The position numbers and the translations under genes are program-made. From an uncultured Alphaproteobacteria bacterium (GTDB lineage Bacteria; Pseudomonadota; Alphaproteobacteria; UBA11222): a stretch of 64,000 nt of DNA. Of the stretch, positions 1 to 64,000 are shown in pieces. The stretch covers positions 268,279 through 332,278 of the forward strand of contig CAMYID010000022.1 in the NCBI GenBank assembly GCA_947258435.1, written 5' to 3'. Position 1 is the first letter of the stretch. Each line of letters starts with the position of its first letter. The notes under the pieces were generated by a model, which worked only from the letters and a program-made list of their open reading frames with translations, was not told the origin of the DNA and did not search any database.

Positions 1-78
1 CACGGACTCGACCGTGCCGCCGCGCTGCTCAATCGCGGATTTGCGCAATTGGCAGCGCCACTGGTGGAGACGCCATGA
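1..78 (+). CDS. 3' end of a gene entering from the left edge, probably a glycosyltransferase (GT4-like C-terminus)
   Basis: Frame 1 reads HGLDRAAALLNRGFAQLAAPLVETP*. The TGA (76-78) overlaps the next ATG (ATGA). The product is inferred from the final-helix pattern and context only. Confidence 0.5.
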   Translation, partial: HGLDRAAALLNRGFAQLAAPLVETP

Positions 79-692
79 CTCGGCTTGTCTTTATTCGGCA
101 TGGCCGCACCGGCTGGAACGCGGAAAAGCGGATACAGGGGCGGACCGATATCCCCTTGAGCGAGGCGGGGCGCGCCGAACTGAGCGGCTTTCGCGCGCCG
201 GCTGTCACCCGTGATACGGACTGGCATGTCAGCCCCCTGATCCGCGCAGTGGAAACCGCGCGGCTGATCGGTCCCGGCGCATTTCTGATCGAGCCGCGCC
301 TGATCGAAATGGGCTGGGGGGAATGGGAAGGTGAAACCCTGCTGACATTGCGCGAACGCCATGGCGCGCAGATGCTGGCCAATGAAGCGCGCGGCCGTGA
401 CTTCTGCCCGCCGGGCGGGGAATCGCCCCACGAAGTTCTGACCCGGATGCATGACTGGTTTTGCGCGGTCGGGGCGGCGGGGCGGCCTGTCACCGCGCTG
501 TGCCACAAGGGGGTCATCCGCGCGGTTCTGAGCCATGCGTATGCGTGGGATATGACCGGCCCCGCGCCGGTGCGGCTTGACTGGAATGCGGCGCATGTTT
601 TCGAGGTGGACGCCCAGGGCGGATTGCGACCGGTCGAGATGAACGTGCCATTCATACCCCTTGCGCCTGCGTCGCCGGGTGAGGCAGAGTGA
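75..692 (+). CDS. Histidine phosphatase (phosphoglycerate mutase family)
   Basis: N-terminal FIRHG-T-WN motif, GRTDIPLS, SPL-RA-ETA, EMGWGEWEG, PPGGES and the second catalytic His in CHKGVIR. Confidence 0.92.
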   Translation: MTRLVFIRHGRTGWNAEKRIQGRTDIPLSEAGRAELSGFRAPAVTRDTDWHVSPLIRAVETARLIGPGAFLIEPRLIEMGWGEWEGETLLTLRERHGAQMLANEARGRDFCPPGGESPHEVLTRMHDWFCAVGAAGRPVTALCHKGVIRAVLSHAYAWDMTGPAPVRLDWNAAHVFEVDAQGGLRPVEMNVPFIPLAPASPGEAE

Positions 693-1861
693 TGGCACAT
701 CGCATTCTCATCCATGTGCAGCATCTGCTCGGTATCGGGCATCTGCGGCGCGCGGAAAGGCTTGCCGAAATGCTTGTCGCGCGTGGCGCGCAGGTCATGC
801 TGATGTCGGGCGGGATGCCCCGGACCGGGCTTGTCAGCGCCGCGGTTGAATTTGTGCAACTGCCGCCTGTCCGGGCCCGTGACGCAACATTTTCCGAACT
901 TGTTGATCCGCAGGGGCAGCCGGTGGGCGCGGCGTGGCGCACAGCGCGGCAGGCGGCGGTAGGCGCGTGCCTTGACCGCTTTGCGCCTGATTGTCTGATA
1001 ACCGAGCTGTTTCCGTTTGGCCGCCGGAAATTCGCCTTCGAATTGTTGCCCCTGCTGGAAGCGGCCCGCGCGCGGCCGCAGCGGCCGCTTGTTCTGGCCT
1101 CGGTGCGTGACGTGCTGGTGCCGCCTGCAGACCCGGCACGCATGGCGGATATGCTTGCCTGGGCTGAGCGCTATTACGACCGGATCCTGGTGCATGGGGA
1201 TGAGCGTTTTCTGCCGCTTGAGACAAGTTTTCCGCAGGCCTGGAAAATCAGCCGGCTGCTCCGTTACACCGGTTATCTGACCGATGCATCGCCGGCTCCC
1301 GACGCTGTGTCGCGGCAGGATGTGACGGGCAGGTCCGTACTTGTGTCGGCTGGTGGCGGTGCGGTGGGGGAGCGGCTTCTGCGTACAGCCCTTCACGCGC
1401 GGGCATTATCGGGTCCGGCGGCGGCTTTGCCCTGGCGGCTGTTCGTCGGCCCGCATGGCCCGCCTGATCTTCTGTCGCAGTTGCGCGCGGCCGCACCGGA
1501 TGGGGTGAGCGTCGAGCCGAATCGCGGTGATTTCCCCGCGCTCTTGCACGCTGCGGCGCTGTCGATCAGCCAGGCGGGCTATAATACGGTAAGCGAGGTT
1601 TTTGCGGCCCGGCAGCGGGCGGTACTGGTCCCCTTTGCCGGCGCCCGCGAATCGGAGCAGACAGTGCGGGCGACAGCGGCGGCGCGGCATGGCCTTGCAG
1701 TTTGCGTCGGGGAGGATCGGTTGAGCGCGGAAACTTTGGGTTGGGCTGTTGCGGATGCGCTTGTCAGACCGCTTCCTTCCGCACAAGCCTACCCCAATCT
1801 GACCGGTGCGGAGCGCGCCGCCGACTGGATCCTGCAAGCGCTGGGTGAGCAGCATGGTTGA
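689..1861 (+). CDS. Glycosyltransferase, GT-B fold with GT28-like C-terminal domain
   Basis: HVQHLLGIGHL, ELFPFGRRKF, SVRDVL, VSAGGGAVG, SQAGYNT and EQTVRA motifs. Overlaps neighbours at both ends. Confidence 0.88.
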   Translation: MMAHRILIHVQHLLGIGHLRRAERLAEMLVARGAQVMLMSGGMPRTGLVSAAVEFVQLPPVRARDATFSELVDPQGQPVGAAWRTARQAAVGACLDRFAPDCLITELFPFGRRKFAFELLPLLEAARARPQRPLVLASVRDVLVPPADPARMADMLAWAERYYDRILVHGDERFLPLETSFPQAWKISRLLRYTGYLTDASPAPDAVSRQDVTGRSVLVSAGGGAVGERLLRTALHARALSGPAAALPWRLFVGPHGPPDLLSQLRAAAPDGVSVEPNRGDFPALLHAAALSISQAGYNTVSEVFAARQRAVLVPFAGARESEQTVRATAAARHGLAVCVGEDRLSAETLGWAVADALVRPLPSAQAYPNLTGAERAADWILQALGEQHG

Positions 1862-2726
1862 GAGGGCTGGCTGGTCCGAGCTGGCGCGCGAACTCGACCA
1901 ATGGGCCGATGCAGGGATCAGGGCTGATTTCTGGTGGCGCGATGATGATGCGGAAGCGTGCGACAGCCGGCTTGAGACGTTGCTTGAGTTGCGCGCGGCT
2001 TTCTCGCTGCCGCTGGCGCTTGCCATCCCGCCCGCGACGGCGCGCCCGGATCTGTGGTCCCGGCTGGCGGCGAGCCAGGGGGCCATCGCGCTTGTGCATG
2101 GGGCGGCACATCGCAACCATGCGCCCCCTGGCGAAAAAAAAGCCGAGTTCGGGCCGCACCGTCCGAAGGCGGCCATGGGACGTGAACTTGCGGACGCGCT
2201 GCTACAGCTGACCAGTGCGGCCGGTGCGGCTGGCGTAACGGCTTTGCCGGTGCTGGTGCCGCCCTGGAACCGCATCGATATGCGCCTTATTTCGGCGCTG
2301 CCCGGGCTTGGTTATCGGGGGTTATCGGCCTTTGGGTCCCGGCAGACCGCGCGGCCCCTTGCCGGGTTGGCGGTTTGCAACTGTCATCTCGATATTATCG
2401 ACTGGCGCGGCGCGCGCGGGCTTGTGCCGCCCGGCCGGTTGCTTGCCACATTGACCGGGCAGCTTGCCGCACGTCGCGCCCTGCTGCTTGCAGGCCCTCG
2501 GCGTGCGGATCGCGCACCTGCTGCGGGTGAGAGGGAACCGATCGGAATCCTGACCCATCACCGGGTGCAGGAAAGAGACAGCAATGATTTCCTGCGTTTG
2601 TTGTTTGACCGGCTGTGCCAGTCGCGCAATGGCCAGCCGGTTGTCCGCTGGCTGTCGGCGCGGGAGATTTTTGTGTCTGACGCGGATGCGACGGGCGAAC
2701 TTTCCACGCCGCCCCGGAACGGGTAG
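1854..2726 (+). CDS. Polysaccharide deacetylase-like protein
   Basis: FWWRDDD (NodB-type motif 1), VHGAAHRNHA (H-x3-H), VPPWNRI and GILTHH. Start moved to the ATG at 1854, which overlaps the upstream stop. Confidence 0.8.
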   Translation: MVERAGWSELARELDQWADAGIRADFWWRDDDAEACDSRLETLLELRAAFSLPLALAIPPATARPDLWSRLAASQGAIALVHGAAHRNHAPPGEKKAEFGPHRPKAAMGRELADALLQLTSAAGAAGVTALPVLVPPWNRIDMRLISALPGLGYRGLSAFGSRQTARPLAGLAVCNCHLDIIDWRGARGLVPPGRLLATLTGQLAARRALLLAGPRRADRAPAAGEREPIGILTHHRVQERDSNDFLRLLFDRLCQSRNGQPVVRWLSAREIFVSDADATGELSTPPRNG

Positions 2727-2763
2727 TTTTCTTGCCAATCGCCACTTTCAACCGGAAGCCGCC

Positions 2764-4623
2764 TTGTCCGATCTGCTTTTAGTCAATGATCTCAGCGTGG
2801 AATTTGCCACGCCCGCCGGCGCGTTTCAGGCCCTTGAGGGGGTGAATTTCCGTGTGCCCCGTGGCCGGACCGTTGCGCTTGTCGGCGAATCGGGGTCGGG
2901 CAAAACCGTGATCGCGCAAACGATCATGGGTCTGCTGCCCGCCAGCGGCCGGATCCTGTCCGGGCAAGTGCTGTTCGATCACGACAAGTCGCCGGACACA
3001 CCGCCGCGCGATCTTGCCGCGCTGTCGCATTCGGATCGGGCGCTGCGTATGCTGCGCGGCCGCGATATGAGCATGGTTTTTCAGGAGCCGATGAGCGCCC
3101 TGTCGCCGCTGCATACGATCGGGGATCAGATTGATGAAAGCGCGCGGTACCATCTGCGCCTGTCGCGCAAGGCGGCGCGTGCCCGGGCGATCGAAACGCT
3201 GGGGCTTGTCGGGTTTCCCGATCCTGCACGTGCCTATCATGCCTATCCGTTCGAATTGTCCGGCGGTCTGCGGCAGCGCGCGGTGATTGCCATGGCGATT
3301 ATCTGCCGTCCCGCTTTGCTGATTGCGGATGAGCCGACAACCGCGCTCGATGTGACGATCCAGGCACAGATCCTCGCCTTGCTGCAGCGGTTGCAGGCGG
3401 AACTCGATATGGCGGTACTGCTCATCACCCATGATCTGGGTGTTGTTGCGCATCTTGCCGATGAAATTGTCGTGCTGCATCAGGGGCAGGTGATGGAAGC
3501 CGGTGACAGGCAGGCGATCTTTTCCGATCCGACGCACCCCTATCTGCGCGGCCTGCTTGCGGCGGTGCCCCGGCTTGCGGCCTCTCCGCGCCATGCTGAA
3601 CAGGTGCCCGGGGCTGCGAACGCCGCGCCGCCGGAATCTTCCGCACCGGCTGATGTACATCTGAAGACGGACAGGCGACCGATTATCTCCGTACAAGGTA
3701 TATGCAAGGGGTTTCATTCCCGCGCCGCGCGGCGGTTGCCTGCTGAGGGCGCGGAACCGGTTGCCGCGGTAACGGATGTGAGTTTCGATCTGTGCCCGGG
3801 GGAATGCGTTGGCCTGGTTGGTGAATCAGGGTGCGGAAAGACGACGACGGCTAAGCTGATCATGCGCGCGCTGATGCCGGATGCGGGCACAATTTTTTTC
3901 AACGGTACGGATATCAGTAAATTTGCGGGCCATGCGCTCAGCAGTTACCGGACACAGGTGCAGTATATTTTTCAGGACCCGTTTTCATCTCTCAATCCGC
4001 GTATGACTGTCGGTGATCTTTTGTGCGAGCCGTTACAGATTCATCGCCGTGGCGATCGCGCGTCCCGACAGGCCCGCGCCCGCGCGCTGATGCAGCGTGT
4101 GGGGCTCGACCCTGATCATCTGACGCGCTATCCGCATGCTTTTTCGGGCGGTCAGCGGCAACGGATCGGAATTGCCCGGGCGCTGGCGCTCGATCCGCAA
4201 GTGCTGATCTGCGACGAGCCTGTTTCCGCGCTCGATGTCACGGTGCAGGCAAGAATTCTCGCGCTTCTGAAAGATCTTCAGACGGAACTTTCGCTGACCT
4301 ATCTGTTCGTCAGTCACGATCTGGCCGTGATGCGCCAGATTGCTGACAGGATTATTGTCATGCAGGGTGGGCGGGTTGTGGAAACCGGCGAATGCGACGA
4401 GCTGTTCGAAAATCCGGTTCATCCCTATACCCGGGCCTTGCTGGCCGCGGTGCCCGATCCGGATCCTGACGCCGTGTTCGATTTTGCCGACGCGATGAGC
4501 GGTGCGGCAGGTGGGCCCGATGGCTGGCCGGCACCCTATTGCGACAACAGTCATGTCCGTGTTCAGATGAAGCAGATATCGGCAACCCATTTTGTCAGGG
4601 TATTTGAAGCCGATGCCGTATAA
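2764..4623 (+). CDS. Peptide/nickel-type ABC transporter ATP-binding protein, two fused NBDs
   Basis: Two Walker A ([16 protein letters not shown]), LSGGLRQR and FSGGQRQR signatures, DEPTTALD and DEPVSALD, two HPY motifs. TTG start at 2764 is inferred. Confidence 0.93.
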
Positions 4624-6568
4624 TCCGCTTCCGGTGGTCAGGGTCATCGCCCTGGTGCTGCTGATATGCTGCGCGACCGGGCTTTCGGTTACTTTCAGCC
4701 CGGCCGCCGAAAATGACTATATCGAGCCGCCCTTTTTCGAGCGCGCGCGCGCGGATGGTGTTCTGCCGTCGATTATGGAACGGCTCCCCGACCAGCCGCT
4801 GATTACAGACCCCGCAGCGCAGGGTCTTGAGGCCGGGCAATATGGCGGAACGCTCCGTACCCTGATTACAAAGCCGCGCGATATTCGCTATATGGTGGTG
4901 AATGGCTATGCCCGTCTTGTGGGGCGCAATGCAAGTTTACAGCTATTGCCCGATATTCTGGAAAGTTATGAAGTTGCTGATGAGCGGGTCTTCACCTTCC
5001 ACCTGCGCGCGGGGCATCGCTGGTCCGACGGGCACCCCTTCACGGCGGAAGATTTCCGTTATTACTGGGAAGATGTTGCAAATAACCCCGAGCTCAGCCC
5101 CGCCGGCCCGCCGGCGCTGCTGCTTGCGGGCAAAGCCCTGCCTGAATTTGAGGTCGTCGATTCGCTGACCGTGCGCTATCGCTGGGCCGAACCGAACCCG
5201 GCATTTCTCTCCGCATTGGCGCAGGCGCGGCCGCCCTTTATCTACCGGCCCGCACATTATCTGGGGCAGTTTCATATCCGCTATGCCGATCCCGACCGGC
5301 TGGCCGACGCAATCGCGGCCGAAAAGGTGCGCAACTGGGCGGCGCTCCATAACCGGCGCGACAATATGTATAAATTCGACAATATCGAGATGCCGACTTT
5401 GCAGCCCTGGGTAAACCGCACTGCCTCGCCCGCCGCGCAATATGTGTTTGAGCGCAATCCCTATTATCATCGGGTAGACAGGGCAGGCCGACAGCTGCCC
5501 TATATCGATCGGGTGGTGATGCAGGTCGCCGATGGCCGCCTGATCGCCGCCAAGACCAATGCGGGGGAAAGCGATCTGCAGGCGCGCGGGTTGAGCTTCA
5601 GCGATATTACCGTGCTGCGGCAGGGGGAGGCGCGCAATGATTATCAGACCCGGCTCTGGCCGCTCTCGGCCGGCGCGCATATGGCGCTTTATCCGAATCT
5701 GAATTATGAGCGGCCGGTCTGGCGGACACTGTTCCGCGATGTGCGGTTCCGCCGCGCCTTGTCGCTTGGTATTGACCGGCATCTGATCAATCGTTCGCTG
5801 TTCTTCGGGCTTGCGCTTGAGGGCAACAACATGGTGCTGCCGACCTCGCCGCTGTTTGAACCGGCGCTGCAGACACGCTGGGCGGTGTATAATCGCGCGG
5901 TGGCGAACCGCATGCTCGATGCGCTGGGGCTGACCGCGCGCGACGGGCGCGGCATTCGTCTGCTGCCCGACGGGCAACCCTTGCGTATCATTGTGGAAAC
6001 CGCGGGCGAATCACCCGAGCAGGTCGATATCCTTGAGCTGATCGCCGCGGACTGGAAGACAATCGGCATCGATCTGCTGATCAAGCCCTCGCAGCGGGAA
6101 GTGATGCGCAATCGCGCCTATGCGGGCAAGGCGATGATGACCGTTTGGAGCGGTTTTGACACCGGCATGCCCACCGCCGATATGCCGCCCGATATGCTGG
6201 CACCCATGGCGCAGGACGATCTGCAATGGCCGCGCTGGGGGCAATATTATCAGACCGGCGGCAAGGGGGGTGAACCGCCCGATATGGCCGGGCCAGTCTA
6301 TCTGCTGGCGCTGGCGCAGGAATGGCGCGCGGCGACGATGGATCGCCGCCGCGCGATCTGGCGTGAAATGCTGAACCTGCATGCGGATGCGCAATATACG
6401 ATCGGTGTCATCGCCGGTGTGCAGCAGCCAGTCGTCGTTTCGAACCGGTTGCGCAATGTCCCGCAGATGGCCTTTTACGGGTGGGACCCCGGCGCGCAGT
6501 TCGGCATCTACCGGCCCGACCAGTTCTGGTTCGCCGATGCAGCGGACCAACAGCGGGCGGGAGGGTGA
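4613..6568 (+). CDS. ABC transporter substrate-binding protein, family 5
   Basis: Signal peptide, YGGTLR, FTFHLRAGHRWSDGHPFTAEDF, FERNPYY..VD..G.QLPYIDR and FRRALSLGIDR. Confidence 0.93.
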   Translation: MPYNPLPVVRVIALVLLICCATGLSVTFSPAAENDYIEPPFFERARADGVLPSIMERLPDQPLITDPAAQGLEAGQYGGTLRTLITKPRDIRYMVVNGYARLVGRNASLQLLPDILESYEVADERVFTFHLRAGHRWSDGHPFTAEDFRYYWEDVANNPELSPAGPPALLLAGKALPEFEVVDSLTVRYRWAEPNPAFLSALAQARPPFIYRPAHYLGQFHIRYADPDRLADAIAAEKVRNWAALHNRRDNMYKFDNIEMPTLQPWVNRTASPAAQYVFERNPYYHRVDRAGRQLPYIDRVVMQVADGRLIAAKTNAGESDLQARGLSFSDITVLRQGEARNDYQTRLWPLSAGAHMALYPNLNYERPVWRTLFRDVRFRRALSLGIDRHLINRSLFFGLALEGNNMVLPTSPLFEPALQTRWAVYNRAVANRMLDALGLTARDGRGIRLLPDGQPLRIIVETAGESPEQVDILELIAADWKTIGIDLLIKPSQREVMRNRAYAGKAMMTVWSGFDTGMPTADMPPDMLAPMAQDDLQWPRWGQYYQTGGKGGEPPDMAGPVYLLALAQEWRAATMDRRRAIWREMLNLHADAQYTIGVIAGVQQPVVVSNRLRNVPQMAFYGWDPGAQFGIYRPDQFWFADAADQQRAGG

Positions 6569-6572
6569 TCCG

Positions 6573-7604
6573 GTGCTGCGCTATGTCACAAGGCGGCTGT
6601 TGCTTGCCATCCCGACCCTGATCGCAATCAGCTTACTGATTTTCTTTATCATTCAGCTGCCGCCCGGAGATTATCTGTCCAACCAGATTGACGAGCTGCG
6701 CGCCCAGGGTGAGGAAGCAAGCCTTGCCAAGGTTGAGTTCCTGCGCGCGCAATTCGGGTTTGACCGCCCCTTCATTGAACAATATGCGGTCTGGGTCGGC
6801 ATCTGGCCCGGACCTGACGGTCTGCATGGTCTGTTGCAGGGAAATTGGGGCTGGTCGTTTGAATATGATCAGCCGGTTGAAACTGTGCTGGGTGACAGTC
6901 TGGGGCTGACTTTGCTGCTTAATTTCGCGACGGTTCTGTTCATTTACATCGTCGCTTTCCCGATCGGGGTTTATTCCGCGACGCGGCAATACAGCGTCGG
7001 CGATTACGGCTTTACGCTGCTGGGCTATCTGGGTCTTGCGACGCCGAATTTCCTGCTTGGGCTGATCCTGCTTTACTACGGCAATCTGTGGTTCGGTCTG
7101 TCGATTGGCGGGCTGATGGCGCCTGAATATATGGATGCGCCCTGGAGCCTTGCCAAATTCCGCTCCGTGCTGTCGCATCTGGCGGTGCCGGTGATTGTGA
7201 TCGGTACGGCGGGGACGGCGGCGATGATCCGACGCTTGCGCGCCAATTTGCTCGACGAGTTGCGCAAACCCTATGTGGCGACAGCGCGCGCCAAGGGACT
7301 GCCGCGCGGGCGCATGCTGGCCAAATACCCGCTGCGCATGGCGCTTAACCCCTTCATTGCCGATATTGGCGATCTGCTGCCGCAGATGGTGTCAGGCTCG
7401 GTCATCGTGTCGGTGGTGCTGAATCTGCCCACGGTCGGGCCGGTGCTGCTTGGCGCGCTGCGCAGTCAGGATCAGTATCTGGCCGGTTTCATCCTGATGT
7501 TCGTTGCGCTGCTGACGGTTGTGGGAATGCTGATTTCCGATCTGTTGCTGGGGCTGCTTGATCCGCGTATCCGGCTGCAGGGCAAGGCGGCGATGGGCCG
7601 ATGA
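6573..7604 (+). CDS. ABC transporter permease (DppB/OppB-like)
   Basis: MLRYVTRRLL start (GTG at 6573), QLPPGDY, EAA-like loop YVATARAKGL and DLLLGLLDPRIR. Confidence 0.93.
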   Translation: MLRYVTRRLLLAIPTLIAISLLIFFIIQLPPGDYLSNQIDELRAQGEEASLAKVEFLRAQFGFDRPFIEQYAVWVGIWPGPDGLHGLLQGNWGWSFEYDQPVETVLGDSLGLTLLLNFATVLFIYIVAFPIGVYSATRQYSVGDYGFTLLGYLGLATPNFLLGLILLYYGNLWFGLSIGGLMAPEYMDAPWSLAKFRSVLSHLAVPVIVIGTAGTAAMIRRLRANLLDELRKPYVATARAKGLPRGRMLAKYPLRMALNPFIADIGDLLPQMVSGSVIVSVVLNLPTVGPVLLGALRSQDQYLAGFILMFVALLTVVGMLISDLLLGLLDPRIRLQGKAAMGR

Positions 7605-8803
7605 GCGAGACGCCGAACCAGCAATCGCAGCAGCCGGGGCGCGGGACAATGCCGCCGGCTGATCGCGTGCCGCATTATGTGAACCCTGCCCCCTTCACGC
7701 CCGAGCTTGAACCGCGCTGGCGCGGCAACGGGCAGCGTTTCGCATCGCAATGGCAACTGATCTGGTGGAAGTTCCGCCGTCATAAGCTCGCCTTGTGGAG
7801 CGGCATCTTCCTGGCCCTGATCTACGGGACGATCCCGTTCAGCGAGTTGATCGCCCCTTACGGGCTGCAGGACAGGAATGCGGATTATCTTTTCGCGCCG
7901 CCGCAGCCACTGCATTTTTTTCACGAGGGGGAATTTATCGGCCCCTTCACCTATCCTTATCGTGCGGTGCCCAATCTCGATCTGTTCAAATGGGATTATG
8001 TGGAAGAACGCGACAAGCCGCAGCGATTGCGTTTTTTCTGCCGTGGGCCGGCCTATGAGTTGTGGAATTTATGGCCGCTTGACTGGCATTTCTTTTGCCC
8101 TGCCAAAGGCGCCACGCTGCATCTGTTCGGGACCGACAGGCTCGGGCGCGATCTGTTTTCGCGGATTGTTTACGGCACGCGGATTTCACTTACCGTCGGG
8201 CTTGTGGGGGTGACGATCAGCCTCTTGCTGGGGCTGCTGATCGGCGGGCTTGCGGGATATCTGGGTGGCTGGGTCGACGGGGTGAGCCAGCGGCTGATCG
8301 AGATTATCCGCTCCCTGCCTGAACTGCCCTTATGGATGGCGTTGTCTGCTGCCCTGCCGGTAACGTGGAGCCCGATCCTTGTTTATCTGGGGATTACGGT
8401 AATCCTCGGGCTGCTCGACTGGCCGGGGCTGGCGCGGGCGGTGCGCGCCCGGATTCTGTCGCTGCGGGAGGAGGATTTCACAGTAGCGGCCGAGCTGATG
8501 GGCGCGCGGCCGGCGCGTGTTATCGGGCGGCATCTGCTGCCCAATTTCGCAAGTCATCTGATCGCCAGCGTCACCCTCTCGGTACCCGCCATGATCCTTG
8601 GGGAAACAGCCTTGTCCTTTCTGGGCCTTGGTCTGCGTCCGCCGGTCACAAGCTGGGGTGTGCTGCTCAACGACGCGCAGAACCTTGCCGCGATCGAATT
8701 CTATCCCTGGCTTTTGCTGCCGATGCTGCCGGTGATCCTTGTCGTGCTGGCGTTCAATTTCCTGGGCGACGGGTTGCGCGATGCAGCTGACCCTTATCAC
8801 TGA
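7601..8803 (+). CDS. ABC transporter permease (DppC/OppC-like)
   Basis: LFGTDRLGRDLFSRIVYGTRISL, AAELMGA, GETALSFLGLG and FNFLGDGLRDAADP. Confidence 0.94.
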   Translation: MSETPNQQSQQPGRGTMPPADRVPHYVNPAPFTPELEPRWRGNGQRFASQWQLIWWKFRRHKLALWSGIFLALIYGTIPFSELIAPYGLQDRNADYLFAPPQPLHFFHEGEFIGPFTYPYRAVPNLDLFKWDYVEERDKPQRLRFFCRGPAYELWNLWPLDWHFFCPAKGATLHLFGTDRLGRDLFSRIVYGTRISLTVGLVGVTISLLLGLLIGGLAGYLGGWVDGVSQRLIEIIRSLPELPLWMALSAALPVTWSPILVYLGITVILGLLDWPGLARAVRARILSLREEDFTVAAELMGARPARVIGRHLLPNFASHLIASVTLSVPAMILGETALSFLGLGLRPPVTSWGVLLNDAQNLAAIEFYPWLLLPMLPVILVVLAFNFLGDGLRDAADPYH

Positions 8804-8812
8804 GCAGTGCGA

Positions 8813-9709
8813 TCATTCGCCCGCTTGCACCGGGCTTCCGGCTTTGCGTAGCCAGAGGCTCGATTCACAAGCACCAGCGGGCAGTGGCAACCCGGCCACT
8901 GCGCTTTGCGCCAGCGCCTGTCCCATGCGGCTTTGCACATAGTGGCTGGCAAAAAGCGGTTCGAATGCGTCGCAGCATATCAGCGGGCCGAGCGCCTGCT
9001 GCTCGTTATAGCCGCGCCAGTCCCAGGCGGCGGGATAGGGGTCGGGCAGAAAGATATCGTGAAAATGCAAAATGACGCCCGCGGGCAAAGCCGGCACGAT
9101 CCGGTTGAGCAAGAAATCGACATCGGTGCCGGGCATCAGGATATGGCTTGAATCGATAAACAGCATATCGCCCGGGCCGAGCGTCGCGAACAGATCCCGC
9201 TGTTTTTCCGCCGCCGCCTGCAAAGTCATGGCAAGCGCGGTTACCGGCAGGGAGGCAAGGTTTGCGCGCGGCGCCGGGTCGATTGCGGTAATTTGCGTCG
9301 CCGGCGACAGGCGCATTGCCGCATCGGCCAGAAAGCGTGTCGAATGGCCCGAGCCGATCTCAACGATCTGCGCGGGTTTGTGCCAGGCAACCATGGCAAA
9401 GGCCATCGCCGCATCGAGGCGGGGAAACCAGTCCTGCTCCCAGCGCGGGGCCGGTAGCGGTTCGGTGCCGATCCGCGCAAATTCATCGGAAAAGGCGGTC
9501 AGACCGGCAAGCTGTGCCGCGAACACCGGCTGTTGTGCAGCAAATCGTCGCGCGATATCCGGATTGGGTTCGGGGTCAAAGCCGGCCCGCGCCGCGCGCG
9601 CCATCTGCGCGGCATAGCGATAGGGGATGAAAAACCCCCTCGGCTGACCGAGCAAGGTTGCAATCCCCATGCCGAAGCGGCGCATTTTTTGCCGCATTTT
9701 TTGCCGCAT
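8813..9709 (-). CDS. Class I SAM-dependent methyltransferase (Methyltransf_24-like)
   Basis: IVEIGSGHST SAM motif, LFIDSSH, HFHDIFLP.PYP and YNEQ. GAGGGAG lies just upstream of the start. Confidence 0.88.
   Translation of the reverse strand: MRQKMRQKMRRFGMGIATLLGQPRGFFIPYRYAAQMARAARAGFDPEPNPDIARRFAAQQPVFAAQLAGLTAFSDEFARIGTEPLPAPRWEQDWFPRLDAAMAFAMVAWHKPAQIVEIGSGHSTRFLADAAMRLSPATQITAIDPAPRANLASLPVTALAMTLQAAAEKQRDLFATLGPGDMLFIDSSHILMPGTDVDFLLNRIVPALPAGVILHFHDIFLPDPYPAAWDWRGYNEQQALGPLICCDAFEPLFASHYVQSRMGQALAQSAVAGLPLPAGACESSLWLRKAGSPVQAGE
9681..9709. repeat. 12-bp perfect tandem repeat, about 2.4 copies
   Basis: CGCATTTTTTGC at 9681-9692 and 9693-9704, plus CGCAT at 9705-9709. Encodes MRQK-MRQK-MR on the minus strand. 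Confidence 0.9.
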
Positions 9710-9840
9710 AACTCCCTCAAACGCTGCAAGCGATGGCCCGAACGTGGCAGGTTATGACATAATCCCCGCAATCGACACTCGCGCGTCCGGCAACACATCA
9801 TAGCGGGCCGGACGCAGCAAAGAACAGGAACCACAAATCG

Positions 9841-10632
9841 ATGAGCCAGTCAGGACAGTCAGCATCGCAGGAATGGCCCGAGGGGTTGCAGGTGGCCATT
9901 ACCGGCGCGCGCGCCACGATCACCCTCAACCGGCCCGAGCGGCATAATTCCCTGTCGCAAGGGGATATGGTCGGGCTGACCGAGACATTGCAGACCCTTG
10001 AAAAGGATCCCGATCTCAGGGTGGTCGTCCTCACAGGGGCCGGGGAGAAAAGCTTTTGCTCGGGTGCCTTTCTCAATGAGCTTGAGGATCGCAAATTCAA
10101 GGGCAATCCGTTTGAGGACCTGACCGATACGCTGGAAAATTTCCGCCTGCCCACCATCTGCGCCTTCAATGGCAGCGTCTATGGGGGCGGTGCGGAAATC
10201 AGCCTGTGCTGCGACTTCCGCATCGGGGTCGAGGGGATGCGCATGTTCGTGCCGCCGGCAAAGCTTGGCATTCATTACCCTGAAAAGGGGCTGCGCCGCT
10301 TTGTCAGCCGCGTCGGGCTTGGCCCGGCCAAGCGCATTCTGCTGACGGTCGAGACATTCGATGATGCGGCGCTGTCGGGCATCGGCTTTCTCGATTATCT
10401 GGTGCCGCGCGCCGATCTTGCGGAACGCACCGACAAGCTTGTTGCCGATATCACCGGACTTGCACCCCTGTCGGTCCAGACCATGAAGCAGTCGCTTAAC
10501 GAAATCGCGCGCGAGCAGGTTGATTCGGATAAAATCAGGGAACGGATCGCCCTGTGCTGGAATTCCGAAGATCAGCGTGAGGCGGTGGCCGCACGCGCCC
10601 AGAAGCGCAACCCCGTCTACCATCAGCGCTGA
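9841..10632 (+). CDS. Enoyl-CoA hydratase/isomerase (crotonase) family protein
   Basis: ITLNRPERHNSL, LTGAGEKSFCSG, GSVYGGGAEI.L.CDFR and PPAKLGIHY. Confidence 0.92.
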   Translation: MSQSGQSASQEWPEGLQVAITGARATITLNRPERHNSLSQGDMVGLTETLQTLEKDPDLRVVVLTGAGEKSFCSGAFLNELEDRKFKGNPFEDLTDTLENFRLPTICAFNGSVYGGGAEISLCCDFRIGVEGMRMFVPPAKLGIHYPEKGLRRFVSRVGLGPAKRILLTVETFDDAALSGIGFLDYLVPRADLAERTDKLVADITGLAPLSVQTMKQSLNEIAREQVDSDKIRERIALCWNSEDQREAVAARAQKRNPVYHQR

Positions 10633-10652
10633 CAGACGCGGGACGCCGGGCA

Positions 10653-11474
10653 ATGAAACTTGGCATCACAATCCGGGTGATGGGGCCGCAATCGACCCGG
10701 CCACTGCTGCGCACCGTGGCCGAAACCGCGGAAACGGCGGGGCTCGCCTCGCTCTGGGTGGCCGATCATATCGCGATTCCGCCCGATGATGCGGAAGGTT
10801 CGGGCGGGCGCTATCTCGACCCGCTGACAAGTCTTGCCTATCTGGCCGGTGCGACGCGGCGGATCGCGCTTGGCACAGGCGTTCTGGTGCTGCCCTACCG
10901 GCCCCCACTGCCCACCGCCAAGGCCATTGCCACGCTTCAGGAGCTGTCGGATAACCGTTTGCTGCTGGGGGTGGGGATTGGCTGGATGGCGGCGGAATTC
11001 CGTGCGCTCGGTCGCGACCGGGGTCGTCGCGGTGCCGATAGCGATGCGATGCTCGAATTTCTGCATCGTTGTTTCGCGGCGGATGAGGTGACGCTCAATG
11101 GCCAGCCATTCCTGTTCAAACCCCGCCCGCCACGGCCCCCCATCTATATCGGGGGTCGTCCGCCGCATGCGCTTGAGCGGACATTGCGTTTCGGGGATGG
11201 CTGGTTTCCCATGCGCCAGCCGCCTGAAAAGCTCGCCCCCCCGATTGCCGATCTCAGGAGGCGGGCACAGGCGCTTGGCCGTGCGGCGCCTGAAATCGTC
11301 GCACTTGCCAGTTTGCCTCTGCATGACCGGGAGGCAGCATTTATGATGGCGCGGGATTATCGCGCGGCGGGCGTTACCCATCTTGTGCATGGCGCGCGCT
11401 ATGAAACCGGCGATGAATTTGCCACCCAGGCGGGTACGCTGGCGCAGTTGATCGCTAGGCTTGGCGAGGAATAA
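10653..11474 (+). CDS. Luciferase-like (LLM) oxidoreductase, probably F420-dependent (Rv2161c-like)
   Basis: SLWVADHIAIP, YLDPLTSLAYLAGAT.RI.LGTGVLVLPYR, LGVGIGW..AEF, P.PPIYIGG and GDGW. F420 dependence is inferred from family resemblance and the cof genes in this window. Confidence 0.85.
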   Translation: MKLGITIRVMGPQSTRPLLRTVAETAETAGLASLWVADHIAIPPDDAEGSGGRYLDPLTSLAYLAGATRRIALGTGVLVLPYRPPLPTAKAIATLQELSDNRLLLGVGIGWMAAEFRALGRDRGRRGADSDAMLEFLHRCFAADEVTLNGQPFLFKPRPPRPPIYIGGRPPHALERTLRFGDGWFPMRQPPEKLAPPIADLRRRAQALGRAAPEIVALASLPLHDREAAFMMARDYRAAGVTHLVHGARYETGDEFATQAGTLAQLIARLGEE

Positions 11475-11494
11475 ATAGCCGCCTGCCAAAAGCG

Positions 11495-12061
11495 CTAAAA
11501 ACGTTCTGACAGCTTGATCGCAATCCGGCAGCCGGTCTTGATCGCGGCGCTGAGCGGGCCATAGGCCGGCGCCGCTTCGGCACCGTTTGCCAGCGCGGTA
11601 TCGCGATGTGCGCATTCCTCGGCCCGGAATTCCGCGATGATGTCCGACAATTCCGGATCGTCTTTTCCAAGCGCTTTTTCCTGCGCGCTGTAATGGGTGT
11701 CGATCACCTCCTCCACCGCGGCGGTGCAGGCCATCGCCGCGTTTTTTCCCAGCAGGGCAGAGGCGACGCCAAGCCCGAAACCTGCCACATCCCAAAACGG
11801 ACGCAGGGCCGTGGGGCGGACATGGCGCGCGCGGACAAGTTCATCGAATTTATCAAGATGCGCGGTCTCGTGATCCGCCATCTCGCGGATCAGCGCAGCG
11901 GCTTCGCTGTCGCCGCGCGCGGATAACACGGCAAGCTGCCCCTGATAGATGCGATGGGCGGCAAGCTCGCCCGCATGGTCGACCCGGATCATGCGGGCGG
12001 TGCGGGTGGCAACATCCTCGCCGGGCAGTTCGGGGCGTTGTGTGTCAGTCGGTTCGTTCAT
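11495..12061 (-). CDS. coq7: Demethoxyubiquinone hydroxylase (Coq7, di-iron)
   Basis: RMIRVDHAGE, IY.GQ, EMADHE..HL, MACTAAVEEVI..HY and FRAEECAH iron ligands, plus AI..SERF end. Start moved to 12061. Confidence 0.93.
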   Translation of the reverse strand: MNEPTDTQRPELPGEDVATRTARMIRVDHAGELAAHRIYQGQLAVLSARGDSEAAALIREMADHETAHLDKFDELVRARHVRPTALRPFWDVAGFGLGVASALLGKNAAMACTAAVEEVIDTHYSAQEKALGKDDPELSDIIAEFRAEECAHRDTALANGAEAAPAYGPLSAAIKTGCRIAIKLSERF

Positions 12062-12074
12062 TCTGTCCCTCTCG

Positions 12075-12578
12075 CTATCTGTCCGGCAAGGCGCGGCGCC
12101 AGATCGCGGCAATGAAAACCGCAAGTGCTGCAGAGATCAGCATATTATAACCGGCGAGCGAGATGCCGAACAGGGACCAGGGAATTTCATCGCACATCAC
12201 AACCGGTGTTGCGAGCAGTTCGGCAAGCAGCGCGTCAACGGATTGTGCGCCGCTGCCGCCCGAGGTGCAGCCCTGCGGTCCAGGCCACCATTTCTGCTCG
12301 ACGCCCGCATGATAGGCGCCAAGCGCCGCGCTCACCGCAAAAGTGAGTATCAGCCCCGCAAGGCCGGGCCGGATCAGGGCGGGCCGTAAAAGGGTGGCAA
12401 CACCCAGGATAATCGCAAATGCAAAAGGCCATCGCTGATAATAGCAAAGCGTGCAGGGGCGCAACCCGCCAATATATTCAAAGCCATAGGCACCCAGCAG
12501 CATAGCGGCGCTGGCCGCGATCGCTATCCCCACGCCCGCCCGCGGGTCCGGAAGAAGGGTATTCAGGTCGGTCCGCAA
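12075..12578 (-). CDS. dsbB: Disulfide bond formation protein B family
   Basis: FEYIGGL.PC.LC.YQRWP, YHAGVE..WW.GP..C and PVVMCDEIPW.LFG.SLA.YN. TTG start. Confidence 0.9.
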   Translation of the reverse strand: MRTDLNTLLPDPRAGVGIAIAASAAMLLGAYGFEYIGGLRPCTLCYYQRWPFAFAIILGVATLLRPALIRPGLAGLILTFAVSAALGAYHAGVEQKWWPGPQGCTSGGSGAQSVDALLAELLATPVVMCDEIPWSLFGISLAGYNMLISAALAVFIAAIWRRALPDR

Positions 12579-12700
12579 ATTATGGCCTCTTGCTCTGGGT
12601 ATGATGTCTGCATGCTGCCGGACAGGTGGAACGGGGGGAACTATAGGCCGCCCGGGCCGGTTGCGACAGGGGCTGCGCCCCGATTCGCGGCCCGGCAGGT

Positions 12701-15094
12701 TCAGGATGCGCGGTTTGCAATCGCCCGGTCCTGCGCCGCGGCCTTCGGTATATTTTCATGCTGTCCGGGCGGTGCTTTTCCGGCCTGTTCGGTGACGGCG
12801 GGCAGATAGATTGTGATTTCCGTTCCCCGCCCCACTTCGCTTTCAATGCCGATATAGCCTTTGGACTGTTCGACAAAGCCGAATACCATGGCCATGCCAA
12901 GACCTGTGCCCTTGCCGGCTTCCTTGGTTGTGAAGAAGGGTTCGAATACGCGCTGCAACACCTCCTTGGACATGCCGATGCCCGTGTCGCTCAGGCTGAT
13001 GCGCAGATACTGGCCCGCCGGGACCCAGACACGGCTGCCGATATACGGAACGGTCAGATTGTAATTATCGATTACCAGGCTCAGATTGCCGCCACTGGGC
13101 ATCGCATCGCGCGCATTGATCGCCAGATTGAGCAGCACGTTTTCAAATTCCGCCGCATCCGCGAAGATCTGCCAGGGCGCGTCCGCGACCTGCATTTCAA
13201 ACTGAATTTCCGATCCCATCGTATGGCGCAGAATATCGGTGATGTGCGCGATCGATTCAGTAATATCGAGAATTGCCGGGCGATGCGCCCTGCGCCGTGA
13301 GAAGCTGAGCAGGCGCCCGGTCAGCTCCGCGCCGCGGTCGGCAGCGCGGCTTGCAGCCATGGCGCGGCGTTCAATTTCCTCATGCGCCCTGGCCGGCAAA
13401 TCAGGGCTATCGTTCAGGCAAGTTATCAGCAGATCGATATTGCCGGTGACGACCGACAGCAAATTGTTGAAGTCATGGGCGATACCGCCGGTGAGCTGCC
13501 CGATAGCTTCCATTTTCTGCGATTGGCGGAGCTGTTCCTCAACCGCATGGCGCCGTGTGGCATCGAAGAATGTCACCACTGCGCCCTCCACCTGACCCTT
13601 TCCCAAAATCGGGTTGGCGAGATATTCCACGATGAATTCGCTGCCATCTTCGCGGGTGAAAAACTCATTGCTCGATGAGGTGGCTGCCAGGCCCGATAGA
13701 TGGGTGGCGCAGATTTTACAGTCGCGATCCTTCTGATCATCGCCGCGCTGCCCGGTGCCCGCGCCATGGGCCAGCGCATGCATATCCGCCCCCAGCAACT
13801 CCACCGCATCGTCAAAGCCAAGGAACCGGGCGCAGGCGCGGTTGGCGAAGACGCATCGCCCGTCCCGGTCGACCCCGTAAATTCCTTCAGCCGTCGTATC
13901 GAGGATCAGGCGCAATTGTGCCTGACTTTCGCGGGCAACGATTTCCGCCTGGCGCCGTTCCTCGATTTCACGCTCAAGCTCTTCATTTGCGGTGGCAAGT
14001 TCAACTGTTGCGCGGGCGACCGCATCCTGCAGCGCCGCGCGATTGCGTGCTGCACGCTGATCGGACTGCCGGCGCAGGGTGACATCGCGGAAAATGCCCC
14101 GTGTGCGGGCCAACCTGTCACCCTCAAACAGGGCGCTGACATTGCCTTCCACCGGAATGGAGCGACCGTCTTTCGTCAGGAAAGTCGTTTCTACCGGGCC
14201 GACAGGTTCATTTTGCGCCAGCCGGTTCAGAAGCGCGCGGCAATGGGCATGCTCATCGGGGTGAACCGTATCGAGAAAATTCAGTGTCTCAAGTTCTTCC
14301 CGGCTGTAGCCCATTGCGTCATGCCAGGCCTTGTTGACAAAATCATAGCGGCCATCCGCGTTGATGCTTTGAATCATGTCGCCGACATTTTCGACAAGAT
14401 CGCGAAACCGTTCCTCGCTGAGCGACAGATCGGTGGCGGCCTGTTCACGTTCGCGCCGGATCTGGTCAAGCAGCACCGCATTTCGTCGCCGGTTGAAAAC
14501 GGATTCAAGGAAAATGCCGTAGATGACCCGCGTTATCCCGAGCAGGGTCAGCGCAAGGACCGCGCCCATTGCCGCCAGCGCAAAAAATGTGACACCCCCC
14601 TGCAGCAGGAAGAAGATGGTGACAGGGAGCAGGGTCGGAATGATATAGGCGGCCGCCACACGGGGGATCGGGCCAAGGCTCGACGCTGCACCGCTGGCCA
14701 TGCTGCAGATGATAATGGTGAGCGCCAATTGCTGGGTCGGGCCAAGGCCGGGCATGAACAGTGCAAGGCTGCCCCAGCCGATCCCCGCACTCAGCGCCCA
14801 GAAGAACGCATGGTTGAGCGCACGCCGGCCCGAATTTGCCGAGCTCATGCTGGCCACCACGATGCGCCTTTGCCGTAAAAACAGCACAAGCGACAGCAGA
14901 AGGCTGTAGCTCAGCCACAGGCCAAGCCATTGTTTGTCGGGTGCGAATTGCCAAAGCAGGATGGTGGTGAATATAGCGACGGCAATTGTTGCACCCGCAT
15001 TCACATTGGTCATGCGCGACAGAAAGGCGACCTGCTGCCGCTGAATTTCTGCCTTGTCTGCCTTTTCTGTTTTTTCCAGTGCCGCTTCCGGCAT
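12701..15094 (-). CDS. Membrane-bound PAS-PAS sensor histidine kinase (HisKA + HATPase_c, no receiver)
   Basis: About 5-6 N-terminal hydrophobic segments and two PAS domains. H-box QKMEAIGQLTGGIAHDFNN, N-box NLAINARDAM, DTGIGM, FEPFFTTK and GTGLGM. AGGGAG RBS. Confidence 0.93.
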   Translation of the reverse strand: MPEAALEKTEKADKAEIQRQQVAFLSRMTNVNAGATIAVAIFTTILLWQFAPDKQWLGLWLSYSLLLSLVLFLRQRRIVVASMSSANSGRRALNHAFFWALSAGIGWGSLALFMPGLGPTQQLALTIIICSMASGAASSLGPIPRVAAAYIIPTLLPVTIFFLLQGGVTFFALAAMGAVLALTLLGITRVIYGIFLESVFNRRRNAVLLDQIRREREQAATDLSLSEERFRDLVENVGDMIQSINADGRYDFVNKAWHDAMGYSREELETLNFLDTVHPDEHAHCRALLNRLAQNEPVGPVETTFLTKDGRSIPVEGNVSALFEGDRLARTRGIFRDVTLRRQSDQRAARNRAALQDAVARATVELATANEELEREIEERRQAEIVARESQAQLRLILDTTAEGIYGVDRDGRCVFANRACARFLGFDDAVELLGADMHALAHGAGTGQRGDDQKDRDCKICATHLSGLAATSSSNEFFTREDGSEFIVEYLANPILGKGQVEGAVVTFFDATRRHAVEEQLRQSQKMEAIGQLTGGIAHDFNNLLSVVTGNIDLLITCLNDSPDLPARAHEEIERRAMAASRAADRGAELTGRLLSFSRRRAHRPAILDITESIAHITDILRHTMGSEIQFEMQVADAPWQIFADAAEFENVLLNLAINARDAMPSGGNLSLVIDNYNLTVPYIGSRVWVPAGQYLRISLSDTGIGMSKEVLQRVFEPFFTTKEAGKGTGLGMAMVFGFVEQSKGYIGIESEVGRGTEITIYLPAVTEQAGKAPPGQHENIPKAAAQDRAIANRAS

Positions 15095-15276
15095 GGTCTG
15101 CTCCCTTTGGCGCGCTCACGCAGACGATTCCGGTTCCCGAACACATAGGCCGGGATGGTCACGCCTGCTGCGCGGCATGGATATACCCAAAGTATCAATG
15201 AGTGCTGCTACGGCGTAAAGCCTCTTGCAGGATCGTTTGTGCTGGATAGGGATGGGCGATGTTCTGGTGAAATCGT

Positions 15277-15858
15277 CTAAAACAATAGTTTAAAGATCAG
15301 AAAGCCACCCAACAGGGCAACGAAAAGCCCGAGTGTCAGCAGACCCAGATATTTGTCGATGAAGCTGCGGATCGGGGCACCGAATTTCCACAAAAGGGTC
15401 GCAACGATGTAAAAGCGCAAACCCCGCGACAGGAACGATGCGACCAGAAAGGTCAGCGGGTCGAGCTGTGTCATGCCGCTGGCGATCGTGATCACTTTAT
15501 AGGGAAACGGGGTCAGCCCCGCGCCGAATACGATCCAGGGACCATAGGTATTGTAATAGCCGGTAAAGTGAGAGAATTTTTCCTGATAGCCGTAGAATCC
15601 GACGATCGGCGCGGCCACCGATTCGTAAAGAAAATAGCCGATCCCATAGCCCGCGATCCCGCCCATTACCGAGGCAATGGTGCAGACCGCCGCAATGCGC
15701 CAGGCCCGGGTCGGGGCGGCAAGCACCATCGGAATCAGCAATACATCGGGTGGTATCGGGAAGAACGAGCTTTCGACAAATGCGATCACCGCAAGCGCCC
15801 ACATGGCGCCGGGGCGGTTTGCCATTTGAATTGTCCACTCATAGCTCGCGCGTAACAT
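15277..15858 (-). CDS. yqaA: YqaA/DedA family membrane protein
   Basis: FVESSFFPIPPD, SVMGG..GY.IG, GLTPFPYKVITIASG and SRGLRFY. Start moved to 15858. Confidence 0.9.
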   Translation of the reverse strand: MLRASYEWTIQMANRPGAMWALAVIAFVESSFFPIPPDVLLIPMVLAAPTRAWRIAAVCTIASVMGGIAGYGIGYFLYESVAAPIVGFYGYQEKFSHFTGYYNTYGPWIVFGAGLTPFPYKVITIASGMTQLDPLTFLVASFLSRGLRFYIVATLLWKFGAPIRSFIDKYLGLLTLGLFVALLGGFLIFKLLF

Positions 15859-16064
15859 GGCACACTGGTAGCAGTGCCAGGGGGGGCTGTCTATTTGCAT
15901 ATGCGGTCCGGGGCGCCTGGCTTGCCGGTCCGCGCTGATAGCTGTCCCCACAACGCGCGCGATCGATAAATTGCCTGATTGACCGCAGCGGCGGCTTGGC
16001 TATGATGCCGGCTCTGCCTATACACTGCGACGTGGCTGCCCCTGCGGCATGCCACCGATGCAAT

Positions 16065-16151
16065 GCCCCTGTGGTGGAATTGGTAGACACGCCAGACTCA
16101 AAATCTGGTTCTCGCAAGAGAGTGTCCGTTCGAGTCGGACCGGGGGCACCA
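16065..16151 (+). tRNA. tRNA-Leu(CAA)
   Basis: Acceptor GCCCCTG/CGGGGGC + ACCA, D-loop TGGTGGAATTGGTAGAC, anticodon arm CCAGA-CTCAAAA-TCTGG, long variable arm and T-loop GTTCGAGTC. Confidence 0.96.
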
Positions 16152-16206
16152 GGCATTGCCGCACTCCCAGGCAGTGCTGGCGGGCACCCGTCTGGCGCAT
16201 CGCATC

Positions 16207-16254
16207 GCGGCATGACTGTTCTTCGGTATGACGGTCTTGCGGCATGACGGTCCT
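16207..16254. repeat. Three degenerate 16-bp direct repeats downstream of the tRNA
   Basis: GCGGCATGACTGTTCT / TCGGTATGACGGTCTT / GCGGCATGACGGTCCT, with exact period 16. Confidence 0.8.
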
Positions 16255-16332
16255 GGGGAATGCGGGTTGGTTTTCCGGCAGTCCGCCCGCAGGCCACCGA
16301 CAAGCAGATTAGTGAAAGGTTGATTTGCACCC

Positions 16333-16971
16333 ATGCAGACATTGGAACAGCTCATCGCGCGCGCGCGCGCCTATCGCGCGGATAAATATCCCCAGCAACA
16401 GCCGCATTACCAGCGTCTGGTAAGCGAGGGGCAGTCGCCGAAAATTCTGATGATCGCCTGTTCGGACAGCCGGGTGGATCCAACCATCATCTTTGGTGCG
16501 GAACCCGGGGAGATCTTTCTTGTGCGCAATGTGGCAAGTCTTGTACCTCCGTTTCAGCCCGACAGGACCTGCCACGGGACAAGCGCGGCGCTCGAATTCG
16601 GGGTCACAAGCCTTGGGGTTGAGCATATTATCGTGTTGGGCCACGGCTTTTGCGGCGGCGTTGCCGCGTTGCTGCGCGGCGCCGACAAGGATCAGGCGGG
16701 CAGCGATTTTATCGGGCCCTGGTTGTCATCCGCTGCCGCTGTTCGTGACCGGTTGCTGGCTCAGTCCCCCGATCTGCCGCCGCAGGAAGCCGAACGGCAA
16801 CTGGAATATGCGACCGTGCGCCAGTCGGTTGAAAATCTGCGCAGCTTTCCCTGGATTGCGGAGCGGGTGGAAAAAGGCGCGCTGGCGCTGCATGGCTGGC
16901 ATTTCGATATCTCAAAGGGCGCATTGCTCGATGTCGGTAAATCCGGCGATCCTGAGCTGATCGCCGGCTGA
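16333..16971 (+). CDS. Beta-class carbonic anhydrase
   Basis: Zn ligands in IACSDSRV and LGHGFCGG, plus PGEIFLVRNVA and GWHFDI. Confidence 0.95.
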   Translation: MQTLEQLIARARAYRADKYPQQQPHYQRLVSEGQSPKILMIACSDSRVDPTIIFGAEPGEIFLVRNVASLVPPFQPDRTCHGTSAALEFGVTSLGVEHIIVLGHGFCGGVAALLRGADKDQAGSDFIGPWLSSAAAVRDRLLAQSPDLPPQEAERQLEYATVRQSVENLRSFPWIAERVEKGALALHGWHFDISKGALLDVGKSGDPELIAG

Positions 16972-17029
16972 TTTGTCCACCTGTCGGCTGGTCGGTACTT
17001 GTCTGTTTACTGCGCTGTATCCGCTCCGG

Positions 17030-17058
17030 CGGTCACCTTTCTGTCATCGGTTTGTCGC
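17030..17058 (+). promoter_or_regulatory. Putative Pho box (PhoB site) upstream of olsB
   Basis: CGGTCAC-CTTT-CTGTCAT-CGGT-TTGTCGC: three 7-mers at 11-bp period. The central one is a perfect CTGTCAT. Confidence 0.72.
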
Positions 17059-17135
17059 GGAAACCACATCTGTATCCCATAGGTTTGCCTTCGTCTTAGC
17101 ACTTACCAAACAGACGAAAATCGGGCGGAAAGCTT

Positions 17136-17933
17136 ATGGTCAGTCGGATCCCGCCACAGCGTTTCGAGGTACGCCTCGCGCGGAACAAGGCGGAAGTGCA
17201 GGCAGCCCAGCGCCTGCGTTATCAGATTTTCTACGAGGAAATGGGGGCACAGGCACCGCCGGAGACGGCGGCAACAGCGCGCGATTGCGATCTGTTTGAT
17301 TCGCTGTGCGATCATTTGCTTGTCATCGATCATTGCGCGCGTGGCGCGCAGACACCGGCTGTTGTCGGAACATACCGGCTGACGCGGCGATCGCGTCTGC
17401 CCCGGGGTCAGGAGTTTTACACTGAATCCGAATTCGATCTGGGCAATCTCAAACAGATTTCCGGCGAGATTGTCGAGCTTGGCCGTTCCTGCGTGCATCT
17501 GGAATATCGCAACCGGGCGATCCTCGACATGCTGTGGCGCGGGCTTGGCGAATATATCGCGGCCTATGACATTCGGCTGATGTTCGGTTGCGCAAGCTTT
17601 CCGGGCACCGACCCCGATGCGGTGGCCGAGGCGCTGGCCTTTCTGGATGCCCATTGCCTGGCACCCGAAACGCTGCGGCCACGGGCAAGGCACGGGCAAT
17701 ATATCTCGATGCGGCGACTGGGCGACATGTTGCCCGACCGGCGGCGCGCATTGCGGCAGATGCCACCGCTTATTCGCGGTTATCTCAGCGCGGGCTGCCA
17801 TGTCGGTGACGGGGCGGTCATCGATATGCAGTTCAACACCACCGACATCTGCGTCATGATCGAGACCGAAAATCTGAGCGACAGCTATGCCCGCCGCTAT
17901 CAACCCGGCGCCCTGATGGCGAATGCTGCATGA
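17136..17933 (+). CDS. olsB: Ornithine N-acyltransferase (GNAT, ornithine lipid step 1)
   Basis: AQRLRYQIFYEE, D.FD..CDHLLVID, VVGTYRL, FYTESEFD, ELGRSCV, FGCASFPGTDP, PPLIRGYL.AG and AVID..FNTTD. Confidence 0.9.
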   Translation: MVSRIPPQRFEVRLARNKAEVQAAQRLRYQIFYEEMGAQAPPETAATARDCDLFDSLCDHLLVIDHCARGAQTPAVVGTYRLTRRSRLPRGQEFYTESEFDLGNLKQISGEIVELGRSCVHLEYRNRAILDMLWRGLGEYIAAYDIRLMFGCASFPGTDPDAVAEALAFLDAHCLAPETLRPRARHGQYISMRRLGDMLPDRRRALRQMPPLIRGYLSAGCHVGDGAVIDMQFNTTDICVMIETENLSDSYARRYQPGALMANAA

Positions 17934-18772
17934 ACAAACCGATCGGCGCTGCCCGCGCCTTTATGCGCCTGTTGCTGTTCTTTCTGCTGACCCTGTTATC
18001 GATGGCGCTTTTCCGGCTTAGCGGTCTGGGGCGTGCACAGGGGTCGCGCAGGGTTGCAAAATTCTGGTTTACCGCTTGCAACCGGGTGATCGGAATGCGT
18101 TTGCACCGCACCGGTCTGCCGGTTCGCGGCGGGCCGGTACTGTATCTTGCCAATCATATCTCCTATCTGGATATCTTGTTGCTGGGGCAGCATCTCGATG
18201 CGACATTCGTTGCCAAATCCGAGGTGCGGGACTGGCCCCTGTTCGGCACGATTGCCGAGCTGGGCGGCACATTATTCGTCAGCCGGCGCGCGGCAAGTGC
18301 GCGCGGGGAAGCCGCGCTGATCCGCAGCCGGCTTGTGTCGGGCGGGCGGGTCATCCTGTTCCCCGAAGGTACAAGCAGTGACGGCACCGATGTGCTGCCT
18401 TTCAAATCCGCTTTGCTTGGTCTGGCGCAGGATGTGCCCGGTTTGCGTATTCAGCCCGTGACCATTGCCTATCCCTATCGGGACCGGTCAGGCATCGACA
18501 AGCGACCCGCCTGGTATGGTGATATGTCGCTTCTGCCGCATCTGTGGCAATTACTGCACTGGCAAAGCGGTCAGGCGCATTTGCGGTTTCATCCACCCTT
18601 GCAGCTCGATCAGCGTCAGATCGACCGTAAACGTCTGGCGGCGGCCTGTCAGACACAGATCCGCCAGGGGCTGCACCAGCTCAGCGCCCTGCCTGCGGCG
18701 ATACAGGTTGAGCCGGACGGATGCGACGGTCTCGCCTGGCCTGAGACAGCCTTTGAGCGGGCAGCGGACTGA
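17930..18772 (+). CDS. olsA: Lyso-ornithine lipid O-acyltransferase (PlsC-like)
   Basis: ANHISYLDI (HX4D), FVAKSEV..WP.FG and LFPEGTSS. Overlaps the olsB stop. Confidence 0.85.
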   Translation: MNKPIGAARAFMRLLLFFLLTLLSMALFRLSGLGRAQGSRRVAKFWFTACNRVIGMRLHRTGLPVRGGPVLYLANHISYLDILLLGQHLDATFVAKSEVRDWPLFGTIAELGGTLFVSRRAASARGEAALIRSRLVSGGRVILFPEGTSSDGTDVLPFKSALLGLAQDVPGLRIQPVTIAYPYRDRSGIDKRPAWYGDMSLLPHLWQLLHWQSGQAHLRFHPPLQLDQRQIDRKRLAAACQTQIRQGLHQLSALPAAIQVEPDGCDGLAWPETAFERAAD

Positions 18773-18817
18773 GGGCAAATAACTGTCCTGATTATCTGCC
18801 GTCCCGACAGGCACTGT

Positions 18818-18867
18818 CGCCTAAATATTAGGCGTCATAAAATTTTTACATGCACATAAAATAGGCA
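18818..18867. promoter_or_regulatory. Putative tandem NtrC-type enhancer sites
   Basis: Inverted repeat CGCCTAA-ATA-TTAGGCG (CGCC-N9-GGCG) at 18818-18834 and TGCACATAAAATAGGCA at 18851-18867, about 90-140 bp upstream of a sigma54 motif. Confidence 0.6.
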
Positions 18868-18951
18868 TATCTGCCATCCTGCGTCGATTTTCCGGGATGG
18901 GGAGGCGCAGGGTTAATTCACTACCGCGCCGCACAACGCTTTTGTGCCGGT

Positions 18952-18967
18952 TGGCACGGCCTTTGCT
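18952..18967 (+). promoter_or_regulatory. Sigma54 (-24/-12) promoter of the urt-ure operon
   Basis: TGGCAC-GGCCT-TTGCT matches TGGCAC-N5-TTGCW with exact GG-N10-GC spacing, 42 nt before the urtA ATG. Confidence 0.85.
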
Positions 18968-19009
18968 CCCCAGTCCTGATCAACACCCGATGAAGGGAGA
19001 GGGGAAGCG

Positions 19010-20299
19010 ATGAAGCAGTTATTACGCAACACAATAGCCGGCGCGGCAATGATCGGCGCAAGCCTGTCTGCCGGTCTGGCGCAGGCGGAGGAGACGATCA
19101 AGGTCGGTATCCTGCATTCTCTGTCCGGCACCATGGCGATCAGCGAAACCACGCTGAAAGACGTCATGCTGATGCTGATCGAGGAACAGAACAAAAAAGG
19201 CGGCCTTCTGGGCAAGAAGCTGGAGCCGGTTGTCGTGGATCCGGCATCTGACTGGCCGTTATTCGCCGAAAAAGCGCGCGAGCTGATTTCGGTCAATGAC
19301 GTGTCGGCTGTCTTTGGCTGCTGGACGAGCGTGTCGCGCAAATCCGTGCTGCCTGTGTTTGAGGAACTGAACAGCCTGCTGTTCTATCCGGTGCAGTATG
19401 AGGGCGAGGAAAGCCAGCGCAATGTGTTCTATACTGGCGCCGCGCCCAACCAGCAGGCCATCCCGGCAGTCGATTACCTGATGAATGAAATCGGTGTGAA
19501 GCGTTGGGTACTGGCGGGTACCGACTATGTCTATCCGCGCACGACCAACAAGATCCTTGAGGCCTATCTGAAGGCGAAAGGCGTCGCAGCCGACGATATC
19601 ATGATCAACTACACCCCGTTCGGCCATTCCGACTGGCAGACGATTGTATCCGATATCAAGAAGTTCGGCGCGGGCGGCAAGAAAACCGCCGTGGTATCGA
19701 CCATCAATGGCGATGCCAACGTGCCGTTTTACAAGGAGCTTGGCAATCAGGGCATCAATGCCGAGGACATTCCGGTTGTCGCCTTCTCGGTCGGTGAGGA
19801 AGAACTCGCCGGTCTCGATACCGCGCCGCTGGTCGGTCATCTGGCCGCCTGGAATTACTTCCAGTCTGTCGATACCGATGTCAATGCCGAGTTCATCGAT
19901 AACTGGCACGCATTTATCGAGGATGACAAACGCGTGACCAACGATCCGATGGAAGCCCATTATATCGGTTTCAATATGTGGGTGAAAGCGGTCGAGAAAG
20001 CCGGCACCACGGATGCCGATGCGGTGATCGATGCGATTGTCGGCGTGTCGGTGCCCAATCTGTCGGGCGGCTATTCCGCGATGATGCCGAACCATCACAT
20101 TACAAAGCCTGTCCTGATCGGCGAGATCCAGGAAGATGGCCAGTTTGAAACCGTGTGGGAAACCTCAGGCCTGGTCGTTGGCGATGAATGGTCGGATTTC
20201 CTGCCTGACTCCAAGGATCTGATCGCCGACTGGCGCGCGCCCCTGTCTTGCGGCAACTTCAATGCCAAGACCGGCAAATGCGGTGGCAAGGGCTCCTGA
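19010..20299 (+). CDS. urtA: Urea ABC transporter substrate-binding protein
   Basis: IKVGILHSLSGTMAISE, VFGCWTSVSRKSVLPVFE, YPVQYEG.E and DYVYPRTTN. Confidence 0.97.
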   Translation: MKQLLRNTIAGAAMIGASLSAGLAQAEETIKVGILHSLSGTMAISETTLKDVMLMLIEEQNKKGGLLGKKLEPVVVDPASDWPLFAEKARELISVNDVSAVFGCWTSVSRKSVLPVFEELNSLLFYPVQYEGEESQRNVFYTGAAPNQQAIPAVDYLMNEIGVKRWVLAGTDYVYPRTTNKILEAYLKAKGVAADDIMINYTPFGHSDWQTIVSDIKKFGAGGKKTAVVSTINGDANVPFYKELGNQGINAEDIPVVAFSVGEEELAGLDTAPLVGHLAAWNYFQSVDTDVNAEFIDNWHAFIEDDKRVTNDPMEAHYIGFNMWVKAVEKAGTTDADAVIDAIVGVSVPNLSGGYSAMMPNHHITKPVLIGEIQEDGQFETVWETSGLVVGDEWSDFLPDSKDLIADWRAPLSCGNFNAKTGKCGGKGS

Positions 20300-20310
20300 T
20301 CGCCGGCAAT

Positions 20311-20327
20311 TCAGGAGTTCATCCTGA
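20311..20327 (+). terminator. Short stem-loop after urtA (possible attenuator or mRNA stabiliser)
   Basis: TCAGGA-GTTCA-TCCTGA. No strong U tract follows. Confidence 0.35.
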
Positions 20328-20452
20328 CAAGCCGCAGTTTCTGCGCTAAGCATTCGATGCAGGCCGCGTTCCAGCCGGGGCGCGGCCTGTAGCAATCCGG
20401 ATGGCGATCGGGGCGCTGTCCATAACGTTATCCATCTGGGAATGGGGAATTC

Positions 20453-22090
20453 ATGCCACGCTGTCTGGCATATCTGACTGTTCTGCTTGTGGCGGGGCTG
20501 CTTGCGGCGGCACCATTGCGAGCTGCGGATCTGCGGCCGCTGATCGATAATCTGGCAAATGGCGGATTCAAGGGTACGGCCAAAGCGGTCGATGAACTGG
20601 CCGCGACCGGTGATCCGGATGCGGTGCCTGTCCTGTCGGCCCTGCTTGAGGGGGCGCTTTATCAGCGCAAATCCGACAAGCAGGTGTTCCGCGCCGAAAA
20701 GGCCGGCCGCGAACTGAAACTGTTTGATGCGGTGACCGGTACGCCGGTCGAGACTGTCGCCAAGCGTGCCGCCAGGAAAGTCAAGGTCAATAATCGCCTG
20801 CGCAAACAGATCAGAGGGGCGCTCGGCACGCTGACCCTGCTCAGCCCTGATCCCGATCAGCGCCGCAGCGGTGCCGATGCGGTCTTCAAGACGCCGGCAC
20901 CTGAAAATGCCGTGCTGTTGCGCGCCGCGATTGCCAAGGAAACCGATGAAGTTGTGCGGCGCCGGATGCAGCGCGCCCTTGCTGCGGTGACGTTGCGTCA
21001 TGACAGCGATAGCACCGCCCGTATCGCGGCGGTCGAGACGCTGGGAAGCTTCACCGATCAGGATGTGCGCGGGGTATTGAGCGCGGTGCTTCTTACGGAC
21101 CGCGATGGCAACCCGCTTGAAGCGGATGCGGAATTACGCGCCGCCGCGAGCGCTGCCCTTGCGGGTGTGGAGAGCCGGCTTGAATTCTGGTCTGCCGCGG
21201 AGTCGGTCTTTCATGGGCTCAGCCTGAGTTCGGTATTGCTGCTGGCGGCGATTGGGCTTGCCATCACTTTCGGGGTGATGGGGGTCATCAATATGGCGCA
21301 TGGCGAGATGGTGATGCTGGGCGCCTATACGACTTTCGTCATTCAGGAAATCATCCGTGCGAGCCATCCCGCCTTGTTCGATTATTCGCTGTTCATCGCC
21401 ATTCCGGCGGCCTTTCTGGTTGCCGGCACGGTCGGGGTGGGGATCGAGCGCGGGGTGATCCGTTTTCTTTACGGCCGGCCGTTGGAAACCCTGCTTGCGA
21501 CCTGGGGGCTCAGCCTCATTCTGCAGCAGACGGTGCGCTCGATCTTCGGGCCGACCAACAAGGAGGTCGGCACCCCGAGCTGGATGAGCGGTGCGCTGGA
21601 ATTCGATAGCGGCCTTGTGCTGACCTATAACCGGCTGGCGATCATTTTCTTTGCGCTTGCGGTACTGGCGGTACTGATGTTGCTGCTGCGCTATACCGCT
21701 TTCGGGCTGCGCATGCGCGCCGTCACCCAGAATCGCGGCATGGCGAGCGCAATGGGCATCCGTACCGGGCAGATCGACGCGCTGACGTTCGGGCTTGGGT
21801 CCGGGATTGCCGGCATGGCCGGGGTGGCGCTCAGCCAGATCGACAATGTCAGCCCGAATCTGGGTCAGGCCTATATCGTCGATTCCTTCATGGTTGTGGT
21901 ATTTGGCGGGGTCGGGAATCTGTGGGGTACCTTCTTTGGCGGCATGAGCCTTGGGCTTGTGAACAAGTTCCTCGAACCCTATGCGGGGGCGGTGCTGGGT
22001 AAAATTCTGGTGCTTGTTGCCATCATCCTGTTCATTCAGCGTCGGCCCCGGGGGCTGTTTGCGCTGAAGGGCCGCGCGGTGGAGAACTGA
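20453..22090 (+). CDS. urtB: Urea ABC transporter permease with N-terminal soluble extension
   Basis: GLSLSSVLLLAAIGLAITFGVMGVINMAHGE, RFLYGRPLETLLATWG and DSFMVVVFGGVGNL. Confidence 0.96.
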   Translation: MPRCLAYLTVLLVAGLLAAAPLRAADLRPLIDNLANGGFKGTAKAVDELAATGDPDAVPVLSALLEGALYQRKSDKQVFRAEKAGRELKLFDAVTGTPVETVAKRAARKVKVNNRLRKQIRGALGTLTLLSPDPDQRRSGADAVFKTPAPENAVLLRAAIAKETDEVVRRRMQRALAAVTLRHDSDSTARIAAVETLGSFTDQDVRGVLSAVLLTDRDGNPLEADAELRAAASAALAGVESRLEFWSAAESVFHGLSLSSVLLLAAIGLAITFGVMGVINMAHGEMVMLGAYTTFVIQEIIRASHPALFDYSLFIAIPAAFLVAGTVGVGIERGVIRFLYGRPLETLLATWGLSLILQQTVRSIFGPTNKEVGTPSWMSGALEFDSGLVLTYNRLAIIFFALAVLAVLMLLLRYTAFGLRMRAVTQNRGMASAMGIRTGQIDALTFGLGSGIAGMAGVALSQIDNVSPNLGQAYIVDSFMVVVFGGVGNLWGTFFGGMSLGLVNKFLEPYAGAVLGKILVLVAIILFIQRRPRGLFALKGRAVEN

Positions 22091-22093
22091 GCC

Positions 22094-23272
22094 ATGTCGT
22101 CTGCTGCACATATTCCTGAACTGCGGACTGGCCCGCTGAGCGGTTTGCTGCTTTCGCTGCCGCTTGGGGGCAAGATCATGCTGGGGCTGCTGGCGCTTGC
22201 CGCGCTGCTTGTGCCGCTTCTCAATCTTGCGGTGCCCGCCGATTCATTTTTCCACGTGCCGGCCTATATGGTGGCGTTGCTCGGCAAGTATCTTTGTTAT
22301 GCGCTGCTGGCACTCAGTGTGGATCTGGTCTGGGGATTTTGCGGTATTCTCAGCCTCGGCCATGGGGCGTTCTTCGGGCTGGGCGGTTATGCGATGGGCA
22401 TGTATCTGATGCGCCAGATCGGACCGCGCGGCGTATATGGCGATCCGCTGCTGCCCGATTTCATGGTATTCCTGAACTGGCAGGAACTGCCCTGGTTCTG
22501 GTACGGCTTCGACATGTTCCCTTTCGCCATGGTGATGGTACTGCTTGCGCCGGGTCTGCTTGCATTCCTGTTCGGCTGGCTTGCCTTTCGCAGCCGTGTC
22601 ACGGGGGTTTATCTGTCGATCATCACCCAGGCGATGACCTATGCGCTGATGCTGGCCTTTTTCCGCAATGATATGGGGTTTGGCGGCAATAACGGGCTGA
22701 CCGATTTCAAGGATCTGCTTGGTTTTGATCTGCAGTCCGATGCGACCCGCAGCGGTTTGTTCGTGGCCAGTGCGGTGTCGCTTGCGCTTGGCTATCTGAT
22801 CTGCGCCGCGATCGTGCGGTCGAAATTCGGCCGCGTGCTGGAGGCGATCCGCGATGCGGAAAGCCGGGTGCGGTTTTTGGGTTACCGGGTGGAATATTAC
22901 AAGCTGTTCGTCTTTACCCTGTCGGCGATGATGGCCGGGGTTGCCGGGGCGCTGTATGTCCCCCAGGTCGGAATTATCAACCCCGCGGAATTCGCCCCCG
23001 CCAATTCCATCGAGATCGTGATCTGGGTTGCGGTCGGCGGGCGCGGTACGCTTTATGGCGCAGCACTTGGAGCCATTCTTGTCAATTACGCCAAGACCTA
23101 TTTCACCGGGGCCTTGCCTGAAATCTGGCTGTTCATGCTCGGCGCGCTTTTCGTCTCGGTCACCCTGTTCATGCCCAAGGGGATTGTCGGCGTGCTGCGC
23201 CAGGCGGGGCGCAACGGGATATTGGGTGCGCTCTATGGTCGCGGCAGGCTGGGTGAGGAGCACGGCACATGA
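22094..23272 (+). CDS. urtC: Urea ABC transporter permease
   Basis: LGKYLCYA, DLVWG.CGILSLGHG, FRSRVTGVYLSIITQA and GGNNGLTDF. Confidence 0.96.
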   Translation: MSSAAHIPELRTGPLSGLLLSLPLGGKIMLGLLALAALLVPLLNLAVPADSFFHVPAYMVALLGKYLCYALLALSVDLVWGFCGILSLGHGAFFGLGGYAMGMYLMRQIGPRGVYGDPLLPDFMVFLNWQELPWFWYGFDMFPFAMVMVLLAPGLLAFLFGWLAFRSRVTGVYLSIITQAMTYALMLAFFRNDMGFGGNNGLTDFKDLLGFDLQSDATRSGLFVASAVSLALGYLICAAIVRSKFGRVLEAIRDAESRVRFLGYRVEYYKLFVFTLSAMMAGVAGALYVPQVGIINPAEFAPANSIEIVIWVAVGGRGTLYGAALGAILVNYAKTYFTGALPEIWLFMLGALFVSVTLFMPKGIVGVLRQAGRNGILGALYGRGRLGEEHGT

Positions 23273-24063
23273 ACAGCCCCGCCGAAAACAGCCCCGCCGA
23301 TGATCGCGCGCATGTGCTGCGGGCGCAGGATGTGATGCTGTATCTCAGCGGCGTCACGGTCAGCTTCGACGGTTTCAAGGCGCTCAACAATCTCAGCCTC
23401 TATATCCGACCGGGCGAAATGCGCGCCATCATCGGCCCGAACGGTGCGGGCAAGACGACGATGATGGATGTGATCACCGGCAAGACCCGCGCCGATGAGG
23501 GGGATGTCTATTTCAATGGCGATGTCGATCTGTCGAAACTCGATGAAGCGGCAATCGCCAATCTTGGTATCGGTCGAAAATTCCAGAAACCGACGGTTTT
23601 TGAAAATCTCACTGTTTTCGAAAATCTCGAACTCGCGCTCAAGACCGATCGCGGTCCGTTTGCAACGCTGCTGTTCAGACTCAGCAAGGCACAGGCGGCC
23701 CGGATCGACGAGGTGTTGCAGACTATCTCGCTTACCGAACAATACGGCATGCAGGCCGGTGCCCTGTCGCACGGGCAAAAACAATGGCTCGAAATCGGCA
23801 TGCTGCTGATGCAGGATCCCGAGCTTCTGCTCGTCGATGAACCGGTCGCGGGCATGACGGATGCCGAAACCGATCAGACGGCGGATCTTCTGCGCACCAT
23901 CGCGCGCGAACGCTCGGTTATCGTGGTCGAGCATGATATGGAATTTGTCCGTCGGCTCGATACCATGGTGACGGTGTTGCATGAAGGCTCGGTGCTGGCG
24001 GAAGGTTCGCTTGCGCGGGTGCAGGCCGATGAACGCGTGATCGAAGTCTATCTGGGGCGCTAG
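23269..24063 (+). CDS. urtD: Urea ABC transporter ATP-binding protein
   Basis: VSFDGFKAL, GPNGAGKTT, GRKFQKPTVF, LSHGQKQWLEIGM and VIEVYLGR. Confidence 0.96.
   Translation: MNSPAENSPADDRAHVLRAQDVMLYLSGVTVSFDGFKALNNLSLYIRPGEMRAIIGPNGAGKTTMMDVITGKTRADEGDVYFNGDVDLSKLDEAAIANLGIGRKFQKPTVFENLTVFENLELALKTDRGPFATLLFRLSKAQAARIDEVLQTISLTEQYGMQAGALSHGQKQWLEIGMLLMQDPELLLVDEPVAGMTDAETDQTADLLRTIARERSVIVVEHDMEFVRRLDTMVTVLHEGSVLAEGSLARVQADERVIEVYLGR
23272..23300. repeat. 14-bp direct repeat, period 15, at the urtD start
   Basis: AACAGCCCCGCCGA at 23272-23285 and 23287-23300 (NSPAE-NSPAD). Confidence 0.85.
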
Positions 24064-24068
24064 GGCAG

Positions 24069-24764
24069 ATGCTGCAAGTCGATAATATCGATCTTTACTA
24101 TGGCGCAAGCCAGGCATTGCGCGGCGTCAATCTGTCCGCGGCGCTTGGGGCGGTGACCTGCATCATGGGGCGCAACGGGGTTGGCAAGACAAGCCTGCTG
24201 CGCGCGATTGTCGGACAGCAGCCGATCCGGGGCGGCAAGATCATATGGGAAGGCAAGGATGTCTCTGCCCTGCCGCCTTACGAACGCGCGCGGTGCGGCA
24301 TTGCCTATGTGCCGCAGGGGCGTGAGATTTTTCCGCTGCTGACGGTTGAGGAAAATCTGCGCACCGCATTTGCCGCGACGCCGCGCAAGGAGCATTATGT
24401 TCCCGACGATATCTATGATCTGTTCCCTGTACTGAAGGATATGCTCGGCCGGCGCGGCGGTGATCTGAGTGGTGGTCAGCAGCAGCAGCTTGCGATTGCC
24501 CGTGCGCTTGTGACCCGGCCGCGCCTGCTGATTCTTGACGAACCGACCGAAGGAATCCAGCCATCCATCATCAAGGATATCGAGAATATCATCGGCATTC
24601 TGCGTGACCGGGGCGGCATGGCGATCCTGCTTGTCGAACAGTATTTCGAGTTCGCGCGCGATCTGGCCGATGAATTTGCCGTGATGGAACGGGGCGAGGT
24701 TGTGCTTGCAGGCCCTGCAGGTGAGATGGATGAGGAAGATGTCCGCCGTTACCTCACCGTCTGA
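24069..24764 (+). CDS. urtE: Urea ABC transporter ATP-binding protein
   Basis: YGASQALR, GRNGVGKT, YVPQGREIFP.LTV.ENL, LSGGQQQQLAI and DEPTEGIQPSII. Confidence 0.96.
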   Translation: MLQVDNIDLYYGASQALRGVNLSAALGAVTCIMGRNGVGKTSLLRAIVGQQPIRGGKIIWEGKDVSALPPYERARCGIAYVPQGREIFPLLTVEENLRTAFAATPRKEHYVPDDIYDLFPVLKDMLGRRGGDLSGGQQQQLAIARALVTRPRLLILDEPTEGIQPSIIKDIENIIGILRDRGGMAILLVEQYFEFARDLADEFAVMERGEVVLAGPAGEMDEEDVRRYLTV

Positions 24765-25659
24765 ACCTGCCGCTGGTGCAGAATTGTCAGTTTCTTCTTC
24801 TGTCGGCCCCGCCGCGGTGACGGCACAGTCCTGGCGGCAGCAGGTGCATGGTCATGCGGCAATAAGCTTCGCCCGCCGCGACGGGGCTGACAGGCTGACC
24901 CATCTGTCCCATCATGATCCGCTGCGGGTCTTGTTTCCCGCGCCGGCCCGGGGCGATATCCCGCTTGCCGCATTGGTGAACAGTTCGGGCGGCATGGTGG
25001 CGGGGGATCGCCTCGATATCGCGTTTTCGGTCGGTGCGGGTGCGCGCGGTATGGCGCTTGGGGCGGCGGCGGAAAAGATCTACCGTTCCCCCGCCGCGGC
25101 ATGTGAGATCGCGGTGACGCTTGAGGCCGGCGCGGGGGCCTGGCTTGAATGGGTGCCGCAGGAAACGATTCTGTTCGAGGGGGCGCGGTTCCGCCGTTGC
25201 AATCGGGTCAAGCTTGCTGCCGATGCGCGGATGCTTGCCGGCGAAATGCTGATTTTCGGCCGCGCCGCCCATGGCGAGGATCTGACCCGGGGGGCGGTTG
25301 AGGACCGGTGGGAGCTTTACCGTGAAAACAGGCTTGTCTGGGCCGATATTCTGCGGATGGAGGGGGATCTGACGCGGCCGCTGCATGGGCGGGCGGGGCT
25401 TGCCGGCGCGCGCGCGATTGCGACGCTGATCTATGCGGGGCCCGATGCCGCGGATATGCTGACGGTCGTGCGCGATCTGCTGCCGCAGTCCGATGACGAT
25501 TTCCACGTTGCGGCCAGTGTTGTCAATGGCGTGCTGGTGTTGCGCTGGCTTGGTTTTGCGCCGGAGCGCCTGCGGGTTGCCTATGGCGCTTTCTGGGGTG
25601 CGCTGCGCGCCCGTCTTGCCCGATTGCCCGCGGCGCTGCCGCGGCTTTGGTATATCTGA
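24739..25659 (+). CDS. ureD: Urease accessory protein UreD
   Basis: PLRVLFP, SGGMVAGDRL, AAEKIYRS, LEWVPQETILFEG and E.LIFGRAA.GE. Lies between urtE and ureA. Start is uncertain. Confidence 0.92.
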   Translation: MSAVTSPSEPAAGAELSVSSSVGPAAVTAQSWRQQVHGHAAISFARRDGADRLTHLSHHDPLRVLFPAPARGDIPLAALVNSSGGMVAGDRLDIAFSVGAGARGMALGAAAEKIYRSPAAACEIAVTLEAGAGAWLEWVPQETILFEGARFRRCNRVKLAADARMLAGEMLIFGRAAHGEDLTRGAVEDRWELYRENRLVWADILRMEGDLTRPLHGRAGLAGARAIATLIYAGPDAADMLTVVRDLLPQSDDDFHVAASVVNGVLVLRWLGFAPERLRVAYGAFWGALRARLARLPAALPRLWYI

Positions 25660-25692
25660 AAGAGGGACCGGCGGGTCCGGGGAGGGGAAGCG

Positions 25693-25995
25693 ATGAACCT
25701 GTCACCAAGGGAAAAGGACAAGCTGCTTGTGGCGATGGCCGCGGTTGTGGCGCGCCGGCGGCTTGAGCGCGGGGTGCGGCTGAATTATCCCGAGGCGGTG
25801 GCGCTGATCACCGACTATGTCGTCGAGGGCGCGCGCGATGGCCGCTCGGTCGCGGATCTGATGCGCGACGGGGCGGGGGTTCTGCGCCGCGAGCAGGTGA
25901 TGGAAGGCATTGCCGAGATGCTGCATGAGATTCAGGTCGAGGCGACATTTCCCGACGGCACCAAGCTTGTCACCGTCCATCAGCCAATCCGTTAG
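25693..25995 (+). CDS. ureA: Urease gamma subunit
   Basis: [19 protein letters not shown] and [16 protein letters not shown]. Confidence 0.98.
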
Positions 25996-26007
25996 GGGGG
26001 AAGAGCG

Positions 26008-26346
26008 ATGAAGCCCGGAGAAATCATCTGCGCCGCGGGGGAGATCACGCTTAATGAGGGGCGTGAGACATTGACCCTGCCGGTTGCAAACAGTGGCGAC
26101 AGGCCGGTGCAGGTCGGTTCCCACTATCATTTCCATGAAGCAAATAGCGCCCTTAGCTTTGATCGCGCGGCGGCAAAAGGGTTCCGTCTCGATATTCCGG
26201 CGGGAACCGCGGTGCGGTTCGAGCCGGGTCAAACGCGCGAGGTGCGGCTTGTCGCCTATGCCGGCGCGCGTCGGGTGTTCGGATTTAACGGCGCGGTCAA
26301 CGGCCCGCTGGGAGGGCCCGCCGGGAGGATAGATCATGGCCAATAA
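26008..26346 (+). CDS. ureB: Urease beta subunit
   Basis: [20 protein letters not shown] and [15 protein letters not shown]. Confidence 0.98.
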
Positions 26347-28045
26347 AATCAGCCGCGATGCCTATGCCGCCATGTATGGCCCGACAGTCGGCGACAAGGT
26401 AAGGCTTGCCGATACCGAGCTGTTCATCGAGGTGGAGGAAGACCGCACCATCTATGGCGAGGAGGTGAAGTTCGGCGGTGGCAAGGTGATCCGCGACGGC
26501 ATGGGTCAGTCGCAGGCAAGTCGCGCCGACGGTGCGGTGGATACGGTCATCACCAATGCGCTGATCCTCGATCATTGGGGAATCGTCAAGGCCGATGTCG
26601 GTATTCGCGATGGCCGCATCGCCGGGATCGGCAAGGCGGGTAATCCCGATGTCCAGCCCGGTGTCGATATCGTGATCGGCCCGACGACCGAGGTCATTGC
26701 CGGCGAGGGGCGTATTCTGACCGCCGGCGGGATCGATGTGCATATCCATTTCATCTGCCCGCAGCAGATCGATGACGCGCTCTATAGCGGGGTCACCACC
26801 ATGATGGGCGGCGGTACCGGCCCGGCGGAAGGGACGAATGCCACCACCTGTACCCCTGGCGCGTTTCATATCGGCCGGATGCTGCAGGCTGCCGATGCGC
26901 TGCCGATGAATCTGGGGTTTTTCGGCAAGGGCAATGCGACATCGCCCGTCCCGCTGCATGAACAGATCGCGGCAGGTGCCTGCGGTCTCAAGCTGCACGA
27001 GGATTGGGGCACAACGCCCGCCGCGATCGATAATTGCCTGACGGTTGCCGAAGAAACAGATACTGCTGTCACGATCCATACCGATACGCTGAACGAATCC
27101 GGTTTTGTGGAGAATACGATCGCCGCATTCAAGGGCCGCAATATCCATGCCTTCCATACCGAAGGTGCAGGCGGCGGCCATGCGCCCGACATCATCAAGG
27201 TGTGCGGCGAGGCGAATGTACTGCCATCTTCGACCAACCCGACCCGTCCGTTCACGGTCAATACGATTGACGAACATCTCGATATGCTGATGGTCTGCCA
27301 TCATCTTGACCCCAATATTCCCGAGGATGTGGCCTTTGCCGAAAGCCGCATCCGGCGCGAGACGATTGCCGCTGAAGACATGCTGCACGATCTGGGTGCG
27401 TTCAGCATCATCGCGTCGGACAGTCAGGCAATGGGCCGGGTGGGCGAAGTCATCATCCGCACCTGGCAAACCGCGGACAAGATGCGTCGGCAGCGTGGAC
27501 GTCTGAACGAGGAAGCCGGCGACAACGATAATTTCCGTGTACGGAGGTATATTGCGAAATACACAATCAATCCCGCCCTTGTGCATGGGATTGCGGAATA
27601 TGTCGGCTCGGTCGAGGTTGGGAAATATGCCGACCTTGTCCTCTGGAAGCCCGCCTTTTTCGGGGTGAAGCCCGATCTTGTGCTGAAGGCGGGTACGATT
27701 GCGGCGGCACTGATGGGGGATCCCAATGCGTCGATCCCGACGCCGCAGCCGGTACATTACCGGCCGATGTTCGGCGCGCTTGGTGGCGCTTTGCCCGCAA
27801 GCCGGATGACATTTGTGTCAGAGGCGGCGATGGCAGCCGGGGTTGCCGATCAGCTTGGCCTGACTAGCATTGTATTACCGGTGCGCGATATCCGCCGCAT
27901 CTCCAAGGCGGAAATGATCCTGAACAATGCGACCCCGAAAATGGAGGTCGACCCTGAAACCTATGAAGTGCGCGCCGATGGGCAGGTGCTGACGTGCGAA
28001 CCGGCGGACACGCTGCCGCTGGCACAGCGTTACTTCCTGTTCTGA
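26336..28045 (+). CDS. ureC: Urease alpha subunit
   Basis: [58 protein letters not shown] and LAQRYFLF. Confidence 0.99.
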
Positions 28046-28068
28046 GTGTGGGCTGTTCTGAGTGTGGG
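28037..28068. repeat. Perfect 16-bp tandem duplication across the ureC stop
   Basis: CTGTTCTGAGTGTGGG at 28037-28052 and 28053-28068. Confidence 0.92.
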
Positions 28069-28073
28069 AATCG

Positions 28074-28595
28074 ATGACGGTTATGCGCGCCACGCAGATT
28101 TTTCACGCCGGGGAATGGCCCGCCTCGGCGGCGCGTGGCACCGTGACGCTGGGCTTTGCCGACCGGTACCGACGGCGTGTGCGGCTGCGCCTTGATGAGG
28201 GGGGCGCGGACATCCTGCTCGATCTGCCGCGCGCGGTTCGGCTGTCGGACGGGGACGGGCTTGGACTGTCCGATGGCGGATGGGTGCTGGTCCGTGCGGC
28301 ATGCGAGGATGTGATTGATATCCGTGCGGCCAACGCGGTGGAAGCAATGCGCCTCGCCTGGCATCTGGGTAATCGGCATCTGCCGGTGCAGATCCTGCCC
28401 GATGGGGGATTGCGCATTCTTCATGATCATGTGATCGAGGCGATGGTCCGCGATCTGGGCGCGGTGACGGTGCGCCGGCGCGATATCTTTGCTGCCGAAG
28501 GCGGGGCCTATGAGGGGCATGACGGCGCCTCTCAGAACAGCCGTGAATATAACCACGGCCATCACCACGAATCGGGGTGGGAGGCAGAGCAATGA
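28074..28595 (+). CDS. ureE: Urease accessory protein UreE
   Basis: DRYRRRVRL, LDLPRA..L.DGDGL, LAWHLGNRHLP, DHVIEAM and EGGAY, plus a His-rich tail (HGHHH). Confidence 0.95.
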   Translation: MTVMRATQIFHAGEWPASAARGTVTLGFADRYRRRVRLRLDEGGADILLDLPRAVRLSDGDGLGLSDGGWVLVRAACEDVIDIRAANAVEAMRLAWHLGNRHLPVQILPDGGLRILHDHVIEAMVRDLGAVTVRRRDIFAAEGGAYEGHDGASQNSREYNHGHHHESGWEAEQ

Positions 28596-29290
28596 CGCAA
28601 GCGTCTGATGCCGCGCTTTACCGTTTGATGAGCTGGCTCTCCCCGTCTTTTCCGGTGGGTGCCTTCACCTATTCGCACGGGATCGAATATGCGGTCGAAG
28701 GGGGGCTGCTCAATGACCGTGACGCGCTGGTTGACTGGGTGGGCGATCTGCTGCGGTTCGGGTCCGGGCGCAATGATGCGATCCTGTTCAATGCGGGCTG
28801 GTTTGCTGCGGCGGCGGGCGATGCGGCCGCGCTTGATGAAGTTGTCGACTGGGCCGCGGCCCTACGCCCGACCGCTGAACTTGCGCTTGAGAATACCGCA
28901 CAGGGGGAGGCCTTTCTGCGCGCGGTGCGTGCCGCCTGGCCGCATCCCCTGCTTGAGGCATTTGCGGGGCGGATCACCGATCGTGCAGCTAGTCCCGCCT
29001 ATCCGGTGGTCGTTGCGGTTACGGCGGCCTGTCACGCTGTGCCGCCTGGCCCCGCCCTTTCGGCCTATCTGCACGGTTTTGTCGCCAATCTGATTTCGGC
29101 GGCGGTGCGGCTTGTGCCGCTCGGCCAGACCGACGGGCAGATTGCACTGGCCGCGCTGGCCCGGCCGGTTTCCGAAGCCGCTCAGGCAGCGGCGGCATCG
29201 ACGCTGGCCGATCTGGGGGGCGCGGCGGCGATGGCGGAATTCTGTTCCGCCGCCCATGAAACCCAATATACGAGGTTGTTTCGCTCATGA
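28592..29290 (+). CDS. ureF: Urease accessory protein UreF
   Basis: [32 protein letters not shown] and [11 protein letters not shown]. Confidence 0.97.
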
Positions 29291-29934
29291 CTGAAACGGT
29301 GAACGGACCCTTGCGGGTCGGCATTGGCGGGCCTGTCGGCTCGGGCAAGACGGCGCTGATGGATGCGCTGTGCAAGAATATGCGCGAGGATTATGCGCTT
29401 GCCGCGATCACCAACGACATCTATACGCGCGAGGATGCGGAGTTTCTGACCCGGTCCGGCGCCTTGTCGCCTGAGCGTATTCTCGGGGTCGAGACGGGCG
29501 GCTGCCCGCATACCGCGATCCGTGAGGATGCGTCGATCAATCTGGCGGCTGTCGATCAGCTTTCGGGCCGTTTTCCGGGCCTTGATCTGATTCTGATCGA
29601 AAGTGGCGGCGATAATCTGGCGGCGACCTTCTCGCCCGAGCTTGCCGATATCACGATCTATGTGATCGATGTATCCGCCGGCGACAAGATCCCGCGCAAG
29701 GGGGGGCCGGGCATTACCCGCTCGGATCTGCTTGTCATCAACAAGATCGATCTGGCGCCGCTTGTCGGCGCGGATCTTGGTGTGATGGATCGCGATGCGC
29801 GTAAAATGCGCGGGGAAAGGCCGTTTCTGTTCGCCAATATGCGGGCCGGAGAGGGGTTGTCCGATATTGTGGATTTTATCACGCGTGCCGGCGGGCTGGA
29901 AAAATCCGCGCGCCCACTGGACGCCCCGGCGTGA
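29287..29934 (+). CDS. ureG: Urease accessory GTPase UreG
   Basis: [30 protein letters not shown] and NKID. Confidence 0.98.
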
Positions 29935-29977
29935 ACCGATTAGTAGCTACGATAACAGTTGAGAGAGGGAGCAGAAA

Positions 29978-30199
29978 ATGACATCGCGCTTGATGCAGTT
30001 TGCCATCGCCTTGCCGGTATTGTCCGGCGTTACCGCAGCCCACGCCCATCCCGGCGGGCATGGGGAAATTTCCGAATTGACCGCCGCGCTGGGGCATATT
30101 CTGACAAGCCCCTTTCATCTGGGTGCGGGTATCGCCGCCCTGGCGGCCGTCGCCTTTGTGATCTACGGGGTACGTAAATCAAGGACAACGCGTAACTGA
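29978..30199 (+). CDS. Small membrane protein resembling the N-terminus of HupE/UreJ
   Basis: GAGAGGGAG RBS, signal-like stretch ending AHAHPGGHG, then LGHILTSPFHL and one TM helix. Last gene of the urease operon. Confidence 0.6.
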   Translation: MTSRLMQFAIALPVLSGVTAAHAHPGGHGEISELTAALGHILTSPFHLGAGIAALAAVAFVIYGVRKSRTTRN

Positions 30200-32901
30200 T
30201 CTGATTCGCCTTCGACCGGTTCGGTTTCAAAACCGAGCTCGGCCGCAAGCGACAGCATGGCGTGGTTTTCCTTCAGCACATGTCCGGTCAGGATATCGAC
30301 GCCACGGGCGCGGGCGTGATCGATGATATGCTGCATCAACGCAAAGCCAAGGCCTGTGCCCTTTAGCTCGCTGCGCACAAGGACGGCATATTCCGCCAGC
30401 TCATTATCGGGATCGGCGGTCAGACGCACGACACCGGCGATCTCTGCATCGTTGTGCTTGTTGCCGCTCTCCTCATTGCTGCTTTTTTCACCGGCATTGT
30501 CGTTGAGCGCGATGAAGGCCATTTCGCGATCATAGTCGATCTGGGTAAGCCGCGCCGCCAGCCGGTGGCTCATCCGCCGCATCGAGGACATGAAACGCAG
30601 CCTGGCATCTTCGGGGTCGAGCTGTTCGACCATGGCGACAAGGGCGGGCTCGTCCCCGGGCCGGATCGGCCGCAGGGTATAGGTTGCGCCGTTTCCGGCG
30701 GTGATCTTTCCGCTCAGCTCCGCCGGATAGGGGGAGATAGCAAGCCGGTCAGCGCATATCCGTCCCGGCTTGTGGATGCGGATGCGCGCATCGAGCGCCA
30801 TTACCCCCTTGTCCGATGCGATTAGCGGATTGATGTCGAGTTCGGCAATCGCAGGGATATCCGCCACAAGCTGCGAAATCGCAATCAGTGTACCAATTAT
30901 CCCGTCAGTATCGGCGGCTGGCACATCGCGATAGCCGCGCAGCTTGCGGATAACTTTTGTCCGGTCGATCAATTCGCGCGCCAGCACATCGTTAAGCGGC
31001 GGCAGGCCGATTGCCTTGTCAGCCACGATTTCAACCGCCGTGCCCCCTTCCCCGAACAGAATGACCGGGCCGAATGTCGCATCGTCGCTCATCCCCACGA
31101 TCAGCTCGCTTGCCCCTTTCTGGCTGACCATAGGCTGCACCGCGAACCCCTCCAGCTTCGCATCGGGGTGCGATTTGCGCAGCCGGGTCAGCATCGTCTC
31201 GGCGCTGGCGCGCACCGCATCGGCGCCTTCCAGATTGAGAGTCACGCCGCCCGCATCCGATTTATGGGTGATATCGCGCGACACGATTTTGAGCGCCACG
31301 GGCCCCTCGAAGGTATCGGCCAGTGCGCCCGCCTGTTCGGGATCGGGTGCGGTGCGGGTTTCGACAATCGGAATGCGATAGGCGGCCAGCGCCTGTTTCG
31401 CCTCCGCCTCGTTCAGCCATTCGCGGTCTTCCGCCTGTGCCTGGGAGATCAGCGCCTCAACCGCCTGCCGGTCCCCCTGCCCGCCATCGCCACCCGGTGC
31501 CGGGGTCTGCATCAACAGATCCTGATTGCGCCGGTAGCGCACCATATGACTGAAGGCATTGATTGCCTGGCCCGGTGTTTCGTAAGTGGGGATTCCATGC
31601 GCGCGGAACAGCTTGCGTGACGGTTCCGCCCGCGCGCCGCCCAGCCAGCTTGTCAGTACCGGTTTGCGGCTGCCACGCAGATGGCTGGTCACAGCTTCTG
31701 CCGCTTCGACGCTGTCGGCGATAGCGGTCGGGCAGTTCAGCACCACCAGCGCATCGACGCCGGGATCGCGCAGCAGCGCGCCGGTCGCCGCGCCATAGCG
31801 TGTGCCCGGCGCATCGCCGATAATGTCCACCGGATTGCCGTGCGACCAGGTGTGCGGCAGGCTGTCATTGAGCGCCTTGAGTGTGTCCTCGGACAGTTCG
31901 GCAAGCTGGCCCCCCTCATCCATCAGCCGATCGGTCGCAAGCACCCCCATCCCGCCGCCGTTGGTCAGGACGGCCAGCCGCTCACCAACCGGCTGCACCC
32001 CGGCGGCCAGCGTTTCGACCGCATCAAAAAGTTCTTCGAGTTCCCTCACCCGCAGCATACCGGCGCGCCGGAAGGCCGCGTCATAGACCGCATCGCTTCC
32101 CGCCAGCGCGCCGGTATGGGACGCGGCGGCCTTGGCGGCGGCGGCGTGCCGGCCGGCCTTGATCACGATGACGGGTTTAAGGCGCGCGGCGGCGCGGGCG
32201 GCGGACATGAATTTGCGCGCATGAGTGATCGATTCGACATAAAGCAGGATCGCGCTGACCTGCCGGTCGGCAGCGAGATAGTCGAGCATATCGCCGAAAT
32301 CCACATCGGCCATGCCACCCAGCGAGACCATGTGCGAAAAGCCGATGCCACGCCCCTCCGCCCAGTCGAGCACCGATGTCAGCACCGCACCTGACTGGGT
32401 GACGAAGGCGAGATGACCCGACCGTGCGCCGACATGGGCAAAACTTGCATTGAGATGGCAGCCGGGCACCAGAAGTCCGACGCAATTGGGCCCCATCACC
32501 CGCAACAGGTGCGGTTTTGCGGCATCAAGCAGCTGCTGTTGCAGTTTCTGACCCTCCGCCCCCATTTCACCGAAGCCCGCCGTGATCACGATGGCGGCGC
32601 GGGTGCCGCGCGCGCCAAGTTCGGCAATCAGTCCGGGCACCGTGTCGGGCGGGGTGCAGATCACCGCAAGATCGGGGGTTTGGGGCAGGGACGCAACGTC
32701 GCGATAGGCCGCGACCGAGGCGATCGCTTCCCCTTTCGGGTTCACGGGCATAATCGGTCCGGAGAAGATTCCCTTGCCGCCGCCGCGCTGGCCCAGCAGA
32801 TTTTGCGCCAGCACCTGACCCACTGAACCGGGCCGGTTGCTGGCCCCGATCAGTGCGACCGATTGCGGCGCGAACAGATAGTCAAGATTGCGGACCGACA
32901 T
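30163..32901 (-). CDS. pat: Protein lysine acetyltransferase (NDP-forming acyl-CoA synthetase-like + C-terminal GNAT)
   Basis: P.SVALIGAS, GPNCVG, QSGA, SHTGALAGSD, NPVDIIGDA, ATP-grasp-like LKIVSRDITHKSD.GGV, D.TFGPVI and a C-terminal GNAT (TQIDYDREMAF, AEYAVLVRS..KG.GLG). Confidence 0.93.
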   Translation of the reverse strand: MSVRNLDYLFAPQSVALIGASNRPGSVGQVLAQNLLGQRGGGKGIFSGPIMPVNPKGEAIASVAAYRDVASLPQTPDLAVICTPPDTVPGLIAELGARGTRAAIVITAGFGEMGAEGQKLQQQLLDAAKPHLLRVMGPNCVGLLVPGCHLNASFAHVGARSGHLAFVTQSGAVLTSVLDWAEGRGIGFSHMVSLGGMADVDFGDMLDYLAADRQVSAILLYVESITHARKFMSAARAAARLKPVIVIKAGRHAAAAKAAASHTGALAGSDAVYDAAFRRAGMLRVRELEELFDAVETLAAGVQPVGERLAVLTNGGGMGVLATDRLMDEGGQLAELSEDTLKALNDSLPHTWSHGNPVDIIGDAPGTRYGAATGALLRDPGVDALVVLNCPTAIADSVEAAEAVTSHLRGSRKPVLTSWLGGARAEPSRKLFRAHGIPTYETPGQAINAFSHMVRYRRNQDLLMQTPAPGGDGGQGDRQAVEALISQAQAEDREWLNEAEAKQALAAYRIPIVETRTAPDPEQAGALADTFEGPVALKIVSRDITHKSDAGGVTLNLEGADAVRASAETMLTRLRKSHPDAKLEGFAVQPMVSQKGASELIVGMSDDATFGPVILFGEGGTAVEIVADKAIGLPPLNDVLARELIDRTKVIRKLRGYRDVPAADTDGIIGTLIAISQLVADIPAIAELDINPLIASDKGVMALDARIRIHKPGRICADRLAISPYPAELSGKITAGNGATYTLRPIRPGDEPALVAMVEQLDPEDARLRFMSSMRRMSHRLAARLTQIDYDREMAFIALNDNAGEKSSNEESGNKHNDAEIAGVVRLTADPDNELAEYAVLVRSELKGTGLGFALMQHIIDHARARGVDILTGHVLKENHAMLSLAAELGFETEPVEGESDQLRVVLDLRTP

Positions 32902-33256
32902 GAATTCCTGTCCTTTTTACTGCTTTTTCCGTCGCCAGAGACGATCATGTTAGTTATATGCGGCATTGAGGCGAAAAAATAAGATGACAGAACAATATAA
33001 CCTCTTGATGACGCGCCGGGCCCGGCTTTGTGCATTGTTCGTTTTGCCGCCGGGGTGATCTTGCCCTGCCAGGTACGGGTGCCGGCCTGCGGTTTTTCGA
33101 TGTGGCGCATGCCGAACTGGCGCGCGCATTGCAGCATTGGCTGCGACAGTGCGTTCCTGGCGGCATGGTGGCGGAGAAAAGATGATCGCCGCACGCTGGA
33201 TAGCGATATGCAAAGGTCCCCGGATTCCACAAGGGAAGACAAAGCGAGACAGCGCG

Positions 33257-33295
33257 TACAGCCAGCGCACTGACGCACTGGCGCGCTGGCGTGTA
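33257..33295. terminator. Inverted repeat downstream of the SDR gene
   Basis: TACA-GCCAGCGC...GCGCTGGC-GTGTA stem, 15 nt past the SDR stop. No U tract. Confidence 0.35.
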
Positions 33296-33309
33296 TAGCG
33301 TGGGCCGGA

Positions 33310-34134
33310 TCAGGCGATCAGCTCGGCGGCGTTCAGCCCGAACTCCTGCATCATATCGTCGGCATAGGTGATCCGGCCTGATAGCTCCTGCGCAGGTGAG
33401 TGCGACAGCCGCAGGCATGCCTCCGCCATATGTTCGACAGGGGTTGCCATATCCTTGTTTGAGTCATTGATCAGCTTGTGATGCACAACCCCCGGCGTGG
33501 CGACAAGTCCCGGCGCGATCACATTGACCGCGATATTGTCGCGATAAAGTTCTGAGGCAAGTCCGGTGGTGAAACGTTCAAGCGCGGCCTTGCACATGCC
33601 GTAAACCGTGCCCCCTGCGCCGATTGCCGCCTGGTCGGGCTTGGGGTGCAGCGCGGCATGGGAAGAAACATTGATGATCCAGCCCGCGCCTTTTTCACGC
33701 ATGCCCGGGATGACCATCTGCGACAGATGGAAGGGCGCGTAAACCTGCACCTCGAGCATCAGTTTGAAGCGGTTTTCGGTGAATTTCGCGACCGGCATGA
33801 AATAGGTGATCGCCGCATTGTTGCACAGGATATCGACCGGCCCGAAACATTCCTCGGTGGTTTTGATCAGCCTTTCGCGATCTTCCGGCCTGGCAAGATC
33901 GCATTGCACCGCGATCGCCTGTCCGCCCGCATCGTTGATCCTCTGTGTGACCGCATTGATGCTGCCGGGCAGCGCGTGATCGCCTTCTTCCACCGTGCGC
34001 GCGGAGATGACAACCTTCGCCCCCTCCATCGCATAGCGGATCGCCACCGCCTCGCCAATGCCGCGCGAGGCGCCGGTCACCACCGCCACCTTGCCCGCCA
34101 GAATGCCGTTCTTGTCGATTGCCGTCATTGCCAC
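33310..34134 (-). CDS. Short-chain dehydrogenase/reductase
   Basis: TGASRGIG, DILCNNAA, NVSS and catalytic YGMCK (YxxxK). Confidence 0.93.
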   Translation of the reverse strand: MAMTAIDKNGILAGKVAVVTGASRGIGEAVAIRYAMEGAKVVISARTVEEGDHALPGSINAVTQRINDAGGQAIAVQCDLARPEDRERLIKTTEECFGPVDILCNNAAITYFMPVAKFTENRFKLMLEVQVYAPFHLSQMVIPGMREKGAGWIINVSSHAALHPKPDQAAIGAGGTVYGMCKAALERFTTGLASELYRDNIAVNVIAPGLVATPGVVHHKLINDSNKDMATPVEHMAEACLRLSHSPAQELSGRITYADDMMQEFGLNAAELIA

Positions 34135-34360
34135 TGCTCCCCTGAATGTACGGGCCTGCGGGATTATTTGCCCCGGGCCTTGTTATGTGCTGAAGCCCAT
34201 CACAGACGGCGCCCCGGCGCAAGCCGCAGCCCGACTGCACAGCCCTTTCGCTGTTTGTCCAATTCCCGTGGCGATGACGCTGCGGGGTTGTTATAAGGCG
34301 GCCAAGGGCCCGCTCTGCACGCGGGTGACGCGATTTCAACAGCGGGAGACAGAGACAGGC

Positions 34361-35416
34361 ATGGCTGCGCAAAAGACCAATCCGGGCAATTATTTCGAGG
34401 ACTTTTCGGTTGGCCAGTTTCTGCGCCATGCCACCCCGCGCACTGTGAGCGAAGGCGATGCGGCGGTTTATATGGCGTTGTTCGGGCCGCGTTTTCCGCT
34501 GACCTCGTCCGATGAATTCGCCCGCGCCATCGGCCTGCCGCGCGCGCCCAGCGATGATCTGCTCGCCTTCCATATCGCGTTCGGCAAGACGGTTCCCGAT
34601 ATCTCGCTGAATGCGGTCGCCAATCTGGGCTATGCGGATTGCCGCTTTGTGACCCCGGTCTATCCCGGCGATACGATTAGCACGAGCTCCGAAGTGATCG
34701 GTTTGCGGCAATTATCCAATGGCAAGTCGGGCATCGTCTATGTGCGCTCCACTGCGGTCAATCAGCGGCATGAAGTCGTCATTGAATATGTGCGCTGGGT
34801 GATGGTGCGCAAGCGTGATGCGGCAGCGCCCGCGCCTGAAACGCAGATTCCCGATTTGCCCGAAGCGGTGGCCCCCGATCAGCTTGTGGTGCCCGAAGGG
34901 CTCAGCCTTGCGGGATATGATACCGGTCTCGCCGGCAGCCCGCATCTGTGGGACGATTATACGGTGGGCGAGAAGATCGATCATGTGGATGGCATGACGA
35001 TTGAGGAAGCCGAGCATATGATGGCGACCCGGCTTTACCAGAATACCGCCAAGGTGCATTTCAACCAGTTCATGCAGAATAACGACAAGGCGGGCAGGCG
35101 GCTGATCTATGGCGGGCATGTGATCAGTCTGGCGCGGGCCTTGAGCTATAACGGGCTGGGCAACGCCTTCAAGATCGCCGCAATCAATGCAGGACAGCAT
35201 GTCGCCCCCTGCTATGCCGGGGATACGGTGTTTGCCTGGTCGGAAATCCTCGACAAGGCGGAACTGCCCGGACGCAGCGATCTGGGGGCGCTGCGTGTGC
35301 GCGGCTTTGCCACCAAGGATCTGCCGGCGGCCGATTTCCCCGGCAAGACAGAGGACGGGCATGCGGCTGGCGTGATCCTCGATCTCGATTACTGGGTGCT
35401 GATGCCGCGTCGCTGA
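34361..35416 (+). CDS. mch: Mesaconyl-CoA hydratase (double MaoC hot-dog fold)
   Basis: KTNPGNYFEDF.VGQ..RHATPRT, HIAFGKTVPDISLNAVANLGY, LYQNTAKVHF, YGGHVISLARALSYNG and LDLDYW. Sits next to sdh as in ethylmalonyl-CoA-pathway alphaproteobacteria. Start moved to 34361. Confidence 0.88.
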   Translation: MAAQKTNPGNYFEDFSVGQFLRHATPRTVSEGDAAVYMALFGPRFPLTSSDEFARAIGLPRAPSDDLLAFHIAFGKTVPDISLNAVANLGYADCRFVTPVYPGDTISTSSEVIGLRQLSNGKSGIVYVRSTAVNQRHEVVIEYVRWVMVRKRDAAAPAPETQIPDLPEAVAPDQLVVPEGLSLAGYDTGLAGSPHLWDDYTVGEKIDHVDGMTIEEAEHMMATRLYQNTAKVHFNQFMQNNDKAGRRLIYGGHVISLARALSYNGLGNAFKIAAINAGQHVAPCYAGDTVFAWSEILDKAELPGRSDLGALRVRGFATKDLPAADFPGKTEDGHAAGVILDLDYWVLMPRR

Positions 35417-35506
35417 AGGGGGTTGCGAACTGTGCCAGCGATTGCATGATGCGGGACAGCTGGGAATATGCCGGGTAATTTCTGTGCGCGAAAGCGGCAA
35501 GGAAGA

Positions 35507-35534
35507 TTGACTTCGCGTAACCGGTGCTTACTAT
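35507..35534 (+). promoter_or_regulatory. Putative sigma70 promoter of sdhCDAB
   Basis: TTGACT-N16-TACTAT, about 107 nt upstream of the sdhC ATG. Confidence 0.5.
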
Positions 35535-35640
35535 CGCGCCGGAAATATGGCATATCTTACTGTGTTCGCACAAAAAACCGATTACAATAGTGCGGCGAAT
35601 TCGGGAAACCGGATACAGGATACATCGGAGGGGGCCAGCA

Positions 35641-36057
35641 ATGGCGGAAACACAAGAAGGCGCGCCCCGTCGCGCGCGGCCCATGGCGCCGCATTTGCAG
35701 ATCTATCGCTGGAAGATCACCATGGCGGCGTCAATCACCCACCGCATCACAGGTGTTGGGATTGCGATCGGTACCCTGCTTCTGACCTGCTGGCTGCTGG
35801 CGCTGGCCGGCGGTCCGGAAGCCTATGACGGCATTCAGGGATTTCTGGGGAGCTGGTTCGGCCGGCTGCTCATGTTCGGCTTCACCTGGGCGCTGATGTA
35901 CCATATGTGCAACGGCATCCGGCATCTTGTCTGGGACACCGGTCGCGGCTTCGAACCGGCAACCGCGGATAAGAGTGCAATGGCGGTAATCGGCGGCTCG
36001 GTGCTGCTGACCGTTATCGCCTGGGTGCTGGCCTATGCAATGGGAGGGAATGGCTGA
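35641..36057 (+). CDS. sdhC: Succinate dehydrogenase cytochrome b556 subunit
   Basis: RPMAPHLQIYR, SITHRITG and HMCNGIRHLVWD. Confidence 0.96.
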   Translation: MAETQEGAPRRARPMAPHLQIYRWKITMAASITHRITGVGIAIGTLLLTCWLLALAGGPEAYDGIQGFLGSWFGRLLMFGFTWALMYHMCNGIRHLVWDTGRGFEPATADKSAMAVIGGSVLLTVIAWVLAYAMGGNG

Positions 36058-36467
36058 TGGCGTTCAAGACCCCGATGGGCCGTGTGCGCGGCCATGGCGC
36101 GGCGCGCGCCGGGACGCAGACTTTCTGGCATCAGCGGCTGACCGCGCTGGCGCTTGTGCCGCTGACATTGTTCTTCGTCGCGGCAATGATCACGATCACC
36201 GGCAAAAGCCATGCCGAGGCGGCGGCTTATGTCGGATCGCCGCTTGTCGCGGTGCTGCTGCTTGCCTTTCTCGTGATCGGTTTTTACCACATGAAGCTCG
36301 GTCTTGCCCATGTGGTGGAAGATTATGTGCATGGCGAGCTGACAAAGATCGGGCTTATCGTGCTCATCAATCTCGGTACGCTGCTGCTCGGGCTTGCCTG
36401 TGTCTATTCGGTGCTGAAACTCGGCTTCGGGCCGGCTGTTTCGATCGATATCACGACACCGCTTTAG
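36057..36467 (+). CDS. sdhD: Succinate dehydrogenase membrane anchor
   Basis: FWHQRLTA.AL and HMKLGL.HVVEDYVH. Confidence 0.95.
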   Translation: MAFKTPMGRVRGHGAARAGTQTFWHQRLTALALVPLTLFFVAAMITITGKSHAEAAAYVGSPLVAVLLLAFLVIGFYHMKLGLAHVVEDYVHGELTKIGLIVLINLGTLLLGLACVYSVLKLGFGPAVSIDITTPL

Positions 36468-36524
36468 GCCTGTTTCAGGCCTGCATATGGCCCCGTTTTC
36501 AAGGATGAAGGACGCGCAACGCTC

Positions 36525-38315
36525 ATGACTGCCTATCCCATTACTGATCATAGCTATGACGTGGTTGTCGTCGGCGCCGGTGGTTCGGGCCTCCGCGCGA
36601 CGCTCGGCTGCGCGCAGGCGGGACTCCGGACCGTCAATATCACCAAGGTCTTCCCGACCCGCAGCCATACGGTCGCGGCGCAGGGCGGCATTTCCGCCTC
36701 GCTGGGCAATATGATGGAAGATGACTGGCGCTGGCACATGTTCGATACCGTCAAGGGGTCGGACTGGCTCGGCGATCAGGATGCCATCGAATATCTGTGC
36801 CGTGAGGCGCCGACCGCAGTGTATGAGCTGGAGCATTTCGGGGTGCCCTTTTCGCGCACCGAGGAAGGCAAGATCTATCAGCGCGCCTTTGGCGGCATGA
36901 CAACCGAATATGGCGAAGGCCCCGCCGCACTGCGCACCTGCGCGGCGGCCGACCGGACCGGCCACGCCATGCTTCACACCCTTTACGGGCAAAGCGTGCG
37001 CCATAATGCGGAGTTCATGATCGAATATTTCGTTATTGATCTCATCATGGATGAAGAAGGCGCCTGCCGCGGGGTGGTGGCGATCTGCATGGATGATGGC
37101 ACCATTCACCGCATTCGCGCCAAGCTGACAATTCTGGCGACCGGCGGCTACGGGCGGACCTATTTCTCCTGCACCTCGGCCCATACCTGCACCGGCGACG
37201 GCAATGGCATGGTGCTGCGCGCGGGACTGCCGCTGCAGGATATGGAGTTCATCCAGTTCCACCCGACCGGCATTTACGGGGCGGGCTGCCTGATTACCGA
37301 AGGTGCGCGCGGCGAAGGTGGCTATGTCACCAATTCCGAAGGCGAACGGTTCATGGAACGCTATGCGCCGAGCGCCAAGGATCTGGCGAGCCGCGATGTG
37401 GTCAGCCGCTCAATGACGATCGAAATCCGCGAAGGGCGCGGCGTCGGGCCGAACAAGGATCATATTTATCTGCATCTTGATCATCTCGATCCGGCGATCC
37501 TGGCAGAACGTCTGCCCGGTATTTCCGAATCGGCGCGGATTTTTGCCGGCGTCGATGTGACCAAGGAACCGATCCCGGTTCTGCCGACGGTGCATTACAA
37601 TATGGGCGGCATCCAGACCAACTTCCATGGCGAGGTGGTGACCCTGAAAGATGGTAACCCCGACCAGGTGGTGCCCGGTCTGATGGCGGTGGGCGAGGCG
37701 GCCTGTGTATCGGTACACGGGGCAAACCGGCTCGGATCGAACTCGCTGATCGATCTGGTGGTGTTTGGCCGTGCCGCCGGTCTGCGCGCGGCGCAGATCG
37801 TCGATCCGGACGAGAAGCAGCGCGATCTGCCCGCCGATGCCGGGGAGATGGCGCTGTCGCGGCTCGACGCGGCGCGGCATGCCAATGGCAGCACCTCGAC
37901 CGCGGAACTGCGGCTCAAGATGCAGCGCATCATGCAGAATAACTGTGCTGTGTTCCGCACGGGCGAGGTGCTTGAGGAAGGCGTCAAGCTGATCAAGGAA
38001 GTCTATGACGCGCGCAATGATCTGAAGACTTTCGATCGCTCGCTGATCTGGAATTCCGATCTGATCGAGACGCTGGAATTCGACAATCTGATCCGCCAGG
38101 CAATGGTGGCCATGTACAGTGCGGAAAACCGCAAGGAAAGCCGCGGTGCCCATGCGCGGGAAGATTATCCCGACCGCGATGATGAAAACTGGATGAAGCA
38201 TACGCTCGCCTGGCTCGACGAGGACGGGACGGTGCGGATGGAATATCGTCCGGTGCACAGCTACACCCTGTCGAACGACATTGAATATATTAAACCCAAG
38301 GCGCGCGTGTACTGA
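36525..38315 (+). CDS. sdhA: Succinate dehydrogenase flavoprotein
   Basis: [18 protein letters not shown] (covalent FAD His), [17 protein letters not shown] and [11 protein letters not shown]. Confidence 0.99.
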
Positions 38316-38371
38316 TCCACACGTTCGCCGGTCAACAGCTTAAGGCGCAAGCCAAAGAGGGGGATCGGTCC

Positions 38372-39151
38372 ATGGTTGAGTTCGCTCTGCCGAAAAATTC
38401 CAAGGTCCAGAAGGGCAAGACCCATGCGGCGCCCGAAGGAGCCAGTAATATCCGCAAGTTCCAGGTCTATCGCTGGAGCCCGGATGACGGCGATAACCCG
38501 CGTGTCGACACCTATGAGGTGGATATGGACAGTTGCGGGCCGATGGTGCTTGACGCGCTGATCAAGATCAAGAACGAGATGGATCCCACCCTGACCTTCC
38601 GGCGTTCCTGCCGCGAAGGGGTGTGCGGTTCCTGCGCGATGAACATTGACGGCATGAACACCCTGGCCTGCACCAAGGGCATGGATGAGATCAGCGGCGA
38701 TGTGAAGGTCTATCCCCTGCCGCATACCGATGTTGTGAAGGATCTGGTGCCCGATCTTTCCACCTTTTATGCGCAATATGCCTCGATCAAACCCTATCTG
38801 CAGACGGTCAGCCCCGAGCCGCAGAAGGAATGGCGCCAAAGCTATGAAGACCGGCAGAAGCTTGACGGGCTTTACGAATGCATTCTGTGCGCCTGTTGCT
38901 CGACAAGCTGCCCGAGCTACTGGTGGAACGGTGATCGCTATCTCGGCCCGGCAGCCTTGCTGCAGGCCTATCGCTGGTTGATCGACAGCCGCGACGAGGC
39001 AACCGGCGAACGGCTTGATGATCTTGAAGATCCGTTCCGGCTGTATCGCTGCATCACCATCATGAACTGCGCGCAGACCTGCCCCAAGGGGCTTAACCCC
39101 GCGCGCGCCATCGCCGAAATCAAGAAGATGATGGTCGAACGGCAGGTCTAG
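38372..39151 (+). CDS. sdhB: Succinate dehydrogenase iron-sulfur subunit
   Basis: [24 protein letters not shown] and [12 protein letters not shown]. Confidence 0.99.
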
Positions 39152-39271
39152 GACCGATTATTACCGTAACGACATACTGCGGTGACATGTTACGGTGGTT
39201 GTGGTCACGGCCCGCCAGGCGAAATCCGCCGCGCGGGCCGTTTCATTTGCGGGTCAATTTCTCCTGCAGCG

Positions 39272-40105
39272 TTATTTTTCAGAGCCGCGTCCCGCCACAT
39301 CTTCTGACAGGTCCACATCCATCATCTCAAGATTGCGCTGTGCGGCGGTTGCCGCGGCCCCGTCTTCCGTCAGCGTGAGCAGTTTAAGCCAGTCGCGCCG
39401 CGCTGTGTCGTCGCGCCCGGCCAGCCGGTGCAGAATGCCGCGCTCAAGCAGCGCTTCGGGCCGCGCCGGATCAAGCGCAAGCGCCGTCTCGATATCCTCA
39501 AAAGCCGCGTCGGACCGTTCGAGAAACCGCCGTGCGGTTGCGCGAAAAATATAGCCATCCACCCGGTCCGGCGCGAGGCTGAGGCTTGCGCTCAGATCTG
39601 CTTCGGCCGCCGCCCATTGCGCCTGCGCGGCCAGCGCGCGCGCCCGGTCGATCAGTATATCGGCCCGCGCCGGCGCCGCCTCGGGCAGCAGGGCAAGCGC
39701 GGCGCTCAGGGCGGAATAGGCGCGGTCTGGCCGGTCGGCAAGCAGCCATGCATTGCCCGCCTGACCGAGCATTGCGGGCCGCATACTGGCGTGCGCGGCA
39801 GACCGCGTTACCGTCTGATCGGCAAGCGCTTCAAGCCGCTCGGCGGCGGCGGCATATTCCTCAAGCGCGATCAGCGCCAGCGCGGCGCAATGGCGGGCCG
39901 GAACGCCACCTCCCTGATCGCGCCAGATCAGCGCCTCGTCGAAGGCCTGATTCGGATTGAACTCGATTTCCGAAAGGCAGCGCTGATAAGCGGCTTGTTC
40001 CCCCGGCTGCGCGGCGGTCAACGGTGCGGTTGGCATCAGGGCCGCGCACAGTATCAGGAGGACGGGAACAGGGCGTGTACGCCCGGCTTGTCGGCAGAAC
40101 ATCAT
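39272..40105 (-). CDS. Exported tetratricopeptide-repeat protein
   Basis: Signal peptide (VLLILCAALM..PLTAA) and TPR-like repeats (GQAGNAWL, LIDRARAL, ALLERGIL). The ORF-track extension to 40741 is antisense to the next gene. Confidence 0.8.
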   Translation of the reverse strand: MMFCRQAGRTRPVPVLLILCAALMPTAPLTAAQPGEQAAYQRCLSEIEFNPNQAFDEALIWRDQGGGVPARHCAALALIALEEYAAAAERLEALADQTVTRSAAHASMRPAMLGQAGNAWLLADRPDRAYSALSAALALLPEAAPARADILIDRARALAAQAQWAAAEADLSASLSLAPDRVDGYIFRATARRFLERSDAAFEDIETALALDPARPEALLERGILHRLAGRDDTARRDWLKLLTLTEDGAAATAAQRNLEMMDVDLSEDVAGRGSEK

Positions 40106-40125
40106 GCGCGGTAAGGTCGGCGCAA

Positions 40126-41037
40126 ATGACTGATTCCGCAACCCCTCTTTCCACGCTGCCCGGTCATCTGCTGTGTTTCGGGCTTGGCTTTTCGGCCCGC
40201 GCGACCGTGCGGCGGCTGGCGGCGCATGGCTGGCGGATTTCGGCAACCTGCCGCGATCCGGCGCGGGCACGGACGCTGGCTGCGCGCGGTATCGGTGCCT
40301 TTCGTCTCGATGATAGCGCGCATTTGCCCGATGCCGCCCTGGAAGGGGTGACACATTTGCTGATCTCCGCCCCGCCGGGGCAGGCGGGGGATCCGGTGCT
40401 TGCCGCATTACGCGACAGGCTGATTGCCCGGCGCGCGCAATTCCGGTGGATCGGATATCTGTCGACCACCGGGGTTTACGGGGACAGGCAGGGCGGCTGG
40501 GTCGATGAGACGACACCGCTTGGCCCCACCCCCGGGCGCAGCGCGCGCCGCGCGGCGGCGGAGCGCGAATGGTACGATCTGTATCGCGATCACGGGCTGC
40601 CGGTGCATATTTTCCGGCTGGCGGGGATTTATGGTCCCGGCCGTAATGCCATATTGACCGCGAAAGCGGGGCAGGCGCGCCGGATCGACAAGCCCGGTCA
40701 GGTGTTCTGTCGCATTCATGTGGACGATATTGCACAGACACTTGCCGCTTCCATCGCCCGGTCCGACCCGGGTGCGGTCTATAATGTGTGTGACGATGAG
40801 CCTGCCCCCAATCACGAAATTGTCGCCTTCGCCTGCGAATTGGCGGGGGTGCCGGTGCCGCCGCTCATCCCGTTTGAAGCGGCGGAGCTCAGCCCGATGG
40901 CAAAGAGTTTCTACCATGACTGCCGCCGGGTCCGGAATGAGCGCATCAGGAAGGAGCTGGGGGTGAAGCTTATCTATCCCACCTATCGGGAGGGGTTGCG
41001 CGCATTGTGCGATCAGCCCGAGGAAATACCGCTTTAG
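40126..41037 (+). CDS. NAD(P)-dependent epimerase/dehydratase-like (atypical SDR)
   Basis: FGLGFSA, YLSTTGVYGDRQGGWVDE, FRLAGIYGPGR, RIHVDDIA and YPTYREGL. Confidence 0.9.
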   Translation: MTDSATPLSTLPGHLLCFGLGFSARATVRRLAAHGWRISATCRDPARARTLAARGIGAFRLDDSAHLPDAALEGVTHLLISAPPGQAGDPVLAALRDRLIARRAQFRWIGYLSTTGVYGDRQGGWVDETTPLGPTPGRSARRAAAEREWYDLYRDHGLPVHIFRLAGIYGPGRNAILTAKAGQARRIDKPGQVFCRIHVDDIAQTLAASIARSDPGAVYNVCDDEPAPNHEIVAFACELAGVPVPPLIPFEAAELSPMAKSFYHDCRRVRNERIRKELGVKLIYPTYREGLRALCDQPEEIPL

Positions 41038-41387
41038 CCCGCCTTGGCGTGATCTGTCTGCCGCAGCTCGCAGGGGCGGCGACAGAGATGCAGGATCAGC
41101 GTAAGCAGGCTGAAAAAGCCGGCCTTGCCAAGCGCCACCGCCCAGACAGGTGCCAGCAATATGGGCAGCATCACATCCGACCAGAGCGCGGGGCTTATAT
41201 AACGTTCGGTAATCGCCTGCGTGAGATTAAGGCTTGGCGCATGCACCCGGTGCCATAATTCACCTGCCGTCATCGCATGGGACGCAGCACCCTGCTGCCC
41301 GGCCTGCCAGTCAATGAGCAGGATAGTGACCGTCGCGGCAATGAACAGTATCGCGGCGGCGGCGCAAATTTTCGTTCCGATTCCCAT
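41034..41387 (-). CDS. Hypothetical small membrane protein
   Basis: Two hydrophobic segments flanking GELWHRVHAPSLNLTQAITERYISPALW. Start is uncertain. Confidence 0.6.
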   Translation of the reverse strand: MGIGTKICAAAAILFIAATVTILLIDWQAGQQGAASHAMTAGELWHRVHAPSLNLTQAITERYISPALWSDVMLPILLAPVWAVALGKAGFFSLLTLILHLCRRPCELRQTDHAKAG

Positions 41388-41430
41388 CACCGATCGCATA
41401 TGGGGGGCCGGCGCAGAATAAAAAGGGCGG

Positions 41431-42810
41431 TTAATCCGCGGTCCCTTCACCGAGTGCCGCCCGCCGCCTTTGTTCAAGGATCATGCGTGTCTGTGCCTGC
41501 GAGGCCGCGTCGATGGGAAAATTCCAGATCGCGGCGATCAGCACGATTTCACAGATGATGGGAAAGCCGATAAAGATCGCGGTGAAGGCGTTCAACGTTT
41601 CCTCGCTGTTCATGCCCGTGGCGTCAAAGCCGATCCATTCGATCAGCGGATAGGTGATCCCCACCGCCAGCGCATGGCCGATCTTGTTGGTCAGGGTGAG
41701 CAGCGAATAGTAAAGCCCGGTGCGCTGCACCCCGGATTGCGCCTCGTCATGATCGGCGACATCCGCGATGATCGAGCGCAGCAGGAAGGGCGCGGCCGCA
41801 TAGGTCGAGCCGAACAGGGCAAACAGGATCGCCGCTGCAACGACATCGCCGGTCGGCGCAAACAGCAGCAGAAACGCGAAAGCCATACGGCACATTGTTG
41901 CGATGGCGAGCGCGCGATGCTTGCCCACCCGATAGCTGATCTTGATCCAGATCGGTGCGGCAATGCAGCCGGTGATGAAGTACAGAAGCAGCATCGCACT
42001 GGCAAGGTTACCAACGCCGATCACATGGCTGACGAAAAAGATGAACAGAGATCCGGTCGCCCCTGTGGCAAGCCCGGCCAGCAGATCCGCTGAGACCAGC
42101 TTCTGCAGCGGTTTGTTCGTCACGATGATTCGCAAAGTCTGGGTCAGGGGGATCTGTGTCGCGGGGCTTTTGGGCAGCGGCCTTTCGGCGACGCAGCTGA
42201 CCGCGATCAGCACGGCAGGCGGCATGGCCAGAATGATAAACCAGCCCATTGCCGCAACCCGGTTCATGCCCGCTTCGCCATCGGGGGCCATCCGGTCGAT
42301 CAGCGCGGGCAAAGCAAGGGCCGCAACCATGCCTGCGACGACGGCGACCTCGCGCCAGCCCTGAATGCGGGAGCGTTCGTGATAATCAGGGTGAAGCTCC
42401 GCCCCCCAGGACAGATGCGAAATCGTGATCAGGGTATAGCCGATATATAGCAGCAGCATCCAGAACAGCAGATAACCCCCTGAAACCGGACTGCCGAAGA
42501 AAGTTTCAGGCGGCATAAATACCATATAGACGCAGCCGATCAGGATCGGCACCGCCAGGACGATCCAGTGCCGCCGCCGACCCCAGCGCGAGGGAAACCG
42601 GTCAGACAGCACCCCCATCAGCGGATCGGTGATCACATCCCAGAAGCGCGCGATCATGAAGATCGTGCCCACAAGCCCCAGCCCCAGACCGATATCCTGC
42701 GCATAAAAGGGCGGCAGATAGACAACAATCGGCAGCCCCAGCGCGGCAATCGGTGCGCCAGGCAGGACATAGGCAAGAAGGCTCGATCTTTTAAGCGGTG
42801 CGTCTGACAT
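41431..42810 (-). CDS. MFS transporter, glycoside-pentoside-hexuronide (MelB-like) family
   Basis: ARFWDVITDPLMG.LSDR.PSRWGRRR, SWGAEL..DY.ERSRI, ADVAD.D and G.YYSL, with about 12 TM segments. Confidence 0.9.
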   Translation of the reverse strand: MSDAPLKRSSLLAYVLPGAPIAALGLPIVVYLPPFYAQDIGLGLGLVGTIFMIARFWDVITDPLMGVLSDRFPSRWGRRRHWIVLAVPILIGCVYMVFMPPETFFGSPVSGGYLLFWMLLLYIGYTLITISHLSWGAELHPDYHERSRIQGWREVAVVAGMVAALALPALIDRMAPDGEAGMNRVAAMGWFIILAMPPAVLIAVSCVAERPLPKSPATQIPLTQTLRIIVTNKPLQKLVSADLLAGLATGATGSLFIFFVSHVIGVGNLASAMLLLYFITGCIAAPIWIKISYRVGKHRALAIATMCRMAFAFLLLFAPTGDVVAAAILFALFGSTYAAAPFLLRSIIADVADHDEAQSGVQRTGLYYSLLTLTNKIGHALAVGITYPLIEWIGFDATGMNSEETLNAFTAIFIGFPIICEIVLIAAIWNFPIDAASQAQTRMILEQRRRAALGEGTAD

Positions 42811-43114
42811 CTGGTTTTCAGCTTTCGCAAAGGTGTGCCGGCCTTGTCTTTCCGGCAGGTTTCATCATCCTGTATCTGGGCAGGGGAGCATGATTCGAAT
42901 AATCCGCCTACAGCTTTTCGACAGTATGATAAATTGTCAATTGCGAATGCCCGAAAGTGTCCGAAATCGGACTGTTTTACCCTGTCTGTTGTCTTATCCA
43001 TACAGAGCCGGGAGCGGCCCGGTCCCGTCAGTGCGGCAACGTCGCCTCACACAGAAGTGATCACATTCGCGGGGAAAGCGCGACACACTGTCGTACGAAA
43101 CGATAACGGGAAAG

Positions 43115-43432
43115 GTGCGGGACATGGGGAAAGATATGGGGAAAGACAGGGGGACAGGAAGATGGCGGTTGCAAATTGCCGCGCTCGGATTGGGGGGAGT
43201 GCTGCTCGGTGGCTGCGGGGGCGGCAATTATCACGGGGCGCAGGTGCTGGTCGATTGCACCGCCCGGGAAGGGGATGGGAGGTTGACCTATGATTCAGCC
43301 GATGTGGAGAACAGGCTGACCGGTGAGCAGTGGCATTTGTACAATTTGCGCACCCGACAGAAAGAGACGATCAATCCCGCCGACTGGAATTGTGGGGAAC
43401 CCGCTGCGGTCCGGCGCAGTTCGGTTTACTAG
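43115..43432 (+). CDS. Hypothetical small lipoprotein
   Basis: Basic N-region, hydrophobic IAALGLGGVLL and lipobox LGGC. Two further Cys in the mature part. True start may be 43124 or 43136. Confidence 0.55.
   Translation: MRDMGKDMGKDRGTGRWRLQIAALGLGGVLLGGCGGGNYHGAQVLVDCTAREGDGRLTYDSADVENRLTGEQWHLYNLRTRQKETINPADWNCGEPAAVRRSSVY
43121..43156. repeat. Degenerate 12-bp purine-rich tandem repeat
   Basis: GACATGGGGAAA / GATATGGGGAAA / GACAGGGGGACA. Confidence 0.7.
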
Positions 43433-43594
43433 CCCCGATCAGGCTGGCCGGTTACGGGCAGCTCCCGGGACCGCCGATTGCGTCCGGTTGCGCGAATTAT
43501 TTGCGCCGGCGCGCGCATTCAACAATAATCGCGCAAAAAGCAGGGCAGCCCGCCCGGGCGGGACTGCGACACCCCGAATGCGTGAGTATCTGTT

Positions 43595-44281
43595 ATGTCC
43601 GACAATCGACCTGTTATCGCAATCCTTGGCGGCACCGGGGATTTGGGCGGCGGCCTGGCCTATCGCTGGACGCGCGCCGGCTATCAGGTGATCATCGGCT
43701 CGCGGACCGCTGAAAAGGCCGAGGCCGCGGCCGCATCACTTGCGGTTTCAGGCGATGCCCCGGCTGTCCGCGGTATGGATAATATCGCTGCCGCTCAAGC
43801 CTGCGATATCGCTGTGCTGACGGTGCCGTTCGCCAATCAGAAAACGACCCTTGAAGCCGTGGGCGAGCGATTGCGCGACAAGATCCTTGTCGATGTGACC
43901 GTACCGCTGATCCCGCCCAAGGTGGCACGCGTGCAATTACCGCCCGAGGGTTCGGCCGGGCTGGCCGCGCAGGCAATATTGGGGGAAGCGGTGACGGTCG
44001 TTTCCGCCTTCCAGAATGTCGGGGCAAGCCATCTGCGCGAGGATCATCCGGTCGATTGCGATGTGCTTGTCAGCGGCGACAAGGTTGCCGCGCGCGAGCA
44101 GGTGATTGCGCTTGTGGAAGCGGCCGGCATGCGCGGCTGGCATGCGGGGCCGCTTGCCAACAGCGTCGCGGCGGAAGCGCTGACCTCGGTTCTGATCGGT
44201 ATCAACAAGCGCTACCGGATCGACGGGGCGGGGATCCGCATTACCGGCACTCCGGGCAATCCGACAGGCAAAACCGGTTGA
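43595..44281 (+). CDS. npdG: NADPH-dependent F420 reductase (Fno/NpdG)
   Basis: GGTGDLGGGLA, IGSR..EKA, VLTVP, VVSAFQNVGA and E.LTSVLI.IN..Y. First gene of the cof cluster. Confidence 0.93.
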   Translation: MSDNRPVIAILGGTGDLGGGLAYRWTRAGYQVIIGSRTAEKAEAAAASLAVSGDAPAVRGMDNIAAAQACDIAVLTVPFANQKTTLEAVGERLRDKILVDVTVPLIPPKVARVQLPPEGSAGLAAQAILGEAVTVVSAFQNVGASHLREDHPVDCDVLVSGDKVAAREQVIALVEAAGMRGWHAGPLANSVAAEALTSVLIGINKRYRIDGAGIRITGTPGNPTGKTG

Positions 44282-44297
44282 GCCGACGCAGGACACG

Positions 44298-45071
44298 ATG
44301 ACCGCTGCCCTTTCCCTGACCGGCCTGCCGGCCATACCGCTGATTGCGCCGGGTGACGACCTTACCGCTATTCTGGGCGGGGGGATGGAGGCCGCCGGGC
44401 TCAGCTTCGCACCCGGCGATGTGCTTGTGCTTGCGCAGAAGGTCGTTTCCAAAGCAGAAGACCGCTATGTGGATCTGGCCACGGTCGCGCCTTCACCGCG
44501 CGCTGAGGAACTGGCTGCGGCGGTGAACAAGGACCCCCGCCTTGTCGAGCTTGTCCTGCGCGAATCGACCGAGATTGTGCGCCACCGGCCCGGCGTGCTG
44601 ATCGTGGCGCACCGGATCGGTGTGGTGATGGCGAATGCCGGTATCGATCAGTCCAATATCGCCCACCCTGAGGGTACCGAGCAGGTGCTGCTGTTACCCG
44701 AAGACCCGGATGCGTCGGCTGGGCGGTTGCGTCGCGAAATCGCTATGCGTTTCGGGGTGGAAATTGCGGTGGTGATCTGCGACAGCGTTGGCCGGGCGTG
44801 GCGCAACGGTACGGTGGGAATCGCAATCGGCGCGGCGGGGCTTGCCTCGCTGATCGATCTGCGCGGTCAGCGGGATCTGTTCGGGCGCGTGCTCGAGGTC
44901 TCGGAAGTCGGCACCGCTGATGCCATCGCTTCAGCGGCCGGGCTGTTGATGGGGGAAGGGGCGGAAGGGGTGCCGGCTGTGCTGATGCGCGGTTTCGTGC
45001 CGCCCCGTGCTGTCCCCGCGCGTGAGGCGGCCGCGCTTGTCCGCGACAAGCAGATCGATATGTTCCGGTGA
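44298..45071 (+). CDS. cofE: Coenzyme F420-0:L-glutamate ligase, single-domain
   Basis: [53 protein letters not shown] and MGEG.EG.P. Confidence 0.95.
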
Positions 45072-45078
45072 GCATGCG

Positions 45079-46104
45079 ATGACCGACCGGCAGCCAGATA
45101 AAGATCCGCGCATTGGCAAGCGTGATGACAATGCCGTGCAGTTTCCCCGACTGCGCTGCGTTGCCTTATGCGGTGGCGTTGGCGGCGCGAAACTGGCGGT
45201 GGGCCTTGAAGCGCAGCTTTCGCCCGCCAATCTGACGGTTATCACCAATACCGGCGATGATTTCACCCATCTGGGCCTGCATATTTCACCCGATCTCGAC
45301 ACGGTGATGTACAGCCTTGCGGGGCTGGCCAATCGGGAAACCGGCTGGGGGCGTGACGGGGAAAGCTGGCGTTTTATGTCCGCCCTCGCAGCGCTTGGCG
45401 GTGAGGACTGGTTTCAGCTTGGCGATCTCGATCTAGCGACCCATATCGAACGCAGCCGGCGGCTGGCGGCCGGGGAAAGCCTGTCCGCCATTACCCAGGC
45501 ACTTGCCGGCCGGCTTGGGGTGCGCCCCGCCATCGTGCCGATGTGCGATGCACCGGTACGGACGATCGTCGACACCCCCGACGGGCCGCTTGCCTTCCAG
45601 CATTATTTCGTGCGCGATAAATGCGCGCGCCCCGTGACCGGTTTCCGTTTCGCAGGCGCCGACACTGCACAACCCGCCAGCTCCGCGCGTGCCGCGCTTG
45701 CTGACCCTGCGCTCGATGCGATAATCATCTGCCCCTCCAACCCGTTTGTCAGTATCGACCCGATACTGGCCGTGCCGGGCATGCGGGAGGCGATCGCGCG
45801 GGCCCATGCGCCGGTGATCGCGGTTTCCCCCATCGTGAGGGGGCAGGCCATCAAGGGGCCGACCGCGAAGATGATGCGCGAGCTTGGCGTGCCGGGGGAA
45901 GCGGTCGCCATTGCCGATCATTACGGAGATCTGCTCGACGGGTTTATCCTTGATGCCGCCGATCGCGCGCTTGCCGACCGGATCGAAGACAGGGGGCTTG
46001 CCTGCCTTGTGACCGATACGGTGATGACCGGCCAAGAAGAAAAGGTGGAACTTGCCCGCGCTGTGCTACAGTTTGTGCAACAGTTGCAACAAAAAGCGAC
46101 GTAA
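45079..46104 (+). CDS. cofD: 2-phospho-L-lactate transferase
   Basis: LCGGVGGAKL, NTGDD, HISPDLDT, WFQLGD.DLATH, FQHYFV and PSNP.VSI.PI. Confidence 0.96.
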   Translation: MTDRQPDKDPRIGKRDDNAVQFPRLRCVALCGGVGGAKLAVGLEAQLSPANLTVITNTGDDFTHLGLHISPDLDTVMYSLAGLANRETGWGRDGESWRFMSALAALGGEDWFQLGDLDLATHIERSRRLAAGESLSAITQALAGRLGVRPAIVPMCDAPVRTIVDTPDGPLAFQHYFVRDKCARPVTGFRFAGADTAQPASSARAALADPALDAIIICPSNPFVSIDPILAVPGMREAIARAHAPVIAVSPIVRGQAIKGPTAKMMRELGVPGEAVAIADHYGDLLDGFILDAADRALADRIEDRGLACLVTDTVMTGQEEKVELARAVLQFVQQLQQKAT

Positions 46105-46211
46105 AGCTACACATTGCGACAGGGCTGTCCTATCGTCGCGCGACAATGATAACCAGGTGGAATAACTGACCGGGACAGACAACCGGCAACCGGTTTGACA
46201 GGGAAGAGACC

Positions 46212-46895
46212 ATGTGGGCGATTGTGCCCGTCAAGCGCTTAGGGGAAGCAAAGCAACGCCTGTCCGCGCGGCTGAGCGCCGGGCAGCGCGCCGCGCTTGG
46301 TCTTGCCATGCTGGAAGATGTGCTGGCAGCGCTTGTCGGGGTGGCGGCAATCGAAGGGATCTTGCTCGTTTCTCCCGATCGGCGCGCCCATGCGCTGGGT
46401 CGCCGGTTCGGCGCGCGCATTCTGGCGGAAGCGGACGATCACGGCCTTAACCCGGCCGTGCAATGCGCGGCGTCATTGCTGAAATCCGAAGGGGTTGCGC
46501 AAATCCTTGTGCTGCATGGGGATTTGCCGCTTGTGACGCGCGACGAGATCGCGCAACTGATCGCGGCGCACCGCTCTTCCCCCGGCCTGACCATTGCCCC
46601 TGACCGGGAGGGGCGCGGCACCAATGCAATGATCTGCACGCCCCCCGATCTTATCGCATTCCACTATGGCCCCGACAGCGTGCGGGCCCATTGCGCGGCG
46701 GCGGAGCGGGCGGGCATTGTGCCGACCCTGTTGCGCGCGCCCGGGCTTGGTTTCGATATCGATGAGATCGACGATCTGCTGGCCTTGCAGGCGCAGCCGG
46801 CGACAACCCGGACCCATGACTGGCTGTCCGGGCAGGCGTTTGCCGCCTCTGCATGCCGGGATAGTTGCGCACCGGAAAAGGCAGGGGTCCGGTGA
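46212..46895 (+). CDS. cofC: 2-phospho-L-lactate/PEP guanylyltransferase
   Basis: IVPVK.L..AKQRL, GLN.AV, HGDLP, PDREGRGTNA, FHYGPDS...H and DID..DDL. Confidence 0.95.
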   Translation: MWAIVPVKRLGEAKQRLSARLSAGQRAALGLAMLEDVLAALVGVAAIEGILLVSPDRRAHALGRRFGARILAEADDHGLNPAVQCAASLLKSEGVAQILVLHGDLPLVTRDEIAQLIAAHRSSPGLTIAPDREGRGTNAMICTPPDLIAFHYGPDSVRAHCAAAERAGIVPTLLRAPGLGFDIDEIDDLLALQAQPATTRTHDWLSGQAFAASACRDSCAPEKAGVR

Positions 46896-49360
46896 TGCGT
46901 GCGGTGACAAGCCTTGACGATATTCTTGCCGCGGCGCTGAATGGCGTCCGCCCCGAAGGGGAAGGCACAAGCCTGCTCGCAGGGGCGACAGATCTGCCCC
47001 GGCTGATGGCGGTGGCGGCTCGGTTGCGCGATCACGGTCATCGCAATCTTGTCAGCTATTCGCGCAAGGTGTTTATCCCGCTCACCCATCTGTGCCGCGA
47101 TGTCTGCCATTACTGCACCTTCGCCGAACCGCCGCGTAAGGGGGAACCCGCCTATCTCACCCCCGAGCAGGTGCTTGCCATTGCGCGGCAGGGAGAGCGG
47201 GCGGGCTGCCGCGAGGCGCTGTTCACCCTTGGCGACAAGCCCGAGCTGCGGTACCGCGCCGCGCGTGAGGCGCTTGCTGAACTCGGGTTTGACAGCACAC
47301 TTGGCTATCTGCAGGCGATGGCCAGGCTTGTGGCCGAAGAGACGACGCTGCTGCCGCATCTCAATCCCGGTCTGATGTCGGATGAGGATCTGGCGGCGCT
47401 GCGTCCGGTGGCGGCTTCCATGGGGATTATGCTTGAAAGTGCGGCCCCGCGGCTTTGCGAAAAGGGCATGCCGCATTACGGTTCACCCGACAAGGCACCC
47501 GCGCCGCGGCTGGCTGCGATCGCGCGTGCGGGCGCGGCGGCTGTACCCTTCACCAGCGGTATTCTGATCGGGATCGGCGAAACCCGCGCGGAACGGGTGG
47601 ACTCGCTTCTGGCCCTTCGCGATCTGCATGACACGCACGGGCATCTGCAGGAAATCATTGTGCAGAATTTCCGTGCCAAACCCGCCACCAAAATGGCCGC
47701 GGCACCCGAGCCAGATCTTGAGGAGCTGTTATGGACGATCGCGGTGGCGCGCATCCTGTTCGGCGCGGCGATGAATATTCAGGCGCCCCCCAACCTCAGT
47801 CCCGGCGTTCTGCCCAAACTGATCGATGCCGGGATCAATGATTGGGGCGGTGTGTCGCCGGTCACCCCTGATTTCGTCAACCCCGAGGCGCCCTGGCCGC
47901 ATCTTGAAGAGCTGGCGCGCGAAACTGCGGCTGCCGGCAAGCTGCTTGTCGAGCGGCTGACGGTCTATCCGGACTTCGCCCGCGCGGCCGGACACTGGAC
48001 CGATCCGGCGATGCGGCCTGCCCTGCTGCGCGCGATGGATGGTGAGGGTCTTGCACGCACCGAAAGCTGGTCGCCGGGAGGGGAGGCAGTGCCGCCCGCC
48101 GATACGCTTGCCTGGCTTGAGCCGGCGTTGTGTGGCCCGGTGCCCGATGCGTTGGCCGTTATTCTTGGCCGCGCCGAACAGGGAGCCGATCTCAGCGAAG
48201 CCGAGATCGTGCGGCTGTTTCAGGCGCGGGGAGCGGAATTTTCCGCCGTTTGCGCAGCGGCGGACCGGCTGCGTGCGCAAAGCTGCGGCGAGACGGTCAG
48301 CTATGTAGTCAACCGCAATATCAACTATACCAATGTCTGCTATTTCAAATGTCAGTTCTGCGCGTTCTCCAAGGGCAAGCTGAGCGAAAATCTGCGCGGC
48401 AAGCCCTATGATCTGGGGCTTGAGGAGATTGTCCGCCGGGCAGAGGAGGCCTGGGCGCGCGGCGCGAGCGAAGTCTGCATGCAGGGGGGTATTCACCCCG
48501 ATTATACAGGGCAGACCTATCTTGATATCTGTCGCGCAGTAAAAGCAGCCTTGCCCGATATGCATGTCCATGCCTTTTCCCCGCTTGAAATCTGGCAGGG
48601 GGCGGCAACGCTTGGTCTGTCGCTTGAGGCGTTTTTGTCGGCGCTGAAGCAAGCCGGGCTTGGTACCCTGCCCGGTACGGCGGCCGAAATACTCGATGAT
48701 GAGGTCAGGGCGGTGATCTGCCCCGATAAACTGAAAAGCGATGAATGGCTGGCGGTGATGGCGGCTGCCCACAAGGTCGGTTTCAGAACCACGGCCACGA
48801 TCATGTACGGGCATGTGGAAGGCGCTGAACATTGGGCGCGGCATCTGCGCAGGATTCGTGACTTGCAGAAGAAGACCGGCGGTTTTACCGAATTCGTGCC
48901 GTTGCCTTTCGTGCATATGGAAGCCCCCATCTATCTCAAGGGCCGCGCGCGGCAGGGCCCGACATTCCGCGAGGCGGTGCTGATGCATGCAGTGGCGCGG
49001 CTTGTGCTGCATCCGCATATCCCCAACATTCAGGCAAGCTGGGTCAAGATGGGGCGCGAAGGTGTGCTTGCCTGTCTTGCGGCGGGTGTGAACGATCTTG
49101 GCGGCACGCTGATGAACGAGACGATCACCCGCGCGGCAGGTGCCACCCATGGTCAGGAAATGGCTCCCGAGGCGATGGAAACGCTGATCCGGGCTGCGGG
49201 CCGTACCCCGCGCCAGCGCCGCACCGATTATGGGGAAATTGCGCCATCGCGGGTCGCAGCCTCATTTGCGGCGGCCCCGTTAAGTCCGCTTGTCAATGCA
49301 CCGGCGGGCAAGTTCGCGCGCACCGGCGGGCAATCGGGCGAACCTGGCGGGACGAATTGA
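46895..49360 (+). CDS. fbiC: Bifunctional FO synthase (CofG-CofH fusion, two radical-SAM domains)
   Basis: Two CX3CX2C motifs (CRDVCHYC, CYFKCQFC), IQAPPNL, GINDWGGVSP.T.D.VNPE and NDLGGTLMNETI. Confidence 0.97.
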   Translation: MRAVTSLDDILAAALNGVRPEGEGTSLLAGATDLPRLMAVAARLRDHGHRNLVSYSRKVFIPLTHLCRDVCHYCTFAEPPRKGEPAYLTPEQVLAIARQGERAGCREALFTLGDKPELRYRAAREALAELGFDSTLGYLQAMARLVAEETTLLPHLNPGLMSDEDLAALRPVAASMGIMLESAAPRLCEKGMPHYGSPDKAPAPRLAAIARAGAAAVPFTSGILIGIGETRAERVDSLLALRDLHDTHGHLQEIIVQNFRAKPATKMAAAPEPDLEELLWTIAVARILFGAAMNIQAPPNLSPGVLPKLIDAGINDWGGVSPVTPDFVNPEAPWPHLEELARETAAAGKLLVERLTVYPDFARAAGHWTDPAMRPALLRAMDGEGLARTESWSPGGEAVPPADTLAWLEPALCGPVPDALAVILGRAEQGADLSEAEIVRLFQARGAEFSAVCAAADRLRAQSCGETVSYVVNRNINYTNVCYFKCQFCAFSKGKLSENLRGKPYDLGLEEIVRRAEEAWARGASEVCMQGGIHPDYTGQTYLDICRAVKAALPDMHVHAFSPLEIWQGAATLGLSLEAFLSALKQAGLGTLPGTAAEILDDEVRAVICPDKLKSDEWLAVMAAAHKVGFRTTATIMYGHVEGAEHWARHLRRIRDLQKKTGGFTEFVPLPFVHMEAPIYLKGRARQGPTFREAVLMHAVARLVLHPHIPNIQASWVKMGREGVLACLAAGVNDLGGTLMNETITRAAGATHGQEMAPEAMETLIRAAGRTPRQRRTDYGEIAPSRVAASFAAAPLSPLVNAPAGKFARTGGQSGEPGGTN

Positions 49361-49468
49361 CGCGGTTTTCCCGTTATCCTCCATAAACCGGAATTCCAAG
49401 GTTTACGCTGGGCTCGGGCTTCGCTTATATAAGCGGGCAATAGATGCGTGACGATTGGAGCATAAGGC

Positions 49469-49609
49469 ATGTCCGGTACAGAATATCAACGCGGTTCGAT
49501 GGATATCAGCGAACATCGCGAAGTGTGGGAAACCTTCATCTCAATTACGAAATGGTCGTCGGCCGGCATTATTGTGGTGCTTGCCCTGATGGCGATTTTC
49601 CTGACCTGA
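49469..49609 (+). CDS. aa3-type cytochrome c oxidase subunit IV (46 aa, below the ORF-track cutoff)
   Basis: Manual translation gives MSGTEYQRGSMDISEHREVWETFISITKWSSAGIIVVLALMAIFLT*. The G.MDI.EH..TW..F pattern plus one TM helix, a GGAG RBS and a position just before pntAA support the call. Confidence 0.85.
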   Translation: MSGTEYQRGSMDISEHREVWETFISITKWSSAGIIVVLALMAIFLT

Positions 49610-49673
49610 TCCGACCACGCACGTGCCAATTCGTGCGTTGTTCCTGTCGATTAACTGCTGAAACTCACTGAAT

Positions 49674-50810
49674 ATGAAGCTTGCCATACCGCGCGAGCGG
49701 CACACTGATGAAACACGTGTTGCTGCAAGCACCGAGACTGTGAAAAAGCTTGTCGGCCTTGGTCTTGATGTCATTGTCGAAACAGGAGCCGGAGCGGGTG
49801 CCAGTATTTCGGATGCGGATTTCGAGGCCGCCGGCGCGTCGATTGCGCCTGATGCCGTTGCCGCCGTTTCGGATGCTGATATTGTCTTCTGCGTGCAGCG
49901 GCCGACCGCGGAAGCGATTGCGGCAATGAAGCGCGGCGCCAACCTGATCGGGATGCTGGCGCCATTCCGTGACCAGGATGTGTTACAGGACTATGCCGAG
50001 CGCGGGCTGACCGCCTTTGCGATGGAATTCATGCCGCGGATCACCCGCGCGCAGTCGATGGATGTGCTGTCCTCGCAGGCCAATCTGGCGGGCTATCGCG
50101 CGGTAATCGAGGCCTGTCAGCTTTTTGGCCGCGCCATGCCAATGATGATGACGGCCGCAGGCAGCATTGCGCCCGGCCGTGTGATGGTGATGGGCGCCGG
50201 TGTCGCGGGCCTGCAGGCGATTGCAACCGCCCGTCGGCTTGGCGCTATTGTCAGCGCGACCGATGTACGTCCTGCCGCGAAAGAGCAGGTGGAAAGCCTT
50301 GGCGCGAACTTTGTGATGGTTGAATCGGACGAAACCGCCGCAGCCGAAACCGAAGGCGGATATGCGCGGGAGATGAGCGAGGAATATCAACGTGCGCAGG
50401 CGGCGCTGATCGCGGAAACCCTGAAAAAGCAGGATATCGCGATCTGCACGGCACTGATCCCGGGCCGGCCTGCGCCGGTTCTGATTACCGAAGAGATGGT
50501 AAAATCGATGAAACCCGGTTCGGTGATCGTTGATCTTGCGGTTGAGCAGGGGGGTAATTGCCCGCTCAGCAAACCTGGCGAATGCGTGGAAGTGCATGGT
50601 GTGCGGATTATCGGCTACCGCAATATGCCAGGCCGGCTGCCGGTCGATTCTTCCGCACTTTATGCGAAGAATTTGCTGAATTTCCTGACACCGCTGATCG
50701 CTGACGGCGGTGCATTGGAGGTTGACTGGGAAGATGAGATCATCCTGGGCACGTTACTGACACGCAATGGGGCGATGGTTCACCCCGCATTGATGGCAAC
50801 GGCGGAATAA
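49674..50810 (+). CDS. pntAA: NAD(P) transhydrogenase subunit alpha part 1
   Basis: ETRVAAS.E, PRITRAQSMDVLSSQANLAGY, GAGVAGLQA and VDLAVEQGGNC. Confidence 0.97.
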   Translation: MKLAIPRERHTDETRVAASTETVKKLVGLGLDVIVETGAGAGASISDADFEAAGASIAPDAVAAVSDADIVFCVQRPTAEAIAAMKRGANLIGMLAPFRDQDVLQDYAERGLTAFAMEFMPRITRAQSMDVLSSQANLAGYRAVIEACQLFGRAMPMMMTAAGSIAPGRVMVMGAGVAGLQAIATARRLGAIVSATDVRPAAKEQVESLGANFVMVESDETAAAETEGGYAREMSEEYQRAQAALIAETLKKQDIAICTALIPGRPAPVLITEEMVKSMKPGSVIVDLAVEQGGNCPLSKPGECVEVHGVRIIGYRNMPGRLPVDSSALYAKNLLNFLTPLIADGGALEVDWEDEIILGTLLTRNGAMVHPALMATAE

Positions 50811-50823
50811 GCGGATAGCGGAA

Positions 50824-51135
50824 ATGGAAATTGATCCCTTTATCTTTCGCCTGGCGATTTTCGCATTGGCGATTTTCGTCGGTTACTATGTGGTGTGGAG
50901 CGTGACCCCTGCGCTGCATACGCCGCTGATGGCGGTGACCAATGCGATCTCCTCGGTAATCGTGGTGGGGGCGCTGTTGGCGGTGGGCGCGGAAGCGGCC
51001 GCCGATATGTCGGAAGCGGGAATAATCGCCAAAGGGCTGGGCTTTGTGGCGCTGATCCTTGCCTCTGTGAATATTTTTGGCGGCTTTCTGGTCACCCAGC
51101 GCATGCTCGCCATGTACAAAAAGAAACAAAAGTAA
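50824..51135 (+). CDS. pntAB: NAD(P) transhydrogenase subunit alpha part 2
   Basis: VVWSVTPALHTPLMAVTNAISS and NIFGGFLVT.RML.M. Confidence 0.97.
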   Translation: MEIDPFIFRLAIFALAIFVGYYVVWSVTPALHTPLMAVTNAISSVIVVGALLAVGAEAAADMSEAGIIAKGLGFVALILASVNIFGGFLVTQRMLAMYKKKQK

Positions 51136-51138
51136 GGG

Positions 51139-52542
51139 ATGCATGTGAGCGCGAATCTTGCCGCCCTGGCCTATCTGGCCGCTGGTATCCTGTTCATTCT
51201 GGCGCTGCGCGGGCTGTCGTCGCCTGAAACGTCGCGCCGGGGGAATCTCTTTGGCATGGTCGGCATGGGGATTGCCGTCCTGACCACCCTGGCTGTATCC
51301 GGGGTGAAAGACCCTTTGACCTGGGGACTGATCATTGGCGGTGTTGCCATCGGCGGCGGGATCGGCGCGGTGATTGCCAACCGCATTGCGATGACCGCCA
51401 TGCCGCAGCTTGTCGCCGCCTTTCACAGCCTTGTGGGTATGGCCGCGGTGCTGGTGGCGGCGTCCGCACTTTACACCCCGCAGGCATACGGGATCGGCAT
51501 GCCCGGTGCGATCAAGGTTGCCAGCCTGATTGAAATGTCGCTCGGTGCGGCAATCGGTGCAATCACCTTTTCAGGTTCGGTGATCGCCTTCGCCAAATTG
51601 CAGGGGCTGGTCTCGGGTGCGCCTGTTGTCTTCAGGGGGCAGCATCCGCTCAATGCATTGCTCGGCATCGGCTTGCTCGTGCTCGTTGTGATGTTCTGCC
51701 AATCCGAATCGCATGCGATGTTCTGGGGCCTGACCCTGCTGGCCTTCATCATCGGGGTGACGCTGATCATCCCGATCGGCGGGGCGGATATGCCGGTGGT
51801 CGTGTCGATGCTCAATTCCTATTCCGGCTGGGCGGCGGCGGGGATCGGCTTCACGCTTGAAAATACCGCGCTGATCATTACCGGCGCGCTTGTCGGTTCG
51901 TCGGGTGCGATCCTGTCCTACATCATGTGCAAGGGCATGAACCGCTCTTTCTTCAATGTCATTCTGGGCGGTTTCGGCGCAGATGACAGCGCGGCTGCGG
52001 GCGGGGTGGTCGAGACACGGCCGGTCAAGCAGGGCAGTGCCGAGGATGCGGCCTTCATCATGCGCAATGCGGGTTCGGTGATCATCGTGCCCGGCTATGG
52101 CATGGCGGTGGCGCAGGCGCAGCATGCCCTGCGTGAGATGGTGGATCTGCTGAAAGAGGAAGGCGTGAAGATTTCCTATGCCATCCATCCGGTGGCAGGC
52201 CGTATGCCCGGTCATATGAATGTGCTGCTTGCCGAAGCCAATGTGCCATATGACGAGGTTTTCGAGCTTGAGGATATCAACAGCCAGTTCCCCACAGCCG
52301 ATGTCGCCTTCGTTATTGGTGCGAATGATGTGACCAACCCCGCAGCCAAGACCGACAAGGCCAGCCCGATCTACGGCATGCCGATCCTGGACGTCGAAAA
52401 GGCGCAGACCGTGCTGTTTGTGAAACGCGGCATGGGCTCGGGCTATGCCGGGGTCGAGAATGAGCTGTTTTTCCGCGACAATACGATGATGCTGTTCGCG
52501 GATGCCAAGAAAATGGTCGAGGATATCGTCAAGTCATTCTGA
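51139..52542 (+). CDS. pntB: NAD(P) transhydrogenase subunit beta
   Basis: PQLVAAFHSLVG, GGADMPVVVSMLNSYSG, VPGYGMAVAQAQ and HPVAGRMPGHMNVLLAEA. Confidence 0.98.
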   Translation: MHVSANLAALAYLAAGILFILALRGLSSPETSRRGNLFGMVGMGIAVLTTLAVSGVKDPLTWGLIIGGVAIGGGIGAVIANRIAMTAMPQLVAAFHSLVGMAAVLVAASALYTPQAYGIGMPGAIKVASLIEMSLGAAIGAITFSGSVIAFAKLQGLVSGAPVVFRGQHPLNALLGIGLLVLVVMFCQSESHAMFWGLTLLAFIIGVTLIIPIGGADMPVVVSMLNSYSGWAAAGIGFTLENTALIITGALVGSSGAILSYIMCKGMNRSFFNVILGGFGADDSAAAGGVVETRPVKQGSAEDAAFIMRNAGSVIIVPGYGMAVAQAQHALREMVDLLKEEGVKISYAIHPVAGRMPGHMNVLLAEANVPYDEVFELEDINSQFPTADVAFVIGANDVTNPAAKTDKASPIYGMPILDVEKAQTVLFVKRGMGSGYAGVENELFFRDNTMMLFADAKKMVEDIVKSF

Positions 52543-52587
52543 ACGGCGGCGCTTTATTTCTCGGCTGCCGCACGCCATATTAACGCC

Positions 52588-53151
52588 ATGACGATACGCA
52601 AGATCGCGAAGATGGGACATCCCGTGCTGCGCCGCGCCGCACGCCCGGTCACAGATCCCAATGACCCTGAAATCCAGCGGCTGATTGCCGACATGGTGGA
52701 CACCATGATCGATGCCAACGGGGCGGGGCTTGCCGCGCCGCAGGTGCATGAGGGGCTGCGGATCGTGATTTTCCATGCGCCCGCTGATGCCGACCCGGGT
52801 GCTGTGGCTGAAGCGCGCGCGCCGCTGACCGTGCTGATCAATCCCGAAATCGATATTCTGGGTGACGCGATGGAAGAGGGGTGGGAAGGTTGTCTTTCGG
52901 TGCCCGGATTGCGCGGGCTTGTGCCGCGTTATACCCATCTGCGTTATGCGGGGCTTGATCAGAACGGCGTGCCGTTTGCCCGTGAGGCGCGCGGTTTTCA
53001 TGCCCGTGTCGTGCAGCATGAATGCGACCATCTGGACGGGGTGCTTTACCCGCAGCGGATGCGCGATCTCGGCCATCTGGTATTTGAAAGCGAATTGCCG
53101 CGCCTGATGGCGGCGGCGCGCGAAGATAACTTGCAGGATCAGGATCGATGA
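52588..53151 (+). CDS. def: Peptide deformylase
   Basis: G.GLAAPQ, EGCLS and QHECDHL motifs are intact. Confidence 0.96.
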
Positions 53152-53870
53152 GCAGCGCACACGCACGAGCGGCGTCCGATACCGCCTTTGCCCGGGACAG
53201 GGCTGCGCTGCTGTCTGCCGCCCTGCCCCATGCTGCCTTTGACGGGTGGCCGCGGGCCTTTGACCAGGCGGTGGCCGCATGTGCCATCGATGCCGGGCGG
53301 GTGGCGCTTGCCTTTCCCAACGGGGCGGCGGACCTTGTCGGTTATTTCTGGCGCGTGATGGATGCAGCGCTTGCCGAACAACTGGCAATGTGCAGGCTTG
53401 AAGAAAAGGGCGTGGCCGAGCGGATCGGTATCGCTTTGCACGAATATCTCGCTTTGCTTGCCCCGCATCGGGAGGCGGTGCGGCGCGCCATGGCCTATCA
53501 GGCGCTGCCGCCGAATGCCGCCGGGGCGGCGCGCGCGCTTTACGGTACCGTGGATACAATCTGGCGCGCGGTGGGCGATAAATCCACCGATTTCAATTTC
53601 TATACAAAGCGCATGACCCTTGCTGCGGTGCTGGTGGCGGTCCTGACCCATTGGCTCGGCCAGCAGCCGTCGGGCGATGACAAGGCCGATGCGGCGGCGA
53701 TGGAACGCTTTATCGACCGCCGGCTTGCCGATGTGATGCGCATTGAAAAGGCAAAGGCGCACGCCCGGGGCCTGGCTGCGCAGTTGCCTGATCCGTTTCG
53801 CCTGATCGGTCAGTTTGGCGGGCGCGGGCGCGGCGGCTTTGCCCGGCCGGGGCAGGGGCGTTTCAGCTAG
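53148..53870 (+). CDS. coq9: COQ9 family ubiquinone biosynthesis lipid-binding protein
   Basis: AAFDGW, FP.G..DL, LY..VD.IWR..GD.STDFN.YTKR..L and FIDRRL.DVM. Confidence 0.92.
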
Positions 53871-53878
53871 CCCCGCCG

Positions 53879-55306
53879 ATGCGCGTGCCCGGTTCCCCGA
53901 TGCGGCAGGCCTTTGCGCTTGACTATGCTGACCCGGCCGAGATTTTCACGTTCTTTGCCGAGGAACCATGGGCTGTGTTCCTTGATTCGGCGCGGGCCGA
54001 TCCCGGGCTTGGCCGTTACAGCTTTATCTGTGTCGAGCCGGTCAGCCGGCTGACTGTTACAGGCGACAAGTTGTTGTGCGACGGCAAGCCTGAGCGGGGC
54101 GATCCGTTCGAGCTTTTGCAGCGGATGCTGGCCGGGCGGGCCGCGCCCCTATTGCCCGGCTTGCCGCCGTTTCAGGGCGGGGCTGCGGGGTTTTTCGGCT
54201 ATGAGCTCGGCGGCTGGCTTGAGCGCTTGCCGGCACCCGGACCCGGCGGCGCGGCACTGGCGGACATGGCGGTGGGAATCTATCAGGCGGTCCTGGCCTT
54301 CGATATTGTGGACCGGAAGCTGTGGCTGATCGCGGAGGCCGATTGCCCGCCTGCGCTTGTTGCGCGGTTGCGGCGCGCCGTGGCCGATGCGGTGCGCGGC
54401 AAATCCACGCGGCCGCCGGAACCTGGTCCCGCCGCACCGCTTTCGGCGCTGAACATCCGCAGTAACTTCACGCGCACCGAATATTGCGCGGCGGTGGCGC
54501 GGGTCATCGATTATATTCTTGCAGGCGATATCTTTCAGGCGAATATCGCGCAGCGCTTCACCATCGATCTGCCCGGCGGATTTGCGCCTTATCAGTTCTA
54601 TCGCCGCCTGCGGCAGGTGAATGCCGCGCCCTTTGCGGCCTTTCTGCGGCTTGAGGGGGGTGCCATCGCCTCCTCCTCCCCTGAACGGTTTGTGAAACTC
54701 TCAGCCGATGCGGTGGAGGCGCGGCCGATCAAAGGCACCCGCCCGCGTGCAGCCGATCGGGCGACAGACCCTGAAGCCGACCGCAGAATTGCCGCGGCGC
54801 TGCTGGCCAGCGAAAAGGACCGGGCCGAAAATGTGATGATCGTCGATCTGCTGCGTAACGATCTCAGCCGTGTTTGCCGCGATGGCAGCGTCAGCGTGCC
54901 CACGCTGTGCGGGCTTGAAAGCTATGCCACCGTGCATCATCTCGTCTCGGTCGTGGAAGGCCGGCTGCGCGCGGGGCTTGGGGCCTGCGATCTGCTGCGC
55001 GCGGCCTTCCCCGGCGGGTCGATTACCGGTGCTCCGAAGATCCGGGCAATGGAAATCATCGCCCGGACCGAACCGCATCCACGCGGTCCCTATTGTGGGG
55101 CGATCGGCTATCTGGGTTCGGATGGCGGCATGGATCTCAATATCGCGATTCGCACCGTGGCATTTGCCGCGGATAAAGCTTACTTCCATGCGGGTGGCGG
55201 CATCGTTGCCGATTCCGATCCCGTGGCCGAATATGCCGAAACGCTTGACAAGGCGCGGGCGATTTTCGCCGCCTTTGGTATCCAACCGCCGGTTTCACCT
55301 TCATGA
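53879..55306 (+). CDS. pabB: Aminodeoxychorismate synthase component I
   Basis: FLDSA......GRYS, PFQGG..GFFGYE, GDIFQANI, SSSPERF, RPIKGT, SEKDRAENVMIVDLLRND and FPGGSITGAPK. Confidence 0.92.
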   Translation: MRVPGSPMRQAFALDYADPAEIFTFFAEEPWAVFLDSARADPGLGRYSFICVEPVSRLTVTGDKLLCDGKPERGDPFELLQRMLAGRAAPLLPGLPPFQGGAAGFFGYELGGWLERLPAPGPGGAALADMAVGIYQAVLAFDIVDRKLWLIAEADCPPALVARLRRAVADAVRGKSTRPPEPGPAAPLSALNIRSNFTRTEYCAAVARVIDYILAGDIFQANIAQRFTIDLPGGFAPYQFYRRLRQVNAAPFAAFLRLEGGAIASSSPERFVKLSADAVEARPIKGTRPRAADRATDPEADRRIAAALLASEKDRAENVMIVDLLRNDLSRVCRDGSVSVPTLCGLESYATVHHLVSVVEGRLRAGLGACDLLRAAFPGGSITGAPKIRAMEIIARTEPHPRGPYCGAIGYLGSDGGMDLNIAIRTVAFAADKAYFHAGGGIVADSDPVAEYAETLDKARAIFAAFGIQPPVSPS

Positions 55307-55899
55307 TCCTGCTGATCGACAATTATGATTCCTTTGTTCACAATCTCGCCCGCTATGTGGGGGAACTTGGTTTTGCGCGCGAAGTTGTACGCAATGATGC
55401 GATCAGCCTGCCCGAAATCGCAGTGCTTGATCCGCAGGCGATCATTCTGTCGCCCGGACCCTGCACCCCGCGGCAGGCGGGTATCTCGCTTGCACTGGTG
55501 CGGCAGATGTCGGACCGGATACCGATGCTGGGTGTCTGCCTTGGCCATCAGGCGATCGCTGAAAGTTTCGGGGCGGTGCTGCGGCGCGCGCTGACGCCGC
55601 GACATGGCAAGATGTCCCGGGTCAGCCATGAGGGGACGGGGCTGTTTGCCGGGCTGCCCGATCCGCTGCGCGTCGGGCGCTATCATTCATTGGCGGTTGA
55701 GATTGGTGAAGGTTCACCCTTGCGCATAACCGCCCGCGCGGAAGATGGCGAGGTGATGGCCTTCGCGCATCCGCATCTGCCCGCTTACGGGGTGCAGTTT
55801 CACCCCGAATCGGTACTGACCGAAGACGGGCATCGACTGCTTGGCAATTTCCTCGATCTTGCGGTGCGGTGGAACAGGGCAAGAGGGGGCGTGCGATGA
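55303..55899 (+). CDS. pabA: Glutamine amidotransferase (ADC/anthranilate synthase component II)
   Basis: IDNYDSFV.N, SPGP, GVCLGHQ, RYHSL and QFHPES. Confidence 0.92.
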   Translation: MILLIDNYDSFVHNLARYVGELGFAREVVRNDAISLPEIAVLDPQAIILSPGPCTPRQAGISLALVRQMSDRIPMLGVCLGHQAIAESFGAVLRRALTPRHGKMSRVSHEGTGLFAGLPDPLRVGRYHSLAVEIGEGSPLRITARAEDGEVMAFAHPHLPAYGVQFHPESVLTEDGHRLLGNFLDLAVRWNRARGGVR

Positions 55900-56729
55900 T
55901 CGGCTGGCTTAATGGCGAAATGGCACAGCTCGATGAGCTGCGAATCGATCCGCGTGATCGCGGGCTTCTGCTGGGCGACGGGTTGTTTGAAACCCTGCTG
56001 TCGGAAAACGGTACGATCCGGCGCGTCAGGCGGCATCTGGCGCGACTTTATGAATCGGCGGATCTGATCGGCTTGCCGCTTCACAAAACCGATCTTGAAC
56101 TGTTGACCGCGATGCAGCATGTGCTTGCTGCAAATGCCTTGCAGGAAGGCCGCGCCGCATTACGGCTGACGGTGAGCCGCGGGATCGGGCCGCGCGGGCT
56201 TCTGCCATCCGATGATGCGTTGGTGACGATCCTGATCACCGCCACCGCGCTTGATCCCGCGCCGCAGAATTGCCGCGCCATTATCGCGCAAACGGTCCGG
56301 GCATCGGGCACGATCAGCGCGCGGGTGAAAAGTCTTAACTATCTTGATTCGGTGCTTGCCCGGCGCGAGGCGGCTGAGCACGGCGTGGCGGAGGCGCTGA
56401 TGCGCAATTGCCACGGTCGGATCGCCGAGGCAAGTGCCGCCAATCTGTTTCTCGTGCATGATGGCAGGCTTGTCACGCCGCCCGTTTCCGAGGGGGCGCT
56501 GCCCGGTATTCAGCGCGCGGTGGCGATGGCGGCGGCCCATGCGCTTGGTTACGAGGTGGGGGAAGAGCCGGTGGAAGAGCGCGCGCTTGCGGACGCGGAT
56601 GAGCTTTTCGTGACCAATTCCCTGATCGGTATTTGCCCGCTTGTCGCGCTTGGCGCGCGCGCGGTCGGGACAGGTAAGGCCGGCCCTGTCACCCGCGCGA
56701 TTGCGGCGCGGGCAAGCCAGCTTGAATAA
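55896..56729 (+). CDS. pabC: Class IV PLP enzyme, probable aminodeoxychorismate lyase
   Basis: DRGLLLGDGLFET, RH..RL, KSLNYL, E.SAANLF and ALPGI. Follows pabBA directly. Confidence 0.82.
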   Translation: MIGWLNGEMAQLDELRIDPRDRGLLLGDGLFETLLSENGTIRRVRRHLARLYESADLIGLPLHKTDLELLTAMQHVLAANALQEGRAALRLTVSRGIGPRGLLPSDDALVTILITATALDPAPQNCRAIIAQTVRASGTISARVKSLNYLDSVLARREAAEHGVAEALMRNCHGRIAEASAANLFLVHDGRLVTPPVSEGALPGIQRAVAMAAAHALGYEVGEEPVEERALADADELFVTNSLIGICPLVALGARAVGTGKAGPVTRAIAARASQLE

Positions 56730-56763
56730 TCATTTGCCGCGTGCCTGAGCTGGCGGCGGCAGC

Positions 56764-57222
56764 CTAGCTGCGGGGCCGCACGATCCGGCAGGTCGCCGTG
56801 CCATAGACGCAAATCCTGCCATCGGGATCGACAATGCTACCGTCGGTGATAACGGTCCGGCCCTGGGTGTCGATGACCTTGCCATGGGCAACATAGACAG
56901 TGCCATCCGCCTTCATCGCGCGCAGATATTTGATATTCAGATCGATGGTGGTGAACACCTCTTCTTCGGCAAGCGTGCTGATCAGCGCCCAGCCCATCAC
57001 CCCGTCAAGCACGGTCGCGCCATAGCCGCCATGCACATTGAAGGAGGGGTTGCGGTGTTTTTCACCCGGATGGCAAAGCAGCCTTGCCCAGCCCCGGTCG
57101 AAAGCGTCCAGTTCGACATCCATCAGATCGGTCATCGACTGCACATTGCTGCGCTTTTCCTGCATTAGCTTCAGGCGGGTCATGCCGTCGGGCATGCCGC
57201 GTTTTTTCTTCTGTTCCGGCAT
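56764..57222 (-). CDS. PaaI family thioesterase
   Basis: NPSFNVHGGY.ATVLD, TIDLNIKYLRA and hot-dog strand pattern. Start is uncertain (57183-57252). Confidence 0.85.
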   Translation of the reverse strand: MPEQKKKRGMPDGMTRLKLMQEKRSNVQSMTDLMDVELDAFDRGWARLLCHPGEKHRNPSFNVHGGYGATVLDGVMGWALISTLAEEEVFTTIDLNIKYLRAMKADGTVYVAHGKVIDTQGRTVITDGSIVDPDGRICVYGTATCRIVRPRS

Positions 57223-57285
57223 GCGCTTGTGCTGCCCCTTTTCTGTTTGCATGACCGCGCGCGGGCAGCGCAAATCAGGCGAAGC

Positions 57286-58716
57286 TCAGATCAGTTCGCG
57301 CACGCTGCCCGAGGCGGAGATATGCCCTTCTGTATAGCGTTCGTGATTTTTTTCAATATCGCCGAGCTTATAAAGATAGTTGACCATCATGCCATGCGAC
57401 TGGCGGATGCCGTTCTTCGAGCGGTCGCCCAGGAAATTAAGCCGTTCGACCCGTGCGCCATTGGTCAGGTGGAAATGCGCCACCGGATCGCGCGCTGTCC
57501 CGCTATCGCGCCGCGCTTCCAGCAGGTAGCGCGCGCCAAGCCGGGTCAATACCGGTTGCAGCAGGGCGGTCAGTTCCGCATCCTGCCACCAGTCGGGTGT
57601 TTCGAGCAGCGCAATCAGCGCGGCTTCAGCGGTGGGCGCGCCCGATTTTGCCCTTAGCGCCAATGCGTCCGGCGCGGGCAACATGGCGGTGCTGTCGCCG
57701 CTCTTGAGTGCATTGTCAAGCCAGGCTGCAAATCCGGGCATGGGCGACAGGGTGGCAAAGGTTTTCAACCGCGGCAATTTGGTTTTCAGATCATTGACAA
57801 CATGCTTGATCAGGAATTCACCGAACCCGACCCCCGCAAGCCCTTTCTGGGCGTTCGAAATTGAATAAAAGATCGCGGTGTCGGCCTCTTCCGGTGCCGT
57901 GGCCGGGGCTTTTTCATCAAGCAATTCCTGCACATTGCCGGCAATGCCGCTGACAAGCGCAACCTCGACAAAGATCAGCGGCTCATCGGGCATGGCGGGA
58001 TGAAAAAAGCCATAGCAGCGCCGATCCGAATCGAGACGGTTTTTCAGATCGCTCCAGGATTTGATTGCATGCACAGCCTCATAGGCGATGAGCTTTTCAA
58101 GCAAGGCGGCGGGCGCTCCCCAGTCGATCGCATGCAGTTCAAGAAAGCCCGCATCGAACCAGGACGCCAGCAATTCACGCAGCTCCTGATCAAGCGGCCC
58201 GAGCCGGGGTGTGTCACGCTTGAAGCGCAGGATGTCGGCGCGCAGATCGACAAGGAACTTCACCCCCTGGGCGATGCCGTTAAACTGCCGCAGCAGCCCG
58301 ATACGCGGTGATTCGAGCATTTGCCGCAAATGCCGTTCGGCCGCCGCCAGCGCCTCCGGATCCTGCAGCTCGAACAGCGGTTTCGCCGCCTGCCGCACCG
58401 CCATATGATCAATGCCATAGTCATCTGCCAGCAAGGTCAGAAAACGTTTGCGCCCCTTATCGCTCAGGCTCAGATAGGTGCGCCCGATCTCTGTCGCCTG
58501 ATTGCGCGCGGCAACTTCGCCGCCCCGGGCTTCCAGACAGCGATCGATCTGCTGTCGCAGGCGGATCAGGTCTTCTTCGGGCAGATCAGGGCGGAGCTGG
58601 CTGCCGATGCGGGCTAATGTTGCACCGCGCAGATCGCGCAGCGCCCGGACAATGCGGCTGCCAGTCCGACTGAAAAGCCGTGAGTCCTGATCTGCCGGTG
58701 CCGGTACTATTTCCAC
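57286..58716 (-). CDS. Malonyl-CoA decarboxylase
   Basis: SWFDAGFL.L..IDW..PA..LEKLI.YEAVH, DL..RL..DRRCY.FFHP, FYSISN.Q.GL.GV.FG, TLSP.PGF and DPVAHFHL.NGA. GTG start with AGGAG RBS. Confidence 0.95.
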   Translation of the reverse strand: MEIVPAPADQDSRLFSRTGSRIVRALRDLRGATLARIGSQLRPDLPEEDLIRLRQQIDRCLEARGGEVAARNQATEIGRTYLSLSDKGRKRFLTLLADDYGIDHMAVRQAAKPLFELQDPEALAAAERHLRQMLESPRIGLLRQFNGIAQGVKFLVDLRADILRFKRDTPRLGPLDQELRELLASWFDAGFLELHAIDWGAPAALLEKLIAYEAVHAIKSWSDLKNRLDSDRRCYGFFHPAMPDEPLIFVEVALVSGIAGNVQELLDEKAPATAPEEADTAIFYSISNAQKGLAGVGFGEFLIKHVVNDLKTKLPRLKTFATLSPMPGFAAWLDNALKSGDSTAMLPAPDALALRAKSGAPTAEAALIALLETPDWWQDAELTALLQPVLTRLGARYLLEARRDSGTARDPVAHFHLTNGARVERLNFLGDRSKNGIRQSHGMMVNYLYKLGDIEKNHERYTEGHISASGSVRELI

Positions 58717-58834
58717 GGTGACTACTCCTGTCTTTGTCTGTGATGCCTTTTGTATGCCGCCCTAATCCTGACATACCGAACCATAAGGTGAGGTTACGAC
58801 CAAATCATGACGCGGCCCCTCTTCGCGATAGGTA

Positions 58835-58846
58835 TGGTGCATTGCA
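58835..58846 (-). promoter_or_regulatory. Possible PhaR-type operator upstream of malonyl-CoA decarboxylase
   Basis: The minus strand reads TGCAATGCACCA, fitting the TGCRNYGCASMA pattern I recall for rhizobial PhaR (needs verification). Confidence 0.35.
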
Positions 58847-58867
58847 AAAAAGCCAAGCAAAAAAGCC
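58844..58867. repeat. 11-bp direct repeat, period 13, intergenic
   Basis: GCAAAAAAGCC at 58844-58854 and 58857-58867. Confidence 0.8.
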
Positions 58868-58915
58868 CGGCGGCAGTTGGGAATCTTTTGTGTCGGATGA
58901 GTAACGCCGGCCCGC

Positions 58916-59116
58916 CTAGGCGATAATATCGGGATAAATCAAATCTTCGATCCGGGCGATTTCATCGCGCAGCCGCAGCTTTTTCTTCTTCAGCCGCTGC
59001 AATTGCAGCCGGTCGCCGGCCGGATTCTCCTGCAATGCCGAAATAGCGGCATCAAGATCCCTGTGTTCCTGCCGCAATTCATGCAACTGGGCGCGCAGGC
59101 TTTCGGTATCTGGCAT
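58916..59116 (-). CDS. YdcH/DUF465 family small coiled-coil protein
   Basis: L.ELRQEHRDLDAAI, LQLQRLKKKKL.LRDEI and YPDIIA end. Start moved to 59116. Confidence 0.92.
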   Translation of the reverse strand: MPDTESLRAQLHELRQEHRDLDAAISALQENPAGDRLQLQRLKKKKLRLRDEIARIEDLIYPDIIA

Positions 59117-59257
59117 AAAGGGACCGTGGGGACAGCTTTGTGACGAAACGCCAGGCACTATAGCACAGCCTGATGCGGCTGCTATCGCCGACTGCCCGGT
59201 GGCGCGCAGAAATCCGGCGGCGTCCCCGCATCGGTGGGCACGGCACGGCGCGCGCGA

Positions 59258-60046
59258 TCAGCGCAGACCGATATCCTCCCCCCAGCGTTGCAGACCGGCG
59301 GTTTCAAGGTCGAACAGATCAAGTACCCGCCCCAGCCCGTGATCGACCATTTCCTCGAGCGATTTGGGGCGTGGATAGAAAGCAGGCATGGGCGGTGCGA
59401 TGATCGCGCCCAAATCCGACAGCTGCGCCATAGTGCGCAAATGTCCGCCATGCAGCGGCGATTCGCGCACCATCAGTACCAGGCGGCGACGTTCCTTGAG
59501 AACCACATCAGCCGCGCGCGTGAGGAGGTTTGAGGTGGCGCCACTGGCGATTTCCGACATGCTGCGGATCGAACAGGGGGCGATAATCATGCCCATGGTT
59601 TTGAACGAACCGCTGGCAATGGCGGCGGCCACATCGTTGATATGATAGTATTTGTCAGCCTGGGCGGCAATCTCGCGCGGTTTGTAATCGGTTTCCTGCG
59701 TCATGGCGATTTCCGCCGCGCGGCTCATCACCAGATGACTTTCTATTTCCAGTTCTTTCAATAATTCCAGAAGACTGACGCCATATTCCACCCCAGTTGC
59801 GCCGCTGATACCGACGATGAGGCGGCGGGTGCGGCCCGGCTCCAGCGCAAGGCCCGCCTGCCTTAGCACAGCACTTACCGGTACTTGCAGGATTCGCGCG
59901 AACGGTTCCACCCATTCGAGATTGAGCGCCTGCCGGCCGCGGATCACCCGGCTGATCACCGCCCGGTCGCGACCGATCGCTTTCGCCAGATCTTCCTGAG
60001 TGGCGCCGACACGTTTGAGATTTTCTCTAAACCATTCCTCATTCAT
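59258..60046 (-). CDS. ubiX: XRE/Cro-type HTH domain fused to UbiX flavin prenyltransferase
   Basis: Residues about 1-66 are HTH-like (TQEDLAKAIGRDRAVISRVIRG). Residues from about 75 are UbiX (LIVGISGATG, IASGS, IAPCS, LLTRAADV.LKERR.LVL..RESPL, PPMPAFY). No stop between the two. Confidence 0.9.
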   Translation of the reverse strand: MNEEWFRENLKRVGATQEDLAKAIGRDRAVISRVIRGRQALNLEWVEPFARILQVPVSAVLRQAGLALEPGRTRRLIVGISGATGVEYGVSLLELLKELEIESHLVMSRAAEIAMTQETDYKPREIAAQADKYYHINDVAAAIASGSFKTMGMIIAPCSIRSMSEIASGATSNLLTRAADVVLKERRRLVLMVRESPLHGGHLRTMAQLSDLGAIIAPPMPAFYPRPKSLEEMVDHGLGRVLDLFDLETAGLQRWGEDIGLR

Positions 60047-60052
60047 GTGAGG

Positions 60053-60081
60053 AATGTGTGATGAATTGGCACTTGCGTCAA
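60053..60081 (-). promoter_or_regulatory. Putative sigma70 promoter giving a leaderless HTH-ubiX transcript
   Basis: Minus strand TTGACG (60081-60076)-N17-CACATT (60058-60053) puts +1 at about 60046, the A of the ATG. No Shine-Dalgarno upstream. Confidence 0.4.
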
Positions 60082-60153
60082 TATGTAAGGGCTGACAGAC
60101 CGGAAATTGCATGCTCTAATATGACCTCCCGATGACCGTTGAAGGAGGTAACG

Positions 60154-60336
60154 ATGCACCCTGAAGCGCAACTTGAAGCACTTCGCGTGGAACATGATCG
60201 GCTCGACGACGTAATCAAGCGGGAGGCGCGCCGACCGGGCACGGATGATTTGCATCTGGCGGAGCTGAAGCGCGAAAAACTGCGCTTGAAGGAAGCAATC
60301 CTTGAAATGCAGAAGGGGTCTGTCACCATCAATTAG
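60154..60336 (+). CDS. YdcH/DUF465 family small coiled-coil protein (second paralog)
   Basis: AAGGAGG RBS, LEAL..EH.RLD..I.RE..RP..D and L.ELKREKLRLKEAI. Confidence 0.9.
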   Translation: MHPEAQLEALRVEHDRLDDVIKREARRPGTDDLHLAELKREKLRLKEAILEMQKGSVTIN

Positions 60337-60366
60337 CTAACGGTCGGGCGGTGCCTGCTGCGGACA

Positions 60367-61200
60367 TTAGGCAGCCTGTTTGCGGGCCACGCAAATCAGA
60401 TAGGGCGATGTGATCCGGTTGGGTCCGCGGCGCAGAAGCGCAAGACCCAGGCGGAGCGGCAGTGTCATTGCGATTTTGAGCGCTTGTGCGGGACGTGCAC
60501 CCAGCAGCTCTTCGATCCGTCCCAGATGCAATACCCCAAGATGGGCGGGAAGCACGTAATCGCATGACACTATCGTCAGCCCCGCCTGCGCATGCGCACG
60601 CGTGAGCATCGCCTGATCGAGGGGAATATGCTTGGCATAAAGCCCGGGGTTGAACCATTTTTGCAGTCGGCCGAGCGGACCTGTCATATTCGGTACAAGG
60701 GTGATCATCAGCCCGCCGGGCGCCAGGAAGGTGGCGCAGGCCGTGCAGGCGGCGGCTGTATCGGCAAAATGTTCAACCAGTCCGTTGCTCCACAGAATAT
60801 CAAATCGGTTGGACAGTTCTTCGGGCGGTGCGAACATATCGGCGCGAAAAATTTCGCCGGGCACGGCAAGATCTGTCAGCAATTGCCGCGCGCTCGCACA
60901 GCCTTGTGCGGAGTAATCGAGCCCGCTCACCGCAAAACCGAATTGCTGGTGAAAATAGGCAAGCCAGCGTGAGGCACCGCAGCCGATTTCGATGAAGTTC
61001 GGTCCCGGTGGCGGGTTTTCTGCAAGAGTATGGGTAAAAAAGGCATGCAGGGCGCGGTTGACATAATTGCGCGGCCCCCCCGCGCGGGGATCGATCGGCC
61101 GGAATGTGCCTGCGCCTGCCCACACCCTGTCCCAATAGGCGCGGTCAGTGATGGCCCCCGCGCGGCTTTCCGGGGGGTGTTGTGTTTGGCTGTCGGGCAT
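60367..61200 (-). CDS. Class I SAM-dependent methyltransferase
   Basis: FIEIGCG, GLDYS..G, FDILWSNGLVEHF and LAPGG.MITLVPN. Confidence 0.9.
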   Translation of the reverse strand: MPDSQTQHPPESRAGAITDRAYWDRVWAGAGTFRPIDPRAGGPRNYVNRALHAFFTHTLAENPPPGPNFIEIGCGASRWLAYFHQQFGFAVSGLDYSAQGCASARQLLTDLAVPGEIFRADMFAPPEELSNRFDILWSNGLVEHFADTAAACTACATFLAPGGLMITLVPNMTGPLGRLQKWFNPGLYAKHIPLDQAMLTRAHAQAGLTIVSCDYVLPAHLGVLHLGRIEELLGARPAQALKIAMTLPLRLGLALLRRGPNRITSPYLICVARKQAA

Positions 61201-61208
61201 CACATCCT

Positions 61209-62144
61209 TCATTTCTGCCCAGCAGGTAGACGGCCCAGAACCCAGACGCGGATCTGCCGGCCAAGCCATAAAATCATCAACCAGCCCGCGTAAAGCCCCG
61301 CGCGCCGCCCCGCGACGCGCCGCACGGCCCGATATGTGCCCCAGACAAGCCGGCTCATGGCGAAGCGCGGAACAAAAGGCTGGATGGCCTGCGGCAGTTT
61401 CGCGATCAGCCCGCCCCAGGGCAGGGCATCATCGCGGCTCATCCGCAATTGCCAATAGGGCTTGGGGTTGACCCGGTAATGCAGCACCGCGCCGGGCACA
61501 TGCACAACCTCACCCAGACAGGCTGCGGCCATCATCATCGGCACCTCCTGTCCCCAGGCGGTGGCCCCGAAGCTGAGCTGTTGCAGCGCTTCGCGCCGCC
61601 ACAGCCCGTAGGTCTGAAAAAATTGCGGCTGGGCGGTTTTCCGCAACCGCTCGGCAAGTCCCAGCCCGCGGGTATCGCCGTCGAACGGAATCGTTCGCCG
61701 GCTGCCATCAAGCGCGATTTCCTCCACATCGCCATAAGCGATGATTGCCTGCGGATGCGCCGACAGTCCGGCGACAAGCTGCGATACACAGTCAGGCGCG
61801 CGGGTATCGTCATGCGCCACCCACATGAAATAATCGCCTTCCGCCTGCCGGGCGAGCCATTCGAAATTGCCGATCGCCCCCAGATCGCGGGTCTGCCGGT
61901 GATAGCGGATGCGCGGATCGGCTGCCGCGTGACGTGCGCAGATGTCTGCGGTCGTATCGGTCGAACAATTATCGGAAACAAGCAGGGTGATATGCGGATA
62001 ATCCTGCGCGAGCGCCGCCGTGATCGCCTTGTCGAGCAGGGCACCGCCATTGCGCACCGGCAGTCCCAATGTGACCTGTGGCAGCGCGCCTGTCATTCCG
62101 GCGGGCGGCGCGGCGGGAGCGGTCGATGGTGAGCTATCGTCCAT
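61209..62144 (-). CDS. Glycosyltransferase family 2
   Basis: [29 protein letters not shown] and YFMWVAHDD. Amphipathic C-terminus. Start moved to 62144. Confidence 0.9.
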
Positions 62145-62811
62145 CCGGCATTGCGCCGCGCAGCCTGGCGATATTGGCGGCATAGGCATCGGGCCCGCCG
62201 GCAAAAGTCGCCGTGCCGGCTACCAGAACATCGGCGCCTGCGGCAATTGCCTGTGCGGCGGTGTCTTCATTGATGCCACCATCCACCTGAAGGTCGATCG
62301 GTTTGCCCAGCGCGTCGATCCGCTTGCGGATTTCCCGCAATTTATGCAGTTGGCTGGCAATGAACTTCTGGCCGCCAAAGCCGGGATTGACGCTCATCAC
62401 AAGGATCAGATCGACCTCTTCGATCAGATAGTCGATTTCATCAACCGGGGTTGCGGGATTAAGCGACAGCCCCGCCTTCCTGCCCAACCGCCTGATTTCC
62501 TGAATCGTGCGGTGGGTATGGGCGCCCGCTTCCGCATGCACCGTGATGATGTCGGCACCTGCTTCGGCAAAGGCTTCAAGATAGGGGTCGACCGGCGCAA
62601 TCATCAGATGCACATCGAAGATTTTGTCGGTATGCGGGCGCAGCGCTTTCACAACGCCGGGGCCAATTGTCAGGTTCGGCACGAAATGGCCGTCCATCAC
62701 ATCGATATGGATATAGTCTGCCCCCGCCTTGTCGATAGCGGCGATTTCCGCGCCGAGCCTGGCGAAGTCAGCGGACAGGATGGACGGGGCAATGCGGATC
62801 GGTTGTTGCAT
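62134..62811 (-). CDS. rpe: Ribulose-phosphate 3-epimerase
   Basis: [41 protein letters not shown] and VDGGI. Confidence 0.98.
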
Positions 62812-62862
62812 ACAGCCTAGGTACCAGCTTGCGCAGGGCCGCGCAATCGTAAGCAGCCCCTA

Positions 62863-64000
62863 TTATGGGGAACGGCTGAGCCGCGCCGCGTAGAACCCGT
62901 CCATGCCGCCGCGGTCGGGCCACAGGCAGGGCAGGGTGCGCAGATCGCCCGCAGGGGTGATCGCCTTGCCGGCATCTTCGAATGTGCCAAGCTCCCCGAC
63001 CGTGACGGGCTGCCGGGTGAAGTCTGTTTGCAGCGCGAGGAAGTTTGCAATGCGTTCCTCCCCTTCGCGCGGCTCAAGCGAACAGGTGCAATAGACAAGC
63101 ACGCCACCGGGTGCCAGCATCTCTGCCGCCGCCGCAAGCAGCCGGTCCTGAAGGGATGTGAGCGTTGCGATCTCATCCCCGCTTCTGCGCCAGGGAATAT
63201 CGGGATGGCGCCGGATCGTGCCGGTCGCCGAGCAGGGCGCATCGAGCAGGATATGGGTGAAGGGTTGCGCAGGCCGCCATTCGGTCGCATCAGCGGTCAC
63301 AATGTCCGCTGCGAATCCGAGCCGGGCAAGATTTTCGCGCAGCCGTGCAACCCGGGCCGCCGCGCGCTCAAGCGCTGTGACCTGCGCTCCGGCCGCGCAA
63401 AGCTGCGCGGTCTTACCGCCCGGTGCCGCGCAAAGATCGAGCACCTGTTTCCCTTTGACATCACCGAGCAGGTGCGCGGGCAGGCTGGCCGCAATATCCT
63501 GCACCCACCAGTCGCCCGCATCGAATCCGGGCAGTGTCGTGATCGCGCCGCCACCCTTTCGGCGCAGCCCGCCAAATGGCAGCGGTGCCGCCTCAAGCGC
63601 TGCGGCGTATCGGGACTGGATTGCGGGATCGCGCAGGGTGAGATCGAGTGGCGGTTCGGTCAGATGTGCGGCGGCAATTTCGCGCGCCCGCGCCTCTCCA
63701 TAACAGCTGACCCAGCCCTGCCACAGCCAGTCTGGCGTATTTAATCGTGCGGCGTCATCCAGGGTGGTGAGGGTCTCCTCCCCCTCACGCGCGATACGGC
63801 GCAGCAGCGCATTGACAAGGTTCTTGAAATGGCGCGCATGCCGGTCGCGTGTGGCAAGCTCCATGGCGCTGGCAACCGCCGCATGGGGCGCTGTACCCAG
63901 AAACAGAATCTGCGCCGCGCCAAGCCGCAGAATATGTCTGGTGGGACCGGCGCGGCGTGGCAGCGGGCGTTGCTGAAACCTCTTGAGCAATGCATCGATC
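62863..64000 (-). CDS. rsmB: RsmB/NOP family RNA m5C methyltransferase, 5'-truncated by the window edge
   Basis: VQDIAA, LDLCAAPGGKT, LLDAPCSATGTIRRHPD, YCTCSLE..EGE and DGFYAARL. The frame stays open to the window end. Confidence 0.93.
   Translation of the reverse strand, partial: IDALLKRFQQRPLPRRAGPTRHILRLGAAQILFLGTAPHAAVASAMELATRDRHARHFKNLVNALLRRIAREGEETLTTLDDAARLNTPDWLWQGWVSCYGEARAREIAAAHLTEPPLDLTLRDPAIQSRYAAALEAAPLPFGGLRRKGGGAITTLPGFDAGDWWVQDIAASLPAHLLGDVKGKQVLDLCAAPGGKTAQLCAAGAQVTALERAAARVARLRENLARLGFAADIVTADATEWRPAQPFTHILLDAPCSATGTIRRHPDIPWRRSGDEIATLTSLQDRLLAAAAEMLAPGGVLVYCTCSLEPREGEERIANFLALQTDFTRQPVTVGELGTFEDAGKAITPAGDLRTLPCLWPDRGGMDGFYAARLSRSP

What the first reader, a model, noticed from the sequence alone, without database searches (positions are those of the whole stretch)
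59258..60046. Phage-repressor-like HTH fused in frame to an intact UbiX flavin prenyltransferase
Seen: one uninterrupted 262-aa ORF. About 66 N-terminal residues read as an XRE/Cro HTH (MNEEWFRENLKRVGATQEDLAKAIGRDRAVISRVIRGRQALNLEWVEPFARILQVPVSAVLRQAG), followed by a short linker and a full UbiX with the RESPL and PAFY motifs. There is no SD-supported internal start at the junction. Established: UbiX makes prenylated FMN for UbiD-family decarboxylases, is usually a stand-alone protein of about 190-200 aa, and assembles into a dodecamer. Inference: this could be a trigger enzyme or one-component regulator whose FMN/DMAP occupancy controls DNA binding, with up to 12 HTHs displayed per oligomer. 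It would link flavin/isoprenoid status to transcription, for example of ubiquinone genes. I know of no described HTH-UbiX, but cannot search to confirm novelty. No ubiD is present in the window.
Basis: partly seen in the sequence, partly recalled or inferred. Interest (0 to 1): 0.85.

Follow-up and report, generated by a model that had tools for sequence, protein, structure and literature searches.

The report
Phage-type repressor domain fused to UbiX
A small clade of uncultured marine and freshwater Alphaproteobacteria has its housekeeping flavin prenyltransferase (UbiX) permanently fused to a DNA-binding domain of the phage CI/XRE type; the protein probably represses its own leaderless promoter, and the architecture is real and conserved but does not appear in the searchable literature.

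Summary
Window 59258-60046 (-) is one 262-aa ORF with three parts:
- An N-terminal XRE/lambda-repressor-like HTH. It scores above Pfam gathering thresholds and models as five helices at pLDDT 93.
- A variable Gly/Pro/Ala linker.
- A complete UbiX with invariant catalytic residues.

It is not an assembly artefact. Independent contigs cross the junction without indels. About 33 protein clusters (58-96 % identity) and 13 species-level MAGs carry the same fusion in the same syntenic slot. An exhaustive HMMER search puts all of them in a single 50 %-identity cluster, which points to one origin.

The nearest relatives of the HTH are CI/LexA-type repressors (HTH plus an S24-like C-terminal domain), so in the fusion UbiX takes the place of the oligomerisation domain.

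Upstream there is a conserved TTGACA-N16/17-CATAAT promoter that ends 6 nt before the ATG, with no Shine-Dalgarno sequence. This predicts a leaderless mRNA. A conserved palindrome overlaps the promoter.

Best reading: a working UbiX enzyme that also represses its own promoter.

I found no further operator copies nearby. No paper describing this architecture was found. I rate it a new variant of the known bifunctional enzyme-repressor kind, of moderate to high interest.

The parts
59258..60046 (-). HTH-UbiX coding sequence (262 aa plus stop)
   Evidence: The family alignment starts at this Met.
59858..60046 (-). XRE/lambda-repressor-like HTH domain, residues 1-63 (five helices; recognition-helix motif GRDRAV[IV]SR)
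   Evidence: Pfam HTH_31 and HTH_3 above their cut-offs. AF2 pLDDT 92.7. Foldseek matches to XRE-type domains. 21 of 68 columns are invariant among 18 fused members. Substitutions fall at third codon positions.
59825..59857 (-). Flexible linker, residues 64-74; variable in length (about 6-20 aa) and sequence across the family
   Evidence: Alignment A1 has no conserved columns here. pLDDT drops to about 61-66.
59261..59824 (-). UbiX flavin prenyltransferase domain, residues 75-262; E118, E195, Y224 and W255 correspond to PaUbiX E49, E140, Y169 and W200
   Evidence: NCBIfam NF004685 249 bits. PDB PAD1 6qlg 4e-58 and UbiX 6m8t 1e-51. Residues mapped through the primers and text of PMC6541611. All four are invariant in A1.
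60076..60081 (-). -35-like box TTGACG of the HTH-ubiX promoter (TTGACA in most relatives; TTGAC invariant)
   Evidence: Alignment A3. Promoter scans of L009 and L016 score 11/12 and 10/12.
60053..60058 (-). -10-like box CACATT (CATAAT in most relatives), ending 6 nt before the ATG, with no SD; predicts a leaderless mRNA
   Evidence: The window's own boxes score only 8/12 and fail the simple scan.
60033..60056 (.). Perfect 9-nt inverted repeat CATTCCTCA-N6-TGAGGAATG spanning the -10 box, the predicted transcription start and the start codon; candidate operator
   Evidence: Its core CCTCA-N6-TGAGG is unique in the 64 kb. In the majority clade the palindrome is TGAG-N5-CTCA, in the promoter spacer.
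60092..60120 (+). Divergent DUF465 promoter: CTGACA (60092-60097), 17 nt, TCTAAT (60115-60120)
   Evidence: Conserved blocks in A3. Metatranscriptome contig ends lie at 60127 and 60130.
60154..60336 (+). Divergent DUF465 gene (start ATG 60154, preceded by AAGGAGGT)
   Evidence: Pfam DUF465 51 bits. Same arrangement in L001, L003 and in Parvibaculum L005. Transcribed in relatives.
58916..59158 (-). Downstream DUF465 gene (likely start ATG 59116), possibly co-transcribed with HTH-ubiX; terminator-like hairpin at 58852-58871
   Evidence: Pfam DUF465 62.6 bits. Terminator scan. Synteny in L003.

Best explanation
This is a genuine bifunctional protein that arose once.

Ancestry: in an ancestor of this clade of uncultured Alphaproteobacteria, the DNA-binding domain of a CI/LexA-type (XRE) repressor was joined by a flexible linker to the N-terminus of the housekeeping ubiX gene. 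The join happened in ubiX's ancestral slot between two DUF465 genes.

Enzyme part: the UbiX part still makes prenylated FMN for UbiD-type decarboxylases.

DNA-binding part: CI-type N-terminal domains bind DNA well only when held together by an oligomerising partner. Here the UbiX oligomer replaces the lost S24-like domain. It presents pairs of HTHs that bind a palindrome overlapping the gene's own promoter.

Promoter: it ends 6 nt before the ATG and has no Shine-Dalgarno sequence, so the mRNA is probably leaderless.

Net effect: negative autoregulation of UbiX dosage, and possibly an effect on the back-to-back DUF465 promoter.

Shown: the fusion, its conservation, purifying selection on both domains, intact catalytic residues, the kinship of the HTH, and the conserved promoter and palindrome.

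Inferred: DNA binding, autorepression, oligomer-dependent activity and the leaderless start.
For: - Conservation: about 33 clusters at 58-96 % identity share HTH + Flavoprotein, and 13 species-level MAGs of 185,579 genomes carry the fusion.
- Single origin: in 1.84 billion representatives, the fusion family is the only hit with E-value at or below 1e-30, as one cluster (P0005, 128 bits; next best 87 bits).
- Orthologous slot: the order rpe, methyltransferase, DUF465 (divergent), HTH-ubiX, DUF465, MCD, pabCAB is kept at 63 % identity. Stand-alone ubiX of Parvibaculum has the same DUF465 neighbours.
- Selection on the HTH: 21 of 68 columns are invariant while the linker is variable. 18 of 22 listed X1 differences and 6 of 6 X2/X3 differences inside the HTH fall at codon position 3.
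- HTH fold.
- HTH kinship: relatives in L019-L021 share GRDRAVVSRI and have the architecture HTH + S24-like. 26 of the 101 nearest relatives carry Peptidase_S24, and no enzyme domain is among the 25 commonest of the 42 Pfam families matched.
- Catalytic residues are invariant.
- N-terminal extensions of 25-38 residues occur in crystallised UbiX/PAD1, including a 12-chain entry.
- Promoter and operator: the blocks TTGAC, TGAG, CTCA, CATAAT and ATG are conserved although the proteins are only about 60 % identical. TGAG-N5-CTCA lies at the same promoter position in 7 distinct fusion loci, once per locus. The other fetched loci (about 800 kb) hold 8 matches, about 1 per 100 kb. The window has a perfect 9-nt inverted repeat over the -10 box and the ATG.
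- Relatives' half-sites: the CI-like relatives' intergenic regions carry CTCAC-N6-GTGAG, which shares the CTCA/TGAG half-site.
Against: - There is no experimental DNA-binding or transcription-start data.
- No RNA contig covers the gene.
- The window clade's promoter boxes are weak (8/12).
- Its palindrome differs in position and orientation from the majority clade's, so 'the operator' is not one conserved element.
- Part of the window palindrome is coding sequence (MNEEW) and could be partly coincidental. About 0.015 such repeats are expected in a region of this size; this is my own estimate.
- The half-site geometry also differs from that of the CI-like relatives.
- The full-length AF2 model is poor for the UbiX part (pLDDT 64), and no oligomer model was possible.
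- Whether the genome has a second ubiX, or a ubiD, is unknown.
Confidence: 0.55

Rival explanations
1. Ligand-gated one-component regulator. Occupancy of the UbiX site by FMN or DMAP(P) changes DNA binding, so that the protein reports flavin and isoprenoid status and controls a regulon such as the ubiquinone genes.
For: Enzyme and DNA-binding domain sit in one chain, as in known trigger enzymes. The locus lies near pabABC and, in relatives, a COQ9-like gene. The HTH is strongly conserved.
Against: No second copy of the candidate operator exists in the 64-kb window or in the 12-20 kb fusion loci. The linker is variable and apparently flexible, which argues against tight allosteric coupling. Nothing here bears on ligand dependence.
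Confidence: 0.15
2. Domesticated prophage repressor for superinfection immunity. The HTH, displayed on an abundant host oligomer, binds operators of related temperate phages and blocks their lytic genes. Its effect on ubiX itself is incidental.
For: The nearest HTH relatives are CI/LexA-type repressors with a divergent small gene, an arrangement like an immunity region. One of them (L021) lies in the same MAG as a fusion (L010). The recognition-helix motif is shared, and so are the CTCA/TGAG half-sites.
Against: The HTH and a cis palindrome in its own promoter have been kept over deep divergence (58 % identity), whereas phage immunity specificities usually turn over fast. The L019-L021 neighbours have no PHROG hits, so their prophage status is unproven. 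Half-site spacing and orientation differ.
Confidence: 0.1
3. The HTH no longer binds specific DNA. It serves as a relic that only supplies the translation start, as a nucleoid or protein tether, or as a solubility or assembly tag.
For: No direct evidence of DNA binding. The putative operator differs between sub-clades.
Against: Helix 2 and helix 3 residues are near-invariant, with third-position substitution bias. A relic would decay, as the linker has. Palindromes are conserved in the promoter.
Confidence: 0.1
4. Artefact: an assembly chimera, a frameshift error that joins two genes, or two separately translated products.
For: Gene callers disagree on the start (262 vs 284 aa). GTG at Val60 is a possible internal start.
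Against: Independent contigs from other runs cross the junction without indels. Dozens of diverged homologues keep the frame. There is no conserved internal start codon or SD.
Confidence: 0.02

Closest known systems
Stand-alone UbiX/PAD1 flavin prenyltransferases (PaUbiX, EcUbiX, O157 Pad1, A. niger PAD1)
   Same: Full-length homology: 68-71 % identity to alphaproteobacterial UbiX and 4e-58 to PAD1 6qlg. E49, E140, Y169 and W200 equivalents are conserved. The gene sits in the same genomic slot as Parvibaculum ubiX.
   Different: It carries a 63-residue DNA-binding domain plus linker at the N-terminus. Position 181 is His as in O157 UbiX, not Phe as in PaUbiX. It has Thr in GISGATG where its nearest stand-alone relatives have Ser.
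CI/LexA-type repressors (XRE HTH + S24 peptidase-like domain), such as the Oceaniglobus proteins in L019/L020 and, structurally, lambda cI and P22 c2
   Same: The HTH is 41-46 % identical and shares the GRDRAVVSRI motif. It has the same five-helix fold. It sits next to a divergent promoter region that holds palindromes with CTCA/TGAG half-sites.
   Different: There is no S24 domain, so no RecA-triggered self-cleavage. UbiX occupies that place. The divergent neighbour is DUF465, not a Cro-like gene. Palindrome spacing differs.
Bifunctional enzyme-repressors ('trigger enzymes'): BirA, NadR, PutA (named from my own knowledge, not tested here)
   Same: A metabolic enzyme with an N-terminal DNA-binding domain in one polypeptide, with a plausible operator at its own promoter.
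   Different: The DNA-binding domain is of a different type (XRE rather than winged helix or ribbon-helix-helix), and so are the enzyme and pathway. Ligand control is undemonstrated. Distribution is limited to one uncultured clade.
Laboratory lambda-cI N-terminal-domain fusions used as oligomerisation reporters (from my own knowledge)
   Same: A CI-type DNA-binding domain that depends on whatever oligomerising partner is fused C-terminally. This makes the inferred mechanism physically plausible.
   Different: This case is natural and conserved, and the partner is a large homo-oligomeric enzyme rather than a test peptide.

Membership tests
UbiX family flavin prenyltransferase | Sequence membership: Pfam Flavoprotein PF02441 and the NCBIfam UbiX models above their curated cut-offs | tested here: met
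   PF02441 137.5 bits vs 22.7. NF004685 248.9 vs 188 and TIGR00421 233.5 vs 108.9.
UbiX family flavin prenyltransferase | Catalytic and phosphate-site residues equivalent to PaUbiX E49, E140, Y169 and W200 | tested here: met
   E118, E195, Y224 and W255, mapped through the primers and text of PMC6541611. All are invariant in A1.
UbiX family flavin prenyltransferase | prFMN synthesis; FMN binding; dodecameric assembly | not testable with these tools
   Only homology to dodecameric crystal forms, such as 6qlv with 12 chains. No oligomer modelling was available.
UbiX family flavin prenyltransferase | A partner UbiD-family decarboxylase in the same genome | not tested
   None in the 64-kb window.
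XRE / lambda-repressor-like HTH DNA-binding domain | Pfam HTH_3 and HTH_31 above their gathering scores | tested here: met
   HTH_31 33.2 vs 27 and HTH_3 24.2 vs 23 in the full protein; 36.6 and 27.8 for the isolated domain.
XRE / lambda-repressor-like HTH DNA-binding domain | Five-helix globular fold | tested here: met
   AF2 pLDDT 92.7 with helices 3-13, 17-23, 28-35, 43-53 and 57-63. All top Foldseek matches are XRE-type domains, TM 0.6-0.74, although E-values are only 3e-3 or weaker for this short query.
XRE / lambda-repressor-like HTH DNA-binding domain | Sequence-specific DNA binding | not testable with these tools
   Indirect only: conserved palindromes in the protein's own promoter.
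CI/LexA-type repressor | C-terminal S24 peptidase-like oligomerisation and self-cleavage domain | tested here: not met
   The C-terminal part is UbiX. S24 is present in 26 of the 101 nearest HTH relatives. The protein is therefore related to this family, not a member.
Bifunctional enzyme-repressor (trigger enzyme) | Enzyme domain and DNA-binding domain in one conserved polypeptide | tested here: met
Bifunctional enzyme-repressor (trigger enzyme) | An operator at a regulated promoter | tested here: inconclusive
   The palindrome is conserved in the majority clade. The window clade has a different, perfect 9-nt inverted repeat. Binding is untested.
Bifunctional enzyme-repressor (trigger enzyme) | DNA binding modulated by the enzyme's substrate or product | not testable with these tools
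   No data.
Leaderless mRNA | -10 box 5-8 nt from the start codon, with no Shine-Dalgarno sequence | tested here: met
   In L009 and L016 the -10 box ends at 5994 and the ATG is at 6001. In the window the -10 box ends at 60053 and the ATG is at 60046, with no SD. The geometry is conserved in A3.
Leaderless mRNA | Mapped transcription start at the A of the AUG | tested here: inconclusive
   The metatranscriptome contigs found cover only the divergent DUF465 gene.

The most novel reading that the evidence does not exclude
HTH-UbiX would be the first flavin-prenylation trigger enzyme. The assembly state or the FMN/DMAP(P)/prFMN occupancy of the UbiX oligomer would gate a multivalent array of CI-type HTHs. 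Transcription of its own gene, the flanking DUF465 genes and possibly distant ubiquinone or UbiD-type genes would then track cofactor supply.
Probability: 0.15. Interest if true: 0.8.

Novelty: new variant of a known kind. Interest (0 to 1): 0.6.

Why it matters
How cells control the supply of prenylated FMN is little understood. That cofactor is required by all UbiD-type decarboxylases, including the one in ubiquinone biosynthesis. A UbiX that carries its own DNA-binding domain would be a natural entry point to that question.

It would also be a clear example of a host enzyme capturing a phage-type repressor domain, with the enzyme's oligomer standing in for the repressor's lost oligomerisation domain.

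Practically, public records name these proteins only 'UbiX family flavin prenyltransferase', so the regulatory half is invisible in current annotation.

The narrow distribution limits the reach of the finding: 13 of 185,579 species genomes, all uncultured.

Tried and rejected
1. The word-indexed homology search with the HTH-only profile A4 returned a single irrelevant hit. I replaced it with the exhaustive HMMER search.
2. The Python sandbox was lost. No dN/dS, motif statistics or phylogeny could be computed, so I used codon-position counts and alignment columns instead.
3. The simple promoter scan does not call the window's own promoter (8/12). The call rests on homologous positions in relatives.
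4. I compared upstream DNA of the closest stand-alone ubiX genes (L022-L026) to decide whether the promoter is ancestral or arrived with the HTH. Those genes sit in a different context, so the comparison was uninformative.
5. I considered that the promoter was captured together with a leaderless cI. The CI-like loci L019-L021 do not show the same -35/-10/ATG geometry, so I do not claim this.
6. I considered the 284-aa start at 60112 and rejected it.
7. I considered an internal start at GTG Val60. It is not conserved.
8. The neighbours of L020 have no PHROG hits, so I call L019-L021 'CI/LexA-type' rather than proven prophage genes.
9. Literature searches for UbiX with HTH, XRE, DNA-binding domain or fusion found nothing relevant. 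One search failed on syntax.

Full report
**1. The observation**

- The minus strand of the window carries an uninterrupted ORF, 59258-60112.
- Pfam scores residues 8-58 as HTH_31 (33.2 bits, cut-off 27) and HTH_3 (24.2 bits, cut-off 23). It scores residues 75-241 as Flavoprotein (137.5 bits).
- NCBIfam places the C-terminal 190 residues in the UbiX subfamily: NF004685 at 248.9 bits against a cut-off of 188, and TIGR00421 at 233.5 against 108.9.
- The closest solved structures are PAD1 6qlg (4e-58) and UbiX 6m8t (1e-51).
- Modelled alone with seven family members, the N-terminal 68 residues reach pLDDT 92.7 as five helices. All top Foldseek matches are XRE-type DNA-binding domains at TM 0.6-0.74: RM controller proteins, DdrO, ClgR, SinR, lambda cI and P22 c2.
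- The full-length model is confident for the HTH (pLDDT 84-91). It dips at the linker and is poor for UbiX because the alignment is shallow.

**2. Not an artefact; the true start**

- Contigs from unrelated public runs lie across the junction with no indel or joint. A 7.9-kb contig at about 93 % identity covers 59258-60200, and a 99 % contig covers 59734-59901.
- In the same output, 18 of 22 listed differences of run X1 within 59903-60037 fall on codon position 3 of this frame. So do all 6 differences of runs X2 and X3 there.
- Upstream of 60046 the differences are clustered and non-periodic.
- Family members start at the Met of 60046, and the stretch 60047-60112 holds conserved promoter boxes.
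- The 284-aa form is therefore a gene-caller extension.
- The only in-frame start-type codon near the junction is GTG at Val60. It is not conserved and has no clear SD.

**3. The fusion is a conserved family with one origin**

- The protein search found about 33 clusters (58-96 % identity, 259-284 aa) with the same two domains. Below them come stand-alone ~198-aa UbiX proteins of Kiloniellaceae, Pelagibius and Parvibaculum, at 66-71 % identity over the UbiX part.
- A scan of one genome per species (185,579 species) with an N-terminal-only profile found the full fusion in 13 loci. All are uncultured Alphaproteobacteria or Pseudomonadota MAGs. Their sources include beach sand, marine sediment and deep Lake Baikal.
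- An exhaustive HMMER search of 1.84 billion representatives with the HTH profile gave 1,661 hits. Only one scored with E-value at or below 1e-30: the single 50 % cluster that represents the whole fusion family (128 bits). The next best scored 87 bits.
- Within the family the HTH has 21 invariant columns out of 68. The linker varies from about 6 to 20 residues and has no conserved column.

**4. It is the housekeeping ubiX**

- At 63 % identity (Baikal MAG, L003) the gene order is preserved: rpe, methyltransferase, DUF465 (divergent), HTH-ubiX, DUF465, malonyl-CoA decarboxylase, pabC/A/B, and a COQ9-like gene. This matches the window.
- Parvibaculum's stand-alone ubiX has the same divergent DUF465 gene upstream and a DUF465 gene downstream. 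The HTH was therefore added in place.
- The catalytic residues defined for PaUbiX are E49 (proton abstraction), E140, Y169 and W200. Through the published primers and text (PMC6541611) they map to E118, E195, Y224 and W255, all invariant in alignment A1.
- Position 181 is His, as in O157 UbiX, which uses both DMAP and DMAPP.
- No UbiD is encoded in the window.

**5. Where the HTH came from**

- The genome scan also returned three HTH-only matches at 41-46 % identity: two in Oceaniglobus, and one (L021) in a MAG that also carries the fusion (L010).
- The two complete ones (L019, L020) are ~204-aa proteins. They share the motif GRDRAVVSRI and have a LexA/CI-like C-terminal part; in one this is a borderline Peptidase_S24 hit, 21.7 bits against 23.3.
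- L021 shares the same motif but runs off the end of its contig.
- Each of the three lies next to a divergent small gene.
- Of the 101 nearest HTH relatives in the exhaustive search, 26 carry Peptidase_S24. No enzyme domain is among the 25 commonest of the 42 Pfam families they matched.
- PHROG matches of the HTH are to phage repressors and regulators, but they are weak. The neighbours of L020 have no PHROG hits, so prophage status is not proven.
- Conclusion: the HTH belongs to the CI/LexA-type repressor lineage, and in the fusion UbiX occupies the place of the oligomerisation and self-cleavage domain.

**6. The promoter region**

- I aligned 14 fusion loci upstream of the ATG. Several blocks are conserved although the proteins are only about 60 % identical.
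  - An invariant TTGAC(A).
  - 16-17 nt downstream, CATAAT (CACATT in the window clade).
  - Then exactly 6 nt, then the ATG, with no SD.
- The consensus scan scores this promoter 11/12 in L009 and 10/12 in L016, with the -10 box ending at 5994 and the ATG at 6001. This geometry predicts a leaderless mRNA.
- Window coordinates: -35 box 60081-60076, -10 box 60058-60053, ATG 60046. These boxes score only 8/12 and fail the scan.
- A palindrome, TGAG-N5-CTCA (often TGAGA-N3-TCTCA), lies in the spacer and overlaps the -10 box. It sits at the identical position in 7 distinct fusion loci and is the only copy in each. The other fetched loci (about 800 kb) hold 8 matches, about 1 per 100 kb.
- The window clade lacks that palindrome. 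Instead it has a perfect 9-nt inverted repeat, CATTCCTCA-N6-TGAGGAATG (60033-60056), across the -10 box, the predicted start and the ATG. Its core is unique in the 64 kb.
- The intergenic regions of the CI-like relatives carry CTCAC-N6-GTGAG palindromes. The CTCA/TGAG half-site is shared, but spacing and orientation differ.
- On the other strand, CTGACA (60092-60097), 17 nt and TCTAAT (60115-60120) form the divergent DUF465 promoter. Metatranscriptome contigs of close relatives begin at 60127 and 60130, as this promoter predicts, and cover only DUF465.

**7. Mechanism**

- Best-supported reading: an active UbiX whose oligomer presents CI-type HTHs in pairs to a palindrome on its own leaderless promoter, giving negative autoregulation.
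- N-terminal extensions and tags of 25-38 residues are tolerated in crystallised UbiX/PAD1, including a 12-chain entry.
- From general knowledge, CI N-terminal domains regain repression when fused to any oligomerising partner.
- Shown: the architecture, its conservation, selection on both domains, the kinship of the HTH and the cis elements.
- Inferred: DNA binding, repression, the leaderless start and the dependence on the oligomer.
Each is listed with its evidence in the rival explanations.

**8. Novelty**

- Public records name these proteins only 'UbiX family flavin prenyltransferase'.
- Full-text searches for UbiX with helix-turn-helix, fusion, XRE or DNA-binding domain found no description.
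- It is a new variant of the known kind 'enzyme with a built-in repressor domain' (BirA, NadR, PutA; named from my own knowledge). The enzyme, the type of DNA-binding domain and its apparent phage-type ancestry are new.
- Distribution is narrow and all carriers are uncultured, which limits the impact.

Noticed in passing
window 60127-60400 (+): The divergent DUF465 gene is transcribed in marine-sediment metatranscriptomes of close relatives (90-97 % identity). Contig 5' ends at 60127 and 60130 lie 7-10 nt after a TCTAAT box. No RNA contig covers HTH-ubiX.
   Followed up: partly
window 58916-59158 (-) and 60154-60336 (+); L001, L003, L005: Two DUF465 (YdcH-like) genes flank ubiX on both sides, in the fused clade and also around Parvibaculum's stand-alone ubiX. 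This conserved ubiX-DUF465 association has no known meaning.
   Followed up: partly
window 43595-49360 (+): An apparent coenzyme F420 biosynthesis cluster in an alphaproteobacterium: an F420-dependent NADP oxidoreductase, CofD, CofC and a fused 831-aa CofG/CofH (FbiC-like) radical-SAM protein.
   Followed up: no
window 26492-26777 (-): Rfam 5_ureB_sRNA hit (119.9 bits), antisense to the 5' part of the urease alpha-subunit gene (26336-28045, +). It probably reflects conserved coding sequence rather than a real sRNA.
   Followed up: no
L006 337-654 and L007 4107-4424: Two contigs of one MAG (CALAQW01) each carry the fusion gene with identical upstream DNA. This is either bin redundancy or strain mixture, or a real duplication.
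   Followed up: no
L021 5574-6265 and L010 (same MAG, CAMTWQ01): A MAG with HTH-UbiX also holds a CI-like repressor with the same GRDRAVVSRI recognition motif, next to a divergent small gene. Cross-talk between the two is conceivable.
   Followed up: partly
window 59339-59341 (His236 of HTH-UbiX): The residue aligned with PaUbiX F181 is His, nearly invariant in the family, as in O157 UbiX, which accepts both DMAP and DMAPP. This hints at prenyl-donor preference.
   Followed up: partly
window 56764-57273 (-) and 57286-58716 (-): A 4HBT-fold thioesterase and a malonyl-CoA decarboxylase lie directly downstream of the ubiX-DUF465 unit. The malonyl-CoA decarboxylase is syntenic in L003.
   Followed up: no
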